The notes under the pieces: generated by a model
The model's input: only the letters and a program-made list of their open reading frames with translations
Told to the model about the DNA's origin: nothing
Database searches by the model: none
Made by a program: the position numbers and the translations under genes
Origin: Alphaproteobacteria bacterium
Lineage (GTDB): Bacteria > Pseudomonadota > Alphaproteobacteria > CAAGCB01 > CAG-977
DNA length: 64,000 bases
Direction: 5' to 3'
NCBI GenBank assembly: GCA_017616015.1
Contig: JAFZYY010000029.1
Span: 2,101-66,100 of the forward strand
Shown: piece by piece, positions 1-64,000 of the stretch
How the letters are laid out: the number at the start of each line of letters is the position of its first letter
Position numbering within the stretch: the first letter of the stretch is position 1

Positions 1-1033
1 CGCGCGTCGTTTTGATGCCGGGCGCCGGTTCCAGTTCGAACAAAGTGACCACGGGTCCCGGACGGACGTTGACGATTTGTCCTTTAACGCCATATTCTTC
101 CAGCACATTTTCCAACTGACGGGCGCGCTTTTCCAGATATTCGCGGGAAACGGCGGCGTCTTTATCCGCTTTGGGTTTTGCCAGCAAGTCAAGTTTGGGC
201 AGATGGAATTGTTTGACGTATTCGCGCTGTTCCTTGATTGATTTTAACGGCGACGGTTTGGCCTGTTGCTTTTTGACCGGAGCCGGAAGCGGTTGTGCTT
301 TTTCTTCCAGATTCAGTTCCCCTTGTTCGGCAAACAGGCTTTGCGGCAGTTCTTCGGGCAGCTGTTCAGTTTTTTCTTCGGTTTCGGGAGAAGAACGCCT
401 GCATTTTTTCCAAACAAACAGAAGGAGACTTCGAACCAGTTGAAGCAGACCGGAAATCCAACGTTTGACCAGATAAAACGGAATGCCTAAAGTCGAAGCC
501 AGTCCGAAAATCGCCGCAATAAACACAACGGGCAGCAAAACGTATTCCAGATAAGATAAATGCGCGACAATTAAAGCGTGCCGTAAAGGCAGATAAAAAG
601 CCGGCATAACGGCGCCTGAAAAGCCGGCGACAACCGGTGAAAAGGAAACTTCCGGTAAAGCGGAAAACAGTATCAACAGCAAAAACAGCGTCGGAATAAA
701 GCTGAAAACGCGCAGAATTTGATACTTATGCCATTTGAAACGGAAAATCAGAATGCCCCAGGCGATTAAAGAAAGAGGAAATAAAACGGCGCCTAATCCG
801 AATAACTGCCATAAAAGATCAGCCCAAAGCGCGCCGACGGATCCCAATAGATTGGCCGCGACTCCTCCCGTTGCCGTGTTAACGGACGGATCTGCCGAGT
901 TGTAAGTCGCCAAAGCGATGCTTAATAACAGACCCGCGCAAATAAAAGCGATTCCGAAACAGCGTACTGTCAGACGGCGAAAAAATAATTTTAAAGCGGC
1001 GGGCAAAAACGAGTGCTTTTCAGAGTTTGTCAT
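1..1033 (-). CDS. ftsK: DNA translocase FtsK, N-terminal membrane domain and linker; the gene continues past the window start
   Basis: The minus-strand ATG at 1033..1031 opens MTNSEKHSFLPAALKLFFRR...ATYNSADPSVN, which are FtsK-type N-terminal TM helices. The frame stays open to position 1 and ends with ...GPVVTLFELEPAPGIKTTR, the start of the motor domain. The ORF is missing from the ORF track because it has no in-window stop. Confidence 0.8.
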   Translation of the reverse strand, partial: MTNSEKHSFLPAALKLFFRRLTVRCFGIAFICAGLLLSIALATYNSADPSVNTATGGVAANLLGSVGALWADLLWQLFGLGAVLFPLSLIAWGILIFRFKWHKYQILRVFSFIPTLFLLLILFSALPEVSFSPVVAGFSGAVMPAFYLPLRHALIVAHLSYLEYVLLPVVFIAAIFGLASTLGIPFYLVKRWISGLLQLVRSLLLFVWKKCRRSSPETEEKTEQLPEELPQSLFAEQGELNLEEKAQPLPAPVKKQQAKPSPLKSIKEQREYVKQFHLPKLDLLAKPKADKDAAVSREYLEKRARQLENVLEEYGVKGQIVNVRPGPVVTLFELEPAPGIKTTR

Positions 1034-1099
1034 AATTTTCAACGGATCCGGTAATCGAAAGATTGCCTGATATTATGACATTAAAAAGTAAAGGTTCGT

Positions 1100-1738
1100 T
1101 TAATTTATCCGTCCTTCGGAATTGACGTCCAACAGCAACAGCAGCGTATCGTAAAACTTTTGCAACTGAGCGCATTCCAACAGCGCCTGTTTTTCCGCCG
1201 GTTCAAAAGGCAACAACATGGCCAGAGTCATTAAAATCTGATCTTGCGGCATCTGACGCAGCATGTCCGACGTCAGATCGATTTTGTTGGAATAGGCGTA
1301 AAAATCCACTTTGTCGAACAATTCTTTTTTATTGAATTTAAAATTCGCCAGATTGAAGTCTTCGGCAAACGGGGTGAAGTCGATAGACGCGTCTCTGTAA
1401 ATGCCGTTATGATCCATTTCTTTGATGACATTGAAACGGGAAATGCCGGTCAGGGTAATCAGCAGCGTGTCGCCCGATTCCGTAAAGCTGGAGATGCGTC
1501 CGGCGCACCCCGTGCCGTACAACGGCGGGACGCTCATCGAGATGTTCTGCTGTTTCGGCTGAACCATGCCGATAATGCGCGAAGAAGCCAGCGCGTTAAA
1601 AACCAGCCGGATATAGCGCATTTCATAGATGCGCAAATTGACTTTTGTTTCCGGGAACAAAAAGATGCCCGCAAAAGGCAAAACGGGAACGTTTGCCGGC
1701 AGTTCAACCATCGTTACGTCAAAAATACTGTCGCTCAT
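1100..1738 (-). CDS. LON N-terminal (substrate-binding) domain protein
   Basis: 212 aa. Architecture of a Lon N-domain/PUA-like protein. It sits next to a thioredoxin-like gene, as in many alphaproteobacteria. Confidence 0.55.
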   Translation of the reverse strand: MSDSIFDVTMVELPANVPVLPFAGIFLFPETKVNLRIYEMRYIRLVFNALASSRIIGMVQPKQQNISMSVPPLYGTGCAGRISSFTESGDTLLITLTGISRFNVIKEMDHNGIYRDASIDFTPFAEDFNLANFKFNKKELFDKVDFYAYSNKIDLTSDMLRQMPQDQILMTLAMLLPFEPAEKQALLECAQLQKFYDTLLLLLDVNSEGRIN

Positions 1739-1749
1739 CTGTATCGCCT

Positions 1750-2658
1750 TTACGAAAATAAAAGAGAGGAAAGTTTGCGCCGTCCGGCCGCCGTGACCGG
1801 ATTTGTTTGTCCCAAAGCGGCAAAAATTTTGAATAATTGTTGCTTTGCCGCGTCATTGTTCCAATCGCGTTCTTTTTCGATGATGAAAATCAACTGATCT
1901 ATCGCCTGTTCCGGCTGACCGGCGGCGAACAGAGCGCAGGCATAGTCAAAGCGCGTTTTTAAATCTTGCGGATTCTGTTCGACTTTTTGCGCCAGATCGT
2001 CGGGAGCGGGAGCGCCCTTAGCCTCCAAAGCCAGTTTCAGCGCCGTTTTTGCCGCTTCCAATTCCGGATTTTTAACGGAAGCGTCCAGTCCGTCCGCCAA
2101 ATCCTGCGCGGCGTCCAGCTGTCCCAATAAAATGAAAGCGCGAATCATGCCCGCGAAAGCCGACGGGTTTGCTTCGTCTTTTTCCAACACGGCGGCGAAA
2201 GCCTCCAAAGCTTCCTGTCCCTGCTTGTTATTCAGTTTTTCCGTCGCGTCTTTAAGCATGTCGTCCAAAGAAAGCGCCGCTTTGCCGATCAAGGCCTGCA
2301 TCACGGTTTTTAACTGGGATTCGGGAATCGCGCCGGCGAAGCCGTCAACCAATCCGCCTTTTGCGAAAATCATTGTCGTCGGAACGCTTTGGATTCCCAA
2401 CTGCATCGCCAGCGGCTGCACGTCCAAAAGGTCGAATTTGACCAGAGACGCTTTTCCGTTGGCCAGCCGGACATATTTTTCCAACAGCGCGGCAAATTGA
2501 TCGCAAGCCGGATTTTTGGGCGAAGTAAAATAAGCCAAAACGATTCTGTTTTTGGATTCTTCGACAACGTCTGTTTTGAATGACTGCAAGGTTCCCGTTT
2601 TAACGGCAGTATCCTGAGCCGCAGGAGCGTTGTTTGCATCTTCGAAAATTAAAGGCAT
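1750..2658 (-). CDS. Thioredoxin-domain/TPR co-chaperone (YbbN/CnoX-like)
   Basis: Start MPLIFEDANN, with a GGAGTCA RBS upstream of the ATG at 2658. N-terminal thioredoxin fold followed by a TPR-like helical C-terminus. Confidence 0.65.
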   Translation of the reverse strand: MPLIFEDANNAPAAQDTAVKTGTLQSFKTDVVEESKNRIVLAYFTSPKNPACDQFAALLEKYVRLANGKASLVKFDLLDVQPLAMQLGIQSVPTTMIFAKGGLVDGFAGAIPESQLKTVMQALIGKAALSLDDMLKDATEKLNNKQGQEALEAFAAVLEKDEANPSAFAGMIRAFILLGQLDAAQDLADGLDASVKNPELEAAKTALKLALEAKGAPAPDDLAQKVEQNPQDLKTRFDYACALFAAGQPEQAIDQLIFIIEKERDWNNDAAKQQLFKIFAALGQTNPVTAAGRRKLSSLLFS

Positions 2659-2802
2659 GAATGACTCCGCAAGAAAAACATAAACGGCTTTATCATATAT
2701 GAAAAAATTTTTGATTGAAACGGTAAATAAGCATATTTGCGCCTTATAACCGACGGATAAAAAGGCGAAACAAAAAAAATCCGTTGAAATGCAAAAATTG
2801 TG

Positions 2803-2830
2803 TTGCAAAAGAAAAATCAGTCGTTATAAT
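2803..2830 (+). promoter_or_regulatory. Putative sigma70 promoter of tRNA-Gly (-35 TTGCAA, 16-nt spacer, -10 TATAAT)
   Basis: TTGCAA at 2803-2808 and TATAAT at 2825-2830, about 20 nt upstream of the mature tRNA 5' end. Confidence 0.5.
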
Positions 2831-2851
2831 CCTGCTCTATCAAAACGCGAT

Positions 2852-2926
2852 GCGGGTGTAGCTCAGGGGTAGAGCGCAACCTTGCCAAGGTTGATGTCGA
2901 GGGTTCAAATCCCTTCGCCCGCTCCA
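2852..2926 (+). tRNA. tRNA-Gly (anticodon GCC)
   Basis: A cloverleaf can be drawn. Acceptor stem GCGGGTG/CGCCCGC, anticodon loop cTTGCCAAg, T-loop GGTTCAAAT, 3' CCA encoded. Confidence 0.9.
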
Positions 2927-2933
2927 AAAAATA

Positions 2934-2963
2934 AAGCCTTCCGGACAGGAGGGCTTTTTTGTT
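2934..2963 (+). terminator. Rho-independent terminator after tRNA-Gly
   Basis: Hairpin GCCTTCCggacaGGAGGGC followed by TTTTTTGTT. Confidence 0.6.
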
Positions 2964-3121
2964 GCTTTATTCGTCTGAAATCACGATATAGATTTTTACG
3001 ATCCGGCTTATCACGGCGCCGGCAGACGGATTTGGAAAAAACGGCGGGATCATTTTGACTTTTGATCTGTTAAAAGGCATCATGAAAAGGAACCTTTTAT
3101 CTCTTTTTTTAGGGGAATGCT

Positions 3122-4057
3122 TTGAAAGCCGGTTTTAAAATTCTGCTCGCGTCCGTTTGCTTGATCGTTTATTTTTGCACGGTCGTTTTTCCGTTTTTTA
3201 TGAAAGACGATTTTTTTATCAACGGCTTGACGTGGAAAGATTCTTCTTCATTTTACTACGCTTTGGTGTTTTATCCTGCTTTTTGGGGATATTTGTGTGT
3301 TGTTATAAGAAATATTTTGAAAGTTAAAAGCATCAGAATTCCCGTTTACGCGGTTTGTTTTGTCGTTGTTTTTCTGGCATGCCATGCCGCCGCGCTTATC
3401 TGGGGGGATACTGTTTTATGGCTCATGATGCTGACTGTTCCTCTGGGGCTGATCGGGCTTCTTTTAATTCTGATGTGGGCGACCAAACAGGATCTTAAGG
3501 ACAGGTTTTCCCTTGAGAAGGACGAGAAACCGGCCGATGCGTTTGATCAAAACTTGTTAAACGTGGTCTGCTTTTTCCTGTTGCCTTGTTTTCTGATCGG
3601 TATTCTCGTAACGGCCGCCGCGGATAGGGAAGAAAAAGCCGGAACGGTCGTTGCAAAAGAGGTCAAGAAAATTTCTTCCCGACAGATGCTGGACGGGTGC
3701 TCTTATTTTTCCGGACTGATCAAAACGGCGAATGCGACGGTTAAAATCAAAGAAACGGATCCTTTGGAAGAAATCGTCAAAGCGTATCAAAACGAATTTC
3801 AAAACAAAGACGTTTACGGCAAAGTGGAGTTGCATCAATCGGATCGGGATCGCGGCGAGTTTTACGTGTATAACGACAATATCGTCTGGCTGATTTTCAC
3901 TTTCGAGAAAAAAGGCGACTGCGTTCCCGACAGTCAGAACTGCTTCTTTTCATTGATGTACGGAAAAGAACCGTGCGTTCAATATATAACGGCGGAAGAT
4001 CAGCGTTCCGCTTCGGCCGCTAAAGACTTAACGGCGTCTTCCAATTCTTCGAAATGA
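3122..4057 (+). CDS. Hypothetical polytopic membrane protein with a C-terminal soluble domain
   Basis: 311 aa. Possible TTG start behind an AGGGGAA RBS. Four to five hydrophobic helices, then a charged C-terminal domain. The 3' end overlaps the convergent HAD gene by about 58 nt. Confidence 0.4.
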   Translation: MKAGFKILLASVCLIVYFCTVVFPFFMKDDFFINGLTWKDSSSFYYALVFYPAFWGYLCVVIRNILKVKSIRIPVYAVCFVVVFLACHAAALIWGDTVLWLMMLTVPLGLIGLLLILMWATKQDLKDRFSLEKDEKPADAFDQNLLNVVCFFLLPCFLIGILVTAAADREEKAGTVVAKEVKKISSRQMLDGCSYFSGLIKTANATVKIKETDPLEEIVKAYQNEFQNKDVYGKVELHQSDRDRGEFYVYNDNIVWLIFTFEKKGDCVPDSQNCFFSLMYGKEPCVQYITAEDQRSASAAKDLTASSNSSK

Positions 4058-4749
4058 AGAATGGTGCGGTCGGGTTTGGCCGCAGTGTAAGTATGGTCGC
4101 CTTGATTCGATTTAAAGAAAATGGATTTAATCCCCATTTTATTGGCGCCGTAAATATCGCGGTATAAATCGTTGCCGATAAAAATGACCTCTTCCGGTTT
4201 CATTTCCATTTTCTTCAAGGCTTTTTTGAACAGGCGATGATCCGGTTTGCGGTACCCGTAGTCGCTGGAAACCTGCAGCGGATCAAAATAATCGGCTAAA
4301 CCGACGGCATTCAGTTCGGCTTTCGCCCACAGAGACTGCCCGTCCGAAACGGCGGCCAGACGATATTTTTTTTGCAGTTTCTTCAGCGTCTTTTTCACTT
4401 CGGGATACAGTTTTAATTGAAGCAGGGAAGCGGCGCGAAACAGTTCCGCCGTGATTTCCGGCAAAAGCTTTAATTTTTTTGCAGGCAGTTCGTTTGTGTA
4501 CTTCGAGGCGTGTTTTTTTATGATTTCCTCAAACAGTTTTGCCGCGTCGAATTCGGGGTGTTCCTCCTGACTTTCGGCGCGCTGACGTTCGTTGATGTCG
4601 AAATAAATCCGGCACAATTCGTCCGGCGTCAGAGAAATGCCCTGATAAAGCAAAAAATTGCTGACGACGCGATACAGGTCTTTTTGCCCTTCGTCCGTCA
4701 GAATATCGGTGACGGTACCATTTATGTCAAAAATCAAACCGCGAATCAT
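4000..4749 (-). CDS. HAD-superfamily hydrolase
   Basis: MIRGLIFDINGTVTD carries the DxDGT motif I. Likely start at the MIRG ATG, 4-nt-coupled to the upstream kinase-like gene. Confidence 0.7.
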   Translation of the reverse strand: MIRGLIFDINGTVTDILTDEGQKDLYRVVSNFLLYQGISLTPDELCRIYFDINERQRAESQEEHPEFDAAKLFEEIIKKHASKYTNELPAKKLKLLPEITAELFRAASLLQLKLYPEVKKTLKKLQKKYRLAAVSDGQSLWAKAELNAVGLADYFDPLQVSSDYGYRKPDHRLFKKALKKMEMKPEEVIFIGNDLYRDIYGANKMGIKSIFFKSNQGDHTYTAAKPDRTILHFEELEDAVKSLAAEAER

Positions 4750-5756
4750 AGACTGCCCTCCTGAAAACATTTTTTTGCTTCTTCAATCAGCTGGCGCCGG
4801 TAATCGTCTTCAATCCAGAAATTTCTGCCGATGCGAAGCAATGTCAGTCCCATATAGAACGGAATGCGGCGGGTAATCGAAGCGAAGGCCGTATCCCGGT
4901 CGGGAAAACGGCTGGCATATTCCCATAAAAAATGGCCGATGAAAGGCTCCGCGGCGAATTCGTCGGGATAGTTCATTAAAAAGAAATGCTTTAATTCGCC
5001 GGCCATGCGTCCCACGTCAAAAATCCTGTCGGTATAGAAACATCTTTCCATATCGAACGTTTTTAAACCGTCTTCGCCGGAGAACATAAAGTTTTCGGGC
5101 GTGGCGTCGCCGTGAACCAAAACCTGGCAGTCTTCCCACATCTCCGGACGGCAACGCCAGGAATCGCACCACATGCCGAACTCGTCGATTTCGCCTTCCT
5201 CCAATATGGATTCGCACTGCTCGACCAGCTTTTCCATATAGTCGCAGGTCTGCGCGAAATCGACCTGATCCTGTGTCGCGGAACGGTTGTGCAATTCGGC
5301 GAAAAAGTGCGCTAAAACAGCTAATTTATCAAAAAGAAGTTCGCTGTTGTCTTCTTCGAAAGCTCTGTTGATGACACTGCTGAGCAATTCGCCTTCGCAG
5401 CATTCGACAATCAGCAGTTCGCCCAGCTCGGAATTTCTGCCTAACGGACGCGCGACATAAAAAGGTTCGCAGTCGAATCCGAAGCTTCGCACGGTTTCCA
5501 AACTCGTGTACTCGTTTTCCAGTTTTTCGGCCGCGGCTTCGCGGTCTTCTTCGCGGTCGGAATAGAAGTATTTTCCGATAACGCGCGAGCCGGTGTTGTT
5601 TTCTTCGTACATGTACACTTCATTGGAACCGTTCATGTGGTAAACCGTGTACGAAGGATCTTCCATAAAATCCGTCAGCTGAGGTTGAATGTCGTATTTC
5701 AGATAATCGTATAAAGGATCGTCAGTATTTAACAGTCCGAAATATTCTTTGGCCAT
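4746..5756 (-). CDS. Phosphotransferase-family (APH/choline-kinase-like) protein
   Basis: 336 aa. The catalytic-loop-like motif VLVHGDATPENFMF resembles the HGDxxxxN motif of the aminoglycoside/choline kinase fold. Confidence 0.55.
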   Translation of the reverse strand: MAKEYFGLLNTDDPLYDYLKYDIQPQLTDFMEDPSYTVYHMNGSNEVYMYEENNTGSRVIGKYFYSDREEDREAAAEKLENEYTSLETVRSFGFDCEPFYVARPLGRNSELGELLIVECCEGELLSSVINRAFEEDNSELLFDKLAVLAHFFAELHNRSATQDQVDFAQTCDYMEKLVEQCESILEEGEIDEFGMWCDSWRCRPEMWEDCQVLVHGDATPENFMFSGEDGLKTFDMERCFYTDRIFDVGRMAGELKHFFLMNYPDEFAAEPFIGHFLWEYASRFPDRDTAFASITRRIPFYMGLTLLRIGRNFWIEDDYRRQLIEEAKKCFQEGSL

Positions 5757-5866
5757 GGAGCAACTCTATAAAATAAAAAAACATTTTGACGGCGCAATCA
5801 TATCATAAGATTTCCAAAAAGATTCCGAAAAAGTCATGAGTTTTTATTAATAATTCGATCAGGTCG

Positions 5867-7519
5867 TCAGAACAGCATCAGCGCAAGAACCTGTGCCGAA
5901 ATCACGCGCAACGCGATTGTCAGCGGATAAACCGTCGCGTATCCGATTGCGGGCGCGTCGGAATTCGACATATTGGAAACGAATGTCATCGTCGGCAGGC
6001 AGGTGATGCACCCCGACAAAGCGCCGCATAAGGTCAGATAATTCATCTTTTTGACCAGTCGCATGAACACGCCGACGGTCAGTAAAGGCACTGCGGTGAT
6101 TAAAATACCCAAACCGACAAAGTACAGCCCTTCCGTTCTGGAAATCAGTTTGATGAAGCCGGGGCCGGAAGCTATGCCGACAACGGCCAGAAACAGCAAA
6201 ATTCCCAAGAATTTAAACGCTTTTAACACATGCGGCGGTGTATAAAACACGATTCGTCCCCACGATCCGCGATAAGCTAAAAGCATCGCGACGATCAAAG
6301 GTCCGCCGGACGTTCCGAGTTTTAAAGGAATTTCAACGCCGGGAATATGGAAAGGAATTAATCCGACCAGAATGCCTAAAGTCATTCCCAAAAAGAAAGG
6401 AATGAAGCGTGTATCGTTTGCCGTTTCCTGATCGTTTCCCAAATAGCGGATCAGCGGCTTCGTTTCTTCTTTTTTGCCGACGACGACGACTTCATCGGCG
6501 TAAGCCAGTTTCAGTTCCGGCGTCGGAGAAAGCGAAATACCGTTGCGGATAACGCGGGAAATCACCCAGTGATGACGCGTGTCTCCCAAAATTTTTTTCA
6601 AAGGCTTCCCGACGCGGCGATAATTTGTCAAAAGCAGCGTTTGGCTTTGAATTTGTTTGGCGCTTTCTTCCATCAAGTCCTGCTCGGGCGCCAAACGAAA
6701 CAGGAATGAAATTTCCTGAAAGATTTTTCTCGGGCCGAAAATCAGCAGAATATCGCCCATTTGCAATTTGATGTGTTCGTGCGGAATGATGTATTCGTTA
6801 TCCCTTTTCATACGGGAAATCGTCATCGTGTAATGCATCATTTTTAAGAAATCGCCGATTTCCAATCCGTCAAAGCTGGGATTGTTCACCAGAACGTTAA
6901 AGCCCTGCATGTGCGGATCGTTATCGACTTTTTGCGTTTCGTAGGCGGCGACTTCATCTGTAACTTTGACATGAAAAACCGCTTTCAGCATCGCGAACAC
7001 GAAAATGCCGCTGATGATCGTGAAAGGATAAGCAATCGCGTAAGTAAAACCGGATTTTTCAATGATGTCGGCTTTTTCACCCAATTCGGCCAGAATCTGT
7101 TGTCCCGAACCCAAAGCGGGCGTGCTGGTCACGGCGCCGGAATAAAGACCGATCAGCTCGGGCAGGGAGAAGTTGCCGAATTTAAAGATCAGAACGGCAA
7201 TGACTGTTCCCAATGTGGTTACGGCTAAAGCGATTAAATTCAATGTCAGTCCGTTTTTGCGCAAAGAAGCGAAAATATTCGGCCCTACCGTCAGTCCCAT
7301 CGAATAGATAAATAAAATCAGTCCGAATTCTTTGAGGAAAGTCAAAACTTCGGGATTTAAAACGACGGCAAACCGCTCCAATAAGTATCCGGCCAGCAGA
7401 CCGGCGAACAAAACGCCTCCGACTCCGATGCCGATGCCTTTAAATTTCAGACTGCCGATAAAAATACCGATGACGGACGTAATGCTGATGCATAAAATGG
7501 TTATTACCGTTAACGACAT
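5867..7519 (-). CDS. YidE/YbjL (AspT/AAE-type) putative transporter with tandem TrkA-C domains
   Basis: About 550 aa. N- and C-terminal membrane halves flank a central pair of cytoplasmic regulatory domains. Starts MSLTVITILCISITSVIGIFIG. Confidence 0.65.
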   Translation of the reverse strand: MSLTVITILCISITSVIGIFIGSLKFKGIGIGVGGVLFAGLLAGYLLERFAVVLNPEVLTFLKEFGLILFIYSMGLTVGPNIFASLRKNGLTLNLIALAVTTLGTVIAVLIFKFGNFSLPELIGLYSGAVTSTPALGSGQQILAELGEKADIIEKSGFTYAIAYPFTIISGIFVFAMLKAVFHVKVTDEVAAYETQKVDNDPHMQGFNVLVNNPSFDGLEIGDFLKMMHYTMTISRMKRDNEYIIPHEHIKLQMGDILLIFGPRKIFQEISFLFRLAPEQDLMEESAKQIQSQTLLLTNYRRVGKPLKKILGDTRHHWVISRVIRNGISLSPTPELKLAYADEVVVVGKKEETKPLIRYLGNDQETANDTRFIPFFLGMTLGILVGLIPFHIPGVEIPLKLGTSGGPLIVAMLLAYRGSWGRIVFYTPPHVLKAFKFLGILLFLAVVGIASGPGFIKLISRTEGLYFVGLGILITAVPLLTVGVFMRLVKKMNYLTLCGALSGCITCLPTMTFVSNMSNSDAPAIGYATVYPLTIALRVISAQVLALMLF

Positions 7520-7605
7520 GACGTTCCCAAACAAAAAATGACCTTTTTATCTAGGATAAACAATATTCGTTAACTAAGATATAAATATTTGTTAAAAAAC
7601 AAAAT

Positions 7606-8598
7606 TTAATCTTCGCTTTTAAACGGACGGGTCAATAAGGCCGCGATGACGGAATCTACGGAAGCTTCCGCGTTCAAAATTTTCATCAGTCCTTCGCAGA
7701 TCGGCATTTCGACATTGACTTTCGCCGCGCGTTCCAGAACGGCTTTTGCGGTAAAAACGCCTTCCGCGACAGTGCTTTTCCCCGACAAAATTTCGGACAG
7801 GGAAAGACCTCTTCCCAAATCGAATCCGACGGAAAAATTGCGGGACTGAGAGCTGTTTGCCGTTAAGACCAGATCTCCCAGACCGGACAGTCCCATCAGC
7901 GTTTGCGCCTGTCCGCCCAAAGCGACCGCCAGGCGCGAAATTTCCGCTAATCCGCGCGTAATCAAAGCGGCGCGGGCGTTGTCCCCCGCTTTTTTACCGG
8001 CAATGATGCCGGCGGCGATGGCCATGACGTTTTTAACGGCGCCGCCGACCTGGACGCTGATTAAATCGGGGGAATAGTAGGGGCGGAAAGTCGGCGTTCC
8101 CAAAGTTTCCACCAATTCTTTGCCGATCGTTTCGTTTTTGCAGGCTAATGTTAAAGCTGTCGGTTTGCCTTGCGCCGCTTCTTCCGCAAACGTCGGACCC
8201 GATAAAACGGCAATTTCGGCCTGCGGCAGTTCTTCGGCCAGCATTTCGCTTAATAAAGCGCCGGATCCTTGCTCGATTCCCTTGGCGCAGATGACGGCAG
8301 GCAGTCCTTTCGGAAAGAAAGAACGCAAAGTGCGGCAGGTGGCGCGCAAAAATTGGGCGGGAATAACCATTAAAACGGCTTCGGTGTTCGCAACGGCTTG
8401 TTCCAGACTGTTCGTCGCCTCGATATTTCCGTTTAATTCAATGTCCGGCAGGAACAGCGTGTTTCTTCTTTTGGCGCGAATATCTTCGATTAATTCTTTT
8501 TCCCGCACCCACAGCGTTACTTTTTTACCGTTATTGGCCGCGATGTTGGCCAAAGCGGTTCCCCAAGCGCCTGCTCCCAGAACAGAAATTTTTTCCAT
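7606..8598 (-). CDS. gpsA: NAD(P)H-dependent glycerol-3-phosphate dehydrogenase
   Basis: MEKISVLGAGAWGTALA Rossmann motif. 330 aa. Confidence 0.9.
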   Translation of the reverse strand: MEKISVLGAGAWGTALANIAANNGKKVTLWVREKELIEDIRAKRRNTLFLPDIELNGNIEATNSLEQAVANTEAVLMVIPAQFLRATCRTLRSFFPKGLPAVICAKGIEQGSGALLSEMLAEELPQAEIAVLSGPTFAEEAAQGKPTALTLACKNETIGKELVETLGTPTFRPYYSPDLISVQVGGAVKNVMAIAAGIIAGKKAGDNARAALITRGLAEISRLAVALGGQAQTLMGLSGLGDLVLTANSSQSRNFSVGFDLGRGLSLSEILSGKSTVAEGVFTAKAVLERAAKVNVEMPICEGLMKILNAEASVDSVIAALLTRPFKSED

Positions 8599-8610
8599 AA
8601 AAAACTCCTT

Positions 8611-9660
8611 TTACCGTTTTGCCGAAGGATCCAAAGGCCAACGCGGCCGGGGACTGAAGTCCAGCGGATCGAATAATCCGGCCTGACAGCGTTCCATTCC
8701 CGCCCACGCGACCATGGCGCCGTTATCCGTGCAAAGGTTCATCGGCGCCGCCGCAAAAGTCAGTTTATACCTTTCGACCAGTTTTTCCAAGGCTTGACGC
8801 AAAGCTTTGTTTGCCGCGACGCCGCCGGCGACAACCAGATGCGTTCCCTGCGGGCATTGCTTTTTGAAAAGTTTGATGCCGTTTTTCAGTCTGGAGCACA
8901 AAGAATCCAGAACCGCTTTTTGAAAACAGGCGCATAAGTCGGCTTTGTCCTGTTCCGACAAAACGGCGTTTTCTATTGTTCCATCGGGCGAAAAGCCTTC
9001 AATGATATGCCGGACGGCGGTTTTTAATCCCGAAAAAGACAAATCGCACCCCGGTTTGCCGACCATCGGGCGCGGCAGTTCAAAGCGGTTTTCATCACCG
9101 GATAAGGCGTATTGTTCTATTTTCGGACCGCCGGGGTAACCCAGTCCCATCATTTTGGCGGCTTTGTCAAAAGCTTCTCCCGCCGCGTCGTCAACGGTGG
9201 CGCCCAGCCGTTTGAATTTTCCGATTCCTTGCGCAATCAGGATTTGGCAATGTCCGCCGGACGTTAATAATAATAAATAAGGAAAAGGAACGTTCTGTGT
9301 CAGCCGCGCCGTTAAAGCATGCGCTTCCAGATGGTTGACGGCAATAAAGGGCAGATTATGAACGGCGGCGATCGCTTTTGCCGTCATCACGCCGACAATG
9401 ACACCGCCGATCAGTCCGGGACCCGACGAAGCGGCGACAGCGTCTAAATCTTTGAAAGTCAGTCCCGCCTGATCCAAAGCGGCTTTCACGATGACACCGA
9501 CCTGCTGCAAATGGGCGCGCGCGGCTATTTCCGGAACGACGCCGCCGAAAATCTGATGCTCGGCCTGCGAAAAAACGACGGAAGACAACAATTCTTTTTT
9601 ATCGGAAACAATAGCCGCAGCCGTTTCGTCACAGCTGGATTCTATCCCCAAAACGCGCAT
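8611..9660 (-). CDS. tsaD: tRNA N6-adenosine threonylcarbamoyltransferase
   Basis: MRVLGIESSCDETAAAIV, the Kae1/TsaD signature. About 350 aa. Confidence 0.9.
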   Translation of the reverse strand: MRVLGIESSCDETAAAIVSDKKELLSSVVFSQAEHQIFGGVVPEIAARAHLQQVGVIVKAALDQAGLTFKDLDAVAASSGPGLIGGVIVGVMTAKAIAAVHNLPFIAVNHLEAHALTARLTQNVPFPYLLLLTSGGHCQILIAQGIGKFKRLGATVDDAAGEAFDKAAKMMGLGYPGGPKIEQYALSGDENRFELPRPMVGKPGCDLSFSGLKTAVRHIIEGFSPDGTIENAVLSEQDKADLCACFQKAVLDSLCSRLKNGIKLFKKQCPQGTHLVVAGGVAANKALRQALEKLVERYKLTFAAAPMNLCTDNGAMVAWAGMERCQAGLFDPLDFSPRPRWPLDPSAKR

Positions 9661-9741
9661 TTCGATCCCCTGATGTAAAATTATTCTACCCATACTCGGA
9701 AAAAATGGTAAAATCCAGTAGATTTAATCTGGGAGGCTTTT

Positions 9742-11016
9742 ATGGCAGAAGAAAAAAACGACCAACATACGGAAGAAGTTCAGGAAAATTCCGTCCCCGA
9801 GGAAACTGTTAAAAAAGACGAAACAATTGTGACGAACAATCAAACGCCGGAAGAACAGAGCAAAAAGAACGGCGGATTCGGAAAGGTTGTTTTCTTTCTG
9901 CTTGTGCTGATTATCGCCGGATTGTTTGGCGTTCCGCAAACACGTGAAACGATTTTGGAACAATATCATGCGCTTTTGCCGGCTTTTCAGCCCGCTGAGG
10001 AAAATGTAAAAGCTTCGCCCGCGAAAGAAGAAATTGTTATTGAAGCGGAAGAAATTAATAGTCGTTTGGAGCAGTTGGAAAACGCGCGCGAATTTGAAAA
10101 CGCGGAAGTCGTTGTCGCTACTGCCGAACCGCAAGCTCCGTCCGTAACGGAAGATCCGGCGTACGTTATTCTGGCCGATCAGCAAAAAGCTTTGTTGGCC
10201 GAAATCGAACGGCTACGGGCGCAGTTGGATCAGGTCAAAGCGGATAACGAACGGCAAATAAAAGCCTTGAGAGCGATTATACCGAATACGCGCAGATTTG
10301 ACGAACGTCTTGCCGCCGTGCATGCGCGCGAAGACGCGCTTGAGCAGCAGATGACACAGGAAAGTCTGAAGCTCGGCCGTTTGGAAAAGAATAAAGCGGA
10401 CGCTTCTTCAGTTTTGTCTTTAATGACGCGTATGGAAGCCGCCGAACAAAAATTGCGCGTGTCCAATGTGGAAAAAGAACGCGCGATCGCTTTGATGCTG
10501 GCAGTTTATCAGTTGCGCGAAGCGTCTGTTGCCGGAAATCCGTTTACAATGGAATTGCAGTCCGTTATGGCGCTGGCGCAGTCTTTTCCCAGAATAGCTG
10601 ATTATGCCCGTACTTTGTCGGCAATAGCCGGACGCGGCGTGCAGACGCAGACATCGTTGTTGCGGTCGTTTGATACTTATGCGGATCAGGCGGTTTTGGC
10701 TGAAACGATCAGCTCAAAACAGGATTGGTTCCATCAGGCTTTGAATTCGTTAAAGACTTTGGTCGTTATCAGAAAAATCGGCGCGTCGGACGATATGACA
10801 ACACAATCAATTCTGGCGCGCGCCAATCTGGCTGTTCAGGATAAAGATTTGGAGGAAGCCGCTCTGATCCTGAAGGATTTGCAGGGAAAAGCCGCTACCG
10901 CAATGCGGGAATGGACTCAGGAAGTCAGTCGTTACTTAACCGTGAAAAAGACGGTTAACCAAATGATTTCGGCGGTTTTAGGCATTGTGTATGCCGAACA
11001 GCTGAAGGGAGAATAG
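9742..11016 (+). CDS. HemX-like single-pass membrane coiled-coil protein (COG4223)
   Basis: GGGAGG RBS. Acidic N-terminus, one TM helix (VVFFLLVLIIAGLFGV), then a long coiled coil. Sits immediately upstream of a hemY-like gene. Confidence 0.55.
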   Translation: MAEEKNDQHTEEVQENSVPEETVKKDETIVTNNQTPEEQSKKNGGFGKVVFFLLVLIIAGLFGVPQTRETILEQYHALLPAFQPAEENVKASPAKEEIVIEAEEINSRLEQLENAREFENAEVVVATAEPQAPSVTEDPAYVILADQQKALLAEIERLRAQLDQVKADNERQIKALRAIIPNTRRFDERLAAVHAREDALEQQMTQESLKLGRLEKNKADASSVLSLMTRMEAAEQKLRVSNVEKERAIALMLAVYQLREASVAGNPFTMELQSVMALAQSFPRIADYARTLSAIAGRGVQTQTSLLRSFDTYADQAVLAETISSKQDWFHQALNSLKTLVVIRKIGASDDMTTQSILARANLAVQDKDLEEAALILKDLQGKAATAMREWTQEVSRYLTVKKTVNQMISAVLGIVYAEQLKGE

Positions 11017-11019
11017 CCG

Positions 11020-12327
11020 ATGATCAGAATTGTTTGGAATGCGTTTCTGTTAGGCGTAATTGCTTTGGCGGCGGCATGGCTTTCGAATAATCCGGGATCG
11101 GTTCGTCTGGAGTGGATCGGGTATTCGGTACAGACCTCTGTGGCCGTTATTATCAGCGTTGTCATTATAGTTTATGCCGTTTTCTATGCGTTTTTGGCAA
11201 AACCGTTATTGTTGGCAACGCAAAAAATAGCGTATTGGCTAGGGGCGGATAAGCGCGCGCAGAAAATCGCCAAATCGAAAATCGATAAAGAAGTCGATCG
11301 TTACACGCTTTTAGGCAAAGGCTTGACGGCTTTGGCGGCGGGGGATATTCCCGCGGCTGAAAAGTTGTCCGCTCAAATCAGAAAAGGATTTGCCGATGAC
11401 GAAACAAAAATAGTCGTTTTTGAAGCGCAGCTGGCGGAAGCAAAAAATAACACGGTGGAAGCTATGCGTCTGTATGACGAATTAGCGGAAAATCCGGAAA
11501 CACATTTGCTGGGTATGCGGGGCAAAGTCAGATTGTATCGCCTGACTGGCAATCTGGCGCAGGCGACGGAAGTTTGCGCCGAGTTACTGACAATGAAGAA
11601 TCCGCCGCAATGGGTTTTGTCGGAAGCGTTTGAATTGCAAATTCATGAACAGCAGTGGGCGCAGGCAATCGCCACATTGGAAAAAGCGCTGAAACACGGT
11701 TTGTTCGACAAGCTGACGGCCAAGCGGTTGAAAGCGTCCGTTTTATTGGAACAGGCGGCGGTCACGACGGAAGAAACCGAAAAGGAAAAGCTGATTCGCG
11801 AAGCGTATGAAACGGATAAAACTTTTGTGCGGGCGGCCGTTCAGACGGCGGAATTGGATATCGCCAAAGGCGATCTGAAAAAAGCGCGGCGGCTGTTGCA
11901 GAAGTTGTGGAAAATTTCTCCCAGCTGGGCGGTTTACGAAGTGTATCTGACGCTGACGGAAAAGGAAACGCCGATTGAAGCCGTCAAAGACGTGGAGGAA
12001 TTGGTCGCCGAAAATCCCGAAGCGAAAATCAACGATCTGATTTTCGCGGACTGTTCTTTGCGCGCGCGACTGTGGGGACAGGCCAAAACATCGGTGACAA
12101 AATATTTGGAGGCTCACCCCGATTCAAAACGGGCGTTGATGATGGCGCAGGAAATCGCCGCGTACAATCAGGACGAACAGGCCGCGGAAGAATATCGGGA
12201 ACGGGCGGAAAAAGCGCCGGTCGAGTTGCCGTATTTCTGCGAAGTTTGCCATACGCCGTTTGAAAAGGATCATACGACTTGTCCGGCGTGTCATACGTTA
12301 GGGGCGATTCATTTGTCCGAAGTGTAG
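11020..12327 (+). CDS. HemY-like protein (HemY_N domain plus TPR, Cys-rich C-terminus)
   Basis: The N-terminal pattern MIRIVWNAFLLGVIALAAAW...VRLEWIGYSV matches the HemY N-terminal membrane domain. TPR-like repeats follow. The C-terminus has a CEVCHTPFEKDHTTCPACHT zinc-ribbon-like motif. Confidence 0.65.
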   Translation: MIRIVWNAFLLGVIALAAAWLSNNPGSVRLEWIGYSVQTSVAVIISVVIIVYAVFYAFLAKPLLLATQKIAYWLGADKRAQKIAKSKIDKEVDRYTLLGKGLTALAAGDIPAAEKLSAQIRKGFADDETKIVVFEAQLAEAKNNTVEAMRLYDELAENPETHLLGMRGKVRLYRLTGNLAQATEVCAELLTMKNPPQWVLSEAFELQIHEQQWAQAIATLEKALKHGLFDKLTAKRLKASVLLEQAAVTTEETEKEKLIREAYETDKTFVRAAVQTAELDIAKGDLKKARRLLQKLWKISPSWAVYEVYLTLTEKETPIEAVKDVEELVAENPEAKINDLIFADCSLRARLWGQAKTSVTKYLEAHPDSKRALMMAQEIAAYNQDEQAAEEYRERAEKAPVELPYFCEVCHTPFEKDHTTCPACHTLGAIHLSEV

Positions 12328-12352
12328 TTTTACTCAATATATAATATATATA

Positions 12353-12389
12353 AGGCGCTCTGAAATTTTAGGGCGCCTTTAATTTTTTC
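12353..12389 (+). terminator. Rho-independent terminator after the hemY-like gene
   Basis: Hairpin GGCGCtctgaaattttagGGCGCC followed by TTTAATTTTTTC. Confidence 0.6.
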
Positions 12390-12697
12390 TTATTTTAATA
12401 ATATTTCACAGTATTGTTTTTATTATTTAAAATAACTATTACAAAATTATATTTATTATGTTTATATTATCGCTCGGTTTAAATACTTTTATTGTATTTA
12501 TACCTTCGCTCACAGAAGTGACGGAGCCTTGAAGACTTTTACAGGAACAGGTCTTGGTATGATTTTAAAAGAGGAGTACCAGAAAGGTGTTCATAATTGT
12601 TTCTATATGGAAAATTATCTGTAATTTTCTCAGGTTTTCCGATGGTTTATGAGGGCGTCCTTTCTTTGATCGACTGTATGATTTTGGGGGAACTATT

Positions 12698-13810
12698 ATG
12701 AAACAATCCAAAGCGACTGTAATAAAACCGATTATGCGTTCTCGGACTGTTTTAAATAAATGTTTGTGGCTGAATGCGTTGGCTTTTGTTCTATGCGTTC
12801 CGGCTGTTCAGGCGTTTGACGATTTTAGTTTCTCCTCGGGTGAAAAAGTAATTTCAGGAAAGGAAGAATATCTCGACGTAAACATTTCCGGAGGAGAACT
12901 GCGGTTTTTAAATACCGGAAGACTTCTTGCCAAAAATATTTCCATTTCCGGCGGAACTTTTTCAGGTCCGGTGAATATGCGGGCGAATAATTTGGAAATT
13001 TCCGGCGGCGATTTTAGCGCGGGCGGCGATTATACAGCCGGTTCGGCTTCTGTTTGGGCAAAGGGCATGTATAATAAAGCCAGACTTTCCGGAGAGAACG
13101 GATTCAATTCCGATTCGACGGGCTTTGCGGCGGGAGTAGAGTATCATAATGATGATTCTTTTAAAGCCGGTTTCGGCTATGTCTATACGGTTTCCGGCAT
13201 TAACACAACTTGGAGCAAAACGGACGCCGATGCTCATTCCGGATTTGTTTATGGCGAATACAAACCGTCCGCTTTTTACATTAACGGTATTTTGAGCTAC
13301 GGATTTTCAAAATATGATGAAAAAACGCGTTTGCTCGGATTGAAGAGTGAATACGATACTGAAACGCTGGCGTTTCAAGCATTGACGGGATATATGTTTG
13401 GTCTTTTAACTCCGGAAGCCGGCATTCGTTATACGAAAGCGTTTCAAAAGTCTTATATAAACGCATTGGGCGTTAAAATGGACAATCAAAAGCTTGAAAC
13501 TTGGACGGGCGTTGTCGGCATGAAAGTTTCAAAAGATTTGCGTCTGGCAAAATATATGATTACGCCGGAAGCAAAAATTTCTTTAACGTATGATTTTCAG
13601 CGCGAAGATTTCAAGCGTACGGTAACTTTGGCAAACGGTTCCAGCTATGTTGTGGAAGGGGAAAGCCTGAAACGCGCCGGCGTTGAAATCGGCGGAGGCG
13701 TTTCCGTGAAAGCGGGAAGCCATACGGATATCGGCGTATCTTATGAAGGAAAATTTAAAAAAGATTATGCCGATCATACGGGATTGCTGAATATAAAATA
13801 TAATTTCTAA
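12698..13810 (+). CDS. Small autotransporter with an extended signal peptide and a C-terminal beta-barrel translocator
   Basis: Long N-terminal signal region ending AVQA. Short Gly-rich passenger. The C-terminal approximately 270 aa have alternating amphipathic beta strands and end in an aromatic residue (…IKYNF), typical of an autotransporter beta domain. Confidence 0.65.
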   Translation: MKQSKATVIKPIMRSRTVLNKCLWLNALAFVLCVPAVQAFDDFSFSSGEKVISGKEEYLDVNISGGELRFLNTGRLLAKNISISGGTFSGPVNMRANNLEISGGDFSAGGDYTAGSASVWAKGMYNKARLSGENGFNSDSTGFAAGVEYHNDDSFKAGFGYVYTVSGINTTWSKTDADAHSGFVYGEYKPSAFYINGILSYGFSKYDEKTRLLGLKSEYDTETLAFQALTGYMFGLLTPEAGIRYTKAFQKSYINALGVKMDNQKLETWTGVVGMKVSKDLRLAKYMITPEAKISLTYDFQREDFKRTVTLANGSSYVVEGESLKRAGVEIGGGVSVKAGSHTDIGVSYEGKFKKDYADHTGLLNIKYNF

Positions 13811-13811
13811 T

Positions 13812-14294
13812 CTATCCGTTTCTGACCGCTTCTATAAACGGCATAAATTCGTCGACAACCTGTCGGTAAACATCGCGCTTGAACGGAACGATCATATCGA
13901 CGATTTTTTCAACGGTTGTCCATTGCCATTGGTTGAATTCGGGATCCGGTTTGTCCAGATTGATTTCGCTTTCATCGCCGGTGAACTGGAATAAAAACCA
14001 TTTTTGTCTCTGACCGACAAAAGCTTTTTTCTTTTCACTGATGAAATGAACGCCTGCCGGAAAATCATAAGAATACCATTTTGTGCTTTCCGCAATCAGC
14101 GTGACGGAAGTAATGTTTGTTTCTTCGTACAGTTCGCGCAAGGCGGCGGTATATTCGTCTTCGCCTTTGTCAATACCGCCCTGCGGCATTTGCCATGCCT
14201 GTTTGCGGGAATCCGTCCGATGCGCCATAAAGACATCGCCCGATGCGTTTAATACCATAATTCCGACATTAGGGCGATAAAGTTTTTCCATCAT
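13812..14294 (-). CDS. rppH: RNA pyrophosphohydrolase (NUDIX)
   Basis: MMEKLYRPNVGIMVLN... plus the Nudix box GGIDKGEDEYTAALRELYEETN. Confidence 0.85.
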   Translation of the reverse strand: MMEKLYRPNVGIMVLNASGDVFMAHRTDSRKQAWQMPQGGIDKGEDEYTAALRELYEETNITSVTLIAESTKWYSYDFPAGVHFISEKKKAFVGQRQKWFLFQFTGDESEINLDKPDPEFNQWQWTTVEKIVDMIVPFKRDVYRQVVDEFMPFIEAVRNG

Positions 14295-15895
14295 TGTTCT
14301 TTTTCCTTTTGGGCTGAAACGTAATAAGACAAAGGAACAAAAGCGACTTCGGGAACAGGTTTCTGGTCGGTCGGAGCAAAAGACTTCAGCCATTCTACGG
14401 TTGTCAGTAACGTGATTGGCACGGCTTCAATACGCACAAAGGCCGCTCCTTTTTTCAAAGCGATTTGACGCGCTTTTTCCAATCTGGCGCGAATAGCCGC
14501 GCGGTGAAACTCGTTTGCGATATGCACATCGGGACGAAGCGTGTTTTTGAAAACAGGCATGCGCGGGTTATCGGTTCCGTTGATATAAATTAAACCGCGA
14601 GTTACGATGTCTTCAAAGAACGGTTTCATTTGCGTTCCGGAATAAGAAAAATTTTCGTTTGCGGTAGCCGTTATGCCGATATATGCGACATCTTGCCCCA
14701 ACACTTTATACAGGCGTTTCCTGTTTTCCTGTTCCGGCAATCCGGAAACCAATCCCAGAGGCCCCGGATCCGTATCGGGAAAAGCGCCTTGTTGCATAGG
14801 CAGATCCAATAAGGTTTCGTGCCCCGTTCTGCGGGCGTCCGCGATATAAGTCTTTAATTTTTCCGCATAAGGGCTGAAAGAAAGAGAAACCGTATCAGGC
14901 AAAGCGGTAATTGCGGCTTGCGTCGCGTTGTCCCGTTTTCCCAATCCGGAAAACAAAATGGCTATATATGGTCCTTTCGGGGGCATTTCCAGTTTCTTTT
15001 GATAGGCGGAAAAAGGCGAATGCCCTTTATGTTGAATCGGCAGTTTGCCATAGTGAGATTCTTTGCGTAATTCGGGTAAAGGCTCGATGATATGCAAAGG
15101 AACAATATTCTGAGAGGCGCTTTTTTTTATCAGACCGAAATCCGGTAAAGAAGCTATAAGATTTGTTTGAACCAAATCCGGGTGAGGCAAATCGTCTTTT
15201 TGATAGAATAACGGAACGATTGGTTTTCCAGGTTCTGTTACCCGCAGTTTTTTTTCAGAAGCGGCGGTTTCTTTTTTGGGAGAAGGAGATTGTTTGTCTT
15301 CAGCCTTTTTATTTTCTTCCGACGGCTTTATAGCTTCCGAAGCGGAAGAAGACGCGTCTGCGGTATTTGAGTCGGCACTTTTTTGTTTTTCCAGTTCCAA
15401 ACGTTCCTGATGCAGTTTTTCAATTTCTTCCAACTTTTTCTGGTTTTCGGCATCTTGTTCCTGCTGTAATTCCCGCAAAGCGTCGTTTTCCGGCTGTACG
15501 GACGTTTCGGATTGTATAAGCGTTTCAGGTTCTGTAGTTTTTTCCACGATTTCCCTGAAAGCTTCCGCCGTTTGTTCAAAGTTTTCCCGTTCTTTTTCAA
15601 GTTGCTCTATCAGACGAGTATCCGATTCCGTCGGCATTTGATGATCTTCCGGCTTGTTTTGAGGCGGCTGCGGATCTATTAAAGCCTCTTTTTGCGCGTT
15701 CGGATCCGTTTGCGACAGATAATAAATCGTTTGCATAGGAGGCTTTCTGAAAAAGCTTATGTATATGCCGATGATCATAAATAAAAAAGAAACGGCCGCC
15801 AGTACGGAAACGACTTTGAAAGCCCGTTTCTTGCCGGCGATTAATCCTTCTCCGGAAAAAGGAGAAAAAGAGTTTTTTTGATCGAAAAACGGCAT
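14291..15895 (-). CDS. Divergent polysaccharide deacetylase (YibQ-like) membrane-anchored protein with an acidic, Gln/Glu-rich linker
   Basis: N-terminal TM helix, a low-complexity E/K/Q linker, and a C-terminal domain with the YibQ-family pattern (…YIAILFSGLG…TLLDLPMQ…). The conserved neighbourhood ctpA-yibQ-rppH supports the call. Confidence 0.65.
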   Translation of the reverse strand: MPFFDQKNSFSPFSGEGLIAGKKRAFKVVSVLAAVSFLFMIIGIYISFFRKPPMQTIYYLSQTDPNAQKEALIDPQPPQNKPEDHQMPTESDTRLIEQLEKERENFEQTAEAFREIVEKTTEPETLIQSETSVQPENDALRELQQEQDAENQKKLEEIEKLHQERLELEKQKSADSNTADASSSASEAIKPSEENKKAEDKQSPSPKKETAASEKKLRVTEPGKPIVPLFYQKDDLPHPDLVQTNLIASLPDFGLIKKSASQNIVPLHIIEPLPELRKESHYGKLPIQHKGHSPFSAYQKKLEMPPKGPYIAILFSGLGKRDNATQAAITALPDTVSLSFSPYAEKLKTYIADARRTGHETLLDLPMQQGAFPDTDPGPLGLVSGLPEQENRKRLYKVLGQDVAYIGITATANENFSYSGTQMKPFFEDIVTRGLIYINGTDNPRMPVFKNTLRPDVHIANEFHRAAIRARLEKARQIALKKGAAFVRIEAVPITLLTTVEWLKSFAPTDQKPVPEVAFVPLSYYVSAQKEKEQ

Positions 15896-15903
15896 TTTCG
15901 TTC

Positions 15904-17265
15904 CTATCTTGACTGGTAAATCCCCATCGCTTTGACAATATCGATCGCGCGATCCAGCTGATAATCTTCAGGCTTTTTTTCTTCCTTGGGTTTTTCTTCA
16001 AACGGATCGGGTTCTTTTTCTTTTTTCTTTTTGGTCTTTTTGTCTTTCAGCGTTTTATTTTTGGAAATGCCGGCTTTGTCTTCGTCCTGCTTAGCCAAAG
16101 CATTGGGCAAAGTGGCTTCGGCAAAGTCGTCGGAACGCAAAGCGTAATATTCGACATGACCGGGCGGAATTTCAATGTCGGGCTCAATCCCTTTCGCCTG
16201 AATGGAACGGCCGGACGGAGTATAATAACGCGCCGTCGTTAAGCGGATCGCGCCGAATCCCGTTACCGGAATAACCGTTTGAACAGATCCTTTTCCGAAC
16301 GAACGCATGCCGACGATAACGGCGCGCTTGTGATCCTGTAAAGCGCCGGCAACGATTTCCGCTGCGGAAGCCGAACCTTCGTTAATCAAAACGACAATCG
16401 GTTTGTTTTTGGTGATGTCGCCTTTCGTCGCGTTATAGCGCTGCATTTCCTCGGCGCGGCGCGGACGTGTGGAAACGATTTCTCCTTCGTCCAGGAACAG
16501 GTCGGCGACCGATACCGCCTGATCCAGCAGACCACCCGGATTATTGCGCAGATCAAGGATATAACCTACCAGTCCTTCCGGATTGTCTTTTTGAATCTTG
16601 GCAAATGTTTTTTTCAAATCGTCCGTTGTCGTTTCGCTGAAGGAAGAAATACGGATATAGCCGACGGACGGATCTTTTTCTTCGGTTTTAACCGAACGGA
16701 TTTTAATGTTGTCGCGCGTTATCGTAACGTCGAACGGTTCTTTATTTTTCCGGCGGATCGTCAGTTTGACTTTTGATTTAACGGGACCGCGCATTTTTTC
16801 AACGGCTTGCGTCAGCGTTTCGCCCAAAACGGTCGTGCCGTCAATGTGGGTGATGTAATCGCCCGCCTGAATGCCCGCTTTAAAGGCCGGCGTGTCGTCA
16901 ATCGGGGAAATGACTTTGATCCAGCCGTTGTCCATCGTGACTTCGATGCCCAGACCGCCGAATTCGCCTTTGGTCTGCTCGCGCATGTCTTTGAATGTGT
17001 CCGCGTCCAGATAAGACGAATGCGGATCCAAAGAAGACAACATGCCGTTAATCGCGTATTCGATCAGCTTATCTTCCTTTACTTCTTCCACATAATCCGT
17101 TTTGGCGCGTTTCAGCGTTTCGCTGAAAACGTTCAGATATTTGTAAACGGAAGCGGCCTGTTCTGCTTTATTTTCTTCTTTTTTAGCCGTTTCTTTGGCT
17201 AAGGTCTGGTCTGAAAACGAAAATGCTAAAAGTGTCATCGCTACGGTTAAGCTGAAACGTTTCAT
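15904..17265 (-). CDS. ctpA: Carboxyl-terminal processing protease (S41)
   Basis: Signal peptide, PDZ domain, and S41 catalytic region (…GSASAAEIVAGALQD…) with a K-rich C-terminal tail. Confidence 0.85.
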   Translation of the reverse strand: MKRFSLTVAMTLLAFSFSDQTLAKETAKKEENKAEQAASVYKYLNVFSETLKRAKTDYVEEVKEDKLIEYAINGMLSSLDPHSSYLDADTFKDMREQTKGEFGGLGIEVTMDNGWIKVISPIDDTPAFKAGIQAGDYITHIDGTTVLGETLTQAVEKMRGPVKSKVKLTIRRKNKEPFDVTITRDNIKIRSVKTEEKDPSVGYIRISSFSETTTDDLKKTFAKIQKDNPEGLVGYILDLRNNPGGLLDQAVSVADLFLDEGEIVSTRPRRAEEMQRYNATKGDITKNKPIVVLINEGSASAAEIVAGALQDHKRAVIVGMRSFGKGSVQTVIPVTGFGAIRLTTARYYTPSGRSIQAKGIEPDIEIPPGHVEYYALRSDDFAEATLPNALAKQDEDKAGISKNKTLKDKKTKKKKEKEPDPFEEKPKEEKKPEDYQLDRAIDIVKAMGIYQSR

Positions 17266-17277
17266 TTTTTCTTCCTT

Positions 17278-18447
17278 TTATCCTTTTTTGCTTTGGCTCA
17301 GCCAACCGGCGGGATTGATCGGCTGTCCGTTCTTTCTGAGTTCAATATACAACGTTGGTTTTGTTTGCGCCACCATTATTCCGACGGGTTCGCCGGCTAA
17401 GAGCGATTGCCCGACAGAAGTGTCCAATCGGCCTATGCCGGCCAGCAAAGTATGGTAACCGTCGCCGTGTTCGATGATGACCAGCTGACCGTAACCGCGG
17501 AAAGGTCCGGCGAACAGAACAGTCCCATCATACGGCGAAATAACTTGCGCATTGGCGCGGGTGGCGATCGTAATTCCTTTGGAGGTAACGCCCGTCTCCG
17601 TTTTTTCGCCGAATGTTTTTACGACCGTTCCTTTCACGGGGTAGGGAATACGACCTTTAGCCGACATGAAAGCGCCGGTCGGGATTTCCTGTCTTTTGAC
17701 GTTTGTCCGGCGGCTGTCGGCTTCCAATTTTGCCAACAATTCTTTCAGGTCGCCGGCCTGCTTTGCCAGATCTTCCGCACGGGCTTTCGCGCGCGAGCTT
17801 TCGCTGGCGAAAGCGGTCTGTAACTGCGATTTCTTTTTAATCAAAACGTTCATGTCGCGACGTTTTTCGTCAAGCCGTTTCGCCATTGTTTTGATTTGAG
17901 CGTATTGGGCGCGGATTGCCGTTGTCAGACTGGCAATACGGTTTAAATCTTTGCGCAGTCCTTCCGTTGAAAATTCCAGTCGTGGAACGGCTTCTCGCAG
18001 CAAAAGAGCGCTTCTCAGCGTATCCTGCGGCGCCAGAGGTTGCGCCAGTAACGCTTCCGTCGGTTTGAACGCCAAAGACTGCAAAGCGCCCAAAACGTGC
18101 ATGCGTTGAGCTTTGCGAATATCCAGACGCTTTTTCATCAGGGATTGCTGCATTTCGAATTCGGCCAGCTTTTGTTCCAGCCGGTTCAGGCTTTCTTCCT
18201 GTTCCTGAATGGAACCGGCCGCGGCGACCATTTTTTTTCGCACGTCCAGAATTTCCTTTTGGACGTTCTGGGCTTTTTCGCGCAGTTGTTTGTGCTCTTT
18301 TTTAGCCTGCTCGATCTGACTGGTGACGCGGGACAGCTCGCTTTTTGCCGAATCCGGATTTTCTATCGAGGCAAAAGAAAAGGACGCCGAAAGAATGCTC
18401 GCCGACAAGGCAAAGCAAAATAGTCCGGTCGTCCTTTTTAAAGCCAT
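17278..18447 (-). CDS. Murein hydrolase activator / M23 peptidase (EnvC/NlpD-like)
   Basis: Signal peptide and a long coiled coil, with a C-terminal LytM/M23 domain (…VIIEHGDGYHTLLAG…). Confidence 0.8.
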   Translation of the reverse strand: MALKRTTGLFCFALSASILSASFSFASIENPDSAKSELSRVTSQIEQAKKEHKQLREKAQNVQKEILDVRKKMVAAAGSIQEQEESLNRLEQKLAEFEMQQSLMKKRLDIRKAQRMHVLGALQSLAFKPTEALLAQPLAPQDTLRSALLLREAVPRLEFSTEGLRKDLNRIASLTTAIRAQYAQIKTMAKRLDEKRRDMNVLIKKKSQLQTAFASESSRAKARAEDLAKQAGDLKELLAKLEADSRRTNVKRQEIPTGAFMSAKGRIPYPVKGTVVKTFGEKTETGVTSKGITIATRANAQVISPYDGTVLFAGPFRGYGQLVIIEHGDGYHTLLAGIGRLDTSVGQSLLAGEPVGIMVAQTKPTLYIELRKNGQPINPAGWLSQSKKG

Positions 18448-18449
18448 AT

Positions 18450-20006
18450 TTATTTTACCAGCAGAGATTTACCCGTCATTTCCGCCGGCTGTTCGATGCC
18501 GAGCAGTTGCAACAGCGTCGGCGCCAGGTCGGCCAAGCGTCCGCCTTCGCGCAGTTTATAGCCGTTCTTGTCGTTGAACAGAACGACGGGGACTTCAAAC
18601 GTCGTGTGCGCCGTATAGGGGGCGCCCGTTTTTTCGTCTTTCATCAGTTCGCAGTTGCCGTGATCCGCCGTAATCAGCATCACGCCGCCGACTTTTTTCA
18701 TCGCTTCTTCCAGCCGGCCGAGGCACTTGTCGACGGCCTGCGTCGCTTTGATCGCGGCGTCCAGAATGCCGGTGTGACCGACCATGTCGCCGTTTGCAAA
18801 GTTGACGACGATGACGTCGAATTTTTCTTCGGTGATCGCGTTGACCAGAGCGTCGCAGACTTCAAAAGCGCTCATTTCCGGTTTTAAGTCGTAAGTCGCG
18901 ACTTTCGGGGACGGGATCAAAATCCGTTCTTCGCCTTTGAACAGGCGTTCTTCACCGCCGTTAAAGAAGAAAGTCACGTGCGCGTACTTTTCCGTTTCGG
19001 CGATGCGCAACTGCGACAATCCCGCTTTGGAAACAACTTCGCCGAAGATGTTGCTTAATTGTTCGGGCGGGAAAATCGGCTTTACGAAGCGGTCATGATC
19101 AACCGAATATTGCGTCATACCGACGACGGCGGAAAACCTGACCGTTTTGGCGCGGGCGAATTTGTCAAACGGCGTGTCGGCCAGAGCGTACATGATTTCG
19201 CGGGCGCGGTCGGAACGGAAGTTCGCGAACAAAATCGCGTCGCCGTCGTTCATACCCTTGTAGTCGCCGATAACGGCGGGAACGACGAATTCGTCATAAA
19301 CTTTCTGGTCGTAAGACGCCTGAATCGCGGCTTCGGCGGTCGGCTGAGCGACTCCTTTTCCCATCATCAACGCGTTGAAAGCCAGTTCGATACGATCCCA
19401 ACGGTTGTCACGGTCCATCGCGTAATAGCGGCCGGATACCGTGCCGATGCGGACGTTGTTCATCGCTTTGATTTTGGCTTCAAAGTCTTTCACATAGCCC
19501 AAAGCGGAATCGGGCGGCACGTCGCGGCCGTCCAGAAAAGCGTGAACGACGACGGGAATGCCGGCTTCGCTGACGATTTTCGCCAGTCCGACGATGTGAT
19601 TCATGTGGGAATGAACGCCGCCCGGGCTCATCAGTCCCATCAGATGACAGGTGCCTTTTGAGTCCTTTAAGGCCTTGATTAAATTTTCGACTGCGGGACG
19701 ATGCGCCAGAGAGCCGTTCTCCACCGCCTGATCGATTTTCGGCAGGTCCTGCATGACGACGCGGCCGGCGCCGATGTTCATGTGACCGACTTCGGAATTG
19801 CCCATCTGTCCTTTCGGCAGACCGACGTCCAGACCGGACGTGGCGATCAGCGTGTTCGGATAATCGGCGATCAGTTTGTGCCAATTCGGCGTGTCGCCCA
19901 TTTCGATGGCGTTGTCCTGCTTGTTTTCACGGTGTCCCCAACCGTCCAGAATGCACAGCATGACGGGGCGGGGTCTTTTGGTTTCTTCCATAATCGTAGC
20001 CTCCAA
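18450..20006 (-). CDS. gpmI: 2,3-bisphosphoglycerate-independent phosphoglycerate mutase
   Basis: KRPRPVMLCILDGWG N-terminus and overall iPGM architecture. 518 aa. The true start may be a few codons internal. Confidence 0.9.
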   Translation of the reverse strand: MEATIMEETKRPRPVMLCILDGWGHRENKQDNAIEMGDTPNWHKLIADYPNTLIATSGLDVGLPKGQMGNSEVGHMNIGAGRVVMQDLPKIDQAVENGSLAHRPAVENLIKALKDSKGTCHLMGLMSPGGVHSHMNHIVGLAKIVSEAGIPVVVHAFLDGRDVPPDSALGYVKDFEAKIKAMNNVRIGTVSGRYYAMDRDNRWDRIELAFNALMMGKGVAQPTAEAAIQASYDQKVYDEFVVPAVIGDYKGMNDGDAILFANFRSDRAREIMYALADTPFDKFARAKTVRFSAVVGMTQYSVDHDRFVKPIFPPEQLSNIFGEVVSKAGLSQLRIAETEKYAHVTFFFNGGEERLFKGEERILIPSPKVATYDLKPEMSAFEVCDALVNAITEEKFDVIVVNFANGDMVGHTGILDAAIKATQAVDKCLGRLEEAMKKVGGVMLITADHGNCELMKDEKTGAPYTAHTTFEVPVVLFNDKNGYKLREGGRLADLAPTLLQLLGIEQPAEMTGKSLLVK

Positions 20007-20096
20007 ATCAAAATGTCAGAATTTTGCGCTCACTATAATACAAAACTTTGCGTTTGACACTCTGAAAAATGGATTGGTTGGAAGAAAATAAATACG

Positions 20097-20555
20097 TTAC
20101 ACCCGATGGTACGGGTGGCCGTCAAGAATCGTTCGGGCGCGGTAGATTTGTTCCGCCAGCATTACGCGCGCCAGAAAGTGCGGCCACGTCATTTCGCCGA
20201 ACGCCATGAGATAATCCGCCCGTTTGCGCAACTCGTCCGTATGACCGTCCGCGCCGCCGATCATAAAGACGACCGCCGGCGTGCCTTCGTCCTGCCAGTT
20301 TCCTAACTTTTTGGCAAAGGCTTCCGATCCCGTCTGTTTGCCGCGTTCGTCCAGAACAACGACTTTCGCGCCGTTCGGTACGGCGGACAAAAGCATTTCG
20401 GATTCCCGTTTTTTGCGTTCGGCGGGGGAACCTGATTTCTTGTCCTCAAATTCTCGGATAATGACGTTCCAGCGCGTCTGTTTGACATAGCGCGCCAGCA
20501 AATCGGCTTCCGCTCCCGCTTTTAAATGCCCGATGCAGGCGATGATGATATCCAT
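20097..20555 (-). CDS. rlmH: 23S rRNA (pseudouridine1915-N3)-methyltransferase
   Basis: About 152 aa SPOUT protein starting MDIIIACIGHLKAG. Confidence 0.8.
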   Translation of the reverse strand: MDIIIACIGHLKAGAEADLLARYVKQTRWNVIIREFEDKKSGSPAERKKRESEMLLSAVPNGAKVVVLDERGKQTGSEAFAKKLGNWQDEGTPAVVFMIGGADGHTDELRKRADYLMAFGEMTWPHFLARVMLAEQIYRARTILDGHPYHRV

Positions 20556-20557
20556 TT

Positions 20558-21142
20558 TTATTTTGCGGAATGGCGCGGCGTTTCTTCGCCCCACAATTCT
20601 TCAATGCAGTACATTTCGCGCGTTTCGGGGTGGAAAACGTGAACAATCACGTCCATAGCGTCCACAATTACCCAATCGCCGATGTCTTCGCCTTCAATCG
20701 AAGCGGGAACGCCCGTCTTTTTTAAACGCAGTTGCACCTGTTCCGCCAAAGCCGAAACGTGACGCGGCGCGCGCCCGCTGGCAACGACCAGATAATCGGC
20801 AAGCGCCGTTTTGCCCGTCAGGTTGATCACGACAATGTCGTCCGCCTTGCCGTTTTCAAGCGTCTTGACGATCAGATCGACAAGCTTTTTTTCCTCGGCG
20901 TTTTCTTTAGCCTTTGTGGCTTTTTTCAGCAACTTTTCGTTTTTCGCCTGCGCTTTTAAAATCTTTTTGACCGTTTTTTTGACGGTTTTCTTGATTTCTT
21001 TTTTGGCCGTTTTTTCCGCCTTTACGGATTTTACGGTTTTTTCCGTTTTTTTGGTCGCGGGCTTGGCGACTTTTTTTACTGTTGTTTTGGCAGGTTTTTT
21101 TGCAACGGTTGTTTTTGCTTTTTCAGTTTTCTTTACAGGCAT
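20558..21142 (-). CDS. rsfS: Ribosomal silencing factor RsfS (Iojap) with an approximately 85-aa lysine/alanine-rich N-terminal extension
   Basis: The C-terminal approximately 110 aa match Iojap (…ADDIVVINLTGKTALADYLVVASG…VIVHVFHPETREMY…). The N-terminus is all KKT/AKK/VKK repeats. Confidence 0.8.
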   Translation of the reverse strand: MPVKKTEKAKTTVAKKPAKTTVKKVAKPATKKTEKTVKSVKAEKTAKKEIKKTVKKTVKKILKAQAKNEKLLKKATKAKENAEEKKLVDLIVKTLENGKADDIVVINLTGKTALADYLVVASGRAPRHVSALAEQVQLRLKKTGVPASIEGEDIGDWVIVDAMDVIVHVFHPETREMYCIEELWGEETPRHSAK

Positions 21143-21744
21143 AGTTTTTCTCCTACTATAAATAAACCTTTTTCACGGATCGCCGTTGATGAAGCCGGGT
21201 GCTTGCGGATAGGCAAAAACACCCATGCGGGCGGTTTACAAAAAGCAAGGTCGTCGGCTTCCGACGGAAATCGACGGTATAAATGGTAAATGCGAGCCGC
21301 TTTGCCGTGCAGAGCTTTTAAAGCGTAATGCTTTCTGGCAAAAACGGCAATCGGAACAGAATGCATGATGTCCCGCCAACGGTACCATTGAGGAATTTGC
21401 AGCAGATTATCCGCTCCCATCAGCCAGACAAAATTGGTATCGGGGAACATTTCTTTTAATTTTGTCAGCGTATCGATCGTGTAACGGGTTCCGATCTGAT
21501 ATTCGATGTCGGAAACTTTGATATGCGGGTGGCGGGCGATTTTTTTTGCTATGGTCAACCGGCGGTCGTAAGAGGCCATATCTTTTGCTTCCTTTAACGG
21601 GTTTAAAGGGGATACAAGCCACCATACTTCGTCAAGCCCGAGCAATTTTAAAGCTTGCAGGCTGATGTATCTGTGGCCGTCGTGAGCGGGGTTGAAAGAA
21701 CCGCCAAGCAGACCGACTGTTTTACGGACGTGTCTGACCTGCAC
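21133..21744 (-). CDS. nadD: Nicotinate-nucleotide adenylyltransferase
   Basis: [14 protein letters not shown] (the (H/T)xGH motif). 203 aa. Confidence 0.85.
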
Positions 21745-22969
21745 CGCGCACCTGATATTTGAAAGTGGTTAATTGCTCCAGACCGATCGGACCTCTGGCG
21801 TGCAGACGTCCGGTCGCAATGCCGATTTCGGCGCCCATGCCGAATTCGCCGCCGTCGCAGAATTGCGTCGACGCGTTGTGCATGACGACCGCGCTGTCGA
21901 CTTCGGCCAAGAATTTTGCCGCCGCCGCGTCGTCTTGCGTCAGAATGGATTCCGTGTGATGCGAACTGTGCCGCGCGATATGGTCGATCGCTTCCTTGAT
22001 GCCGGAAACGACGCGCACGGAAACGATCGGCGCCAGATATTCGGTATCCCAGTCCTCGTCGACAGCGGGAATGACGCGCTTGTCCAAAGCCTGCGTTTTT
22101 TCATCGCCTCTGACTTCGCACCCTTTGGCGATCAAGTCGTCGATAACGGCTGGCAGAATAGTTTGAGAAACGGCTTCGTCGCACAAAATCGTTTCGGTCG
22201 AATTGCACGTTCCCGTCCGGCGCATTTTTGCGTTCAGGACGACTTTGCGGGCGATCTCTTTGTCGGCCGCCGCATGAATGTAGGTGTGGCAAATGCCGTT
22301 CAGATGCTTGAACAGCGGAATTCTGCTTTCGTCCGTAATACGCTGAATCAAAGACTTTCCGCCGCGTGGAACGATTACGTCGATGTATTCGTCCAGCTTC
22401 AGCATTTCGCCGACAGCGGCGCGGTCGGTCGTCGGGACGGACTGTATGCAGTCCTGCGGCAGTCCGGCTTCTTTCAAGCCTTCATGCAATAACCCGGCAA
22501 TCTTCGCCGAAGAATTAAAACTGTCCGAACCGCCGCGCAAAATAACGGCGTTACCCGATTTAAAGCATAAAGCGCCCGCGTCGGCGGTGACGTTCGGACG
22601 ACTTTCGTAAATGACGCCGATGACGCCCAAAGGCACGGCGACACGCGTAATGACAAGCCCGTTCGGACGCGTCCATTCCGCCAGTTTGCGACCGACCGGA
22701 TCGGGCAGGGCGGCAATGTCGTCCAAGCCTTTGGCCATACTTTCAACGCGTTCGGGCGTCAGCAGAAGACGGTCGCGCATCGCGTCGGACGTACTCGGCG
22801 GCAAAGCGTTTCTGTCGTCTTCATTGGCCGCCAGAATTTCATTGATATGCCCGCGAATCAACTTTGCCGACGCTTTCAGTGCCGCGTCCTTTTGTTCGCG
22901 TGTCGCGCTTGCCAGAATGCGGGCGGCCGCTTTCGCTTTTTGCCCCATGGAACGCATCAGTTCTTTCAT
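21722..22969 (-). CDS. proA: Gamma-glutamyl phosphate reductase
   Basis: 415 aa aldehyde-dehydrogenase-like protein with ProA-type sequence, next to proB. Confidence 0.9.
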
Positions 22970-22971
22970 TG

Positions 22972-25189
<2,218 letters not shown>

Positions 25190-25218
25190 TTAAAATAAAA
25201 GCTTTTTAGCCGAAAACA

Positions 25219-25473
25219 CTATTCCGTAACGACAGAAACATACACTCTGTCATCGGCTTTGCGCGTAAAGGCGACGCGGCCTTCAGCGGTCGCAAAAATG
25301 GTATGATCACGACCCAAGCCGACATTTTCACCCGTGCGGTATTTTGTTCCGCGCTGACGGACAATGATGTTGCCCGGAATAACAGCCTGACCGCCGGATT
25401 TCTTCAAGCCCAAACGCTTGCTTTCGGAGTCGCGTCCGTTTCTGGTGCTGCCGCCTGCTTTCTTATGAGCCAT
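25219..25473 (-). CDS. rpmA: 50S ribosomal protein L27
   Basis: [22 protein letters not shown]. Confidence 0.95.
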
Positions 25474-25503
25474 AGCAAATCTCCTTACCTTTGAAAATTT
25501 TAA

Positions 25504-25803
25504 CTATTCAGCGATATCCGTGATCTTGACGATCGAGATATACTGACGATGACCGTTTTTACGGCGATAGCCCTGACGACGTTTTTTCTTGAAAACGATA
25601 ACCGTGTCATCACGGGTCTGCTTGACGACCTTAGCGGAAACTTTGGCGCCGGCGATTGTCGGTGTGCCGATTTTTTCATCTAAAGCAAGCACGTTGTCAA
25701 ATGTCACAGTAGAGCCGACTTCCGCGTTGAGCTTTTCAACCACGATTACATCGTCTTTTGCGACCTTATACTGCTTGCCGCCTGTCTTAATAACTGCGAA
25801 CAT
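25504..25803 (-). CDS. rplU: 50S ribosomal protein L21
   Basis: [14 protein letters not shown]. Confidence 0.95.
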
Positions 25804-25919
25804 TTCATCACCATCTTAGAAAATCTATACCGAAAGCGGAATCGCTTCCGCTTTAAAGAGAGCTCTTTATAGCCAGAAATTTAAGGATTTGTCAACAGGA
25901 TATTTATCTTTGACCGTAT

Positions 25920-26828
25920 TTATTTTTGTCTGATGACGATATTGGAAGCGACTTTTCGCACCAGACGGGTAAAAGGCAGAGACTGAATCCAGACTTTTCC
26001 CGGTCCTTTTAAAGAGGCAAAAAACACGCCGGAACCGCCAAAAAATTGGGATTTAAGGCTACCGGCTCCTTCAATGTCAAAATCGACGGACGATTCAAAA
26101 GCGGCCAGACAGCCGACGTCCGTTTGTAAGATTTCGTCATCGTCTAACTCGATTTCGGCGATTGCTCCGCCGGCGTTAATGAAAACGACTCCGTCTCCCG
26201 TTAAGCGTTGCATGATGAATCCGGCGCCGCCGAATAATCCGGTCAGAATTTTCTTTTGAAAATAAATATCTATGTCAATATGCGATTCTGCGCACAGAAA
26301 ACTGTCTCTTTGGCAAATAATCTCTCCGCCCAAAGAGCTCAGAGAAACGGGAATGATTTTGCCGGGATACGGCGCAGCAAAAGCCACCCTTGCGGCGCCT
26401 GACTGAGACGTATTCGTAAAAACGGACAAGAAAGCTCTTTCGCCGGACAGAATTCGTTTTCCGGCGCCCATCATGCGACCGAAGAACCCTTTGTCGCCAT
26501 GACCGCCGAGCATCGCTTCCAGAATAACGGGATCGTCCTTGAAAATCATTGACCCCGGTTCGGCAATAACGGATTCTTGAGGGGCAAGAGTAATTTCAAC
26601 GTACTGTAAATCGTCCCCGTATAGTTTAAACGATAAGTCCGAACGAAACGTAGTGGCAGGAAAAGAATTGCCGACATTTGAATTTAAGACGGCAAATTTG
26701 CTTGCCGGCGCCCAATCCGTCATTCCTTCGCGCCAAACCAGACAGTCGGGATTTTTCCCTATGAATTTAACGGCGTCTTCTGTCGAAAACGGGCCGTATT
26801 TTTGATTTCCGGATAAGCAGAACCACAT
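25920..26828 (-). CDS. DUF4339 (GYF-like) N-terminal domain fused to an AIM24/TIGR00266-family domain
   Basis: The N-terminus KYGPFSTEDAVKFIGKNPDCLVWREGMTDWAPA has a GYF-like pattern. The C-terminal approximately 230 aa resemble the AIM24/DUF124 beta-rich domain. Confidence 0.5.
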   Translation of the reverse strand: MWFCLSGNQKYGPFSTEDAVKFIGKNPDCLVWREGMTDWAPASKFAVLNSNVGNSFPATTFRSDLSFKLYGDDLQYVEITLAPQESVIAEPGSMIFKDDPVILEAMLGGHGDKGFFGRMMGAGKRILSGERAFLSVFTNTSQSGAARVAFAAPYPGKIIPVSLSSLGGEIICQRDSFLCAESHIDIDIYFQKKILTGLFGGAGFIMQRLTGDGVVFINAGGAIAEIELDDDEILQTDVGCLAAFESSVDFDIEGAGSLKSQFFGGSGVFFASLKGPGKVWIQSLPFTRLVRKVASNIVIRQK

Positions 26829-26845
26829 AGCGAAAGAATCCTTTC

Positions 26846-28069
26846 CTAATAGTTGTACAATAATGTTGTGCCGCCGCGTCGGTTGCGCGGATTTTTAGAA
26901 AGCAAATATTGAATATACCGTCCCTGGAACAGGGTAATACCGTATTTCTTTGCGAATTGCATGGCGTTTTCGTTGTCAACGCGGCATAAAATAGCCCTGT
27001 TATCACCGATATTTGATAACAAATCTTCCAGTTCAGTATTGCTTTGTAAAATGTCTGCCAGATCCGAAGACCATGCCAGTTTTAAATAATCGGCTCCCAG
27101 TCGTTCCCGATCAATGAATTCCAAAGTATTTCCTGTTACGCCGTCGATACATATTTTATATCCCAGATTTTGAGCGTAATCTCTGGCGATTAGATAAGAA
27201 TTCAGGTCGCTGAGAATATCCGTCGGCTGTAATTCCAGTACGATTGTGTTTTTTAAATTAGATAAAATATTGCTGTCGAAATTTCTGAATTCTTCCGAAA
27301 GAATGGTCGAAATGTTCAGGTTTAAAGAAAACGCTTTTCTGAACGCTCCGTCGTCGTGTCGAGACACGCTGCTCAGAACCCGCTTATCCAAAGTTTCCGT
27401 CAGATCCTGAAACAGCCACGGCGTAGCCGTTAAGGAGACGCCGGGAAGAATGGATTCGCCTAAATCGGCAATGGAAACGAATACTTCTTCAAACAAAGGC
27501 TGCGGATACGTTTCGTCCAAAACAATACAAACGGACTGACTGCGTATTATGTTCGAAAAGTCGGTGTTTTGCAGAGCTTTGGAAACGCGCGCCAGCATTT
27601 CCGGCGTAAACAGCTTTTCATTCTTTTCTATTGTCGGAGGTATGACAAATTTTTGGCGTTCTTTTTTCGTCTGAGGTTTTCTGGAAGGTCCTTTGCCGAT
27701 TCTTGAAATTTCATGTTTCAACGCGTCTGTATCCTGCGGCAGTTTATAATGCTTTTCCTGAAATTGCTCTTTGCCGGACATTTTTATTTTGCTTGAGAAA
27801 TGCAACCAGGCTCGGATTAAAATCGTTTTAAGAAAGCTTTCGCTGATTTTGGAATTGTAAACAATGAATATGTCATCGTTTTTTAAACAAAAAGCCTGCC
27901 CGTCAAGACCTAACGTATTATAGAAATCGTTTAAAACCAACATCAGCAGGCTGTCATCGCGCGCGGCTTCGTCAATCAGAGATATTTTCAGCTGTAATAC
28001 GGACGCTTCTTTATTGGATAATAAAAAAGTGGCCAAGAAACCGTGAAGCTTTTCTTCCTGATCAATCAT
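26846..28069 (-). CDS. Degenerate GGDEF-like plus EAL-like tandem-domain protein (paralog B), predicted enzymatically inactive
   Basis: The C-terminal half follows the EAL fold pattern. ICIDGVTGN corresponds to DDFGTGY, YLKLAWS to LKIDRSF, and AILCRVDNENAMQFAKKYGITLFQGRYI to vvAEGVEt...GcdyaQGYlf. The N-terminal half follows GGDEF spacing (…LKNDDIFIVYNS… in place of RYGGEEFvvl). The start at the MIDQ ATG abuts the upstream paralog's stop. Confidence 0.5.
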   Translation of the reverse strand: MIDQEEKLHGFLATFLLSNKEASVLQLKISLIDEAARDDSLLMLVLNDFYNTLGLDGQAFCLKNDDIFIVYNSKISESFLKTILIRAWLHFSSKIKMSGKEQFQEKHYKLPQDTDALKHEISRIGKGPSRKPQTKKERQKFVIPPTIEKNEKLFTPEMLARVSKALQNTDFSNIIRSQSVCIVLDETYPQPLFEEVFVSIADLGESILPGVSLTATPWLFQDLTETLDKRVLSSVSRHDDGAFRKAFSLNLNISTILSEEFRNFDSNILSNLKNTIVLELQPTDILSDLNSYLIARDYAQNLGYKICIDGVTGNTLEFIDRERLGADYLKLAWSSDLADILQSNTELEDLLSNIGDNRAILCRVDNENAMQFAKKYGITLFQGRYIQYLLSKNPRNRRGGTTLLYNY

Positions 28070-29355
28070 ACGCTTTTTTTCCTTTTGTATTCGATCGGCA
28101 AATCCAAATTGGAAGGTATCAGGCAATCCGCCCGCTGAGCGCCGGCTATACCCGCTTTTCTGGAAGCGCACGCTTCTTTTGTGCAATGTTTCTTTTCAGG
28201 ACAGCCTTTCCTGATTTTAGCCGTGGTCAAAGCGTCTATAAAATATCCTTGAAAACGGGTGATTTTATGCATTAAAGCCCAAGCAAGAGCAGTTTCGTCT
28301 TCACAACGCATTAAAATCAAACGATTCGGATCAATGTCTTTCAGTCCTTTTTCAAGCTTTTTGGATTCGGCGGCGTTTATTAAAGCCGGCGACCAGTTAA
28401 GCTTCATTAAATCGGAATTCAGCTTTTTCATATCCATGAATTCAAAAGAAATCGGCGGAAGACCGTCTATCAGAATTTGATGTCCCGCTTCATGCAACAA
28501 ATCCCGGGCAACGATGAAATTGCGCGTGTTCTGTATGATGTCCATCAGCTGAACTTCGACAATAACGGTCATTTGTTCTGGCGCCTGGGAAAGGAAGTTT
28601 TCAAAGGCGGGGGTAAAAATCGTGGAAATGTTTAAATTTAAAGAAATATTTTTCGGTGTATGAAGAAATAACTCTTTGGAAATTCCTAACATTCTTTTAT
28701 CCAGCGTTTCACTTAAATGCTGGAAAAGCCACCTGTTGGACAGGACGTTTACGTCCGGCGCAATCGCTTTTTTCAAATCCGCCATGGAAGTGAAGTATTC
28801 CAAAAACAAAGAAGACAATTTTCCCTGCGGCGTTATTTGAATGGCTTCCTGCCGGCGAATGATTTTTAAGATGTTGAACCCCTGAATGTTGCGCAGAATA
28901 GCGTCCAAATGTTCGGGGGCCAGAGGGACTTCCGCTTTTTGCGGTTGTTGCTGCCGATGAACGTTTTCCAAATGTTCTTTGGCAAAAGCCATAACCGTTT
29001 CGAAATCGTTTTCAAGCGCGTAAATTTGTACAAAATCGTCGGGGTGAGCCGCGGCAAAAGAATCGGATTGAAAAATATGCCGAACGGACTCCGCTATATC
29101 ACCGGCGCGTTGCGGCGATAAAGCCTGACCAATGATAACAATGTCGTTGTTGGAAAGTAAGAATAAACCAGATTGAGTTTTGATAACGGTATCATTTATC
29201 GCACTCAATGCTATTTTTACCTGGCGCGGCGATCTGTTTGTGGGATTTAAGGCTGACAGACGAATAATAATCACCGTTGAATTCATGTTTATAGATTCAA
29301 GGCGCTTTAATTTATCTATCAGCCTTTGTTCTGCCTCGGGTATGGGCTTAGCCAC
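28066..29355 (-). CDS. Degenerate GGDEF-like plus EAL-like tandem-domain protein (paralog A), predicted enzymatically inactive
   Basis: Clear paralog of the downstream gene (…NLNISTIF…, …ILIDGLPPISFEFMDMKKL…, …LILMRCEDETALAWALMHKITRFQGYFIDAL). The GGDEF-like N-terminus has LLSNNDIVIIGQA in place of GG(D/E)EF. Confidence 0.5.
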   Translation of the reverse strand: MAKPIPEAEQRLIDKLKRLESINMNSTVIIIRLSALNPTNRSPRQVKIALSAINDTVIKTQSGLFLLSNNDIVIIGQALSPQRAGDIAESVRHIFQSDSFAAAHPDDFVQIYALENDFETVMAFAKEHLENVHRQQQPQKAEVPLAPEHLDAILRNIQGFNILKIIRRQEAIQITPQGKLSSLFLEYFTSMADLKKAIAPDVNVLSNRWLFQHLSETLDKRMLGISKELFLHTPKNISLNLNISTIFTPAFENFLSQAPEQMTVIVEVQLMDIIQNTRNFIVARDLLHEAGHQILIDGLPPISFEFMDMKKLNSDLMKLNWSPALINAAESKKLEKGLKDIDPNRLILMRCEDETALAWALMHKITRFQGYFIDALTTAKIRKGCPEKKHCTKEACASRKAGIAGAQRADCLIPSNLDLPIEYKRKKSV

Positions 29356-29373
29356 GCTTAAAAAAATCCCTTT

Positions 29374-30504
29374 TTATTTCAGATACAGATGAACCTCTGT
29401 CGTTTTGACGGAATCTTTGTTCGCTCTGGAAGAATAAATGCGACTGGCAGGTAATCCCATGGATAACAAAGCTTCACGTACGGCGTCCGCATTTTTAGCC
29501 GCCTCCGCCTCGCCTGTTTTCGTATTAAACGGGCTGACGGCGACAACTTCAAAATGCGTGGACGGCCGCTTGTCCAAAGCCGTTTTGACGGCTTTGTATA
29601 AAGGCTGTTCAAATTCCACTTTCTGTTTGTCAAAGCGGATAATCATCAAAGGACGCCGCCCGGTTAAGTCGGCTTCCGGCAGATCGTCCGTCGAAGAAAA
29701 ATAAGCCGGCGCGGTTTGCAACGTTGTTGCCGGTAAAGGCGCCTGCGTTTGCGTTCTGCCTCTGATCATGACGGAACCGTTTTGGATTTCGGTGCTTAAC
29801 AGATTGATGTTTTGGCTTTCAGAGCTGAAATATTGCTGCTGACGCGTAATCTGCAAAGTCAAATCCGAGCTTAGACGATTTAAAGAAACAATCGTCTGAT
29901 TGGTTTCATCTTCCAATAATTTGAGGTTTTCGTGATCGATTTCCATTGCTCCGGGAACGGAGAACGTTTCGCGGATTGTTTCCAGCAAAGCGTCAAGTTC
30001 GTTCTTTGCTCTGGCTGTTTCGCTTGATAATTTAGCGGTTTCGGACATGTTCTTGTCGGAACCGGCCAGCAAAGCCGAAGCTTGCTTCCACATTTCAACT
30101 AATTCCGGATTCCCCGGCGTAGTGCCGTTTTGCAGGCGGGCGCGGATACGGGCGATATGTTCATAATAACGACCGGATTCTTCGGCGCTTTTAGCTTTTA
30201 ATTCGCGGAATGTCTGCGAATCCTTTTTTATGTTTTTCTGAACCTGACGCAACTTGGCATCGATTGCGGCAACTTTTTTGCTGACTTCCGAAACAACAGA
30301 AGAATTAGAAGCATACTTCGGCGCTTCGGCGACGGCTTTGCGAGATTCAATGCTTGTTTCGGCGGGAGCGACCGTTTCGGAGCGAGGCGCTTCCATAGAA
30401 AAATCATCATCGTAATAATGATCCGTTGACGTGTTTGAGTTCATAGCGCAACCGGCAAGCGTCAGCAATGCGGCGGCTAAAGAGAATCTTTTCAGAATGG
30501 ACAT
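29374..30504 (-). CDS. Lipoprotein with coiled-coil region and degenerate OmpA/MotB-like C-terminal domain
   Basis: Signal peptide with lipobox LTLAGC. Central heptad-repeat region. C-terminus (…IIRFDKQKVEF…FEVVAVSP…ADAVREALLSMGLPASRIYSS…) follows the OmpA-C fold spacing but lacks the canonical TD..N..R residues. Confidence 0.45.
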   Translation of the reverse strand: MSILKRFSLAAALLTLAGCAMNSNTSTDHYYDDDFSMEAPRSETVAPAETSIESRKAVAEAPKYASNSSVVSEVSKKVAAIDAKLRQVQKNIKKDSQTFRELKAKSAEESGRYYEHIARIRARLQNGTTPGNPELVEMWKQASALLAGSDKNMSETAKLSSETARAKNELDALLETIRETFSVPGAMEIDHENLKLLEDETNQTIVSLNRLSSDLTLQITRQQQYFSSESQNINLLSTEIQNGSVMIRGRTQTQAPLPATTLQTAPAYFSSTDDLPEADLTGRRPLMIIRFDKQKVEFEQPLYKAVKTALDKRPSTHFEVVAVSPFNTKTGEAEAAKNADAVREALLSMGLPASRIYSSRANKDSVKTTEVHLYLK

Positions 30505-30658
30505 AGTTTTGAATACCTTAAAAGTTTAAGAAAACTGCGCAATTTTCCATGCCGCTTTTTTAAAAAAACGACCTCTTTAGAATGTACCGAGAAATAGCAG
30601 TTTTGCAAGAGGTTTTATCAATAATAATAAATTTGTTGTGTTTTTTGCAAAAAAAGTC

Positions 30659-30687
30659 TTGCAAGGGATTTATGAAGAGCGTATATA
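30659..30687 (+). promoter_or_regulatory. Putative sigma70 promoter of tRNA-Arg (-35 TTGCAA, 17-nt spacer, -10 TATATA)
   Basis: TTGCAA at 30659-30664 and TATATA at 30682-30687. The mature tRNA 5' end lies 13 nt downstream. A second TTGCAAG copy sits at 30602-30608. Confidence 0.5.
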
Positions 30688-30699
30688 AAGCTTGCTTAT

Positions 30700-30776
30700 G
30701 CGCCCATAGCTCAACTGGATAGAGCATCTGACTACGGATCAGAAGGCTGAGAGTTCGAATCTTTCTGGGCGCGCCA
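30700..30776 (+). tRNA. tRNA-Arg (anticodon ACG)
   Basis: Acceptor GCGCCCA/TGGGCGC, D-arm GCTCaactggatAGAGC, anticodon stem-loop TCTGActACGgaTCAGA, T-arm GAGAGttcgaatCTTTC, CCA encoded. Confidence 0.9.
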
Positions 30777-30781
30777 AAAAA

Positions 30782-30808
30782 ATCCTCCGGTAACGGGGGA
30801 TTTTTTTG
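30782..30808 (+). terminator. Rho-independent terminator after tRNA-Arg (copy 1 of a duplicated terminator)
   Basis: ATCCTCCGgtaaCGGGGGAT followed by TTTTTTT. The identical sequence recurs at 31567-31593. Confidence 0.65.
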
Positions 30809-30836
30809 TAGTAAGCCCTAAGATTAGAACTCTTCC

Positions 30837-30920
30837 GAGAGTTCGGTGACCGAAGGGAACGACGCCGAGAGGCGTCCCCGTCAGGGGTAAGCGAAGCGAA
30901 CAATCTTTCTGGGTGCGCCA
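30837..30920 (+). repeat. Degenerate tRNA-Arg 3' fragment (T-arm to CCA) carrying a 55-nt insertion in the T-loop, copy A
   Basis: GAGAGTTCG-[55 nt: GTGACCGAAGGGAACGACGCCGAGAGGCGTCCCCGTCAGGGGTAAGCGAAGCGAAC]-AATCTTTCTGGGtGCGCCA. Identical to copy B apart from one mismatch. Confidence 0.8.
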
Positions 30921-30924
30921 AAAA

Positions 30925-30958
30925 TCTCCGCAATGTCAACGACTTGCGGGATTTTTTT
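30925..30958 (+). terminator. Hairpin plus T-run after repeat copy A
   Basis: CCGCAAtgtcaacgacTTGCGG followed by GATTTTTTTATT. Confidence 0.45.
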
Positions 30959-31049
30959 ATTGTTACAAAATTGTTGCGTTAAACGGCGTTAAACTTTTAA
31001 TTTCGATTTTTTATCGGCAGTTTTTGCTATTTTTGATTCGTTGAAAAAA

Positions 31050-31087
31050 ATGGCAGGGAAACTCCCGCACGGGGAGTGCCCTGCCAT
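31050..31087 (-). terminator. 38-nt near-perfect palindrome; a T7 run follows on the minus strand (orphan minus-strand terminator)
   Basis: ATGGCAGGGaaaCTCCCgcacGGGAGtgCCCTGCCAT. The minus-strand continuation is ATTTTTTTCAACG. Confidence 0.4.
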
Positions 31088-31219
31088 TTCCGTCCTTAGC
31101 GAATAAACGTTGTCAGGACTTTAATGATAAGTTTTAAGATGTACATCAAAAAAATCATCATTTGTTCCGATCCTTTGCCAAAACATTATGGCGTTAGGAA
31201 GGAACTAAAAGAAAACCGT

Positions 31220-31333
31220 TTGACAAAGCAAACCGTTTTCCGTATCCTAAAACTATGAGATGGAGTTAGATACGTTAGCTCCTTCCGAGTTTTGGAATAA
31301 GTCCGGTGGTACCAACACCGGACTTTTCTTTTA
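31220..31333 (+). ncRNA. Candidate small RNA: consensus TTGACA -35, TATCCT -10, two hairpins and an intrinsic terminator
   Basis: TTGACA at 31220-31225, 17-nt spacer, TATCCT at 31243-31248. Hairpin GGAGTTAGatacgTTAGCTCC. Terminator AAGTCCGGTGgtaccaaCACCGGACTT followed by TTTCTTTTAT at 31299-31333. No ORF longer than a few codons. Confidence 0.3.
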
Positions 31334-31460
31334 TAGACGTTTTTTCACTTCCCTGCAAAGCAAAACAACGTGAGAAAATTAAAAAAGAAAATTGCATTGT
31401 TATCATAAATAAAGTTAAACATATTCGTTATAACTTATTGAAAACAAATAAAAGTTCACA

Positions 31461-31563
31461 GACTGCGGATCAAAAGGCTGAGAGTTCGGTGACCGAAGGG
31501 AACGACGCCGAGAGGCGTCCCCGTCAGGGGTAAGCGAAGCGAACAATCTTTCTGGGCGCGCCA
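31461..31563 (+). repeat. Degenerate tRNA-Arg 3' fragment (anticodon loop to CCA) carrying the same 55-nt T-loop insertion, copy B
   Basis: GACTgCGGATCAaAAGGCTGAGAGTTCG-[same 55 nt]-AATCTTTCTGGGCGCGCCA. Followed at 31564-31604 by an exact copy of the tRNA-Arg downstream terminator, AAAAAAATCCTCCGGTAACGGGGGATTTTTTTGTAGTAAGCC. Confidence 0.8.
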
Positions 31564-31713
31564 AAAAAATCCTCCGGTAACGGGGGATTTTTTTGTAGTA
31601 AGCCTCAAAACTTTTTGTTGCTTCAAAGGTATCCTTTTTTACAGCGCGCCTTGTTTTGACACGAAAGGCAAATTTCTGTAAGCTCCTGAAAAACAAAAAA
31701 TGAAAGGCGCTTC

Positions 31714-32370
31714 ATGAAAAAAAAGAAAATTGCGTTCGTCTGCGATTTCGACGGCACAATTACGGACGATGATTTTTTCGCGTATACGACAAAAGCTTAT
31801 TTTGACGAACAGGCTTTGGATCCGTGGCGGGCTTTTCTCGCAGGGCAAAAAACGCATTTTCGGGCATTAAAAGAAATGTTTTCGCAAATTCGCGTGTCTG
31901 TTGCGGAATTGCAAAAAACGATTGATTCGATTTTTGTCGATCCGGATTTGGAAGCGACCTGGCGGTTGTGCCGGAACAAGAATATTTCTCTTTATGTTTG
32001 CAGTGCCGGAAACGATTACTATATCCGTCGATTGCTGGGCGACCTTTTGGAAAAATACAATGTCTGTCTGGTATCCAATGCGGGAAAGTATTCTCCTGAA
32101 ACGGGACTTGTTATGACGGCGCCGGAAGAAACGTATCCGTATTATGATGCGGAAACGGGGATTTCAAAGAAATCGGTCGTAGAGAAATTAAAAGAAGATG
32201 GCTTCTTCGTCGTCTTTGCGGGAGACGGTCCGCCCGATGTCGCGCCGGCGGAGCTTGCCGATGTGGTTTTCGCTAAAAAGTTTTTGTTGAAAGCCTGTCG
32301 GGAAAAGGGGATTAAGACCGAAAAATTTGAAAGTTTCAGGGATATTCTGAATTATTTTAAGGAACTGTAA
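31714..32370 (+). CDS. HAD-IB family phosphatase (MtnX/AraL-like)
   Basis: MKKKKIAFVCDFDGTITDDDFF (motif I DxDGT). 218 aa. Translationally coupled to the downstream gene (TAAgATG). Confidence 0.6.
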   Translation: MKKKKIAFVCDFDGTITDDDFFAYTTKAYFDEQALDPWRAFLAGQKTHFRALKEMFSQIRVSVAELQKTIDSIFVDPDLEATWRLCRNKNISLYVCSAGNDYYIRRLLGDLLEKYNVCLVSNAGKYSPETGLVMTAPEETYPYYDAETGISKKSVVEKLKEDGFFVVFAGDGPPDVAPAELADVVFAKKFLLKACREKGIKTEKFESFRDILNYFKEL

Positions 32371-32371
32371 G

Positions 32372-33448
32372 ATGCGATTGAATCAAACATACACAAACAA
32401 GCAAATCGACATTCCTTATTTGCTTAAAATCGGAGAGGGGAAACTTGCAAAAATCGGCAAGTATTTAAGCGATAAAGAGTTCGGAAATATCGCGCTGTTT
32501 CTGGGCGAAGGAATGGAAGAACTGATTGGCGACGCTTTTTTTGCCGGACTGAAAGCTTTTTCCATCAAGACGGTTTTTAAGGAAACTGTAACTGGAATTG
32601 ACTTGGAATCCGTCGCGCATACGGCTTTTTCGTTGCCTGCCGGCGTTGACGCCGTGATCGGAATCGGCGGTGGCAAAGCATTGGATTTTGCCAAGTATGC
32701 GGCTTATTTGTTAAAGTTGCCTTATGTTGCGGTGCCGACCGTGATGTCGAACGACGGGTTTTGCAGTCCGTCCGTTTCTTTAACCGTTTCGGGAAAGCGA
32801 AAATCGGTCAAATCGGGTATTCCTTTCGGCGTCGTGATAGATTTGAATGTTATAAAAAACACTCCTGATGTTTTTTTATATTCGGGTATCGGCGATATGG
32901 TGTCGAAAATTACGGCTCTGCGGGATTGGAAGGAAGCTTTTCGCAAGGGGACGGAACGCTTTAACGATTTTGCGTCGCTGATGGCGTATAATTCTTTGGA
33001 TATTTTGTTTCTAAAGCATTCTTTCGATATTCGATCTTCCGAATTTCAGCGCAGTTTGGCTAATTCTTTATTGATTAGCGGTCTGGCTATGGAAATAGCG
33101 GGGTCGTCCAGACCCGCCAGCGGTTCGGAGCATTTGATTTCGCACGCTTTGGACTCAATTTCGGCCAAGCCCAAACCACATGGCGTTCAGGTCGGCATGG
33201 CGACATATTTATGCGCTTTATTGCAAAATAACGAAAATCTGGCAGATGTCGCGTCCGTTTTGAAAAACACGGGTTTTTTGGCCTTTGTGGCTCAAGATCC
33301 TTTTGACCGCCGTGAAATCGAGCAGGCTTTAAAGTCAGCGCCTTCGGTAAAAACCGATTATTATACGGTGTTATCCGAGACAGATTCTTTTGACAGAGCT
33401 CTTTCTTTTCTGAATACGGACAATCTGCTGAAGCAAATGGTAAAATAA
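32372..33448 (+). CDS. Glycerol-1-phosphate dehydrogenase-like protein (AraM/EgsA branch of the DHQS-like iron-ADH superfamily)
   Basis: GIGGGKALDFAKYAAYLLKLPYVAVPTVMSNDGFCSPSVSL. The GGGK…D dinucleotide loop and the SNDGFxSP motif favour G1PDH/AraM over glycerol dehydrogenase. 358 aa. Confidence 0.55.
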   Translation: MRLNQTYTNKQIDIPYLLKIGEGKLAKIGKYLSDKEFGNIALFLGEGMEELIGDAFFAGLKAFSIKTVFKETVTGIDLESVAHTAFSLPAGVDAVIGIGGGKALDFAKYAAYLLKLPYVAVPTVMSNDGFCSPSVSLTVSGKRKSVKSGIPFGVVIDLNVIKNTPDVFLYSGIGDMVSKITALRDWKEAFRKGTERFNDFASLMAYNSLDILFLKHSFDIRSSEFQRSLANSLLISGLAMEIAGSSRPASGSEHLISHALDSISAKPKPHGVQVGMATYLCALLQNNENLADVASVLKNTGFLAFVAQDPFDRREIEQALKSAPSVKTDYYTVLSETDSFDRALSFLNTDNLLKQMVK

Positions 33449-33450
33449 TT

Positions 33451-33476
33451 CCCTCGCTTGTTAAAGCGAGGGAAGA
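33451..33476. terminator. Hairpin terminator shared by the convergent G1PDH-like and hypothetical genes
   Basis: CCCTCGCTTgttaAAGCGAGGG. The minus strand reads into AATTATTTTA after the stem. Confidence 0.45.
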
Positions 33477-33526
33477 ATCTGAAGAAAAGTACGGCTGCAC
33501 GCAAAAGCGCCGGCTTTCTTTACAAT

Positions 33527-33937
33527 TTAATCAAAAGCCCAATCCAGAATCTTTTGAGGCGTAACGGCAAAGGCTTCGCAGATCATTTCGGCGGCTTCAA
33601 AGGGTTCGGGCAGACCGCCGAAGAGTTTATCATTTGCAAAGATTAAGTGAATTCCTTTCTGGGAAGCGGTTTTTTTTCGTTCCAAATAGAGGTCTGCTTT
33701 TTTGAAAGCCGTTACGGCCGTTTTAGCGTGCTGTTTGTTTTCATTTTGGTTTTCGGCTTCGAAAGCCAGACTGATTTCAAAGGGTTTGCCGGGGACATTG
33801 TACCGGACTTCGTAACGAAAGCGTTTGGTTCCGAAAGCAATATAAGAATTACTTTCGGTGACAGTTCCTAAAATATCATCGTCGTATTTTTCGGCGATTT
33901 TATTGATAAGTTCTGTGTAAAAATCTTTTCTATTCAT
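33527..33937 (-). CDS. Hypothetical protein (136 aa), no recognisable domain
   Basis: ORF only. AT-rich flanks and a strong downstream terminator. Acidic and helical. Confidence 0.35.
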   Translation of the reverse strand: MNRKDFYTELINKIAEKYDDDILGTVTESNSYIAFGTKRFRYEVRYNVPGKPFEISLAFEAENQNENKQHAKTAVTAFKKADLYLERKKTASQKGIHLIFANDKLFGGLPEPFEAAEMICEAFAVTPQKILDWAFD

Positions 33938-34028
33938 GTTTTTCTCTCTTTCAAAAAATAATACAATTAATAATTATACAATAGTTTTTTTATTTTTATA
34001 ACAAAAATATTTTAAAATATTTTTTATA

Positions 34029-34062
34029 AAAAATCCTCGCATTTTTTTATGCGAGGATTTTA
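34029..34062. terminator. Bidirectional intrinsic terminator in an approximately 140-bp AT-rich spacer
   Basis: AAAATCCTCGCATttttttATGCGAGGATTTT, with A/T runs on both sides. Confidence 0.6.
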
Positions 34063-34083
34063 CTTAATTTTATTATGAAATAA

Positions 34084-35049
34084 CTATTTCTCAGGCTCTT
34101 TAAATAAAGGCTTTCCTTGGAACATACGCGCGGATTGCGATTCCATCAGTGTTCCCAAAGCGATCTGACGATCTCTGATGCAAATACGCAACTGATCCGC
34201 GGCGGTCGGATCCGGATTTGCAAAAACGAACCGAATTTCGGGAAACAGTGTTTTGATGCCCTGTAATTTTTGGTGAATAACGCCTAAAATACCGCGTCCC
34301 AACAGGTCGGCGGCCAATTCTTCGCTTAAATCGGAGCTCATGGCGTATTTGATGATAGAGTTGAGCGCGTCTTCCACGCTGTTGGCGTGAATGGTCGACA
34401 AAACCAAGTGACCCGATGTGGCTGCGCGCAAAATCTGACTGGCGCAGTCGGGCGTACGGATTTCGCCCACCAAAATATAACGGGGACGGCAACGCAAAGC
34501 GGATTTCAGCGATTCGCCCCAATCGTTGTTTGCCGGCTCGGTTTGTTTGCACATGCCCAAGCCGCCTCGCTTTGACTGGTAAATGCCGTCCAAGGGCATT
34601 TCCGGAGGATCTTCAATCGTGTAGGCGTAACCGCCTTCACGTTCCAGAAACTTGCGCAGCAAACAGGAGATGGCTGTCGTCTTTCCCGAACCGGTCGGGC
34701 CGGCCCACAAGATCAAACCGGCTTCTCTGTTCAGGGAAATTAAATGGTTCGTTACGGCTTCCGGCAGTCCCAATCTCACAACGTCCGGCGTTTTGCGCGG
34801 CATTCTGCGGGCGGAATACATAATGCCGCTTAAAGTGGAAACGCGTTCCACGCGGTACATGGTGGATCCGTAAGCCATGGAATAGCTCGAGCGACCGGTA
34901 TATGTGCGTTCAAGCGCCTGATGAAAGGTTTCTTTATCGTCCACTTCCAACACCTTCAGGCCAAAGCGTGTTTCGCCGTCATGAATATACAAAGTGCCGT
35001 CAGGCGTGTACCATATATCTGAAAAAAGTTGTTCGTCTATTGTAGCCAT
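34084..35049 (-). CDS. Orphan PilT-like (GspE-superfamily) secretion/pilus-retraction ATPase
   Basis: Walker A GLILWAGPTGSGKTT, Asp box AYTIEDPPEM, Walker B RYILVGEIRT, His box LSTIHANSV. The N-terminal YRVERVSTLSGIMYSARRMP resembles PilT FRVNAF…AVFRTIP. 321 aa. Confidence 0.65.
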   Translation of the reverse strand: MATIDEQLFSDIWYTPDGTLYIHDGETRFGLKVLEVDDKETFHQALERTYTGRSSYSMAYGSTMYRVERVSTLSGIMYSARRMPRKTPDVVRLGLPEAVTNHLISLNREAGLILWAGPTGSGKTTAISCLLRKFLEREGGYAYTIEDPPEMPLDGIYQSKRGGLGMCKQTEPANNDWGESLKSALRCRPRYILVGEIRTPDCASQILRAATSGHLVLSTIHANSVEDALNSIIKYAMSSDLSEELAADLLGRGILGVIHQKLQGIKTLFPEIRFVFANPDPTAADQLRICIRDRQIALGTLMESQSARMFQGKPLFKEPEK

Positions 35050-35138
35050 TGTTTAACCTGTTAAATATTCCCTAAGTATCTCAAATATAAACGGAGTTCT
35101 GTTATAAAAGCAAGAAAAGTCGTATGTGCCTTCGTTAA

Positions 35139-35930
35139 TTATTTATGAATGCCGAACGTACGGAAAAGAAAGAAAAATAAAGCGCAAATTATTTCCATGG
35201 CGGGAGCCGCGGGCAAATCAAAAAATATGGAGCAGGCCAGTCCCGTTATGACGCAAACGATGCCGATTAACGCTCCCAGAAAAGCCATTTGTTCCGGCGT
35301 TTTCGCGAAAAATCTGGCAGAGCAGGGCGGTATAATCAAAAGCGCCGAAATCAGCAATATGCCCGTTGTCTTGAATGCCAGAGCGACAAACAGCGCCGTT
35401 AAAACCATAAAGATAACGGATTGTTTTTTGGAAGATATGCCTTCGCTTTGCGCTATATCCGGCAGAATGGCCGTGAAAATCATTTTTTTCCAGTTTAAGA
35501 ATAATAAAACGGCACAAAAGCAACTGGAAATGATAATAAAAATCAAATCGTTTTCCGTAACGGACAGGACGTCTCCGAACAGGTAAGCCGTCAGATCGGT
35601 TCTGATGCCGGGCATATAGGAAAAGCCGATAATGCCGGCGCATAAGGCTGTCTGTCCGATAATCAGCAACAGTAAATCCGATCCGATGACAAATCTGTCC
35701 GGAATTTGCGTTAACAGCAGAGCGGTCAGGCAAACGACGATGGCCACCCCCGGATTTTGACCGATTCCCAGAGCTATTCCAAGCAAAACGCCGGCCAAAG
35801 CGGAATGCGACAGCGAATCGCTGAAATACGCCATGCGCCGCCAGATCATCAGACAGCCGATCGGGCTGGCCAGCATGGCCATGACAACGGCGGCAATCAG
35901 TCCTCGCAGAATAAACGGTTCAGTCCACAT
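35139..35930 (-). CDS. znuB: Zinc/manganese ABC transporter permease
   Basis: MWTEPFILRGLIAAVVMAMLASPIGCLMIWRRMAYFSDSLSHSAL, the ZnuB/MntB family pattern. The start overlaps the znuC stop. Confidence 0.85.
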   Translation of the reverse strand: MWTEPFILRGLIAAVVMAMLASPIGCLMIWRRMAYFSDSLSHSALAGVLLGIALGIGQNPGVAIVVCLTALLLTQIPDRFVIGSDLLLLIIGQTALCAGIIGFSYMPGIRTDLTAYLFGDVLSVTENDLIFIIISSCFCAVLLFLNWKKMIFTAILPDIAQSEGISSKKQSVIFMVLTALFVALAFKTTGILLISALLIIPPCSARFFAKTPEQMAFLGALIGIVCVITGLACSIFFDLPAAPAMEIICALFFFLFRTFGIHK

Positions 35931-36681
35931 GACGAATGCTCCCGTCCGGCAAATGAGTATGGTCGTGGTGATGTCGGTAAAAAGCCAGCGACGAATTTTT
36001 GCCGAATAATGTGTGATAATCCGGCAGATCGGATATTTCATCGGGCGTGCCGCTGCAACAAATATGGCGGTTCAGGCACAAAACCTGATGCGTGCTGGCC
36101 ATGACGACGTGCAAATCATGAGATACCATGACGATGGCGCAATGCTTTGTTTTGTTTAATTCGGACAGCAAAGAATAAAGCTGTTCTTCGCCCGCCGGAT
36201 CAAGTCCCTGAGCCGGTTCGTCCAGCACTAACAGATCGGGTTGTTTTAACAGTGTCCTGGCCAACATGACGCGCTGTATTTCTCCGCCGGACAAAGGGTG
36301 GATACTGCGGGAAAGCAGATTCTGCGCACCCGTTTCTTCAAGCGCTTGCAACAATTCGGCGCGATCGTATTTGTTTTCCAGACAAAGAAATCGCTCGACC
36401 GTTAAGGGAACCGTGCGCGGCAGATTTAATTTCTGCGGCACGTAGCCGATTTTAATTCCTTCTTTTTTCCAAACAGATCCCTGGTCGGGGCGGATAATGC
36501 CTAAAATGATTTTTAACAGAGTTGTTTTGCCGGCGCCGTTGGGACCGATAACCGTGACAATTTGGTCGGATAAAATGTCGAAAGAAACGTCCTGAAGGAC
36601 ATTTTTTCCGTTGAAGCAAACGGTAATGCCGTCAAGCTTAACCAAAACTGTTTTTGTATCTTCGGACATGTTATCTTTCAT
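35920..36681 (-). CDS. znuC: Zinc ABC transporter ATP-binding protein
   Basis: Walker A GPNGAGKTT, signature LSGGEIQRV, Walker B LLVLDEP. Start ambiguous (MKDNM or MSEDT). Confidence 0.85.
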   Translation of the reverse strand: MKDNMSEDTKTVLVKLDGITVCFNGKNVLQDVSFDILSDQIVTVIGPNGAGKTTLLKIILGIIRPDQGSVWKKEGIKIGYVPQKLNLPRTVPLTVERFLCLENKYDRAELLQALEETGAQNLLSRSIHPLSGGEIQRVMLARTLLKQPDLLVLDEPAQGLDPAGEEQLYSLLSELNKTKHCAIVMVSHDLHVVMASTHQVLCLNRHICCSGTPDEISDLPDYHTLFGKNSSLAFYRHHHDHTHLPDGSIRHVD

Positions 36682-36749
36682 TTTTTTAAAGGCTTGTGTT
36701 TTCCTTTTCAGCGTAATACACAATAAGAAAAAACGGAGCAATCTTTTTT

Positions 36750-37640
36750 ATGATGTTTAAAGTTATTTTTATTGGTTTGTTCTGGTTGCTTTCGTTGGCA
36801 AAAGCGACTTCGGCCGCTCCTGTCGTTGTTGTTTCAACGGCTCCGATTCACAGTGTGGTTGCCTCTGTCATGGATAGAATCGGAACGCCGGAATTGTTAT
36901 TGCCTCCCGCTGTTTCCGTTCATGATTTTTATTTAAAGCCTTCCGATATGCATCGTCTGGCGCATGCCGATGTTGTTTTTTGGGGCGGAGAGGAATTGGA
37001 AACCGCGTTGATCAAAGCGCTTCAGGCTACCGGAAAAGAAAGCCAAAGCGTTTCCGTACTGAAAGATCCCCGATTAACCCTTTTGCCGGCGAGGGGCGCG
37101 GATCATCATGATGAAAAAGACGGCCATTTCTGGCTGATGCCCGAAAATATGATCGCGGTTGCCGAAATAGCGGCTGAAAAACTGTCGGCGCTGGATCCTG
37201 AAAATGCGTTGCTTTATCGTAAAAACGCGGAACGGTTGAAAGAAAGAATCATTTCTTTGAAAAACGAAGGAAAAAAGGAACTTAAAGCGTATGCCCGCGC
37301 GCCATATGTCGTTTTTCATGACGCTTATCAGTATTTTGAAAAAAGTTTCGGTTTGTCGCCGCTGGGGGCTCTGTTTGTCGACCCTCATCATGCGGCCGGG
37401 GCGTCCCGGATTTCCGAAACGCGGGAGAAAATAAAAAAAGCGGGAACCGTCTGTCTGTTTTCAGAACCGCAGTTTTCTGATAAAAGAATAAAAATCGCCG
37501 CGGAGGGACTGCCTGTTATTTTCGGCCGATTGGATCCGCTGGGGTCAACTTTTGAACCGGGAAAAAACTTTTATTTTGAATTGATGGAAAATCTGTTTCG
37601 TTCTTTTGCCGAATGCCTGATTCAACTGCCTGAAAAATAA
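36750..37640 (+). CDS. znuA: Zinc ABC transporter periplasmic substrate-binding protein
   Basis: Signal peptide. Cluster A-1 SBP pattern with a His/Asp-rich loop (GADHHDEKDGHFW). Divergent from znuCB. Confidence 0.8.
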   Translation: MMFKVIFIGLFWLLSLAKATSAAPVVVVSTAPIHSVVASVMDRIGTPELLLPPAVSVHDFYLKPSDMHRLAHADVVFWGGEELETALIKALQATGKESQSVSVLKDPRLTLLPARGADHHDEKDGHFWLMPENMIAVAEIAAEKLSALDPENALLYRKNAERLKERIISLKNEGKKELKAYARAPYVVFHDAYQYFEKSFGLSPLGALFVDPHHAAGASRISETREKIKKAGTVCLFSEPQFSDKRIKIAAEGLPVIFGRLDPLGSTFEPGKNFYFELMENLFRSFAECLIQLPEK

Positions 37641-37650
37641 GGAATATCGA

Positions 37651-39165
37651 ATGAAGTTTAAACTGTTTTTGCTGTTCGTTTTATGTTGTTTGTCCCAAAC
37701 GGGGCAGGCGCGGAACGTTATGCCTCAGGAAATTCGGTATCCGGCAATGATCGGGCGCTTTTATCCGCGCGACGGACGGGAATTGTCCCGGCAGGTTTCC
37801 GATTTGATTGATGCCGCCGATCGCCGATTGCGCGTGTCTGACGGAAATATTCCCAAAGCCGTTATCGTTCCCCATAACGCTTTATACTTTTCCGGAGAAG
37901 TCGCAGGTGCAGGATATGCCGCGCTGAAACGTTTAAAACCTTTTGTTAAACGCGTCGTTTTGATAGGTTCTTCTCATCAGGGGAAATATTTCGGGATTTC
38001 TTTGCCGCAGGCTCAGTATTGGGAAATGCCCAACCGACGTTTTGAAGTCGATCGGAACATGGTCGGAAATCTGATCAAAATGCAAGGGATAGGCTTTGAT
38101 AATTATGCGCATGAAGCGGAGTTTTCTTTGGAAATGCAACTGCCGTTTATCAATGCGGTTTTCGGAAAAGATGTTAAAATCGTCCCCATTTTGGTTGAAG
38201 ACGCCAGCGTGGCGCAAATCGCGGATTTGATCGACGTTGTTTGGGGCGGACCTGAAACCGTCATTATTATTTCAACGGATATGTCCGCGGGAAAAGATGC
38301 CGAAGAGGTCGGAAAAGCTATCCGGGAAACGGCGGCTCGTCTGGAAAAAAAAGACTATTCCTCAATTAAGGAAAAGCATTTTTGCGCGCCGCTGCCGGTG
38401 GCGGGAATTTTGGCGTATGCGCGCGAAAACGGTTTGGAAGTTCAGACTCTTGATTTGAAAACATCGGCCGACGCTTTTCCGATGACGGATAAAGTCATCG
38501 GTTTCGGCGCTTTCGGCATATATGAAACGGACAATTCGTTGCAGGCGGACAGCCGCGAACGTCTGGAAAGCATTTTGCAAACCAATCAGGAAACGTTGCT
38601 GCGCGTTGCCGCACAGTCCATTATAACCGGGTTTGAACGCGGCCGTCCCCTCCGTTTAAGAGAAAACCGTTATCCGGAAGAATTGCGCGAAAAAGGAGCA
38701 ACATTCGTTAATATCTATTATAACGGCGCTTTGCGCGGCAGCTCAGGGTCAACCGAAGCGACACGTTCCATTTTGGAAGATATTTCCGAAAATGCGTATG
38801 CAGCGGCTTTTTCGGATTATCGTTTCATTCCTTTGAACGAAGATGAAATGAAAAAAGCGGAAATATCCATTTCGTTTTTAACGCACCCCGTTCCGATTCG
38901 ATTCGAAAACGAAGAAGATTTACTGTCGAAAGTCGCGCCGCAGTTGGACGGACTGATTTTAAAAGAAAGAGCTAATCGCGCTTTGTTTTTGCCGCAGACA
39001 TGGCAAACGTTTTCTTCGCCGAAGGAATTCTTTATTCACTTGAAGCAGAATGCCGGTTTGCCTGCCGATTATTGGTCGCCGACGGTGAAGGTTTATCGCT
39101 TTAACGTGATCGATATTAACAGCGGCGATTTGGAAAATCCCAAATCGATTTGGCAGTCGAGGTGA
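37651..39165 (+). CDS. Memo (MEMO1/AmmeMemoRadiSam protein B)–AMMECR1 fusion protein with N-terminal Sec signal peptide
   Basis: Signal peptide MKFKLFLLFVLCCLSQTGQA. Memo-like region with IVPHNALYFSG, LIGSSHQGKY, ISTDMSAG and HFCAP. AMMECR1-like C-terminal half (…ATFVNIYYNGALRGSSGS…RFIPLNEDEM…ISISFLTHP…). 10 nt downstream of znuA. Confidence 0.6.
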   Translation: MKFKLFLLFVLCCLSQTGQARNVMPQEIRYPAMIGRFYPRDGRELSRQVSDLIDAADRRLRVSDGNIPKAVIVPHNALYFSGEVAGAGYAALKRLKPFVKRVVLIGSSHQGKYFGISLPQAQYWEMPNRRFEVDRNMVGNLIKMQGIGFDNYAHEAEFSLEMQLPFINAVFGKDVKIVPILVEDASVAQIADLIDVVWGGPETVIIISTDMSAGKDAEEVGKAIRETAARLEKKDYSSIKEKHFCAPLPVAGILAYARENGLEVQTLDLKTSADAFPMTDKVIGFGAFGIYETDNSLQADSRERLESILQTNQETLLRVAAQSIITGFERGRPLRLRENRYPEELREKGATFVNIYYNGALRGSSGSTEATRSILEDISENAYAAAFSDYRFIPLNEDEMKKAEISISFLTHPVPIRFENEEDLLSKVAPQLDGLILKERANRALFLPQTWQTFSSPKEFFIHLKQNAGLPADYWSPTVKVYRFNVIDINSGDLENPKSIWQSR

Positions 39166-39169
39166 GCTT

Positions 39170-39646
39170 ATGGCTAAAATTCTATGGGTTGTCGCGGGGG
39201 CTTTGGTGACACAGGAGGGCAAAGTGTTGCTGTCCCGTCGTCCGGAAGGCAAAAATCTGGCGGGATTCTGGGAATATCCCGGTGGAAAAATAGAAGAAAA
39301 CGAAACGCCGGAAGCCGCTTTGTGCCGCGAATTGAAAGAAGAGCTTTGTTTAACGATCGAACCTGCGGATTTGAAGCCTTTAACGTTTGCTTCTTTTGAT
39401 TATTCCGATTTTCATTTGGTGATGCCTTTGTTTGTTTGCCGGCGTTGGCAGGGAACGCCCGTTTGCGCCGAAGGTCAGCAAATTTCTTTTGTTTCTCTGG
39501 AAACAGTCGGTACGGCGCAAAAAGAATATCCGATGCCGCCGGCAGACGACGAATTATCCGCGCACTTGCGGGCATGGGCAAAACAGCAAAAAGAATTTGA
39601 AAAAAATACAATACATTCTGGCGATATGAAAAATCTTAGTATATAG
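39170..39646 (+). CDS. mutT: NUDIX 8-oxo-dGTP diphosphatase (MutT-like)
   Basis: Nudix box GGKIEENETPEAALCRELKEELCL. 158 aa. Confidence 0.75.
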   Translation: MAKILWVVAGALVTQEGKVLLSRRPEGKNLAGFWEYPGGKIEENETPEAALCRELKEELCLTIEPADLKPLTFASFDYSDFHLVMPLFVCRRWQGTPVCAEGQQISFVSLETVGTAQKEYPMPPADDELSAHLRAWAKQQKEFEKNTIHSGDMKNLSI

Positions 39647-39677
39647 TAATTAAAACTTTTTGTATTGGATTTGAAAA

Positions 39678-40253
39678 ATGACGGAAAAAAAGCGTTTGTC
39701 TTTTACACAAAAATTGCCGAATTATTTGACATTTATGCGCATTTTGGTTGTTCCGGGCGTTGTTGCTTCTTTTTCTTTTCCGGGTGTCTTTGCCGCGTGG
39801 GTCGGTTGCGGACTGTTTATGGCGGCGTCCATAACGGACTGGTTTGACGGTTATCTGGCCAGAAAATTTAAGAGCACGTCCAGTCTGGGACGCACGTTCG
39901 ATCCTATCGCGGACAAGCTGTTGGTGGCGGCTACTCTGTTAATGATGGCGGCTTATGATCGTCTGGGATATACGGGGTTGTGGCCCGCGGTGATTATTTT
40001 ATGCCGCGAAGTGCTGGTGTCGGGTTTGCGTGAGTTTCTGGCGGAAATCAAGGTCGGTTTGCCGGTGACGCGTTTGGCTAAGTGGAAAACGGGCATTCAG
40101 ATGGTGGCTATTCCGATGCTGATGGTCGCGGATTATTCGCCGTGGTTTTGCTATTTCGGCGAAGTGGGGGAGATTTTGATTTGGATTGCCGCTTTGCTGA
40201 CCGTCATTACAGGGTATGATTACCTGCGCGCCGGATTGAAGCATCTCGACTAA
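39678..40253 (+). CDS. pgsA: CDP-diacylglycerol–glycerol-3-phosphate 3-phosphatidyltransferase
   Basis: CDP-alcohol phosphatidyltransferase motif DWFDGYLARKFKSTSSLGRTFDPIADK. Confidence 0.85.
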   Translation: MTEKKRLSFTQKLPNYLTFMRILVVPGVVASFSFPGVFAAWVGCGLFMAASITDWFDGYLARKFKSTSSLGRTFDPIADKLLVAATLLMMAAYDRLGYTGLWPAVIILCREVLVSGLREFLAEIKVGLPVTRLAKWKTGIQMVAIPMLMVADYSPWFCYFGEVGEILIWIAALLTVITGYDYLRAGLKHLD

Positions 40254-40356
40254 TCTTGAGGAGCGAGGACATTGGAAAATGTCCGAAGCGAGGCATAGGC
40301 GGAATTGGCTAAGCGGGGAGTCTGCAAAGATGAAAAGCCCGCTGTATAAGTAAAAT

Positions 40357-40758
40357 TTGCTGTGTCTGCGGATTCATTTAAGTAAAAATGACAAAAATAG
40401 AAAGGTCATCATTAGAAAGATTATTTTTTGTTCTTTGGCATTGTTATCCGGTTGTGCCAATTGTTCGGATTATGCAACAGGAAATTTGCTTGTATACAGC
40501 GATTTGAACAGGGTGAAAAACAAGACTGTTTATTATGAAGTGACAGATCCTGCTGTTATTACGGCCAGAGTTAACCGGCAAATCGAAAACGCTTTGATGA
40601 CAAAGGGCTGGCGTATTGTTCCGAAAGACAAGGCCGGATATGTTTATACGGTTTCAACAGATGTTCAAAAATATGCCCGTACGCAGTATTCTGTTGTTTC
40701 GACTGAATGGGGGACGTATGGCGAATCAAGGACATATACATATCATTTCCGTATGTAA
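40357..40758 (+). CDS. Hypothetical lipoprotein (lipobox LALLSGC); possibly the 5' part of a frameshifted gene
   Basis: 133-aa ORF, low GC. Ends in a TAA that is immediately overlapped by a second ORF in the +1 frame. Confidence 0.35.
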   Translation: MLCLRIHLSKNDKNRKVIIRKIIFCSLALLSGCANCSDYATGNLLVYSDLNRVKNKTVYYEVTDPAVITARVNRQIENALMTKGWRIVPKDKAGYVYTVSTDVQKYARTQYSVVSTEWGTYGESRTYTYHFRM

Positions 40759-41039
40759 TTATAGCTATTCGGGATAAGAATAAAAAAGAGAATGTTTACG
40801 AAGGCTATATTAAGCTGGGTGAGCAATATGATTATGAAAACCTGTCTTATGTTTTAAGCAAAGAAAAAATCCAAAATAAATTGTTTGACGATTTTGACAG
40901 ATCAGGAAAAGTTGCTTGTGAAGTTGTATATAATCCGACAACGCAAGAACATGAATTTAAGGATTGCGGGCTTTTAATTGACACTGTGACGGTTGAAAAA
41001 AGGAATTTCCTTAAAGATTTTTTTTCATCTGGGAATTGA
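40707..41039 (+). pseudogene. Second overlapping ORF (110 aa). Either a separate small gene or the 3' part of a frameshifted lipoprotein gene
   Basis: Overlaps the 3' end of the upstream ORF by 52 nt in another frame, with no independent RBS. Confidence 0.25.
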
Positions 41040-41071
41040 AAAAAGTTGGTTAGGCAGAGAAAATAAATAAA

Positions 41072-41097
41072 AAAAAGCCCGCTTTTTAGCGGGCTTT
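41072..41097. terminator. Bidirectional intrinsic terminator
   Basis: AAAAAGCCCGCtttttaGCGGGCTTT. Confidence 0.65.
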
Positions 41098-41101
41098 CTG
41101 T

Positions 41102-42247
41102 TTAGTTGCAAAAATTCTGTTGAGTTAATTTGTCGTACAAATCCTCCGACAGTTTTCGTTCCTCTTCTGAAAACGGCAGAGAAAATGAAAAACCGTTTTC
41201 CTCTTTTTCCTTGTTCGGATCGGTGGGAAACATTTTTATCACGTCTTCTTTGGACAGCTTGCAGATTTTGCTGTAATCGGTCGTTTTGCCTTTGATTTCC
41301 ATCGTGTTTTTGAACGTTATCGTGCAGACATCGTCACTGAACGAGGAAGAAAGTCCTTTGGCTATTTTAACATCGCCGAAAGAGCTGCTTTCCGAACCGG
41401 AATCGTGTTGCTTGTCCCCGTATGCGCAGGCTTTCAGGGCGCCCGACAACCCCATCGTCGAGTATTCCGGAATGTATTTCGCGGTGGCCGGATCTTCGGC
41501 AAAGGAATAAAAATCTATCCACGTTTCGATTTTTTGCACGTGCTTTTTATTCAGAGACAGCTCGAACGGCGGTATTTTTATTTGGCACAAACCGCTTTTG
41601 ACGCCGATTATTTGGGCGGTCATCGAAAAGAACGTAATGTTCTTTTCCGCTTTGGCCGGACGGCAGATTTGCAGACTTTCGATAAAGTCTTTCGGAAGGG
41701 CGAACGTTTTACGCTGCAACCGTTTCATATCCTGATCGGAAAACTTTATCTCTCTCTTTTCGCAGGCTGTCCCGGAAATTTTTTGCCACGCGATGTTCAT
41801 CTTTGTGTTGGTGACGGTCGTTTGCATAGGCTTTTTTTCTTTCGTTCCGTCGGGCTTGGAATAGGTGATGTAAGTCGTGAAGGTTTCCGTGATCCGTTCT
41901 GTCGATTGATCTGTCATCGCGTCATATATGTTCGTCAGCTGTTCGGGCGAAACGGAGCAAACCTGATCGGAAACGACGATGTCGTCCATCTGACTGACGA
42001 TCGAAAAATCGCAGAAGCCCTTTTCGTTTTTACCTTTGACGCGGATAAAGGTCGATATGTCGTCCAGTCCGAAAAACTTTGTGACGGTTTTTAAAATAGG
42101 ATTTGTCGCGCTGAAATCTTCTTCATAAGGCGAGCAGTCTTTTGCGGCGTTCTTTAATTCGTCCGTAAAACGATACAGCGGTGCGGTCTGCGCGTTAGCG
42201 TTAAATGCAAACAAGGAAATAAGCAAAGCGGGCAGACTTTTTTTCAT
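41102..42247 (-). CDS. Secreted Cys-containing repeat protein of unknown function
   Basis: Signal peptide MKKSLPALLISLFAFNANA. Approximately three internal modules, each with conserved Cys pairs. AT-rich. Lies 4 nt downstream of murJ on the same strand. Confidence 0.4.
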   Translation of the reverse strand: MKKSLPALLISLFAFNANAQTAPLYRFTDELKNAAKDCSPYEEDFSATNPILKTVTKFFGLDDISTFIRVKGKNEKGFCDFSIVSQMDDIVVSDQVCSVSPEQLTNIYDAMTDQSTERITETFTTYITYSKPDGTKEKKPMQTTVTNTKMNIAWQKISGTACEKREIKFSDQDMKRLQRKTFALPKDFIESLQICRPAKAEKNITFFSMTAQIIGVKSGLCQIKIPPFELSLNKKHVQKIETWIDFYSFAEDPATAKYIPEYSTMGLSGALKACAYGDKQHDSGSESSSFGDVKIAKGLSSSFSDDVCTITFKNTMEIKGKTTDYSKICKLSKEDVIKMFPTDPNKEKEENGFSFSLPFSEEERKLSEDLYDKLTQQNFCN

Positions 42248-42251
42248 TTTT

Positions 42252-43844
42252 TTATCCTTTTTTTCTGTTCAGGCGGGCTTTTAATTCTTTCAGACTGATG
42301 CCGCCCGTAAGGAATACGGCGGCCGTAAACACGATACCGCCGAAAGCGATCAATCCGGTCAGTATGCCGAAACGGAGCATTTGAGCACTGTGTACCCAAT
42401 CGGGGAAGTAAACGGCGGTTTGCCGGTTAGCAAAAATGACGGCGGCGGTCATCAGGCAGGAAGAAAGCAAAATAGACGCCGTACGCTTTTTAAAAGTGCG
42501 GTCGGTGCGGTGCAAAGCTTTCTTTTTAATGCGCCAGATGTATTGCAACACATTGATCCAAGCGACGATTCCCGTCGCCAAAGCAATGCCGACATAGCCG
42601 AATTTCGGCAGGAAAGCGGCGCAAAGCAGAATGTATAATCCCAAAGCCCAGGCGGCAATTCTGACCGGTGTCGTCGTGTCGCCTCTGGCATAGAAAACGG
42701 GCGCAAGAGTCTTTGTCAGAATATAAGCCGGCAATCCCGCCGCATAAGCGCAGAGAGCGACGGCGGTGTTGACGCTGTCCGTATTCGTAAATTCGCCGCG
42801 CTCGAATAAAACGGAAATGACCGGATAGCTCAAAGCCATCAATCCCGCCATAGACGGCACGGACATCAGTAAAGCGAATTCCAACGCGCGGTTTAAGCTG
42901 TTTTGCGCTTGTTCCGTTTCACCGGCTTTTAACTGACGGGACAGGATAGGCAATAACGCCGTGCCGATCGCCGCGCCGATAATGCCGACCGGCAGTTGAT
43001 ACAACCGGTTTGCATAATACAGCCACGAAATCGCGCCTGTGGACAGAAACGATACGAACAGCGTGTCCAGAAACAAGTTGATTTGATAAATGCCTGATCC
43101 GAACACGCCGGGAATAATGCGTTTCATCAAAAGCTTCAGTTCTTGGGATTTGCGTTTAAAAAACGCGGCGGGGCTCTGCAGTCCGAGCGGCAGTCCCGCG
43201 CGGCGCGTATGCCAGATCAGCCACAATAACTGAAACACGCCCGCCAAAGTCACGCCGGCGGACAAAGCGTAGCCGTAATTGCCGCCGAATAAAGGCGTTA
43301 AAGCAAACAGCGACGCGATCATCGTCAGATTCAACAAAACGGGAGTCAAAGCGGCGGCGGCGAAATAGCCCATTGAATTCAGCATGCCGCTTTGCAAAGA
43401 GTTCAGAGATACCAGCAATAAATAAGGAAACGTAATGCGCGACATGATCACGGCCGCGTCGAACTTCGCCGTGTCTTCGATAAAGCCGGGAGCCTGAACA
43501 ATGATGAACAGCGGCATTGCAATTTCCGCTATCGCCGAAAACAATAAAACGATGTAGAACAGGGCGGAAAAGGCTTCTTCGGCGAATTGGCGGGCGGATT
43601 CCTTTCCTTTGGTTTCCAGTTGTTCCGAAAACAGCGGGACGAAAGCGACGTTGAAGGCGCCTTCGGCAAACAGACTGCGGAACAGATTCGGCAGTTTGAA
43701 CGCGACGAAGAACGCGTCGGCAATCATGCCAGCGCCTAAAAAGTTCGCGATCAAAAGGTCACGGACAAATCCCAGAACGCGGCTGACCATAGTCCAGCCG
43801 CCGACGGTCAGAATCGATTTAATGACTGAAAGAGGTGCTGCCAT
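42252..43844 (-). CDS. murJ: Lipid II flippase MurJ (MviN)
   Basis: …SVIKSILTVGGWTMVSRVLGFVRDLLIANFLGAG… MurJ N-terminus, polytopic. Start assigned at MAAPLSV. The listed ORF extends further upstream, overlapping glnD. Confidence 0.85.
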   Translation of the reverse strand: MAAPLSVIKSILTVGGWTMVSRVLGFVRDLLIANFLGAGMIADAFFVAFKLPNLFRSLFAEGAFNVAFVPLFSEQLETKGKESARQFAEEAFSALFYIVLLFSAIAEIAMPLFIIVQAPGFIEDTAKFDAAVIMSRITFPYLLLVSLNSLQSGMLNSMGYFAAAALTPVLLNLTMIASLFALTPLFGGNYGYALSAGVTLAGVFQLLWLIWHTRRAGLPLGLQSPAAFFKRKSQELKLLMKRIIPGVFGSGIYQINLFLDTLFVSFLSTGAISWLYYANRLYQLPVGIIGAAIGTALLPILSRQLKAGETEQAQNSLNRALEFALLMSVPSMAGLMALSYPVISVLFERGEFTNTDSVNTAVALCAYAAGLPAYILTKTLAPVFYARGDTTTPVRIAAWALGLYILLCAAFLPKFGYVGIALATGIVAWINVLQYIWRIKKKALHRTDRTFKKRTASILLSSCLMTAAVIFANRQTAVYFPDWVHSAQMLRFGILTGLIAFGGIVFTAAVFLTGGISLKELKARLNRKKG

Positions 43845-46326
43845 TGAGAGTGTCCAGTAAAGCTGTTTTAATGTTTTGCATTTGCGTTTCGTCCGTGATT
43901 TTGCGTCCCGCGCGGTCCTTGACATAGAAAACGTCGACGACCCGCGAACCGTAAGTATAAATGTGCGCGGAAACAATATTCAAGTTTAACGTTGTCATCG
44001 TATGCGTTACGGCATGCAGAAAGCCGGTATAGTCCGTTCCGTTGACTTCAATTAAAGAGCAGGAGTCGGACGCCTGGTTATTGATGAAAACGCGGGGCGG
44101 ACTCCACAGGACTTGCGCGGGCGCGGGAGCTTTGGCTCGCTTTTTATTGAGTTTTTCCTCGATTTCAGCCGAATTTGCCGTTTTGATTCCGTTTTGCAGA
44201 CGAAGAATTTTCTTTTCGGAATCGACCGGTTTTTTTTCGTTCAGCATATTCGTTTCCTGAATCAAAAACGAATCCAGAGCCATGCCGTTATCCAGCGTGG
44301 CAATTTGCGCTTCGATAACGGAAACGTCTTCGGTGGCCATCGTGCCGGTGATGTCCGCGAACAATCCGTCGCGGTCGGGAGCCAGCACGATAAACTCCGT
44401 CACGCCGCGGTCGGGATCGGGCGTGACCGCGAACGCGTATTCTTTTTGATCCGCTTTTTCCGCCAGAGCTTTTTGCGCGGGTGTCAGACTGCGCGCGCGG
44501 CTGTCGATACCCTGCATTTTTTCCAAAGCAAACGTGAAAAGCTCTTTTAAAAGCTTGTCTTTGAACGAATTCCAAACGTTCGGGCCGACTGCTTTGATGT
44601 CCGCGACGGTGAGAGCGTAGAGCAGTTTCAGTCGTTCGGGGGACTGAACGACGGTAACAAAATCTTCGATCGTTTTCGGATCGAAAATATCGCGGCGGAA
44701 TGCGGTCTGACTCATGATCAGATGATTGGCAATCAGCCAGACGACCGTTTCGGCGTCGTCTTTTTCAACCCCCAGATCGGACAGGATTTTTTCCGCAAGT
44801 TCCGCGCCTTTTCGCGCGTGATTCCCGCCGCGTCCTTTGCCGACGTCGTGAAGTAGCGTCCCTAAATACAAAGCCAGACGGGATTGCGGCATCATATCCG
44901 TTTCGGACAGATACCCGATCGCTTTGAAGGTGTGTTCGTCCGTCGTATAGACGTGATACATATCAAATTGAACTTGCGCGACGATATTTTGAAATTCGGG
45001 AATCAACCGCCCCAAAATGCCGCATTCGGTCATCAGCCGTAAAGACGTTTCTGGATTATCGGACAGCAGAATGTCAAAGAAAAGCTTTCTTGCTTCGGGC
45101 GTTTTGCGCACGCTCCGGATTAAATTGGCGTTGTCGGAAATCAGTTGTAAAGTCTGCGGATTGATGGACAGGCGCAGTCTTTGTTTTAATTCAAACGCCT
45201 GCAAAAGAGCCAGAGGCGTTTCGTTGAAGTGCAGATGCTCTTTGAAAGCGATACGGTCGTTAATCAGGTAAAAATTGTCTTCGGGCAGGAAAGTCAGCTG
45301 CGGTTCGCCGCTTAAAGCGTCTTTAATCGCGACGGTGATCTGATTGGACAGCTCGCCGACTGTTTTACAAATCAGGTAGTAGTGCTTCATAAACCGTTCG
45401 GCGGCGGATTGCCCCGTCCGGTTGTCATATCCCATTTGTTCGGCGATTTTCGCCTGCGCGTCAAACGTCAGAATATCGCCGGCGCGTCCCGAGATCATAT
45501 GCAGATGACAACGCACGGTCGCCAGAAAACGATGCGCTTTTAAAAACTTGTGACAGGCGACGGGGCTTAAGATTCCCAAATTAATCAGATCGGGCATTTC
45601 CGTAATGCCGAACAGATATTTGGCAAGCCAGAACAACAAGTGCAGATCGCGCAAACCGCCGCGGCTTTCTTTGACATTCGGTTCCAGCATATATTTGGAC
45701 AGTCCCATGCGGCGATAGCGGGCGGAGCGTTCTTCGAATTTGCTTTCGACAAAGTCGCGGCCGCTGCCGTTCGTGCGCAGTTCTTCATAGTGGGAACAAA
45801 AATCGTTAAACAGATCCGGGCTTCCCCAGACCAGACGGCTTTCCAGCATATTGGTGCGGATTGTCATGTCCGATAAAGCCTGCGTGATACAATCGGCCGG
45901 CGTTCGGGCGGCCGCGCCGACTTTCAGTCCGGTGTCCCACAAAGCGGAAGTTACAAAAGACACTACGTCTTCAGCTTTGTCTTTATCGCTTTCGTTCAGT
46001 AAAAACAGAATGTCAATGTCGGAATAAGGAGCCAGCTCTTTTCGTCCGTAGCCGCCGACGGCGACCAGCGCCGTTTCGGGCAGACGCTGACCCCGAAAAA
46101 CGGTTTCGTAAACAAACGTCATCAGTTCGGACAGCGTGTCGTCCAGAGCGTCCGCGTGCGTAAACATCGCTTCCAGTCCGCTGCTTTGCGGCGTGTTCAA
46201 CGCCAACCCCATGGCAACCAGCATTTCGTCCTGCCGCCGTTTCAGAACGCCGACGACGGCTTTCTTTTTGTCGTCGGGAGTTTCAGCGGCGTTCCAGGCC
46301 TGTTCCAAATCGTAACGCAAAGTCAT
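43819..46326 (-). CDS. glnD: Bifunctional [protein-PII] uridylyltransferase/uridylyl-removing enzyme
   Basis: Nucleotidyltransferase region (GGYGRKELAPYSDIDILFL), HD domain (…HDVGKGRGGNH…) and C-terminal ACT domains. 835 aa. Confidence 0.85.
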   Translation of the reverse strand: MTLRYDLEQAWNAAETPDDKKKAVVGVLKRRQDEMLVAMGLALNTPQSSGLEAMFTHADALDDTLSELMTFVYETVFRGQRLPETALVAVGGYGRKELAPYSDIDILFLLNESDKDKAEDVVSFVTSALWDTGLKVGAAARTPADCITQALSDMTIRTNMLESRLVWGSPDLFNDFCSHYEELRTNGSGRDFVESKFEERSARYRRMGLSKYMLEPNVKESRGGLRDLHLLFWLAKYLFGITEMPDLINLGILSPVACHKFLKAHRFLATVRCHLHMISGRAGDILTFDAQAKIAEQMGYDNRTGQSAAERFMKHYYLICKTVGELSNQITVAIKDALSGEPQLTFLPEDNFYLINDRIAFKEHLHFNETPLALLQAFELKQRLRLSINPQTLQLISDNANLIRSVRKTPEARKLFFDILLSDNPETSLRLMTECGILGRLIPEFQNIVAQVQFDMYHVYTTDEHTFKAIGYLSETDMMPQSRLALYLGTLLHDVGKGRGGNHARKGAELAEKILSDLGVEKDDAETVVWLIANHLIMSQTAFRRDIFDPKTIEDFVTVVQSPERLKLLYALTVADIKAVGPNVWNSFKDKLLKELFTFALEKMQGIDSRARSLTPAQKALAEKADQKEYAFAVTPDPDRGVTEFIVLAPDRDGLFADITGTMATEDVSVIEAQIATLDNGMALDSFLIQETNMLNEKKPVDSEKKILRLQNGIKTANSAEIEEKLNKKRAKAPAPAQVLWSPPRVFINNQASDSCSLIEVNGTDYTGFLHAVTHTMTTLNLNIVSAHIYTYGSRVVDVFYVKDRAGRKITDETQMQNIKTALLDTLNGSTSFSH

Positions 46327-49043
46327 GCGTCTTGCTCCGACAACTGTTTCAGTTTATAAAGCGCGTCCAGCGCCTGTTTCGGTGTCAGCTCGTCGGGAGA
46401 AATTTTTTTCAGCTCTTCCAGAACGGGGGACGGACTGACGGATTCCTGCGCGGCGGCTTCCTCCTGCGCTTTAGCCTTTTTCTGCACCAAAGCGAACAAA
46501 GGCAGGTCGTTCATAAAGTTGATTTCGTAAGAGCCTTGTTTTTCCATTTCAGCCAGAACCTGCTTTGCCCGAGCGATCACGGCGGGAGGCAGTCCTGCCA
46601 GGCGCCCGACGTGGATTCCGTAAGACCTGTCCGCCGTGCCTTTGACAACTTCGTGCAGGAAAACGACGTTGTTCTTCCATTCCTTGACGCGCATCGTGTA
46701 AAGCGACAAATGCGAAAGCACTTCCGCTAAAGCGGTCAGTTCGTGATAATGCGTCGCAAACAAGGCGCGGGATTTGTTCACCTCGTGCAGATGTTCGACA
46801 ACCGCCCAGGCGATTGACAACCCGTCAAATGTCGCCGTGCCGCGTCCGATCTCGTCCAGAATGACAAGCGACTTTTCCGTGGACTGGTTCAAAATCGCCG
46901 CCGTTTCAATCATTTCGACCATGAACGTTGACCGGCCGCGCGCCAGATCGTCCGACGCCCCGACACGGGAAAACAATTTATCCACAATGCCGATTTTCGC
47001 CGATTTCGCCGGAACGTAACAGCCGGCCTGCGCCAATACGGCGATCAGCGCATTCTGCCTTAAAAACGTACTTTTGCCCGCCATGTTCGGTCCTGTCATC
47101 AGCCACAGCCGCCCGTCTTTCGTTTCATGATTGCCCAGATGGCAGTCGTTCGTGACGAAATCGGATTCGTGCGCCGCTTTCATCGTTTGTTCGACGACGG
47201 GGTGACGGCCTTTTTCGATATCAAACGCCAGACTGTCCTCTAAAACGGGACGGCAGTAATCATGCTCCTCCGCCGTTTCCGCCAGACCTGACGCGACGTC
47301 CAAAATCGCCAGCACCTGCGCGTCCTGCGCAATCAGGTCGGCTTTGCGCATGACCTGAGTAACCAGATCCGAAAACAGCTCAAGTTCCAGAGTCAAAGCG
47401 CGTTCCGCCGCGCCTTTCAGCTTGTTTTCCAATTCCGACAGCTCGACCGTCGTGAAACGGACGGCGTTCGACATCGTCTGCCTGTGCATGAAAATCGACT
47501 TGCCCTGCCGCGCGTCGTCCAACATTTGCTGAGCGTTTTTAGCCGTGACTTCGATGTAGTAGCCCAAAATGTTGTTGTGCGCGATTTTCAGATTCGACAC
47601 GCCCGCAATTTCCGCATATTTGACTTGCAGGCCGAGCATCATTTGTTTGCTTTGATCGCGCAGTTGCTTTAATTCGTCCAGTTCGGCGGAATACATCGGC
47701 GCGATAAAGCCGCCGTCGCGTGCCAGCAAAGGCAGGTCGTCGGCCAAAGCTTTCGTTAAAGTGTCGGTCAGCTCTTCCGGATTTTTTAAGTTTTTCAGGC
47801 AGCTTTCCACGGCCGGAGGCATACCCAGATCGGAATGAACCGCCTGTTTTAAATCGGGCAACTGTTTTAGGGTGTCGCGAATGACCGCCAGATCCCGGGG
47901 CCCTCCGCGTCCCAAAGACAGTCGTGCCAAAGCGCGTTCCATATCCGGACATTCGGCTAACCGGTCGCGCACGGTCGCGCGAATCAGCGGATTTTTAATG
48001 AAAAACTCAATCCTGTCCAGACGCTGATTGATCGTGTAAATATCGGTCAGGGGAGAGGACAGGTATTGCGATAAAAGTCTTGCGCCCGCGCCGGTGATCG
48101 TCTTGTCGATGCAGGAAAAAAGAGTCGGGCCTTTTTCGGCGGAAAGGGAATGAAACAGCTCTAAATTCCGGCGCGTCGCGGCGTCGATTTCCATCAGCCG
48201 GCCGGACGTGTAATGTTTCAGCGGATTTAAGCGGGGCAACTGCCCTTTCTGCGTCAGTTCGATGTAATCGATCAGAGCCCCCGCGGCGCCCAGTTCGCTT
48301 TTGTTGAAATGCCCGAACGCGTCCAGAGTCTGCACGTCGAAAAACTTTTCCAGCCGCTTTTCCCCGTTTTCGGCCGAGAAACGAACGGCGGGAAGCGGCG
48401 TCAGCAACCGTTTGAATTCGTTGAATGTTTCGAAAAAGTCGGGCGTCTGCAACAGTTTGTCCGACACGATGATTTCTTTCGGTTCCAGCCTTGAAATGCC
48501 GGCGGCCAGAGCGGCTGGCTTTCTGGAAGCGAGCGTCTGCACGGCAAAATCCCCCGTCGACACGTCCGCCCACGCCATGCCGATGCCGTCGGCGGTATCC
48601 GTCAGGGCGACCAGATAGTTGCAGACTCTCGGTTCCAGAATGTTGTCCTCCGTCAGCGTTCCCGGCGTAATCAGCCGAATCACGTCGCGTTTGACCAAAG
48701 CGTTCGACCCGCGGGCTTTGCGGGCTTCGGCCGGATCTTCCATCTGTTCGCAGATCGCGACTTTAAACCCTTTGCGAATCAGGCGGGACAGATAAATTTC
48801 GTGCGAATGAACGGGAACGCCGCACATCGGAATGTCGACTCCTTTTTCCCGTCCGCGCTTGGTCAGAGCGATGTCCAGCGCCGCCGAAGCCGTGATCGCG
48901 TCGTCGAAAAACATCTCGTAAAAATCGCCCATGCGGTAAAACAGCAGATAACCTTCATGCTGGCGCTTGATGTCGAAGTACTGTTGCATCATCGGCGTGG
49001 ATTTCGTTTCGCTGTTTTGTTCCGTCGGCGTTGTTTGATTCAT
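46323..49043 (-). CDS. mutS: DNA mismatch repair protein MutS
   Basis: MMQQYFDIKRQHEGYLLFYRMGDFYEMFFDDA N-terminus. Walker A GPNMAGKST. 906 aa. Confidence 0.9.
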   Translation of the reverse strand: MNQTTPTEQNSETKSTPMMQQYFDIKRQHEGYLLFYRMGDFYEMFFDDAITASAALDIALTKRGREKGVDIPMCGVPVHSHEIYLSRLIRKGFKVAICEQMEDPAEARKARGSNALVKRDVIRLITPGTLTEDNILEPRVCNYLVALTDTADGIGMAWADVSTGDFAVQTLASRKPAALAAGISRLEPKEIIVSDKLLQTPDFFETFNEFKRLLTPLPAVRFSAENGEKRLEKFFDVQTLDAFGHFNKSELGAAGALIDYIELTQKGQLPRLNPLKHYTSGRLMEIDAATRRNLELFHSLSAEKGPTLFSCIDKTITGAGARLLSQYLSSPLTDIYTINQRLDRIEFFIKNPLIRATVRDRLAECPDMERALARLSLGRGGPRDLAVIRDTLKQLPDLKQAVHSDLGMPPAVESCLKNLKNPEELTDTLTKALADDLPLLARDGGFIAPMYSAELDELKQLRDQSKQMMLGLQVKYAEIAGVSNLKIAHNNILGYYIEVTAKNAQQMLDDARQGKSIFMHRQTMSNAVRFTTVELSELENKLKGAAERALTLELELFSDLVTQVMRKADLIAQDAQVLAILDVASGLAETAEEHDYCRPVLEDSLAFDIEKGRHPVVEQTMKAAHESDFVTNDCHLGNHETKDGRLWLMTGPNMAGKSTFLRQNALIAVLAQAGCYVPAKSAKIGIVDKLFSRVGASDDLARGRSTFMVEMIETAAILNQSTEKSLVILDEIGRGTATFDGLSIAWAVVEHLHEVNKSRALFATHYHELTALAEVLSHLSLYTMRVKEWKNNVVFLHEVVKGTADRSYGIHVGRLAGLPPAVIARAKQVLAEMEKQGSYEINFMNDLPLFALVQKKAKAQEEAAAQESVSPSPVLEELKKISPDELTPKQALDALYKLKQLSEQDA

Positions 49044-49121
49044 AGCGTTTCACTTCTTAAACCGTTTGTGTTAGGGTGTAATATATCCGTTTTTAACCTA
49101 TCAATAAAGAAGTGAAATGCA

Positions 49122-50363
49122 ATGACAGAAAACAAAAATACGCTTGAACAGGATTCTCTGACGCTTCACGCTTCCGGTCGTCCCGGAAAGATCGAAATCA
49201 TTCCGACTAAGCCTTTGAATACAAAAAGAGATTTGGCTTTGGCGTATTCCCCCGGCGTTGCCGCGCCGTGTCTGGAAATCGAAAAGAATCCCGATGAGGC
49301 GTTTCGCTATACGGCAAAGGGGAATCTGGTCGCCGTCATTTCAAACGGCACGGCCGTTTTAGGGTTGGGCAGCATAGGTTCTTTAGCCTCCAAGCCTGTT
49401 ATGGAAGGCAAATCCGTTCTGTTTAAAAAATTCGCCGACGTAGATTCGATCGATATCGAAATCAATTCGCTTGATCCCGACAAAGTCGTGGAAACGGCGG
49501 CGCTGATCGGCGATACGTTCGGCGGCATCAATCTGGAAGACATCAAGGCGCCGGAATGTTTCTATATCGAAAGCGAACTGAAAAAGCGTCTGAACATTCC
49601 CGTATTTCATGACGATCAGCACGGGACGGCGGTTGTCGTTGCCGCGGGATTGGTCAACGGATTGGAGCTGACCGGCAAGAAAATCGAAGAAATCAAATTG
49701 GTCGTCAACGGCGCGGGAGCGGCGGCGATCGCGTGCGCTTCCCTGTTGCGGGAATTAGGCGTTAAAAACATTATTATGTGCGATTCCAAAGGCGTGATTT
49801 ACAAAGGCCGCACGGCGGGCATGAATCCGTTTAAAGAATCTTTTGCCGCCGAAACGGACGCGCGCACTCTGGCCGAAGCCGTCAGAGGCGCCGATGTTTT
49901 CTTAGGCTTGTCCGTCAAAGGGGCTTTGACACCGGAAATGGTCAAAACGATGAATAAACAGCCGCTGATTTACGCTCTGGCAAATCCGAATCCCGAAATC
50001 ACGCCGGAAGAAGCTCTGGCCGCCGCGCCGGACGCGATTGTGGCGACCGGACGGTCGGATTATCCGAATCAGGTCAACAACGTGTTGGGCTTCCCGTATA
50101 TTTTCCGCGGCGCGTTAGACGTCAGAGCGTCGCAGATCAACGAGAAGATGAAACTGGCGGCGGCGCACGCTCTGGCCGAATTGGCGCGGGCGGACGGGTT
50201 GTCAAAAGACAAAATCATTCCGTCCCCGTTTGACGATCGTCTGATCGAAACGGTGCCGGTCGCAGTGGCCAAAACCGCTTGCAAAACGGGCGTCGCGCAA
50301 AAGCCGATTGAAGATTGGGACGCTTACCGCGCGCAATTAAAAACCCGCGTCAGAAAAGGATAA
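49122..50363 (+). CDS. NAD(P)-dependent malic enzyme (short form, no PTA domain)
   Basis: …[14 protein letters not shown]…[20 protein letters not shown]…[11 protein letters not shown]…, the malic enzyme signature. 413 aa. Confidence 0.85.
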
Positions 50364-50367
50364 AAAG

Positions 50368-51840
50368 ATGGGTTGGCGCGAAACGGAAAAAGATGAAGAT
50401 ATTCCTTACCTGTTTGCAGAACGTATTTTAACGGTTTCTTTGCCGACAGCGTTAATGTTAATTCTTTTGGTGCTGGCGGGAGAAGTTCAGCCCATATCGG
50501 CAGTTGTCGGTTTCGGAATGGTTGTCTGTCTGACGATCGTTTTGGCTCTGCCGTTTTTAAGAAAGCTGAAAAATTTAACGCAGTACGTTCATAAATTGGC
50601 GCAGGACGAAGATGTTTCCGATTTGCCGGTATTCAGTGAAAGGGACGAGGAATCCGTTCGTATCGTCGCGGCGATTAATCAGATGCGCAATATTTGGACA
50701 ACAAAAACGGAACATTTGGAAGCGCAGACTCTTTCCGACGCGGCGGTTTTGGACAGTCTGCCCGATCCGTTGCTGATGCTGGACGAAGAAGGCATCGTCA
50801 TCGGGGCAAATCTGGCAGCGCGCGAGCTGTTCGGTTTCAATGTCCGCGGGCAGACTTTGAAAACGCTGGTAGAATCTCAATATCTGCCGTTGGCTTTGGA
50901 TCGGATTTTGAACGAACAAACGCGTAAGGAAAATCTGGAAATTTTTTTGAAGCAAAAAGTCTTTAACGCCAAAATCGAACACTTGCCCGCCGAAGCCCGC
51001 GCGGGCGCCGTTGCCGTTTTGTCACTGTACGATATGACGGAAAGAAAACAGTTTGAGCAGATGCAAACGGACTTTATCGCAAACGCCAGTCACGAATTGC
51101 GCACGCCTTTGTCCGTGCTGTCCGGGTTTGTCGAAACGCTTCAGGGAATGCCCGATGAGGATAAAGAGGCGAGAAATCACTTTTTAGGCATCATGCAGAC
51201 GCAGGCGGGGCGCATGTCCGCCCTGATCGAAAGCTTGTTGTGTTTGTCCCGTTTGCAGATGAACGAAAAGCGGGAACTTTCGGAACAGATTGACATTCCC
51301 GAAATGTTGCCGGTCGTCAAGCAGATGTTGGACGCCAAAGCCGTTAAAACGGAAATGAATATCGTTTTGAAACCGTGCGCGCAGTCCGGAAAAATTTTAG
51401 GCAACACGAGCGAATTGAATCAAGTGTTTCAGAATTTAACGGACAACGCTTTAAAGTACGGCAAACCGGGCGGAAAAGTGACTGTTTCCTGCCGCGTTTT
51501 GCCTAATAACGGAATGCTTGACGAAAAAGCGCCGCAAATTTATGCCGTGTCCGTGCATAACACGGGCAATCCGATCGCGCCTGAAAATCTGCCGCATCTG
51601 TTCGAGCGTTTCTATCGGGTGGCCGAAACGAAAAACAAAGCGGTCGGCACAGGACTCGGGCTATCGATTGTCGAGCAGATCGTCAAGCATCACAACGGAC
51701 AGATTAAGGTGGAAAGCTCTATCGAAACGGGAACGGTCTTTACGGTGTATCTGCCGATGTATCCGCTTGATTCTTCTGAGGAAACTTCCGGTTCAGAAAC
51801 AACAGAACAACCAGTCCCGGCAGACTCAGAGCTGCCGTAA
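50368..51840 (+). CDS. Membrane sensor histidine kinase (PhoR-like: 2 TM, PAS, HisKA, HATPase), no adjacent response regulator
   Basis: H-box FIANASHELRTPL. N/G boxes (…NLTDNALKYG…GTGLGLSIV…). Confidence 0.75.
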   Translation: MGWRETEKDEDIPYLFAERILTVSLPTALMLILLVLAGEVQPISAVVGFGMVVCLTIVLALPFLRKLKNLTQYVHKLAQDEDVSDLPVFSERDEESVRIVAAINQMRNIWTTKTEHLEAQTLSDAAVLDSLPDPLLMLDEEGIVIGANLAARELFGFNVRGQTLKTLVESQYLPLALDRILNEQTRKENLEIFLKQKVFNAKIEHLPAEARAGAVAVLSLYDMTERKQFEQMQTDFIANASHELRTPLSVLSGFVETLQGMPDEDKEARNHFLGIMQTQAGRMSALIESLLCLSRLQMNEKRELSEQIDIPEMLPVVKQMLDAKAVKTEMNIVLKPCAQSGKILGNTSELNQVFQNLTDNALKYGKPGGKVTVSCRVLPNNGMLDEKAPQIYAVSVHNTGNPIAPENLPHLFERFYRVAETKNKAVGTGLGLSIVEQIVKHHNGQIKVESSIETGTVFTVYLPMYPLDSSEETSGSETTEQPVPADSELP

Positions 51841-53020
51841 TCGTAAAGAAAACGGGCCAGCTTGTATGATCGGCCAGCCAGCCGCTTGTCGATGACAGCA
51901 AATCGCGCGGCAGAGCCATTAAAGAGCTGAGCAAAGCGTACTGCGTCGCGGTATAGGCGGCGTTGCATAAAAATGACATGTACGCGACAAACGCCGAAGT
52001 CGCCATTGCGGACGCCAGATTGTCGGAAACAACGGAAATCATCAGCCACGTCATGCTGTTGCCCTGCGTTGCCAGATAAGCGAAAGGCAGGTTGCTGATT
52101 CCCTGCAAGATGCCGCAAATCAACAGACTGCGCATAATGCCGCACCTGACGACGATGACGCCGCCGATGAAGCCGCCCGCAAGCGTCGCGATAATGCCGT
52201 ACAATTTAACGACTGTCGCAATCTGCGCATAGGTGAATCCCATTTCCATATAGAACGGGGACGTCATCGTGCCGAGCGTCGTTTCGCACAATTTATAAAG
52301 CATAATAAACAGGATAATCAGATACCAGCCCGGACGGGAAACAAAGTCTTTAATCGGAGCGACGACGGCTGTTTTGAAAAAGTTTTCCTGTGAGTTGATT
52401 TCTTTTTTAGCCAAAGGCTCTTTGACGATCAAAATGGTGGCAATGCCGATTAATCCGGACAACGCCAGAACGGTATAGACATTTTCCCATGACATGACCT
52501 CCGCCATGTAAAGCGCGCCCGCGCCGGCGGCCAGCATACCGATTCTGTACCCGAAAACGAAACAGCCCGATGCCGCCCCCTGATCCTGCGGTTCGAAATC
52601 CTCGACGCGGAAAGCGTCCAGAACGATGTCCTGCGAAGCGGAAAAGAAAGCGACGGCAACCGCGCATATTCCCGTCAAAGTGGGATTGACGGCCGGATTT
52701 GTCCGGATTAAAGCCAACAGGCTGAGCATCAGGCAAATCTGGAACAAAATCGCCCAGGATCGCCGTTGTCCCAAAGCGTTTGTTAAAACGGGGATTTTAC
52801 AGCGGTCGACATAGGGCGCCCACAGAAACTTAAAACTGTACGGAAAACGCGTTAAAGAAAACAACGCAATGTCCGTTTTCGACACGCCTTTGCTTGTTAG
52901 CCAGTAGGCCAGAGTGGACAGCAGCAAAATCAAAGGCAGACCGCTGAAGAAGCCTAAAACGGCCATCACAATCATTTTCGGGTTGCGGTAGACGCTGATC
53001 GAGGCTTTCCAACTTTTCAT
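51740..53020 (-). CDS. ampG: AmpG-family muropeptide MFS permease
   Basis: …GFFSGLPLILLLSTLAYWLTSKGVSKTDIALFSLTRFPYSFKFLWAPYVD… 426 aa. The 3' end overlaps the convergent kinase gene by about 100 nt. Confidence 0.75.
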   Translation of the reverse strand: MKSWKASISVYRNPKMIVMAVLGFFSGLPLILLLSTLAYWLTSKGVSKTDIALFSLTRFPYSFKFLWAPYVDRCKIPVLTNALGQRRSWAILFQICLMLSLLALIRTNPAVNPTLTGICAVAVAFFSASQDIVLDAFRVEDFEPQDQGAASGCFVFGYRIGMLAAGAGALYMAEVMSWENVYTVLALSGLIGIATILIVKEPLAKKEINSQENFFKTAVVAPIKDFVSRPGWYLIILFIMLYKLCETTLGTMTSPFYMEMGFTYAQIATVVKLYGIIATLAGGFIGGVIVVRCGIMRSLLICGILQGISNLPFAYLATQGNSMTWLMISVVSDNLASAMATSAFVAYMSFLCNAAYTATQYALLSSLMALPRDLLSSTSGWLADHTSWPVFFTITAALSLPGLVVLLFLNRKFPQKNQADTSADTP

Positions 53021-54850
53021 CTATTCCTCGTCCATTTGCGCGCGTTTGTTCGCGTCGCGCTTGCGCAGGTTTGTGTCCAGAATCGCTTTGCGCAGGCGGA
53101 ATGTTTTAGGCGTCACTTCAACCAGCTCGTCCTCCTGAATATAAGCCAGAGCCTCTTCCAGACTCATTTTGATCGGCGGAATCAGCTGAATGTTTTCGTC
53201 TTTGGCCGCCGCGCGGATATTTGTCAGGTGTTTTGTTTTGATCGGGTTGACCTCAATATCGTTCGATTTGGTGTGCTCGCCGACGATCATGCCTTCGTAC
53301 ACGGCGTCGCCCGGATCAATGAACATCGGGCCGCGGTCCTCCAGTTTCCACAAAGCGTAGGCGACGGCGACGCCGTTGTCGGTCGATACCAGAACGCCCG
53401 TTCTTCTGCTCGGAATGGAACCTTTATACGGTTGATAGCTGTGGAACAGCTTGTTCATCACGCCCGTGCCGCAGGTGTCGGTCAGAAACTGCGAATGATA
53501 GCCGATCAGGCTTCGGGACGGGACAAGGAACGTAATGCGGGTCTTGTTGCCGCCCGACGGCCGCATATCTGTCATTTCGGCGCGGCGTTCCCCGAGCTTT
53601 TCGCAAACCGTTCCGACATATTGATCGTCCACGTCGACGATGACTTCTTCAATCGGTTCCAGTTTTTTGCCGGAAACGGGGTCGACCTGCATTAAAACGC
53701 GCGGGCGGCTGATTGACAGCTCGAAGCCTTCGCGGCGCATTTGTTCGATTAAGATGCCCAGCTGCAATTCGCCGCGGCCGGCGACTTCGAAAGCGTCGGT
53801 TGATTCCGTGCGGGAAACGCGCAGAGCGACGTTGCCTTCCGCCTCTTTTTGCAATCTGTCCCAAATTACGCGGGACGTCACTTTATCGCCGTCTTTGCCG
53901 GCCAGAGGCGATGTGTTGATCGAAAACGTCATCGCCAAAGTCGGCGGGTCGATCGGTTGCGCGGCGATCGGCGTCGTCACGGATTGATCGCACAGCGTGT
54001 CCGCGACGGTCGCTTTCGTCAGTCCGGCCAGAGCGACGATGTCGCCGGCGAAAGCTTCTTCCAGTCCCGTGCGTTTTAATCCGCGGAAAGCCAGAATTTT
54101 ACTGACACGAGCCGTTTCGATCGTTTTGCCGTCCCGTCCGATCGCTTTGATCATCGAGTTGACTTTGACCGATCCGGAATGGATTTTGCCTGTCAGGATA
54201 CGGCCGACGAACGGATCGTTTTCAATCGCCGTAACCAACAAAGAGAAGGGACCGTGCGGGTCGCATTTCGGCGGCGGCACATAGTCCATAATCAAATCAA
54301 ATAAAGGCGCGATGGAATCACGGGGATCCTTGTCCAGATCCTTGACCGCCCAGCCTTCGCGACCGGAAGCGTACAGCACGGGAAAATCCAGTTGTTCGTC
54401 CGTCGCGTCCAAAGAGGCAAACAAATCGAAGACTTCTTCGTAAACTTCCTGAGGGCGGGCATCGGGACGATCGACTTTGTTGATGACGACGATCGGCTTC
54501 AGTCCGACTTTCAGCGCCTTGCTGACGACGAATTTTGTCTGAGGCAGAGGTCCTTCCGCCGCGTCGACCAGAACGATGGCCGAATCAACCATATCCAGAA
54601 TGCGTTCGACTTCGCCGCCGAAATCGGCGTGCCCCGGTGTGTCGACGATATTAAACCGTGCGCCTTTCCATTCGACGGACGTACACTTGGCTAAAATCGT
54701 GATGCCGCGTTCGCGCTCCAAATCGTTGGAATCCAAAGCGCGCTCGGCGACAACCTGATTGTCGCGGAAAGTGCCGCTTTGGCGCAGCATGGTGTCGACC
54801 AGAGTTGTTTTGCCGTGGTCAACGTGGGCAATAATCGCAATATTACGCAT
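53021..54850 (-). CDS. typA: Translational GTPase TypA/BipA
   Basis: [19 protein letters not shown], the EF-G-like GTPase family. About 609 aa. Confidence 0.9.
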
Positions 54851-55015
54851 AGGAAGACTTCTTTGTTTAAACAAAAACTTTTATATGTATGCTTTTTAAG
54901 GATTATTGTTCTTTTTGTCAATTCCAGACAGCGGCGAATCGCCGCATTTTTTTAATGCGTCCGACAACAGGCGGATATATACTGAAATCCGCCGATAAAT
55001 TAAAAGGAGGATTTT

Positions 55016-55558
55016 ATGTTCCGTTTGCCGTTTGTTGCTTTATTGTCGCTTTTATCTTTCCCGTGTCTGGCAGAAACTCTGACGGAACAGTTTTCCCGTA
55101 TGGATTTGAACAAGGACGGCTTTTTATCCGAACAGGAATTTATCCAAGGCATGAAACAGCCTCAGGCGGGCATTCCGCATACGGAAGAAGCGCCGGCTAT
55201 GGAAGAAATGTCTGATGCCGAAAAGCAAAAACTGGTTGATGAATCCGTGGCTGAAGCAAGAAAAATGTTGCCGTTCAAAGTGGATCAGGCAACGACTTGG
55301 ACAGAGGTTTACGGCAGAAAAAACGAAATTCATTATGTTTATCGTATAGAAATGGACATTAGCGCCATGCCGGAAGCGCAAGCCAACCTGATGCGGCCGG
55401 TTCTGGAAGCGCAAATCTGTCCGAAAGTCCAGCCGGCAATGTGCGGAATTGCTAATGACACATTACTGAAAAACGGTATTTCTATGATTTCGCATTATAA
55501 CGATAAAACCGGCACTCCGTTGGCAGAATGCCGCTTTACAAAAGAAAGTTGTCAGTAA
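55016..55558 (+). CDS. Secreted EF-hand-containing hypothetical protein
   Basis: Signal peptide MFRLPFVALLSLLSFPCLA. EF-hand loop DLNKDGFLSEQE. 180 aa. AAAAGGAGGA RBS. Confidence 0.45.
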   Translation: MFRLPFVALLSLLSFPCLAETLTEQFSRMDLNKDGFLSEQEFIQGMKQPQAGIPHTEEAPAMEEMSDAEKQKLVDESVAEARKMLPFKVDQATTWTEVYGRKNEIHYVYRIEMDISAMPEAQANLMRPVLEAQICPKVQPAMCGIANDTLLKNGISMISHYNDKTGTPLAECRFTKESCQ

Positions 55559-55561
55559 ATC

Positions 55562-56560
55562 CTAACCGACTTTTTTGGCGATCAGTTCGCTTAACGACGT
55601 CTCGGGACGCGCGCCGTAATGAGAAATGATTTCCGCCGCGGCCAAAGCGCCCATTTGCAGACATTCGGGAACTGTTTTGTCTTTTGCGAATCCTGTTAAG
55701 AAACCGGCGGCGAACAAATCGCCCGCGCCTGTCGTATCAATGACGGCATTGATCGGTTCGGCGGGAATTTCATGACGCTGTTTGCCGCAGACGGCGACAG
55801 CTCCGTCGGCACCGCGCGTAATGACAACGATTTCGCATAACTCTTCGCATTTTGCGAAGGCTTCTTCCGGATCCGTCGTGCTGAACAGCGCTTTGATTTC
55901 GTCTTCGTTGCAAAACAGAATATCGACACCGCTTTTAATCAGAGTCAGAAAGCTGTCGCGGTGACGGTTGACGCAAAACGGATCGGATAAAGACAAAGAA
56001 ACCTTGCGGTTGTGCTTGCGAGCCAATTCGACGGCATAAGTCAAAGCGTCTTTGGCTTCTGGTCTGTCCCACAGATACCCTTCCATATAGACGATTTTCG
56101 CTTCGCGTATCAGGTCTTCGTCAATATCTTTACGGGAAAGTTTGGAACATGCCCCCAAATAAGTATTCATCGTTCTTTGAGCGTCGGGGGAAACGATGAC
56201 CATGCAGCGCGCGGTCGGCTTTTCGTTTTCCAGACACGGAGTCGTGAAATAAACGCCGGATTCGGTAATGTCTTTTCTGAAAACTTCGCCTAATTTGTCG
56301 TCGGCGACTTTGCCGATAAAAGCCGGCTTTCCGCCCAACGCCGCGATGCCGACCGCCGTATTGGCCGCCGATCCGCCGGAACATTCGACACCCTTCTGCG
56401 CAATATTGTGATAAATCGTTTCCGCAGAAGACGCGTCAATTAACGTCATCATTCCTTTAGGCATATTGTGCTTTGTTAAAAACTCGTCGTCCATGTTGGC
56501 CAATACGTCAACCATCGCGTTACCGATAGCGACAACATCAAAACGGGTCAGAGCGTTCAT
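55562..56560 (-). CDS. PfkB-family kinase, adenosine-kinase-like
   Basis: …VVAIGNAMVDVL… N-terminus and C-terminal …TGAGDLFAAGFL… anion-hole motif. Confidence 0.75.
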   Translation of the reverse strand: MNALTRFDVVAIGNAMVDVLANMDDEFLTKHNMPKGMMTLIDASSAETIYHNIAQKGVECSGGSAANTAVGIAALGGKPAFIGKVADDKLGEVFRKDITESGVYFTTPCLENEKPTARCMVIVSPDAQRTMNTYLGACSKLSRKDIDEDLIREAKIVYMEGYLWDRPEAKDALTYAVELARKHNRKVSLSLSDPFCVNRHRDSFLTLIKSGVDILFCNEDEIKALFSTTDPEEAFAKCEELCEIVVITRGADGAVAVCGKQRHEIPAEPINAVIDTTGAGDLFAAGFLTGFAKDKTVPECLQMGALAAAEIISHYGARPETSLSELIAKKVG

Positions 56561-56665
56561 TTAAAACCTCCGTATGGGGTTAACGTGCAAATGCAGTATA
56601 AAGAAACTTACAATTCAGGCAAGACTCTGTTACAAAAATAGAAAAACTTTTTTGGGAAAAAAGCA

Positions 56666-57352
56666 ATGTTTTCAGAATTAAAGAGTGCGATTAAAGATGT
56701 TTTTTCAAATAAAATCAGAGGGTTGTTGTTTCGATCCGTTCTTCTGACTCTGGCTGTGTTCGTTGTTTTGTTTTTCGGTTTTTCCTATGCGATGTCGTTT
56801 GTTGAACTGACGGATTGGCCTAAAGTGCAAAAAATGGTGAAAGCGCTCGGATACATTATGTTTTTTATTCTTTCTTTGGTTCTTTTCCCGTCGATTGTCA
56901 CGTTTGTTTCAGGATTCTTTATCGACTCGGTGGTAGACCGCATGTCTGCTGAAAACGATATTCACAGACTGCGGAATGTTCCGTTGTCGGAAAGTCTGGC
57001 CGTTTCCGGAGTAGTCGTTTTTAAAGGAATTGCTTTGTCAACGTTGCTTATTCCTATTACTGCACTGTTGGGGTGGATTCCTTTTGTGAATTTTCTGCCC
57101 GTCGTTTTGTATTACGGGCTGAACGGCCGGTTGTTGGCGCGGGAATATTTTTTCGCCGTCGCTTTGCGTTATATGGAAAAGCAAAAAGCGGAAGACCTTT
57201 TTAACCGTTATCATGTATATTGGGTAAAAGCGGGGGTTATTATCGCGGTATTAATGACCATTCCTGTGGCAAACGCAATAGCGCCGCTGGTCGCAATGGC
57301 GTTTATGCAAAGATTGTTTTTAATCAGGAATCCGGATCGGGAAACGGTATGA
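56666..57352 (+). CDS. CysZ/EI24-family membrane protein
   Basis: 228 aa with four hydrophobic helices in the CysZ-like pattern. Confidence 0.5.
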   Translation: MFSELKSAIKDVFSNKIRGLLFRSVLLTLAVFVVLFFGFSYAMSFVELTDWPKVQKMVKALGYIMFFILSLVLFPSIVTFVSGFFIDSVVDRMSAENDIHRLRNVPLSESLAVSGVVVFKGIALSTLLIPITALLGWIPFVNFLPVVLYYGLNGRLLAREYFFAVALRYMEKQKAEDLFNRYHVYWVKAGVIIAVLMTIPVANAIAPLVAMAFMQRLFLIRNPDRETV

Positions 57353-57738
57353 AAAAGAGTTTGTTTCTGATTTTTGTTTTTTGTCTTATGGCGGCGGGGT
57401 GCGTTTCGGAAAACAACGCTTCAACCGAACCGGCGGCAGGCGCCGTCGAACATATACCGGCGCCGAAACCGGAAGTCGTTATTCGTTCCGGACGCAAGGA
57501 TCCTTTGCTGAAGGCGGATTATGTATTGGAAATTCTCGGCCGGCCGGCGGTAAGGCGGTATGAGAAACCGTCCGAAGTCTGGGTTTATCCGCAGGAAGGG
57601 TGCGTTTTATTCGTTTATATGGCGGATCAGGAGGACGGATCAAAACTGGTGCGGCATATGGAAATCGGCACGCCTACCTTTAAAACCAAAGAAAAAGATT
57701 CCGTGCCGTGTCTGAAGGAAGCCGTTAAATTAAGATAA
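57349..57738 (+). CDS. Small hypothetical lipoprotein
   Basis: MKKSLFLIFVFCLMAAGC lipobox. ATGA overlap with the upstream gene. About 129 aa. Confidence 0.45.
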   Translation: MKKSLFLIFVFCLMAAGCVSENNASTEPAAGAVEHIPAPKPEVVIRSGRKDPLLKADYVLEILGRPAVRRYEKPSEVWVYPQEGCVLFVYMADQEDGSKLVRHMEIGTPTFKTKEKDSVPCLKEAVKLR

Positions 57739-57741
57739 TAA

Positions 57742-57767
57742 AAAAGCCTCCGTTCCGGGAGGCTTTT
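57742..57767. terminator. Bidirectional intrinsic terminator between the lipoprotein gene and trxA
   Basis: AAAAGCCTCCcgttccGGGAGGCTTTT. Confidence 0.65.
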
Positions 57768-57770
57768 AAA

Positions 57771-58088
57771 TTACATCTGTTCGTTAATCCAGGCGGACAA
57801 CTTTGATTTTGTGATACCGCCGGAATGCGTGGCGACCGCTTCGCCGCCTTTGAACAGCATTAAAGTCGGAAGTCCGCGGACGCCCAGATTTGTCGGCGTT
57901 TCGGGGGATTCTTCGATGTTCATTTTGACGACTTTCAATTTTGTTTCGCCGATTTCTTTGGAAACTTCTTCCAAAACAGGCGACAGCTGACGGCACGGAG
58001 AGCACCATTCGGCATAAAAATCAACAAGAACAGGAAGGTCGGAGTTTTTAACTTCAGTGGCGAATTCGTTATCTTTGATTATTTTCAT
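57771..58088 (-). CDS. trxA: Thioredoxin with atypical CSPC active site
   Basis: …VLVDFYAEWCSPCRQLSPVLEEV… 105 aa. Lies downstream of addA on the same strand, as in many alphaproteobacteria. Confidence 0.85.
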   Translation of the reverse strand: MKIIKDNEFATEVKNSDLPVLVDFYAEWCSPCRQLSPVLEEVSKEIGETKLKVVKMNIEESPETPTNLGVRGLPTLMLFKGGEAVATHSGGITKSKLSAWINEQM

Positions 58089-58149
58089 CGGAGCTTTCCT
58101 TTCTGTAAAAAAATATCTTGTCTATATATAGGGGCGTTTTCGGAAACGG

Positions 58150-61100
58150 TCAATACTCCGTTGTGTCACAGACGACAGATGTGATTTCAATCAATTTAGG
58201 GGCTTCCGTCCACAGAAGAAAGCATCTGACTTTTTTATCGGGATAGATTTTTTCCATAACGGCTTTATACGCCGCCATCTGCCGGATATAAGCGACGGGC
58301 GTTTTTTCAGCCGAATCGGGAATCGATCGCCCCGTTTTATAGTCTATCAGACGGACTTCCGTATCCGATACGGAAACGCGATCGATCTGCCCGTTGATGA
58401 CGCGGTTGCCGATAACGCCGGAGACCGGGACTTCCGCCAAAGAAGGCAAAGCGAACAGCTCCGCCGTTGCGGGCGCGTTCATTAAATCAAGGACGGAGTC
58501 CGTCGTTTGTTTCTGTTCCGTTTCGGTTGCTTCCGGCATCTGCAAAGCGATAAGCCGTTGAGCTGCCGCAAGACGATCTTTTGCGGCATAGTTCGGCAGG
58601 ATTTCCAGTAAAGCATGGACAAGACGCCCGCGTTTCATCGCGGCGATCCGGCCTTGAGTTAAGGGCGACAGAGGCGCGGGTTCTTCAACGTCGGGACGCG
58701 ACGGCGCCAGCGGTCGGGGCGGCGTCGGTTCCGCCGGAGCCTCTTTGTCGATCCAGTCGGGCAGAGGAGCGGTTTCGCACGCGGCCGAAACCTGTTCTTT
58801 TTGTTCCGGCGGCACTTCCTGCGCCGAAGTCAGACGCAAAACAGGATCGTCAAACAAGTCTGTTTTTATTTCCTGCGCGCGGGTTTCCAGGCCGCCTTTG
58901 ACCAAATCGTACCAGTTTCCTTCGGCAAGTTTCTTTTTGTCCCACCCCGTGATATAAAGCCTGTCCGCCGCGCGCGTCAAAGCGACATACAACAGACGGT
59001 TATATTCGCGTTTGTTCTTTTCTCTTTGTTTTTCGATGTCTTCGCGGATTAAATCGGTGCGCCATTCGGCTTTCGGCGACCAGAAAAACAGATCTCCGTC
59101 CATATCGTCCCTTTCTTTGATCCAGAAAGTCTTGGGCGAAAAGAACGTCATTTGCCGCGTGTCGGGCAAAAATACGACGGGCGCCTGTAATCCTTTTGCC
59201 GCGTGAACGGTCATAATACGAACGACGTCTCCGGACTGTTCGGGATCGCGTTTGATTTCGATTTCGTTTTGCCTCAGGCTGTTTAAAAAGTTTTGCAACG
59301 ACGGCGGTTCGGACAAATCGTGCCGTAAAGCCAGAGATAAAAACTCGTCCAAAGCGTCCAACGCCTGTACGCCCAGACGGGAAACAAAAGCTTTCTGTTT
59401 GCCCAGCGGCCCCAGAATATAGGAATACAGTTCATAGGGGCGCATCTTGTCGACTCTGGCAAGTAAATCCTTCAGAAACAGATACGCTTTGCCAAGCGGC
59501 GTTTCAGGCTTGTCTTCATAAGTTTTCAACCGGTCGAATAAAGTCGTTTCGCCGCGTCCGTAGGCCAAAGCGAACAGGTCTTTTTCCGAAACGCCGTCAA
59601 GCGGCATATTCAACCGTTTCGCCTTTGCCAGATCTTCTTCGGACAAATCGTCAGCGGAAATTCCGCAGAGGGGAGAGCGCAGAACGGTGGCTAAAGAAAG
59701 GTCGTCCTGCGGCAGTAAAAGAACGTCTCCTAAAGCCATCAGGTCTTTGACAGCGATGTGCGACGTGATTTTTAAACGGTCGACGCCGGCGACGGAAACG
59801 CCTCTGGTTTTCAATTCGCGCGACAAATCGGCAATGAATTCATTACGGCGGCGGACTAAAATCAGAATGTCGCCCGCCCGTATCGGCCGGCCTTCGGATT
59901 CCAGTATTTCTTTTGAAGAAATCATGTCGGCGATCTTCTGTGCGATTTTTGCCGCCAGGCGCGCGGAAGACGTTTGCGAAAATACGCGTTCGACCGGTTT
60001 GGTGAACGCTTTTTCCGTATCGTTTGTTTGCGTTTTCTCTGTCGGCCACAGTTCGGTTAGTCCGGCTTGTCCTTTGCGCCAGGAAATATGCGTGACGTTC
60101 TCGTTTTCTTCCGCGACGCCGTTTCTGGCGGGCGGGTTTTGCAGAACGGAATTGACCGCGTCGATCACCGCGGGAACGGAGCGGAAGGAAATATACATCG
60201 GCACGTCATTCCATTTTTTTCCGGCCGTTTCGACTTTTTCTTTAAAGAAGCAGCGCATATTTTCGAATTCTTCCGGCACGGCGCCCTGAAAACTGAAAAT
60301 CGACTGCTTTTTGTCGCCGACGGCAAATAAAGTTCTGTTCGTGTGCCGCAGACCGGAGCCTGCGAAAAATTCGTCCGCCAAAGCTTTGATGATTGCCCAT
60401 TGATCGGGGCTGGTGTCCTGCGCTTCGTCAACCAGAATGTGATCGATGCCGCCGTCCAGCTTGAACAGCACCCATGCCGCCGCGTTCGATCCGTTCAGCA
60501 GGGCTTTGGTCGCGGCGATCAAATCGTCGTAGTCCATTACGCCCCGATCGTTTTTCAAAGCGGTATAGCGGCTTAAAATCGCGGAACCGATTCGGAATAA
60601 CGCCAAAGACAAAGGTAAATTTTCAAGCCGTTTCAAACGCCGGAGCAATCGTTCGGCTCTGTTTGCTTCTGCGATCATTATCGGCTCCGCGGCTTTTGAA
60701 TCTTTATGGGTTAAGTTTTTGGGAGATTTGATTTCTCCGTCCGCTTTTAAGAAAACTTTCAGATAAGCGTCCAGAATATCCGGTTCTCCTTCTAAAAAAC
60801 GACAGATAACGGCGGCGTTGTTTCTGTCTGTATCGCAGGAAGACGACAGAATGGCCGCCGCTTGTTTTAAATCGTTTCGTCGGTCTTCGCTTAACCGGCA
60901 AAAATCCTGTTTTAAAGTATCCGTCGTGCTTCCTGCCGGTAAATCCAGTTTTTTTTCATAAGCGGCATACATTTCCGTTTCAGAGGAAAAACGGGCGGCA
61001 ATCCGTTTTAAATCCGCCAGATGCGCTGTCATTTCCGTTAAGACGTCCAGAAATCCGTCTTCGGTTGTAACGTTTGTCACCGTTTCCAGATCGGTTTCGT

Positions 61101-61593
61101 AAAAGGGATCGCTCAGAACGGTGTTTTGCGCCTGAGCGATTAACTCTTTCGCGCCCAGTTCGTCCAGAATGTCGAATTGAGGGGAAACGTCCGCTTCCAG
61201 CGGAAAACGTTTCAGCAACGATTGGCAAAATCCGTGCAGCGTCGTGACTTTTAACCCGCCCGCCGTATCCAATAATCGGGCGAACAGGCGTCGGGCTTCG
61301 GTGATTTTTTCAGCGCCGCCCGTCAGTGTGATTAGCTCCTTTTTCAGATCATCATCGCTTTCCGAAGCCCATTTTGCCAGACGGTCGGCGATTCTGTTCG
61401 CCATTTCCGCCGCGGCCGTGCGCGTGAACGTCAGACATAAAATTTTTTCGGGCGGCGTGCCGGTCAGCAGCAAATTCAGCACGCGGTCGGACAGCACTTT
61501 GGTTTTACCTGACCCCGCAGAGGCCGCCACCCAGGCGGAAGCGTCCGGATCGGCGGCTTTGCGTTGCAAATCGTTCGGATCGATCACAGCCAT
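58150..61593 (-). CDS. addA: Double-strand break repair helicase AddA (UvrD-like helicase plus C-terminal PD-(D/E)XK nuclease)
   Basis: Walker A AASAGSGKTKVL. UvrD-family motifs. 1147 aa. Confidence 0.85.
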   Translation of the reverse strand: MAVIDPNDLQRKAADPDASAWVAASAGSGKTKVLSDRVLNLLLTGTPPEKILCLTFTRTAAAEMANRIADRLAKWASESDDDLKKELITLTGGAEKITEARRLFARLLDTAGGLKVTTLHGFCQSLLKRFPLEADVSPQFDILDELGAKELIAQAQNTVLSDPFYETDLETVTNVTTEDGFLDVLTEMTAHLADLKRIAARFSSETEMYAAYEKKLDLPAGSTTDTLKQDFCRLSEDRRNDLKQAAAILSSSCDTDRNNAAVICRFLEGEPDILDAYLKVFLKADGEIKSPKNLTHKDSKAAEPIMIAEANRAERLLRRLKRLENLPLSLALFRIGSAILSRYTALKNDRGVMDYDDLIAATKALLNGSNAAAWVLFKLDGGIDHILVDEAQDTSPDQWAIIKALADEFFAGSGLRHTNRTLFAVGDKKQSIFSFQGAVPEEFENMRCFFKEKVETAGKKWNDVPMYISFRSVPAVIDAVNSVLQNPPARNGVAEENENVTHISWRKGQAGLTELWPTEKTQTNDTEKAFTKPVERVFSQTSSARLAAKIAQKIADMISSKEILESEGRPIRAGDILILVRRRNEFIADLSRELKTRGVSVAGVDRLKITSHIAVKDLMALGDVLLLPQDDLSLATVLRSPLCGISADDLSEEDLAKAKRLNMPLDGVSEKDLFALAYGRGETTLFDRLKTYEDKPETPLGKAYLFLKDLLARVDKMRPYELYSYILGPLGKQKAFVSRLGVQALDALDEFLSLALRHDLSEPPSLQNFLNSLRQNEIEIKRDPEQSGDVVRIMTVHAAKGLQAPVVFLPDTRQMTFFSPKTFWIKERDDMDGDLFFWSPKAEWRTDLIREDIEKQREKNKREYNRLLYVALTRAADRLYITGWDKKKLAEGNWYDLVKGGLETRAQEIKTDLFDDPVLRLTSAQEVPPEQKEQVSAACETAPLPDWIDKEAPAEPTPPRPLAPSRPDVEEPAPLSPLTQGRIAAMKRGRLVHALLEILPNYAAKDRLAAAQRLIALQMPEATETEQKQTTDSVLDLMNAPATAELFALPSLAEVPVSGVIGNRVINGQIDRVSVSDTEVRLIDYKTGRSIPDSAEKTPVAYIRQMAAYKAVMEKIYPDKKVRCFLLWTEAPKLIEITSVVCDTTEY

Positions 61594-64000
61594 CAGTCTT
61601 CCTCCCCGCGTTCGTTATCCGGATCGGCCGTCGCCCATTCGTCAAACCGCGCCAAGTGGTCGTAGTCATTGTATTTCAGGGAAACGCTGGTGTCCGGCGT
61701 TGCCAGATAAGGCGTCTTTTCATCGTCGTAAGTGTTGATTAAATCAATCAGATGCGCCAAAGTTTTTTCCGCCAAAGAATCAACTGGTTCTTTTAAAACG
61801 GAAATTTTACCGCCGTCCTGCGCGCCTTTCAGTTTCCAATATTCCAAAGCGGACGTTGTTTTGCCTTTGATTTTTTCAAAGCCGTCGCGCTGTAAAATCG
61901 CGGCTTCCAAAGGCAACTGCGGCGAATAACCGGCGACGACGGTTTTTTCTTTGGGAACTTCTCCCGTCTTATAGTCGATAATATGAACGGAGCCGTCTTT
62001 CATCGCGTCGATTCTGTCCGCGCGGCCGTACAGCCTGAATGCTCCGCCTTTAGTTTCAAACGTGAGCGCGCCTTCCTGTTCGCAGAAGATTTCGGAAATG
62101 TCGTCGACGCGTTCTTTCTGACGTTCGATAAACCATTTTAAAGCGGCGGTTAATCTCGGTTTCCAAAAAGCGGCGGCTGTTTGGGAAAAGTTCAACTCTT
62201 TGAACAATTTTTGTCCGATTTCCTGAATTTCGCTTTCCGCGCCGGCGGGCAGGGCGGAAGGATATTTTTTACAAAATTTTTCGACCGTTTTATGTACGAT
62301 CGTGCCATAGTCGGCGATATTGACTTCCTGTTCCAAATCGTCAAGCTTTTTCAGCCCCAGAATATGACGCGCGTAAATCGAATAGGGATCGCGCATCAGC
62401 GTTTCAACCATTGTCACGGACAGCTTTCTGGGTCGCGCGGAAACGGGCGGCATCGGAGCCGGAGGCCTGAACGATAAAACGGCGGCGGGCGTATCGATTT
62501 TTTCTGCCCAGGCTTGCCGGTTGCCCGTTTCAAATTTCAGTCCGGAAATTGCCAGAACTGTTTCCAGCCGCATCAGCCAGCGCGACGGGACGGTCGGCGT
62601 GCCGCCTTCTTTTAAAGAACGCGTGATGATCAATTTTTTCGCGCAAAATCCCTGCGTAAAGTCGTGCGCGGAAAGGGCTATTTTTCTTTCCGGCGAAGAC
62701 AGGCCGCACTGTTCCCTCATCGGGCGGGACAACCACGGATCGGCATCGGGAGTTTTCGGCCAGACGCCTTCGTTCAGGCCGCCTAAAATCAGCACATCGG
62801 GCTGAATTAAACGAGCCTCCATCGTGCCTAAAATATCCAGCCGCGTATGCATGCCGTATTTCGGGCGCACCGTCACCCCTTTAAACAAAGAGGACAGCAA
62901 AGACAGATATTCGGCGGGAGTCAGTTCTCCGATCAGAGGGGTTTGCTCTTTAAGCTCGGTCAGAAAAGCGGCGGCCGCTTCGCCCGCGTCTCCGCTCCAC
63001 AGTCTTTGCGCGCCCGTCCTGTCGTGACTTTCCGCCAAACGTTCGGCGGCGTTCAGATGAGCGTCCAACAGCGTTTCAAACGGGTAAGAATCCGAAGATG
63101 TCATCAGCGCGGAAAAATTTTCCAGACGGGTTTTTAAATCGGATACAAACTCTTTCAGATCGTCCGTGACGGCGCTTCTCAAACCGTCGAAGCCGTCGCC
63201 GGGACGTTTGCCGCGCAAAGCCGTCATTTCCAGTTTTCGGACGGTTGTTCTGAACTGTGCAAAGTCCTGCCCGCCCAACGCCATCGGGTGTTTCAGACAG
63301 GCCAGCAAAGCTGCCGGTGCCCAGTTGTTTACCGCCGCTTCGCCCAATAACAAAAGGAACGCCCCCGGTTCCGTCAGCGTTAAATTCGTTCCGGCGGAAT
63401 CGTCCATCGTGATTTTCCAGCGGTTCATTTCCGCGGCAACCCGTCTGGCCAAAGCGCGGTTCGGCGTAATCAGGGCGGCGGTTTTGCCGGGGGATTCCAA
63501 CGTTTCGCGTAAAATCAACGCGATGGCAAGCGCTTCTTCCCTTTCGGTAGCGCAGTCGATCTTTTCAATGCCTTCAATCGCTTCTTTTGTAAAAGGCTTG
63601 ATTGTCCGCCAATGATCCGTTGTTAAAGCGGGACGCATGGCTTCGCTGATCAGGCGCAGACGTTCCGTTCGCACGGGAGGCTGAGAGCCGAAAGGCAGAA
63701 CGTCCGCGCGGGTAATTCCTATTTTATCCAACAGTTTTTTCAGGTTGTACTGCGGGTGAGACGGTTCGTTTTTGCAGGCGTTGAAGCTTTCTTCGTCCGC
63801 AATCGTATCCAATCCCGGCAGAATGACTTTTCCGTTTTCCATCGAAGCGATCGCGTCCAACAGTTCCGCCGTTGCGGGCTGGGAACCGGTCGAACCGGCG
63901 GCAATCACGGGAAAATCGGGCGGCGTTTCGCGCCATATTTTAGCCTGAGCTTTGAACAGACGGACGCGGCGATCGGCGGCGTCAATAACGTTTTCTTCTT
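61593..64000 (-). CDS. addB: Double-strand break repair protein AddB, C-terminal approximately 800 aa; the gene continues beyond the window end
   Basis: Alphaproteobacterial AddB pattern. The frame stays open upstream of the listed GTG (…EENVIDAADRRVRLFKAQAKIWRETPPDFPVIAAGSTGSQ…) to position 64000. The stop overlaps the addA start. Confidence 0.75.
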   Translation of the reverse strand, partial: EENVIDAADRRVRLFKAQAKIWRETPPDFPVIAAGSTGSQPATAELLDAIASMENGKVILPGLDTIADEESFNACKNEPSHPQYNLKKLLDKIGITRADVLPFGSQPPVRTERLRLISEAMRPALTTDHWRTIKPFTKEAIEGIEKIDCATEREEALAIALILRETLESPGKTAALITPNRALARRVAAEMNRWKITMDDSAGTNLTLTEPGAFLLLLGEAAVNNWAPAALLACLKHPMALGGQDFAQFRTTVRKLEMTALRGKRPGDGFDGLRSAVTDDLKEFVSDLKTRLENFSALMTSSDSYPFETLLDAHLNAAERLAESHDRTGAQRLWSGDAGEAAAAFLTELKEQTPLIGELTPAEYLSLLSSLFKGVTVRPKYGMHTRLDILGTMEARLIQPDVLILGGLNEGVWPKTPDADPWLSRPMREQCGLSSPERKIALSAHDFTQGFCAKKLIITRSLKEGGTPTVPSRWLMRLETVLAISGLKFETGNRQAWAEKIDTPAAVLSFRPPAPMPPVSARPRKLSVTMVETLMRDPYSIYARHILGLKKLDDLEQEVNIADYGTIVHKTVEKFCKKYPSALPAGAESEIQEIGQKLFKELNFSQTAAAFWKPRLTAALKWFIERQKERVDDISEIFCEQEGALTFETKGGAFRLYGRADRIDAMKDGSVHIIDYKTGEVPKEKTVVAGYSPQLPLEAAILQRDGFEKIKGKTTSALEYWKLKGAQDGGKISVLKEPVDSLAEKTLAHLIDLINTYDDEKTPYLATPDTSVSLKYNDYDHLARFDEWATADPDNERGEED

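Follow-up and report, generated by a model that had tools for sequence, protein, structure and literature searches.

Degenerate GGDEF-EAL proteins are common, and each of the few studied so far (FimX, LapD, CsrD and YdiV) has shown a distinct signalling mechanism. FimX and LapD, the degenerate c-di-GMP receptors of Pseudomonas and Xanthomonas, carry REC/PAS domains and TM/HAMP/periplasmic domains, respectively. CsrD and PdeK-type proteins of E. coli are likewise degenerate dual-domain proteins, located in the membrane and equipped with HAMP-like regions. YdiV and STM1697, the single-domain EAL-like anti-FlhD4C2 factors of enterobacteria, have lost most of the nucleotide- and metal-binding residues and are not known to bind c-di-GMP. 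In YkuI of Bacillus subtilis, which has a C-terminal PAS-like domain, the full catalytic set is kept; this and similar EAL proteins have an intact-looking site and no measured activity. The Arg of the EALxR motif contacts a phosphate of c-di-GMP.

The ligands of the second metal in EAL enzymes are the second Asp of the DDFGTG motif, Asp183 and Glu217; activation of the nucleophile requires both metals, and FimX, which lacks the metal-coordinating DDFGTG, is inactive; the activity of EAL phosphodiesterases is regulated via dimerisation of the domain (PMC5301497).

Here we describe a pair of paralogous genes, A and B, found in a 64-kb stretch of DNA (the whole stretch that was analysed is referred to as the window). 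Like FimX and LapD, their products combine a GGDEF-like and an EAL-like domain with degenerate catalytic motifs. They differ from FimX and LapD in the absence of the REC-PAS or TM-periplasmic-HAMP input domains (both proteins, 407-429 aa long, start at the GGDEF-like domain), in a far more diverged GGDEF-like domain that gives no HMM match, in keeping the first-metal ligands and the Lys, in being encoded by an obligatory paralogous gene pair and in the Cys4 tail of A. Unlike YkuI, they lack the second-metal ligands and possess an N-terminal GGDEF-like domain; unlike YdiV and STM1697, they consist of two domains and keep nucleotide- and metal-binding residues; unlike CsrD and PdeK, they are soluble (the NCBIfam CsrD profile matches B only faintly, E 0.011 and 14 bits against a family cut-off of 663). 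With the canonical two-metal EAL enzymes (RocR, PdeL/YahA, PdeA CC3396, RbdA and PA3825) A and B share the fold and the Gln, Glu, Asn, Glu, Asp, Lys and Gln-Gly positions, whereas the family as a whole has other residues in place of the second DDFGTG Asp, the Asp that follows the Lys, the EGVE Glu and the EALxR Arg. No Pfam or NCBIfam family spans the A/B architecture and literature searches returned no description of the pair, in agreement with the first-pass annotation of this DNA, which had recognised no named system.

What sets the family apart is that it always occurs as a coupled paralog pair, that each member retains one metal site and lacks the other, that one member carries the Cys4 motif and that it is widespread. 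Its hosts include Magnetospirillum, which is amenable to genetic manipulation, and abundant uncultured gut and rumen Alphaproteobacteria. Solving the role of A and B would extend c-di-GMP biology by a further type of receptor or enzyme, and would provide a function for two conserved 'hypothetical' genes of gut Alphaproteobacteria.

Organization of the gene cluster

The presence of four tightly packed minus-strand ORFs, proposed in the first-pass annotation, was borne out by the ORF coordinates (Table 1). The stop codon of the lipoprotein gene is separated by 18 nt from the start of A, and the stop of B by 17 nt from the start of the AIM24 gene. The stop of A had been described as abutting the ATG of B; instead, the two codons overlap by 4 nt, and this ATGA overlap is, as far as can be read from the sequence, a translational-coupling junction. 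Downstream of the cluster lie rplU, rpmA, obg and proB. Promoter-like sequences were found upstream of the lipoprotein gene and before rplU, the latter suggesting that rplU is transcribed separately.

Table 1. Features of the A-B locus, in positions of the window
Feature	Position	Strand	Description
Lipoprotein gene	29374-30504	minus	376 aa
Paralog A	28066-29355	minus	429 aa, GTG start; GGDEF-like N-domain, EAL-fold domain, Cys4 tail
Paralog B	26846-28069	minus	407 aa; GGDEF-like N-domain, EAL-fold domain, no Cys tail
GYF_2 + AIM24 protein gene	25920-26828	minus	302 aa
ATGA overlap	28066-28069	minus	stop of A (TGA) and start of B (ATG); from sequence and ORF coordinates
Promoter-like site upstream of lipoprotein gene	30621-30651	minus	TTGCAA-18-TATTAT; consensus match only
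Promoter-like site before rplU	25866-25895	minus	TTGACA-18-TATAAA, in a 116-nt gap; from sequence
N-terminal domain of A	28948-29334	minus	aa 8-136; GGDEF-like fold, S68-N-N-D71-I hairpin at the GGDEF position
N-terminal domain of B	27695-28060	minus	aa 4-125; GGDEF-like, K-N-D-D66-I hairpin
EAL-fold domain of A	28207-28917	minus	aa 147-383; from alignments
EAL-fold domain of B	26897-27604	minus	aa 156-391; from Pfam EAL and alignments
Cys4 motif of A	28096-28203	minus	C385-x5-C391-x4-C396-x14-C411...LD, A-specific, C-terminal; from alignment of the A family

The EAL-fold domains are half-degenerate

A and B had been called clear paralogs, and BLASTP aligned them with 37% identity over 248 aa (E 8e-46). 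Both contain a domain with the EAL-type (beta/alpha) barrel fold. B belongs to the Pfam EAL family (PF00563, 34.6 bits, gathering cut-off 31.3). A scores 16.5 bits, below this cut-off; many of its orthologs have a precomputed PF00563 match, and its identity to B over the domain is 37%. Searches of the PDB sequences gave weak EAL matches with the A-family profile (E 0.001-0.005) and none at E <= 0.01 with that of the B family.

The residue map was drawn from three independent alignments, hhalign in local mode being among the methods. Retained are the QP-motif Gln (Q169 in A, Q178 in B), the EAL Glu (E186, E195), the Asn (N240/N242, N250/N252), the first ExxE Glu (E267, E279), the leading Asp of DD (D297, D309), the Lys (K318, K330) and QG (Q369-G370, Q382-G383). 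Both proteins have lost the EALxR Arg, the second DD Asp, the KxD Asp and the leading Glu of EGVE. Thus, the first-metal ligands are present and all second-metal ligands are replaced, the replacements being D-G, K-L-N (A) or K-L-A (B), and M/C-R-x-E/D, and the loop that bears DDFGTG is degenerate in both paralogs.

This map changes the picture of two 'dead' proteins given by the first-pass annotation. The stretches SNRWL (A) and TATPWL (B), which it had taken for the remnants of EAL, are the FIPxAE region, and the catalytic Glu, thought to be replaced, is kept in E186-Y-F of A and E195-V-F of B. It had correctly equated DDFGTG with DGLPPIS in A and DGVTGN in B. For the KxD and EGVE motifs, both reported as lost, it was right about the Asp and the first Glu, but the Lys is kept and so is the last acidic residue of the latter motif (MRCE in A, CRVD in B). 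Since the Glu, the Lys and this last acidic residue are retained, the EAL domains are half-degenerate rather than emptied of catalytic residues.

The pattern is not peculiar to this locus. When 91 family representatives, clustered at 50% identity, were surveyed, about 90% of them displayed the signature of kept and lost residues. Among the retained residues, the EAL Glu and the QG Gln each occur in 85, the Lys in 83, the first Glu of ExxE and the first Asp of DD each in 81, and the Asn in 79; the QG Gly is invariant (91). The second DD position was never Asp, the general-base position was never Glu, and the EALxR position was Ser or Ala in 78/91 and never Arg. 'Dead' is therefore an overstatement, as the residues of the first metal site, the Lys and the Gln are strongly conserved in both paralogs. 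The more cautious statement that A and B are unlikely to be conventional enzymes is supported by the family-wide loss of the second-metal ligands and of the EALxR Arg.

That four metal ligands and the Lys are strongly conserved in both paralogs would fit chemistry better than a pure binding role, which counts against the sensor reading proposed below; the receptor FimX, by comparison, lacks the metal-coordinating DDFGTG. A and B, singly or as a heterodimer, might be active atypical hydrolases that rely on the invariant Lys and on the one metal site still present; their substrate would be c-di-GMP, pGpG, some other dinucleotide (cyclic or linear) or a different phosphodiester. We consider this unlikely: all three second-metal ligands and the general-base Glu are missing, the DDFGTG loop is degenerate (see above), and both metals have been reported as necessary for activation of the nucleophile (PMC5301497).

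The N-terminal domains are GGDEF-like

The N-terminal domains of A and B align within one profile. They have the GGDEF / nucleotidyl-cyclase fold, with the topology alpha-beta-alpha-beta-beta-alpha-beta-alpha in A, and hhalign aligned the domain with GGDEF in the expected register, with a score above those of all 21 controls (P 0.0013). The GG(D/E)EF motif is replaced by SNNDI in A and KNDDI in B, an earlier assignment that hhalign reproduced, and its last acidic residue alone is kept. This residue (D71 in A) is present in 90/91 representatives, whereas the metal-binding Asp of beta-1 is replaced by Ser (S34 in A) in 89/91. There is no RxxD inhibitory site five residues upstream of the motif position. 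Pfam GGDEF (PF00990) gave no match at E <= 10 in 29 N-terminal domains or in full-length A and B, and the N-domain profile found no GGDEF protein among the PDB sequences. The GGDEF likeness noted in the first-pass annotation is thus upheld by register and fold, but not by the Pfam and PDB profile searches.

The Cys4 tail of A

Of 64 loci compared, 56 encode the Cys4 motif in the first gene (A) and none in the second (B). The tail is a putative metal site, probably for Zn or an Fe-S cluster. It matches no known family in PDB or Pfam; a faint match to AZUL (E 0.013) was rejected.

Pairing and distribution

In each of the 82 loci with room for both genes, B follows A in the same orientation. Many bacteria of the Rhodospirillales type have the pair, Magnetospirillum and Telmatospirillum as well as MAGs from gut and rumen, and at least 440 genomes at species level contain the family. 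The N-domain profile gave at least 1000 matches among clusters at 50% identity (631 at E <= 1e-10); the best 150 were mostly 400-460 aa long or were shorter fragments, and carried the domain N-terminally. One polypeptide in which A is fused to the EAL domain of B was found; it is encoded on a 1x-coverage contig. Clustering of the neighbours over 84 loci detected no third conserved partner, only clade-level neighbours (Metallophos in 17 loci, hldE in 15, an ABC ATPase in 18). The conserved unit is A then B only.

Proposed function

In the reading that we put forward, and whose chances we rate as even, A and B constitute a non-hydrolytic heterodimeric nucleotide sensor with two half-degenerate EAL sites, probably for c-di-GMP. 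Its core would be the two-gene unit, whose coupled translation would supply two soluble cytoplasmic paralogs, in each of which the EAL-fold domain is joined to a GGDEF-like domain that has diverged strongly and is non-catalytic. The paralogs would associate via the usual EAL-EAL interface into a heterodimer, which we infer from gene order alone. This complex would bind a nucleotide, most likely c-di-GMP, together with one metal ion, would not hydrolyse it at a useful rate, and would pass the signal on via protein contacts in the manner of FimX and LapD. The Cys4 tail of A may provide a redox or metal input, or may be merely structural. The lipoprotein and GYF-AIM24 genes, presumably co-transcribed with the pair in the gut/rumen clade only, would not belong to the core.

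The loss of the EALxR Arg could abolish c-di-GMP binding and counts against the sensor reading, as does the failure of the N-terminal domains to match GGDEF profiles. A and B might also be nucleotide-free protein-binding adaptors or anti-activators like YdiV and STM1697, with the old active-site residues kept for structure. We regard such a role as quite improbable.

A more specific form of the sensor reading, which we hold to be doubtful, is an obligate heterodimeric pseudo-phosphodiesterase in which the two EAL sites, with one metal each, would read a nucleotide, and an Fe-S or Zn site formed by the Cys4 motif of A would couple this to redox, oxygen or iron status; a variant of it would be a new one-metal catalysis acting on an unrecognised substrate. 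If the pseudo-phosphodiesterase reading were true, the pair would represent a new class of second-messenger sensors conserved in Rhodospirillales-type Alphaproteobacteria. A scan of the 64-kb window for a diguanylate cyclase or other GGDEF or EAL genes found none with crude E. coli-derived HMMs, which also missed A and B; as the window is a small part of the genome, this speaks only weakly against a c-di-GMP sensor.

Neighbouring genes

The first-pass annotation had viewed the lipoprotein, A, B and the GYF-AIM24 protein as possibly one envelope-anchored, c-di-GMP-related module; from its place, such a module might act on the rplU-obg string. The short gaps and the A/B overlap are compatible with such a unit, and about 25 loci of the gut/rumen clade to which the window belongs show the order lipoprotein-A-B, followed by rplU, with lipoprotein identities of 43-74% and with the AIM24 gene in most of them. 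However, AIM24 is absent from some syntenic loci (L004 and L027), and outside the clade the pair never adjoins the lipoprotein, AIM24 or rplU: in Magnetospirillum-type loci it is placed elsewhere than before rplU, and the lipoprotein homologs of Phaeospirillum and of a Rhodospirillaceae genome are standalone genes in unrelated contexts. Synteny thus retains the A-B pair only, and the neighbourhood of lipoprotein, AIM24 and rplU is clade-specific. A, B and the AIM24 protein have no membrane segment, whereas the lipoprotein is exported, which makes direct anchoring topologically unlikely. The position ahead of rplU, which had been called unusual, reflects clade-level synteny, and rplU has its own promoter-like site. 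For these reasons we think it very unlikely that the four genes form one such module.

The first protein is a lipoprotein, as had been claimed: it has a signal peptide and an LAGC lipobox (Cys19), and a coiled-coil-like middle part. The OmpA-C likeness also ascribed to it proved marginal. The C-terminus (aa 280-376) scored 15.3 bits with PF00691 (cut-off 27.2, E 0.026), with matches in 2/13 homologs, and a profile search of the PDB gave no OmpA-like match. Aligned with Pal, OmpA and MotB by hhalign, it scored 23.7 (P 0.002), the maximum with shuffled sequences being 14.9; in this alignment the Arg-Arg of Pal, at the peptidoglycan-binding position, corresponds to Lys-Asn.

An anti-phage defence role was considered and rejected: PADLOC reported nothing for A, B or the AIM24 protein, and for the lipoprotein coiled-coil-type matches only (LmuB, JetC).

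The assignment of the fourth gene to the GYF/AIM24 family was confirmed by Pfam GYF_2 (aa 2-46, E 6e-12, 45.6 bits) and AIM24 (aa 67-284, E 6e-65, 219 bits). TIGR00266 matched at 100.2 bits, all profile cut-offs were passed, and the protein matched PDB entry 1yox (PA3696) with an E-value of 1e-65.

Gene organization

The minus strand of the window carries four open reading frames in head-to-tail order, encoding a lipoprotein, the paralogs A and B, and a GYF_2 plus AIM24 protein. Gaps of 18 nt separate the lipoprotein gene from A, 17 nt B from the fourth gene, and 116 nt the fourth gene from rplU. The stop codon of A and the start codon of B, described as abutting in the first-pass annotation, overlap by 4 nt (ATGA). 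A protein from an uncultured Alphaproteobacteria MAG matches paralog A with 100% identity. In the rplU leader, a promoter-like site (TTGACA-18-TATAAA) precedes the hairpin AAAGCGGAAGCGATTCCGCTTT; the leader matched no Rfam family.

Features of the cluster and its flanks in the window
Feature	Position	Strand	Remarks
Lipoprotein	29374-30504	minus	ORF, 376 aa
Paralog A	28066-29355	minus	ORF, 429 aa, GTG start
Paralog B	26846-28069	minus	ORF, 407 aa
GYF_2 + AIM24 protein	25920-26828	minus	ORF, 302 aa
rplU leader	25804-25919	minus	
rplU	25504-25803		downstream of the fourth gene, followed by rpmA, obg, proB
tRNA-Arg(ACG)	30700-30776	plus	directly upstream of the cluster
Partial tRNA-Arg copies	30837-30929, 31461-31604		3' part
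tRNA terminator hairpin	30758-30817, 31545-31604		exact duplicates
BSnc120 (Rfam)	31489-31605		overlapping match, below threshold

Paralogy and fold of A and B

A and B are 37% identical across 248 C-terminal residues (E 8e-46). Their N-terminal ~135 residues can be aligned together as well; the two share an invariant Ser in their first strand and an Asp, likewise invariant, within a beta-hairpin. The AlphaFold2 models of A and B (pLDDT 87.3 and 76.4, respectively) follow the same plan, in which an N-terminal alpha-beta-alpha-beta-beta-alpha-beta-alpha domain is followed by a helical linker and a beta/alpha barrel.

When the Pfam comparison suggested in the first-pass annotation was carried out, the EAL assignment was borne out for B (34.6 bits, above the cut-off of 31.3) and fell below the cut-off for A (16.5 bits), and the GGDEF assignment found no match. 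A GGDEF signal was absent from searches with the full-length proteins, with 29 individual N-domains and with a profile against PDB sequences, and the N-domains carry no GG(D/E)EF motif, beta-1 Asp or RxxD site. In profile-profile comparison with five E. coli GGDEF domains the N-domain family scored 26.1 (P 0.0013, 136 columns), against 16.5 for the reversed template and a maximum of 18.4 for twenty column shuffles, and S68-N-N-D-I72 of A fell in exact register with G-G-D-E-F. Because this score exceeds the controls while Pfam is silent, we accept a GGDEF-like, extremely diverged fold for the N-domain and reject its membership in the Pfam GGDEF family, to which there is no sequence-level match.

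Active site of the EAL domain

The active-site residues were mapped by three agreeing alignments: phmmer against RbdA, the family profile against RbdA and LapD, and hhalign against E. coli PdeH, PdeL and PdeK. SNRWL of A and TATPWL of B, previously taken for the EAL motif, both match the FIPxAE region instead. Retention was counted in 91 full-length family representatives clustered at 50% identity.

EAL-domain positions in A and B and their retention among the family representatives
Position	A	B	State	Census
Gln of QP	Q169	Q178	kept	
EAL	E186-Y-F	E195-V-F	Glu kept	Glu 85/91
Arg of EALxR	Ser	Ser	lost	Arg 0/91
Asn	N240/N242	N250/N252	kept	79/91
ExxE, first Glu	E267	E279	kept	81/91
ExxE, second Glu			lost	
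DDFGTG	D297-G-LPPIS	D309-G-VTGN	first Asp kept, second lost	first Asp 81/91, second Asp 0/91
Lys	K318	K330	kept	83/91
Asp of KxD	KLN	KLA	lost	
EGVE	M-R-C-E	C-R-V-D	first Glu lost	
Base position				Glu 0/91
QG	Q369-G370	Q382-G383	kept	Gly 91/91

These alignments indicate that the first metal site is retained in A and B and the second is missing. The second metal is coordinated by the second Asp of DDFGTG, Asp183 and Glu217, and activation of the nucleophile needs both metals (PMC5301497); with the second site missing, ordinary EAL catalysis would not be expected from either protein. Judged by the census, the half-retained site is a property of the whole A/B family. The strong conservation of the metal ligands and the Lys would also suit an atypical one-metal hydrolase, a reading that we regard as unlikely.

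Distribution and pairing

The A family is present in 440 species-level genomes. Among them are MAGs of gut and rumen Alphaproteobacteria as well as Magnetospirillum, Paramagnetospirillum, Telmatospirillum, Insolitispirillum and Thalassospiraceae. At all loci where the contig continues (82/82), A is followed by B on the same strand. The N-domain profile, searched against 1.84 billion cluster representatives, matched at least 1000 proteins with E <= 0.001, of which 631 reached E <= 1e-10. Most of the 150 best among these matches are 400-460 aa long or are shorter fragments, and they carry the domain N-terminally.

In the locus L096 a 712-aa ORF (P0302, 4001-6139) combines an A-like protein devoid of the Cys tail with a B-like EAL domain lacking the N-domain of B. 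The ORF could reflect a genuine deletion-fusion or a fault of assembly, and it was given little weight because of the 1x coverage recorded in the contig name. The alphaproteobacterial A-B locus was also found in bins that bear the names Limosilactobacillus gorillae and Candidatus Sulfotelmatobacter (L025, L039 and L043), one of which (L025) has the complete lipoprotein-A-B-AIM24-rplU synteny and a 97% identical rplU; these contigs are probably mis-binned.

A-type genes at 56 of 64 loci encode the C-terminal motif C-x5-C-x4-C-x14-C...LD (C385, C391, C396 and C411 in A), which never occurred in B-type genes in the same comparison and matched nothing known.

The evidence supports the view that the pair consists of conserved, translationally coupled soluble pseudo-enzymes of GGDEF-EAL ancestry. 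We infer heterodimer formation, ligand identity and absence of catalysis each in turn: A and B would most likely form a non-hydrolytic, heterodimeric nucleotide sensor, the ligand most likely being c-di-GMP plus one metal, and the Cys4 tail of A could either bring in a second input or bind metal for structural purposes. A YdiV-type role for the pair, as an adaptor acting independently of nucleotides, appears somewhat less probable even than one-metal hydrolysis.

The architecture is covered by no Pfam, NCBIfam or PADLOC family, members are named 'hypothetical protein' or 'EAL domain-containing protein' at NCBI, and a literature search found no published study of the pair. It falls within an established class, the degenerate GGDEF-EAL proteins, and does not constitute a new type of system; its interest lies in the obligate pairing, the half-retained site and the Cys4 tail.

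Lipoprotein and GYF-AIM24 neighbours

The lipoprotein has a signal peptide and a LAGC lipobox, the latter kept in homologs, and its middle region gave coiled-coil-type matches only. The C-terminal ~100 residues matched OmpA-C marginally (Pfam E 0.026, in 2 of 13 homologs) and had no match in a PDB profile search; with hhalign they scored above shuffles against Pal, OmpA and MotB (P 0.002), Lys-Asn standing opposite the Arg-Arg of Pal. The region is marginally OmpA-C-like. The family (306 matches, no Pfam domain) extends to Magnetospirillum and Phaeospirillum, and two distant homologs that were looked up (Phaeospirillum and a Rhodospirillaceae MAG) are solitary in unrelated contexts.

The AIM24 gene is missing from some otherwise syntenic loci, and at three others (L020, L022 and L024; about 4300-5030, 8508-9242 and 8499-9230) its product, of ~243 aa and encoded downstream of B, has no N-terminal GYF_2, showing that the GYF fusion is variable even inside the clade. 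The order lipoprotein-A-B-(AIM24)-rplU is limited to ~25 loci, all from the clade to which the window belongs. In the distant clade, Magnetospirillum-type loci (L001, L002, L096 and ~15 more) have other recurring neighbours: a divergent upstream Metallophos phosphoesterase gene (17 loci), hldE of the heptose pathway upstream or nearby (15 loci), and a downstream ABC-transporter ATPase and permease (18 loci). No membrane-like segment was found in A, B or the AIM24 protein, so that the exported lipoprotein is unlikely to anchor them directly. The first-pass proposal that all four genes form one envelope module gains no support from the comparative data outside one clade, and we consider it the least probable of the alternatives.

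tRNA-Arg repeats beside the cluster

Two partial copies of the tRNA-Arg(ACG) gene follow it within 900 nt, one beginning at the anticodon stem and the other at the T-stem, and both carry an identical 56-nt insert in the T-loop (GTGACCGAAGGG...GCGAAGCGAAC). They may be remnants of the att site of an integrative element, or else a repeat derived from the tRNA.

Follow-up and report, generated by a model that had tools for sequence, protein, structure and literature searches.

Here we describe a protein in which a Memo-like and an AMMECR1-like domain are fused, encoded directly behind the zinc-importer gene znuA in a 64,000-nucleotide stretch of DNA from an Alphaproteobacteria bacterium (hereafter the window). 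We propose, with a probability of roughly 45%, that it is a Sec-exported, neofunctionalised descendant of Memo-AMMECR1 proteins that works as a periplasmic accessory of ZnuABC zinc acquisition. In the stem of one gut and rumen Alphaproteobacteria lineage, the fusion gene was inserted directly behind znuA, where it has been kept since, its product gained a signal peptide and lost both the Cys predicted to be catalytic in AMMECR1 and several invariant residues of the Memo active site, and the adjacent radical SAM gene was lost. It is the combination of leader, residue losses, absent radical SAM gene, and znuA linkage that leads us to regard the protein as a neofunctionalised derivative, most plausibly a periplasmic accessory of ZnuA. 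From archaea to humans, Memo and AMMECR1 have been conserved, and each has a link to human disease; still, we know of no established biochemistry for either. Memo-AMMECR1 systems were reportedly described by Burroughs et al. in 2019 (JBC); no earlier description of an exported, znuA-linked fusion was found in the open-access literature, just as the initial annotation of this DNA had supposed.

The fusion gene (37651-39165, forward strand) begins with ATG and encodes 504 amino acids. Reading the sequence directly, a Shine-Dalgarno motif AAGGAA (37639..37644, forward strand) lies 6 nt upstream of this ATG and overlaps the stop codon of znuA (36750..37640, forward strand; Pfam ZnuA E 1e-57). The latter encodes a cluster A-I metal solute-binding protein that carries a signal peptide of its own and a short loop rich in His (DHHDEKDGH) and whose best NCBIfam matches are ZnuA PRK09545 and AztC; its score of 193 is below the equivalog cut-off of 268, and the Pfam domains of ZnuA, ZnuB, and ZnuC are all clear. 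Once re-read, the coordinates bear out the spacing first reported: the znuA stop ends at 37640, leaving a gap of 10 nt to the fusion gene, which is followed after 4 nt by a mutT-like NUDIX hydrolase gene (39170..39646, forward strand) and then by pgsA (39678..40253, forward strand; CDP-diacylglycerol-glycerol-3-phosphate 3-phosphatidyltransferase, TIGR00560 153 bits against a cut-off of 109). Divergently, on the reverse strand, run znuC (35920..36681; ATPase, Pfam ABC_tran E 4e-29), znuB (35139..35930; ABC-3 family permease, Pfam ABC-3 E 4.7e-56), and, as the final gene of this unit, a gene for a T2SSE-family (PilT/ComGA-like) ATPase of 321 aa (34084..35049; Pfam T2SSE E 1.7e-31); the identical contig L001 carries gene calls of 253 aa for znuC and 263 aa for znuB. 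The T2SSE-family ATPase scores under every NCBIfam cut-off and sits 3′ of znuB, at 77-96% identity, in all loci of the clade described below. A promoter and terminator scan of 35800-40900 returned counts no higher than expected from shuffled sequence and was uninformative on transcription units.

Profile searches and structure comparison agree on what the protein is made of, as the initial annotation had proposed. Pfam places Memo at residues 31-286 (E 9e-35) and AMMECR1 at residues 318-486 (E 2e-35), and the protein passes the curated NCBIfam cut-offs for AmmeMemoRadiSam protein B (TIGR04336, 178.6 bits, cut-off 26) and protein A (TIGR04335, 163.1 bits, cut-off 99); apart from one sub-threshold match to cIII, these two families gave the only Pfam and NCBIfam matches. 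An AlphaFold2 model (pLDDT 88.6) compared with Foldseek has MEMO1, AMMECR1, and LigB-type dioxygenases as its best PDB fold matches, with E 1e-18 and TM 0.77 to MEMO1 7kq8 and E 1e-15 and TM 0.76 to AMMECR1 1vaj. We assign the Memo (AmmeMemoSam_B-like) domain to residues 29-288 (37735..38514, forward strand) and the AMMECR1 (AmmeMemoSam_A-like) domain to residues 315-487 (38593..39111, forward strand). The domains and their order are those of the AmmeMemoRadiSam B/A fusions (TIGR04336 plus TIGR04335, with TIGR04337), which are common and already labelled B/A by JGI, so that the fusion per se is not new. Human MEMO1 (PDB 7KQ8, 3BCZ; TM 0.77-0.79, 18-19% identity) and archaeal AMMECR1 (PDB 1VAJ, 1ZQ7, 1WSC; TM 0.70-0.76) have the corresponding folds; MEMO1 is cytosolic and unfused, whereas our protein is fused and bears a Sec leader.

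With its closest relatives the protein belongs to a monophyletic exported clade whose roughly 53 members (42-100% identity) come from gut and rumen Alphaproteobacteria MAGs. The nearest outgroup is made up of canonical fusions that lack a leader and share about 28-37% identity (P0056-P0060, P0066, P0072), and in two Rhodospirillales MAG loci (L037, L038; 36-39% identity) TIGR04337 is adjacent, unlike in the exported clade. The initial annotation had considered the Memo metal site conserved, and indeed H75 (VPHN), H109 (SSHQ), D210 (STDMS), and C245 (HFCAP) align with MEMO1 H49, H81, D189, and C244. Three losses had escaped it: the equivalent of MEMO1 H131 is Phe158, that of H192, which contacts glutathione in MEMO1, is Ala213, and the AMMECR1 motif LRGCIG reads LRGSSG (Ser364). 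In addition, the PHAG motif reads PHNA and the Asp at position 224 is I224, sites at which the clade is variable. The equivalents of Memo H131, H192, and D224 are invariant in 49/49 canonical fusions and missing from the exported clade; likewise, the Cys of the AMMECR1 RGChG motif, an absolutely conserved and predicted catalytic residue (PMC2034487), is present in all 49 canonical fusions and in none of the 53 exported ones, where the motif is LRGSxG and 49 members carry Ser. Loss of this Cys and of the Memo H131 and H192 equivalents is what separates the exported clade from the canonical system. Other parts of the AMMECR1 domain are retained: the R and G of RGChG and the DxRa motif (D389-Y-R391-F392) are kept as in the archaeal proteins, and the cleft residues R362, G363, D389, R391, F392, L447, and P448 are kept across the clade. 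The clade has also acquired a specific C-terminal extension (39112..39162, forward strand; D488..S491-G-D493-L..P497.S.W501), (near-)invariant among its members and aligned mostly with gaps in canonical fusions.

The association with znuA is equally constant. The initial annotation had proposed to look for it in related genomes, and there znuA lies directly 5′ of the leader-bearing fusion gene in 21/21 species-representative loci that are untruncated, as well as in 5 metagenome loci. Across the 27 loci compared, the junction varies from -25 to +15 nt, with a 4-nt overlap (ATGA) in 12. The linkage holds in loci L010 and L011, where the downstream genes differ and DivIC takes the place of the mutT-like gene, whose linkage to the fusion is not kept in deep branches; an association with mutT/pgsA instead of znuA was accordingly rejected. 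Decay into a pseudogene was likewise rejected, since there are about 60 clade-specific invariant columns and the reading frames are intact in 21 species. Adjacency to znuA does not prove functional interaction.

How such a protein might assist zinc import depends on its surfaces, and here the metal site offers only a partial answer. The Fe/Cu ligands of MEMO1 are H49, H81, and C244 (PMC11081632), and the corresponding H75/H109/C245 triad is invariant in the 29-sequence subclade that includes the protein of the window (minimum pairwise identity 53%, 26% of columns invariant). In the deeper znuA-linked branches (P0038-P0055), which are under strong purifying selection, all three equivalents are lost, and no substitute His/Cys cluster was found in these members. 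Not one His or Cys position is shared by every member of the clade, and certain deep-branch members have as few as ~2.5 His per protein, which makes a universal metallochaperone mechanism unlikely; metal binding cannot be the mechanism common to the whole clade. Of the initial proposal, then, the conserved Memo site as an explanation of function stands for the window's own subclade and falls in the deeper branches, and the idea of a zinc-related role keeps the conserved znuA coupling and loses metal binding as its clade-wide basis. In the mechanism we favour, the fusion would be co-produced with ZnuA through operon transcription and translational coupling and would assist ZnuABC from the periplasm, chiefly as a binding or docking protein and not as the ancestral enzyme. 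Within the window's subclade, the predicted His75/His109/Cys245 site may bind a metal ion and possibly hand it over to ZnuA. Since the metal site is gone in the deeper branches, a role held by the whole clade must rest on other conserved surfaces, and in those branches it could lie with R362, D389, R391, and F392 of the AMMECR1 cleft and with the new C-terminal extension.

There are precedents for periplasmic zinc chaperones encoded with a solute-binding protein, namely AztD (PMC6689063) and ZrgA (PMC9820375), and AztD hands zinc directly to AztC (PMC6689063). Like the fusion, AztD, ZinT, and ZrgA are exported and encoded beside the gene of a cluster A-I zinc solute-binding protein, a likeness of genomic context alone: they have no sequence or fold relationship to the fusion, and the fusion clade has no clade-wide His cluster. 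Part of the exported clade also has Zur boxes upstream. In six deep-branch loci, a site that always lies 26-28 nt from the znuA ATG agrees at 11-12 of 15 positions with the Paracoccus Zur motif validated by EMSA (PMC5387054), and a zur gene lies in deep-branch loci, where Zur is the best-scoring assignment for the Fur-family neighbour. Zur control, which the initial annotation had proposed to test, could not be demonstrated at the window's own promoter: no site in the window comes within 3 mismatches of the Paracoccus motif, and the best upstream 15-mer agrees at 9/15, a score equalled by 67% of random windows and not above chance, so that we claim no Zur control for this locus. Within the same region an intergenic element, GCGTAATACACAATAA (36711..36726, forward strand; 24-39 nt upstream of the znuA ATG), is conserved in the window, L007, and L016-L023; it agrees with the Paracoccus motif at no more than 9/15 positions, again not above chance, and may represent a -10 region, a degenerate Zur half-site, or both.

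A different job altogether is unlikely. The protein might be a periplasmic enzyme or ligand-binding protein that shares no more than a transcript with znuA, modifying or binding, for example, an envelope lipid, a peptide, or a small molecule, perhaps as part of a zinc-limitation response or for zinc sparing, functions that are common in Zur regulons. The conservation of the seven cleft residues and the non-random replacement of Cys by Ser are compatible with a retained binding pocket or an altered catalytic one, and the metal triad is dispensable in deep branches. The operon of the window runs on into mutT and into pgsA, which serves phospholipid synthesis, and canonical lipoprotein-type systems adjoin large membrane proteins, a hint of an ancestral envelope substrate. 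Against such a job, the znuA linkage alone is invariant, with mutT and pgsA variable; the ATGA overlaps suggest that output is matched to that of ZnuA; and no other conserved partner gene was seen.

Export was judged from rules applied to the window's protein and about 50 relatives, together with conservation. The leader MKFKLFLLFVLCCLSQTGQA is predicted to be a Sec/SPase I-type signal peptide (residues 1-20; 37651..37710, forward strand) cleaved after GQA, as first proposed, according to its n-, h-, and c-regions compared across the clade: the n-region has two Lys, residues 5-20 are uncharged, G and A occupy -3 and -1, and there is neither an RR motif nor a lipobox. In all clade members whose gene call includes the N-terminus, the n-region is basic, the uncharged core measures 11-25 residues, and a small-x-small site lies 5-10 residues ahead of the conserved IRYP motif, so the character of the leader is kept and its sequence is not. 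The mature part holds 0-2 Cys in the exported clade versus 2-11 in canonical fusions, a depletion that fits export. A lipoprotein leader was rejected, the h-region Cys having no preceding lipobox and being missing from many relatives, as was Tat export, an N-terminal RR pair occurring in P0009 only and no twin-arginine motif being conserved in the clade. The earlier statement that AMMECR1 and Memo proteins are normally cytoplasmic is too simple, many canonical fusions having lipobox-like or signal-anchor N-termini, and neither fusion nor export is unique in itself, since fusions of the lipoprotein type occur with radical SAM partners that bear Tat leaders. It is rather improbable that the leader is instead an uncleaved signal anchor tethering the protein to the inner membrane, facing the periplasm beside ZnuBC. 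Some members do have long h-regions, their uncharged runs reaching 25 residues, and a signal anchor at the N-terminus is clearly in use in a related group of gut Alphaproteobacteria; however, small residues at -3/-1 are found again and again 17-21 residues from the start, in most members after a Pro or Gly helix breaker, and the AlphaFold2 model, with a helix at residues 2-17, drops below a pLDDT of 50 in one stretch alone, residues 15-22.

The fusion probably also works without a radical SAM partner. The initial annotation saw no such gene in the window, and our searches concur: no frame of at least 90 aa in the 64 kb contains a CxxxCxxC motif, and tblastn of the window with four TIGR04337 proteins gave no match. 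Within ±10 kb of the fusion gene, TIGR04337 is found in 0/21 species-representative loci of the exported clade, against 34/58 loci of more distant relatives. Compared with AmmeMemoRadiSam, the exported clade thus differs in its Sec leader, new C-terminal tail, invariant znuA linkage, and lack of a nearby TIGR04337, besides the AMMECR1 Cys-to-Ser change and the altered Memo H131, H192, D224, and PHAG positions. Very unlikely, in our view, is a still-canonical member whose radical SAM partner, possibly Tat-exported, is encoded elsewhere in the genome. It would account for both curated cut-offs being passed; adjacent TIGR04337 is missing in 24/58 distant loci too; and exported systems with a Tat-leader TIGR04337 exist, the partner carrying a Tat-like leader in 3/3 lipobox-type clusters examined. 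Yet it leaves unexplained the loss of the predicted catalytic Cys in 53/53 members, of residues that no canonical fusion has given up, and, in deep branches, of the metal ligands, as well as the empty neighbourhoods in 21 genomes and in the window. A profile search with six TIGR04337 proteins was uninformative on the frequency of such Tat leaders and on partners in gut Alphaproteobacteria, the 120 listed of at least 8,000 matches all being proteobacterial leaderless enzymes. Finally, a cytoplasmic protein starting at Met24 (ATG at 37720), with the leader untranslated, can hardly be right: three database gene calls (P0012, P0015, P0032; 480-481 aa) use the internal start and TIGR04336 homology begins at residue 29, but in all other members the upstream 23 codons form an uninterrupted, in-frame stretch that still resembles a signal peptide although its sequence has turned over, the upstream start either follows a good Shine-Dalgarno sequence or overlaps the znuA stop, and the Cys content of the mature part fits export.

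The znuA linkage and the losses suggest that the exported fusion is an undescribed periplasmic helper of zinc import, and they make it a candidate for a new periplasmic protein whose coupling to ZnuA is strictly conserved among Alphaproteobacteria that are abundant, though uncultured, in gut and rumen. Labels like 'AmmeMemoRadiSam system protein B' in current databases suggest a system setting that was not seen at any exported-clade locus examined. The lineage is a natural separation-of-function series, in which the scaffold is kept and the radical SAM partner, the AMMECR1 Cys, and, repeatedly, the Memo ligands are dropped. A bolder version, speculative and on balance doubtful, is that the Memo-AMMECR1 module has become a periplasmic pseudoenzyme and obligate partner of ZnuA, and with it a zinc-uptake accessory or metallochaperone of a new and unrelated class. 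If true, this would be the first bacterial Memo-AMMECR1 pair working without any radical SAM enzyme, and the recurrent losses of the His2Cys site would record a move from handing over metal to protein docking alone.

The Memo-AMMECR1 fusion gene is an ORF of 504 amino acids with an ATG start (37651-39165, forward strand), and its Shine-Dalgarno sequence, AAGGAA, can be read at 37639-37644 on the same strand, overlapping the znuA stop codon. Pfam assigns residues 31-286 to Memo (E 9e-35) and residues 318-486 to AMMECR1 (E 2e-35), while the NCBIfam models for AmmeMemoRadiSam system proteins B and A match at 178.6 bits (TIGR04336, cut-off 26) and 163.1 bits (TIGR04335, cut-off 99). The AlphaFold2 model, made from an alignment of 44 clade sequences, has high confidence (pLDDT 88.6, pTM 0.78) and resembles both MEMO1 (7kq8, E 1e-18, TM 0.77) and archaeal AMMECR1 (1vaj, E 1e-15, TM 0.76), in agreement with the ORF and domains proposed in the initial annotation. 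Two-domain B/A fusions are in themselves common, and JGI annotations already name them so. An identical database protein is titled 'MAG: AmmeMemoRadiSam system protein B [Alphaproteobacteria bacterium]', and rumen and gut metagenome contigs also carry the protein. This NCBI name, shared with database proteins P0001 and P0007, leaves out the second domain, AMMECR1, and suggests a radical SAM context that was seen at none of the examined loci of the clade. In a scan of species-representative genomes, close relatives were confined to gut and rumen MAGs labelled Alphaproteobacteria, Rhodospirillaceae, Rhodospirillales or 'Acetobacter sp. CAG:977'; one contig with an alphaproteobacterial znuA-fusion cassette (L031, CAVCSV010000002.1), deposited as Limosilactobacillus gorillae, is probably from a mis-binned or mislabelled MAG. 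The G+C content of the window is 48.8%.

As initially described, znuA (36750-37640, forward strand) ends 10 nt before the fusion, a mutT-like NUDIX gene starts 4 nt downstream (at 39170, forward), and pgsA follows (39678-40253, forward); znuC, znuB and a T2SSE-family ATPase gene diverge from znuA on the reverse strand. This arrangement, in which (zur-)znuC-znuB-T2SSE diverges from znuA and the fusion, recurs on the gene-called contigs of five homologues (68, 62, 49, 42 and 42% identity), with DivIC replacing NUDIX and pgsA downstream of the fusion at 42% identity. Among 80 species-representative loci searched by tblastn, znuA lies directly upstream in 21/21 untruncated loci of at least 42% identity; these are loci of the exported clade, the Sec-leader fusions of gut and rumen Alphaproteobacteria to which the query belongs. 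The junction spans -25 to +15 nt across 27 loci, 12 of them with a 4-nt ATGA or GTGA overlap with znuA. Such a conserved two-gene cassette bears the marks of genes that are transcribed together and coupled in translation.

The assignment of the locus to zinc draws on the best NCBIfam models for the solute-binding protein of the window (ZnuA and AztC), on a Fur-family gene adjacent in deep-branch loci that scores best as Zur, and on six deep-branch loci where 11-12 of 15 positions agree with the EMSA-validated Zur motif of Paracoccus (PMC5387054). These matches keep a constant distance of 26-28 nt upstream of the ATG of znuA, as the Zur-box-like inverted repeats GTAATAATGTAACAT, GTAATAATATAACAA and GTGATAATATTACAT (loci L010, L011, L036, L029, L065 and L026). 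Such repeats occur in lineages with zur beside znuC, in gene-called or tblastn-spaced loci. In the lineage of the window no zur adjoins the locus and no Zur box is recognisable; a conserved intergenic element shared by the window and its closest relatives (GCGTAATACACAATAA, 36711-36726) agrees with the Paracoccus motif at 9/15 positions, which is chance level, and no Zur box is shown for this group. Our leading reading, put at about 45%, is that the fusion may be an accessory of ZnuA; less likely, though a serious alternative, is a periplasmic function unrelated to zinc import, with the znuA transcript merely shared. The best analogy for a ZnuA accessory is with unrelated accessory proteins encoded beside zinc solute-binding proteins, such as ZrgA (PMC9820375) and AztD, from which zinc passes directly to AztC (PMC6689063).

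Other genes of the window deserve mention. The T2SSE-family ATPase (321 aa, PilT/ComGA-like; 34084-35049, reverse strand) reaches no NCBIfam cut-off, stands behind znuB in every exported-clade locus, inside the znuCB operon, and is far better conserved across species (77-96% identity) than ZnuA (40-69%) or the fusion (42-76%). Downstream of pgsA, a DUF4136-like lipoprotein gene is split into two ORFs (40357-40758 and 40707-41039), its start changed from ATG to ATT at 40413 and its frame broken by a 1-nt T-run deletion at ~40745; sister-strain contigs L002 and L004 carry it whole (209 aa). The window copy reflects either pseudogene formation in this strain or a fault in the assembly. Two conserved flanking ORFs on the reverse strand, of 136 aa (33527-33937) and 381 aa (41102-42247, with a signal-peptide-like N-terminus), have no NCBIfam match and empty precomputed Pfam records.

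The leader was judged by rules, from conservation of its n, h and c features across the 55 database proteins of the clade (42-100% identity). Wherever a gene call extends to the N-terminus, it shows a basic n-region without acidic residues, an uncharged core of 11-25 residues and a small-x-small site at about residues 17-21, followed after 5-10 residues by the conserved IRYPxAxG at the start of the Memo domain. The leaders conserve character rather than sequence, with no conserved twin-arginine motif or lipobox; the mature part has 0-2 Cys, compared with 2-11 in canonical fusions, and the query model places a helix at residues 2-17 and its sole segment of pLDDT <50 at 15-22. Because of these features, together with open upstream codons, Sec export and cleavage by SPase I are well supported, though not proven, and the Sec-type leader first proposed stands on sequence grounds. 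An uncleaved signal anchor appears improbable and would alter topology only, fitting a ZnuA-linked or a zinc-unrelated role alike.

The window was also said to lack a radical SAM gene, and this is confirmed: no CxxxCxxC motif occurs in its open frames of at least 90 aa, and four verified TIGR04337 radical SAM enzymes (355-632 bits) used as tblastn probes found no match in it, nor within ±10 kb at any of 21 clade loci. Of 58 more distant loci, 34 have a gene matched by these probes next to the fusion or close to it, among them the Rhodospirillales MAGs nearest the clade by identity (L037, L038), and TIGR04337 is divergently adjacent to the leaderless fusions P0057 and P0063. A still-canonical AmmeMemoRadiSam system whose partner lies elsewhere in the genome is unlikely. 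A cytoplasmic protein starting at Met24 is very unlikely: three clade gene calls begin at an internal Met (480-481 aa), but in all other members the upstream codons are open and in frame, and the upstream start either overlaps the stop codon of znuA or lies right next to it.

Around 100 fusions were aligned with human MEMO1. H49, H81, D189, H192 and C244 of MEMO1 and the AMMECR1 motif LRGCIG are kept in every canonical fusion, whether leaderless, signal-anchored or lipobox-type. The AMMECR1 Cys, 'absolutely conserved' and predicted to be catalytic (PMC2034487), has been replaced throughout the exported clade, by Ser in 49/53 members. The clade as a whole has also lost H192 and the equivalent of H131, together with the PHAG motif and one invariant Asp; the initial annotation mentioned none of these losses. 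MEMO1 binds its metal through H49, H81 and C244 and not through D189 or H192 (PMC11081632); of the residues named initially, the two His and the Cys align with the ligands and the Asp with D189. The triad is kept in the query (H75, H109, C245) and across its 29-sequence subclade despite a minimum pairwise identity of 53% and only 26% invariant columns, which argues that the query site is functional. It is lost in three or four deeper znuA-linked lineages, each with different replacements (S/M/T, H/Q/S, D/G/S, A/N/S) and none with a substitute His/Cys/Met cluster. The clade is nevertheless monophyletic, with leaderless canonical fusions as sister; about 60 alignment columns are invariant in it and peculiar to it, and its C-terminal extension is conserved. 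It has neofunctionalised rather than decayed.

The initial description of these proteins as normally cytoplasmic is too simple: many canonical fusions, from Bacteroidales, Syntrophales and metagenome sources, have lipobox-like leaders, so export is not unique to this clade. In all three lipobox-type clusters examined, the TIGR04337 partner (L014:11615-12763, L015:12173-13297, L096:11682-12860) has an N-terminal extension of ~50 aa with a Tat-like [ST]-[RK]-R-x-F-x-K motif (listed as TRRDFFK, DKRQFLK and SKRQFIK), which suggests that whole AmmeMemoRadiSam systems may be exported; export of a radical SAM enzyme, if true, would be surprising. A large Spermine_synth-domain gene sits between the fusion and radical SAM genes there. 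A second group of gut MAGs, labelled 'Azospirillum sp.' or Alphaproteobacteria, carries signal-anchor fusions (ORFs near 9800-11400; L055, L058-L061, L063, L064, L077) that begin with a Lys-rich segment, ~20 hydrophobic residues and NYFYF; their loci have neither TIGR04337 within ±10 kb nor znuA, and no catalytic residue is missing from database proteins of this type (P0062, P0064, P0067). The L060 fusion has as its neighbours genes for a HAD hydrolase and for a protein of 572 aa without Pfam match.

What is new is the combination of Sec leader, loss of Cys and active-site residues, absence of a nearby radical SAM gene and invariant znuA coupling, and we found nothing on such fusions in the searchable literature. 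As read from its sequence, the protein is exported, locked genetically to znuA, and without the canonical catalytic Cys or a close radical SAM gene. As a ZnuA accessory it would work with ZnuA in the periplasm, and zinc or another metal could credibly bind at the His2Cys site of the query, the counterpart by homology of the Fe/Cu site in MEMO1. Metal binding there is nevertheless dispensable clade-wide, and the more likely common denominator of the clade is docking or ligand binding by way of both the conserved AMMECR1 cleft (R362, D389, R391, F392) and the new C-terminal tail.
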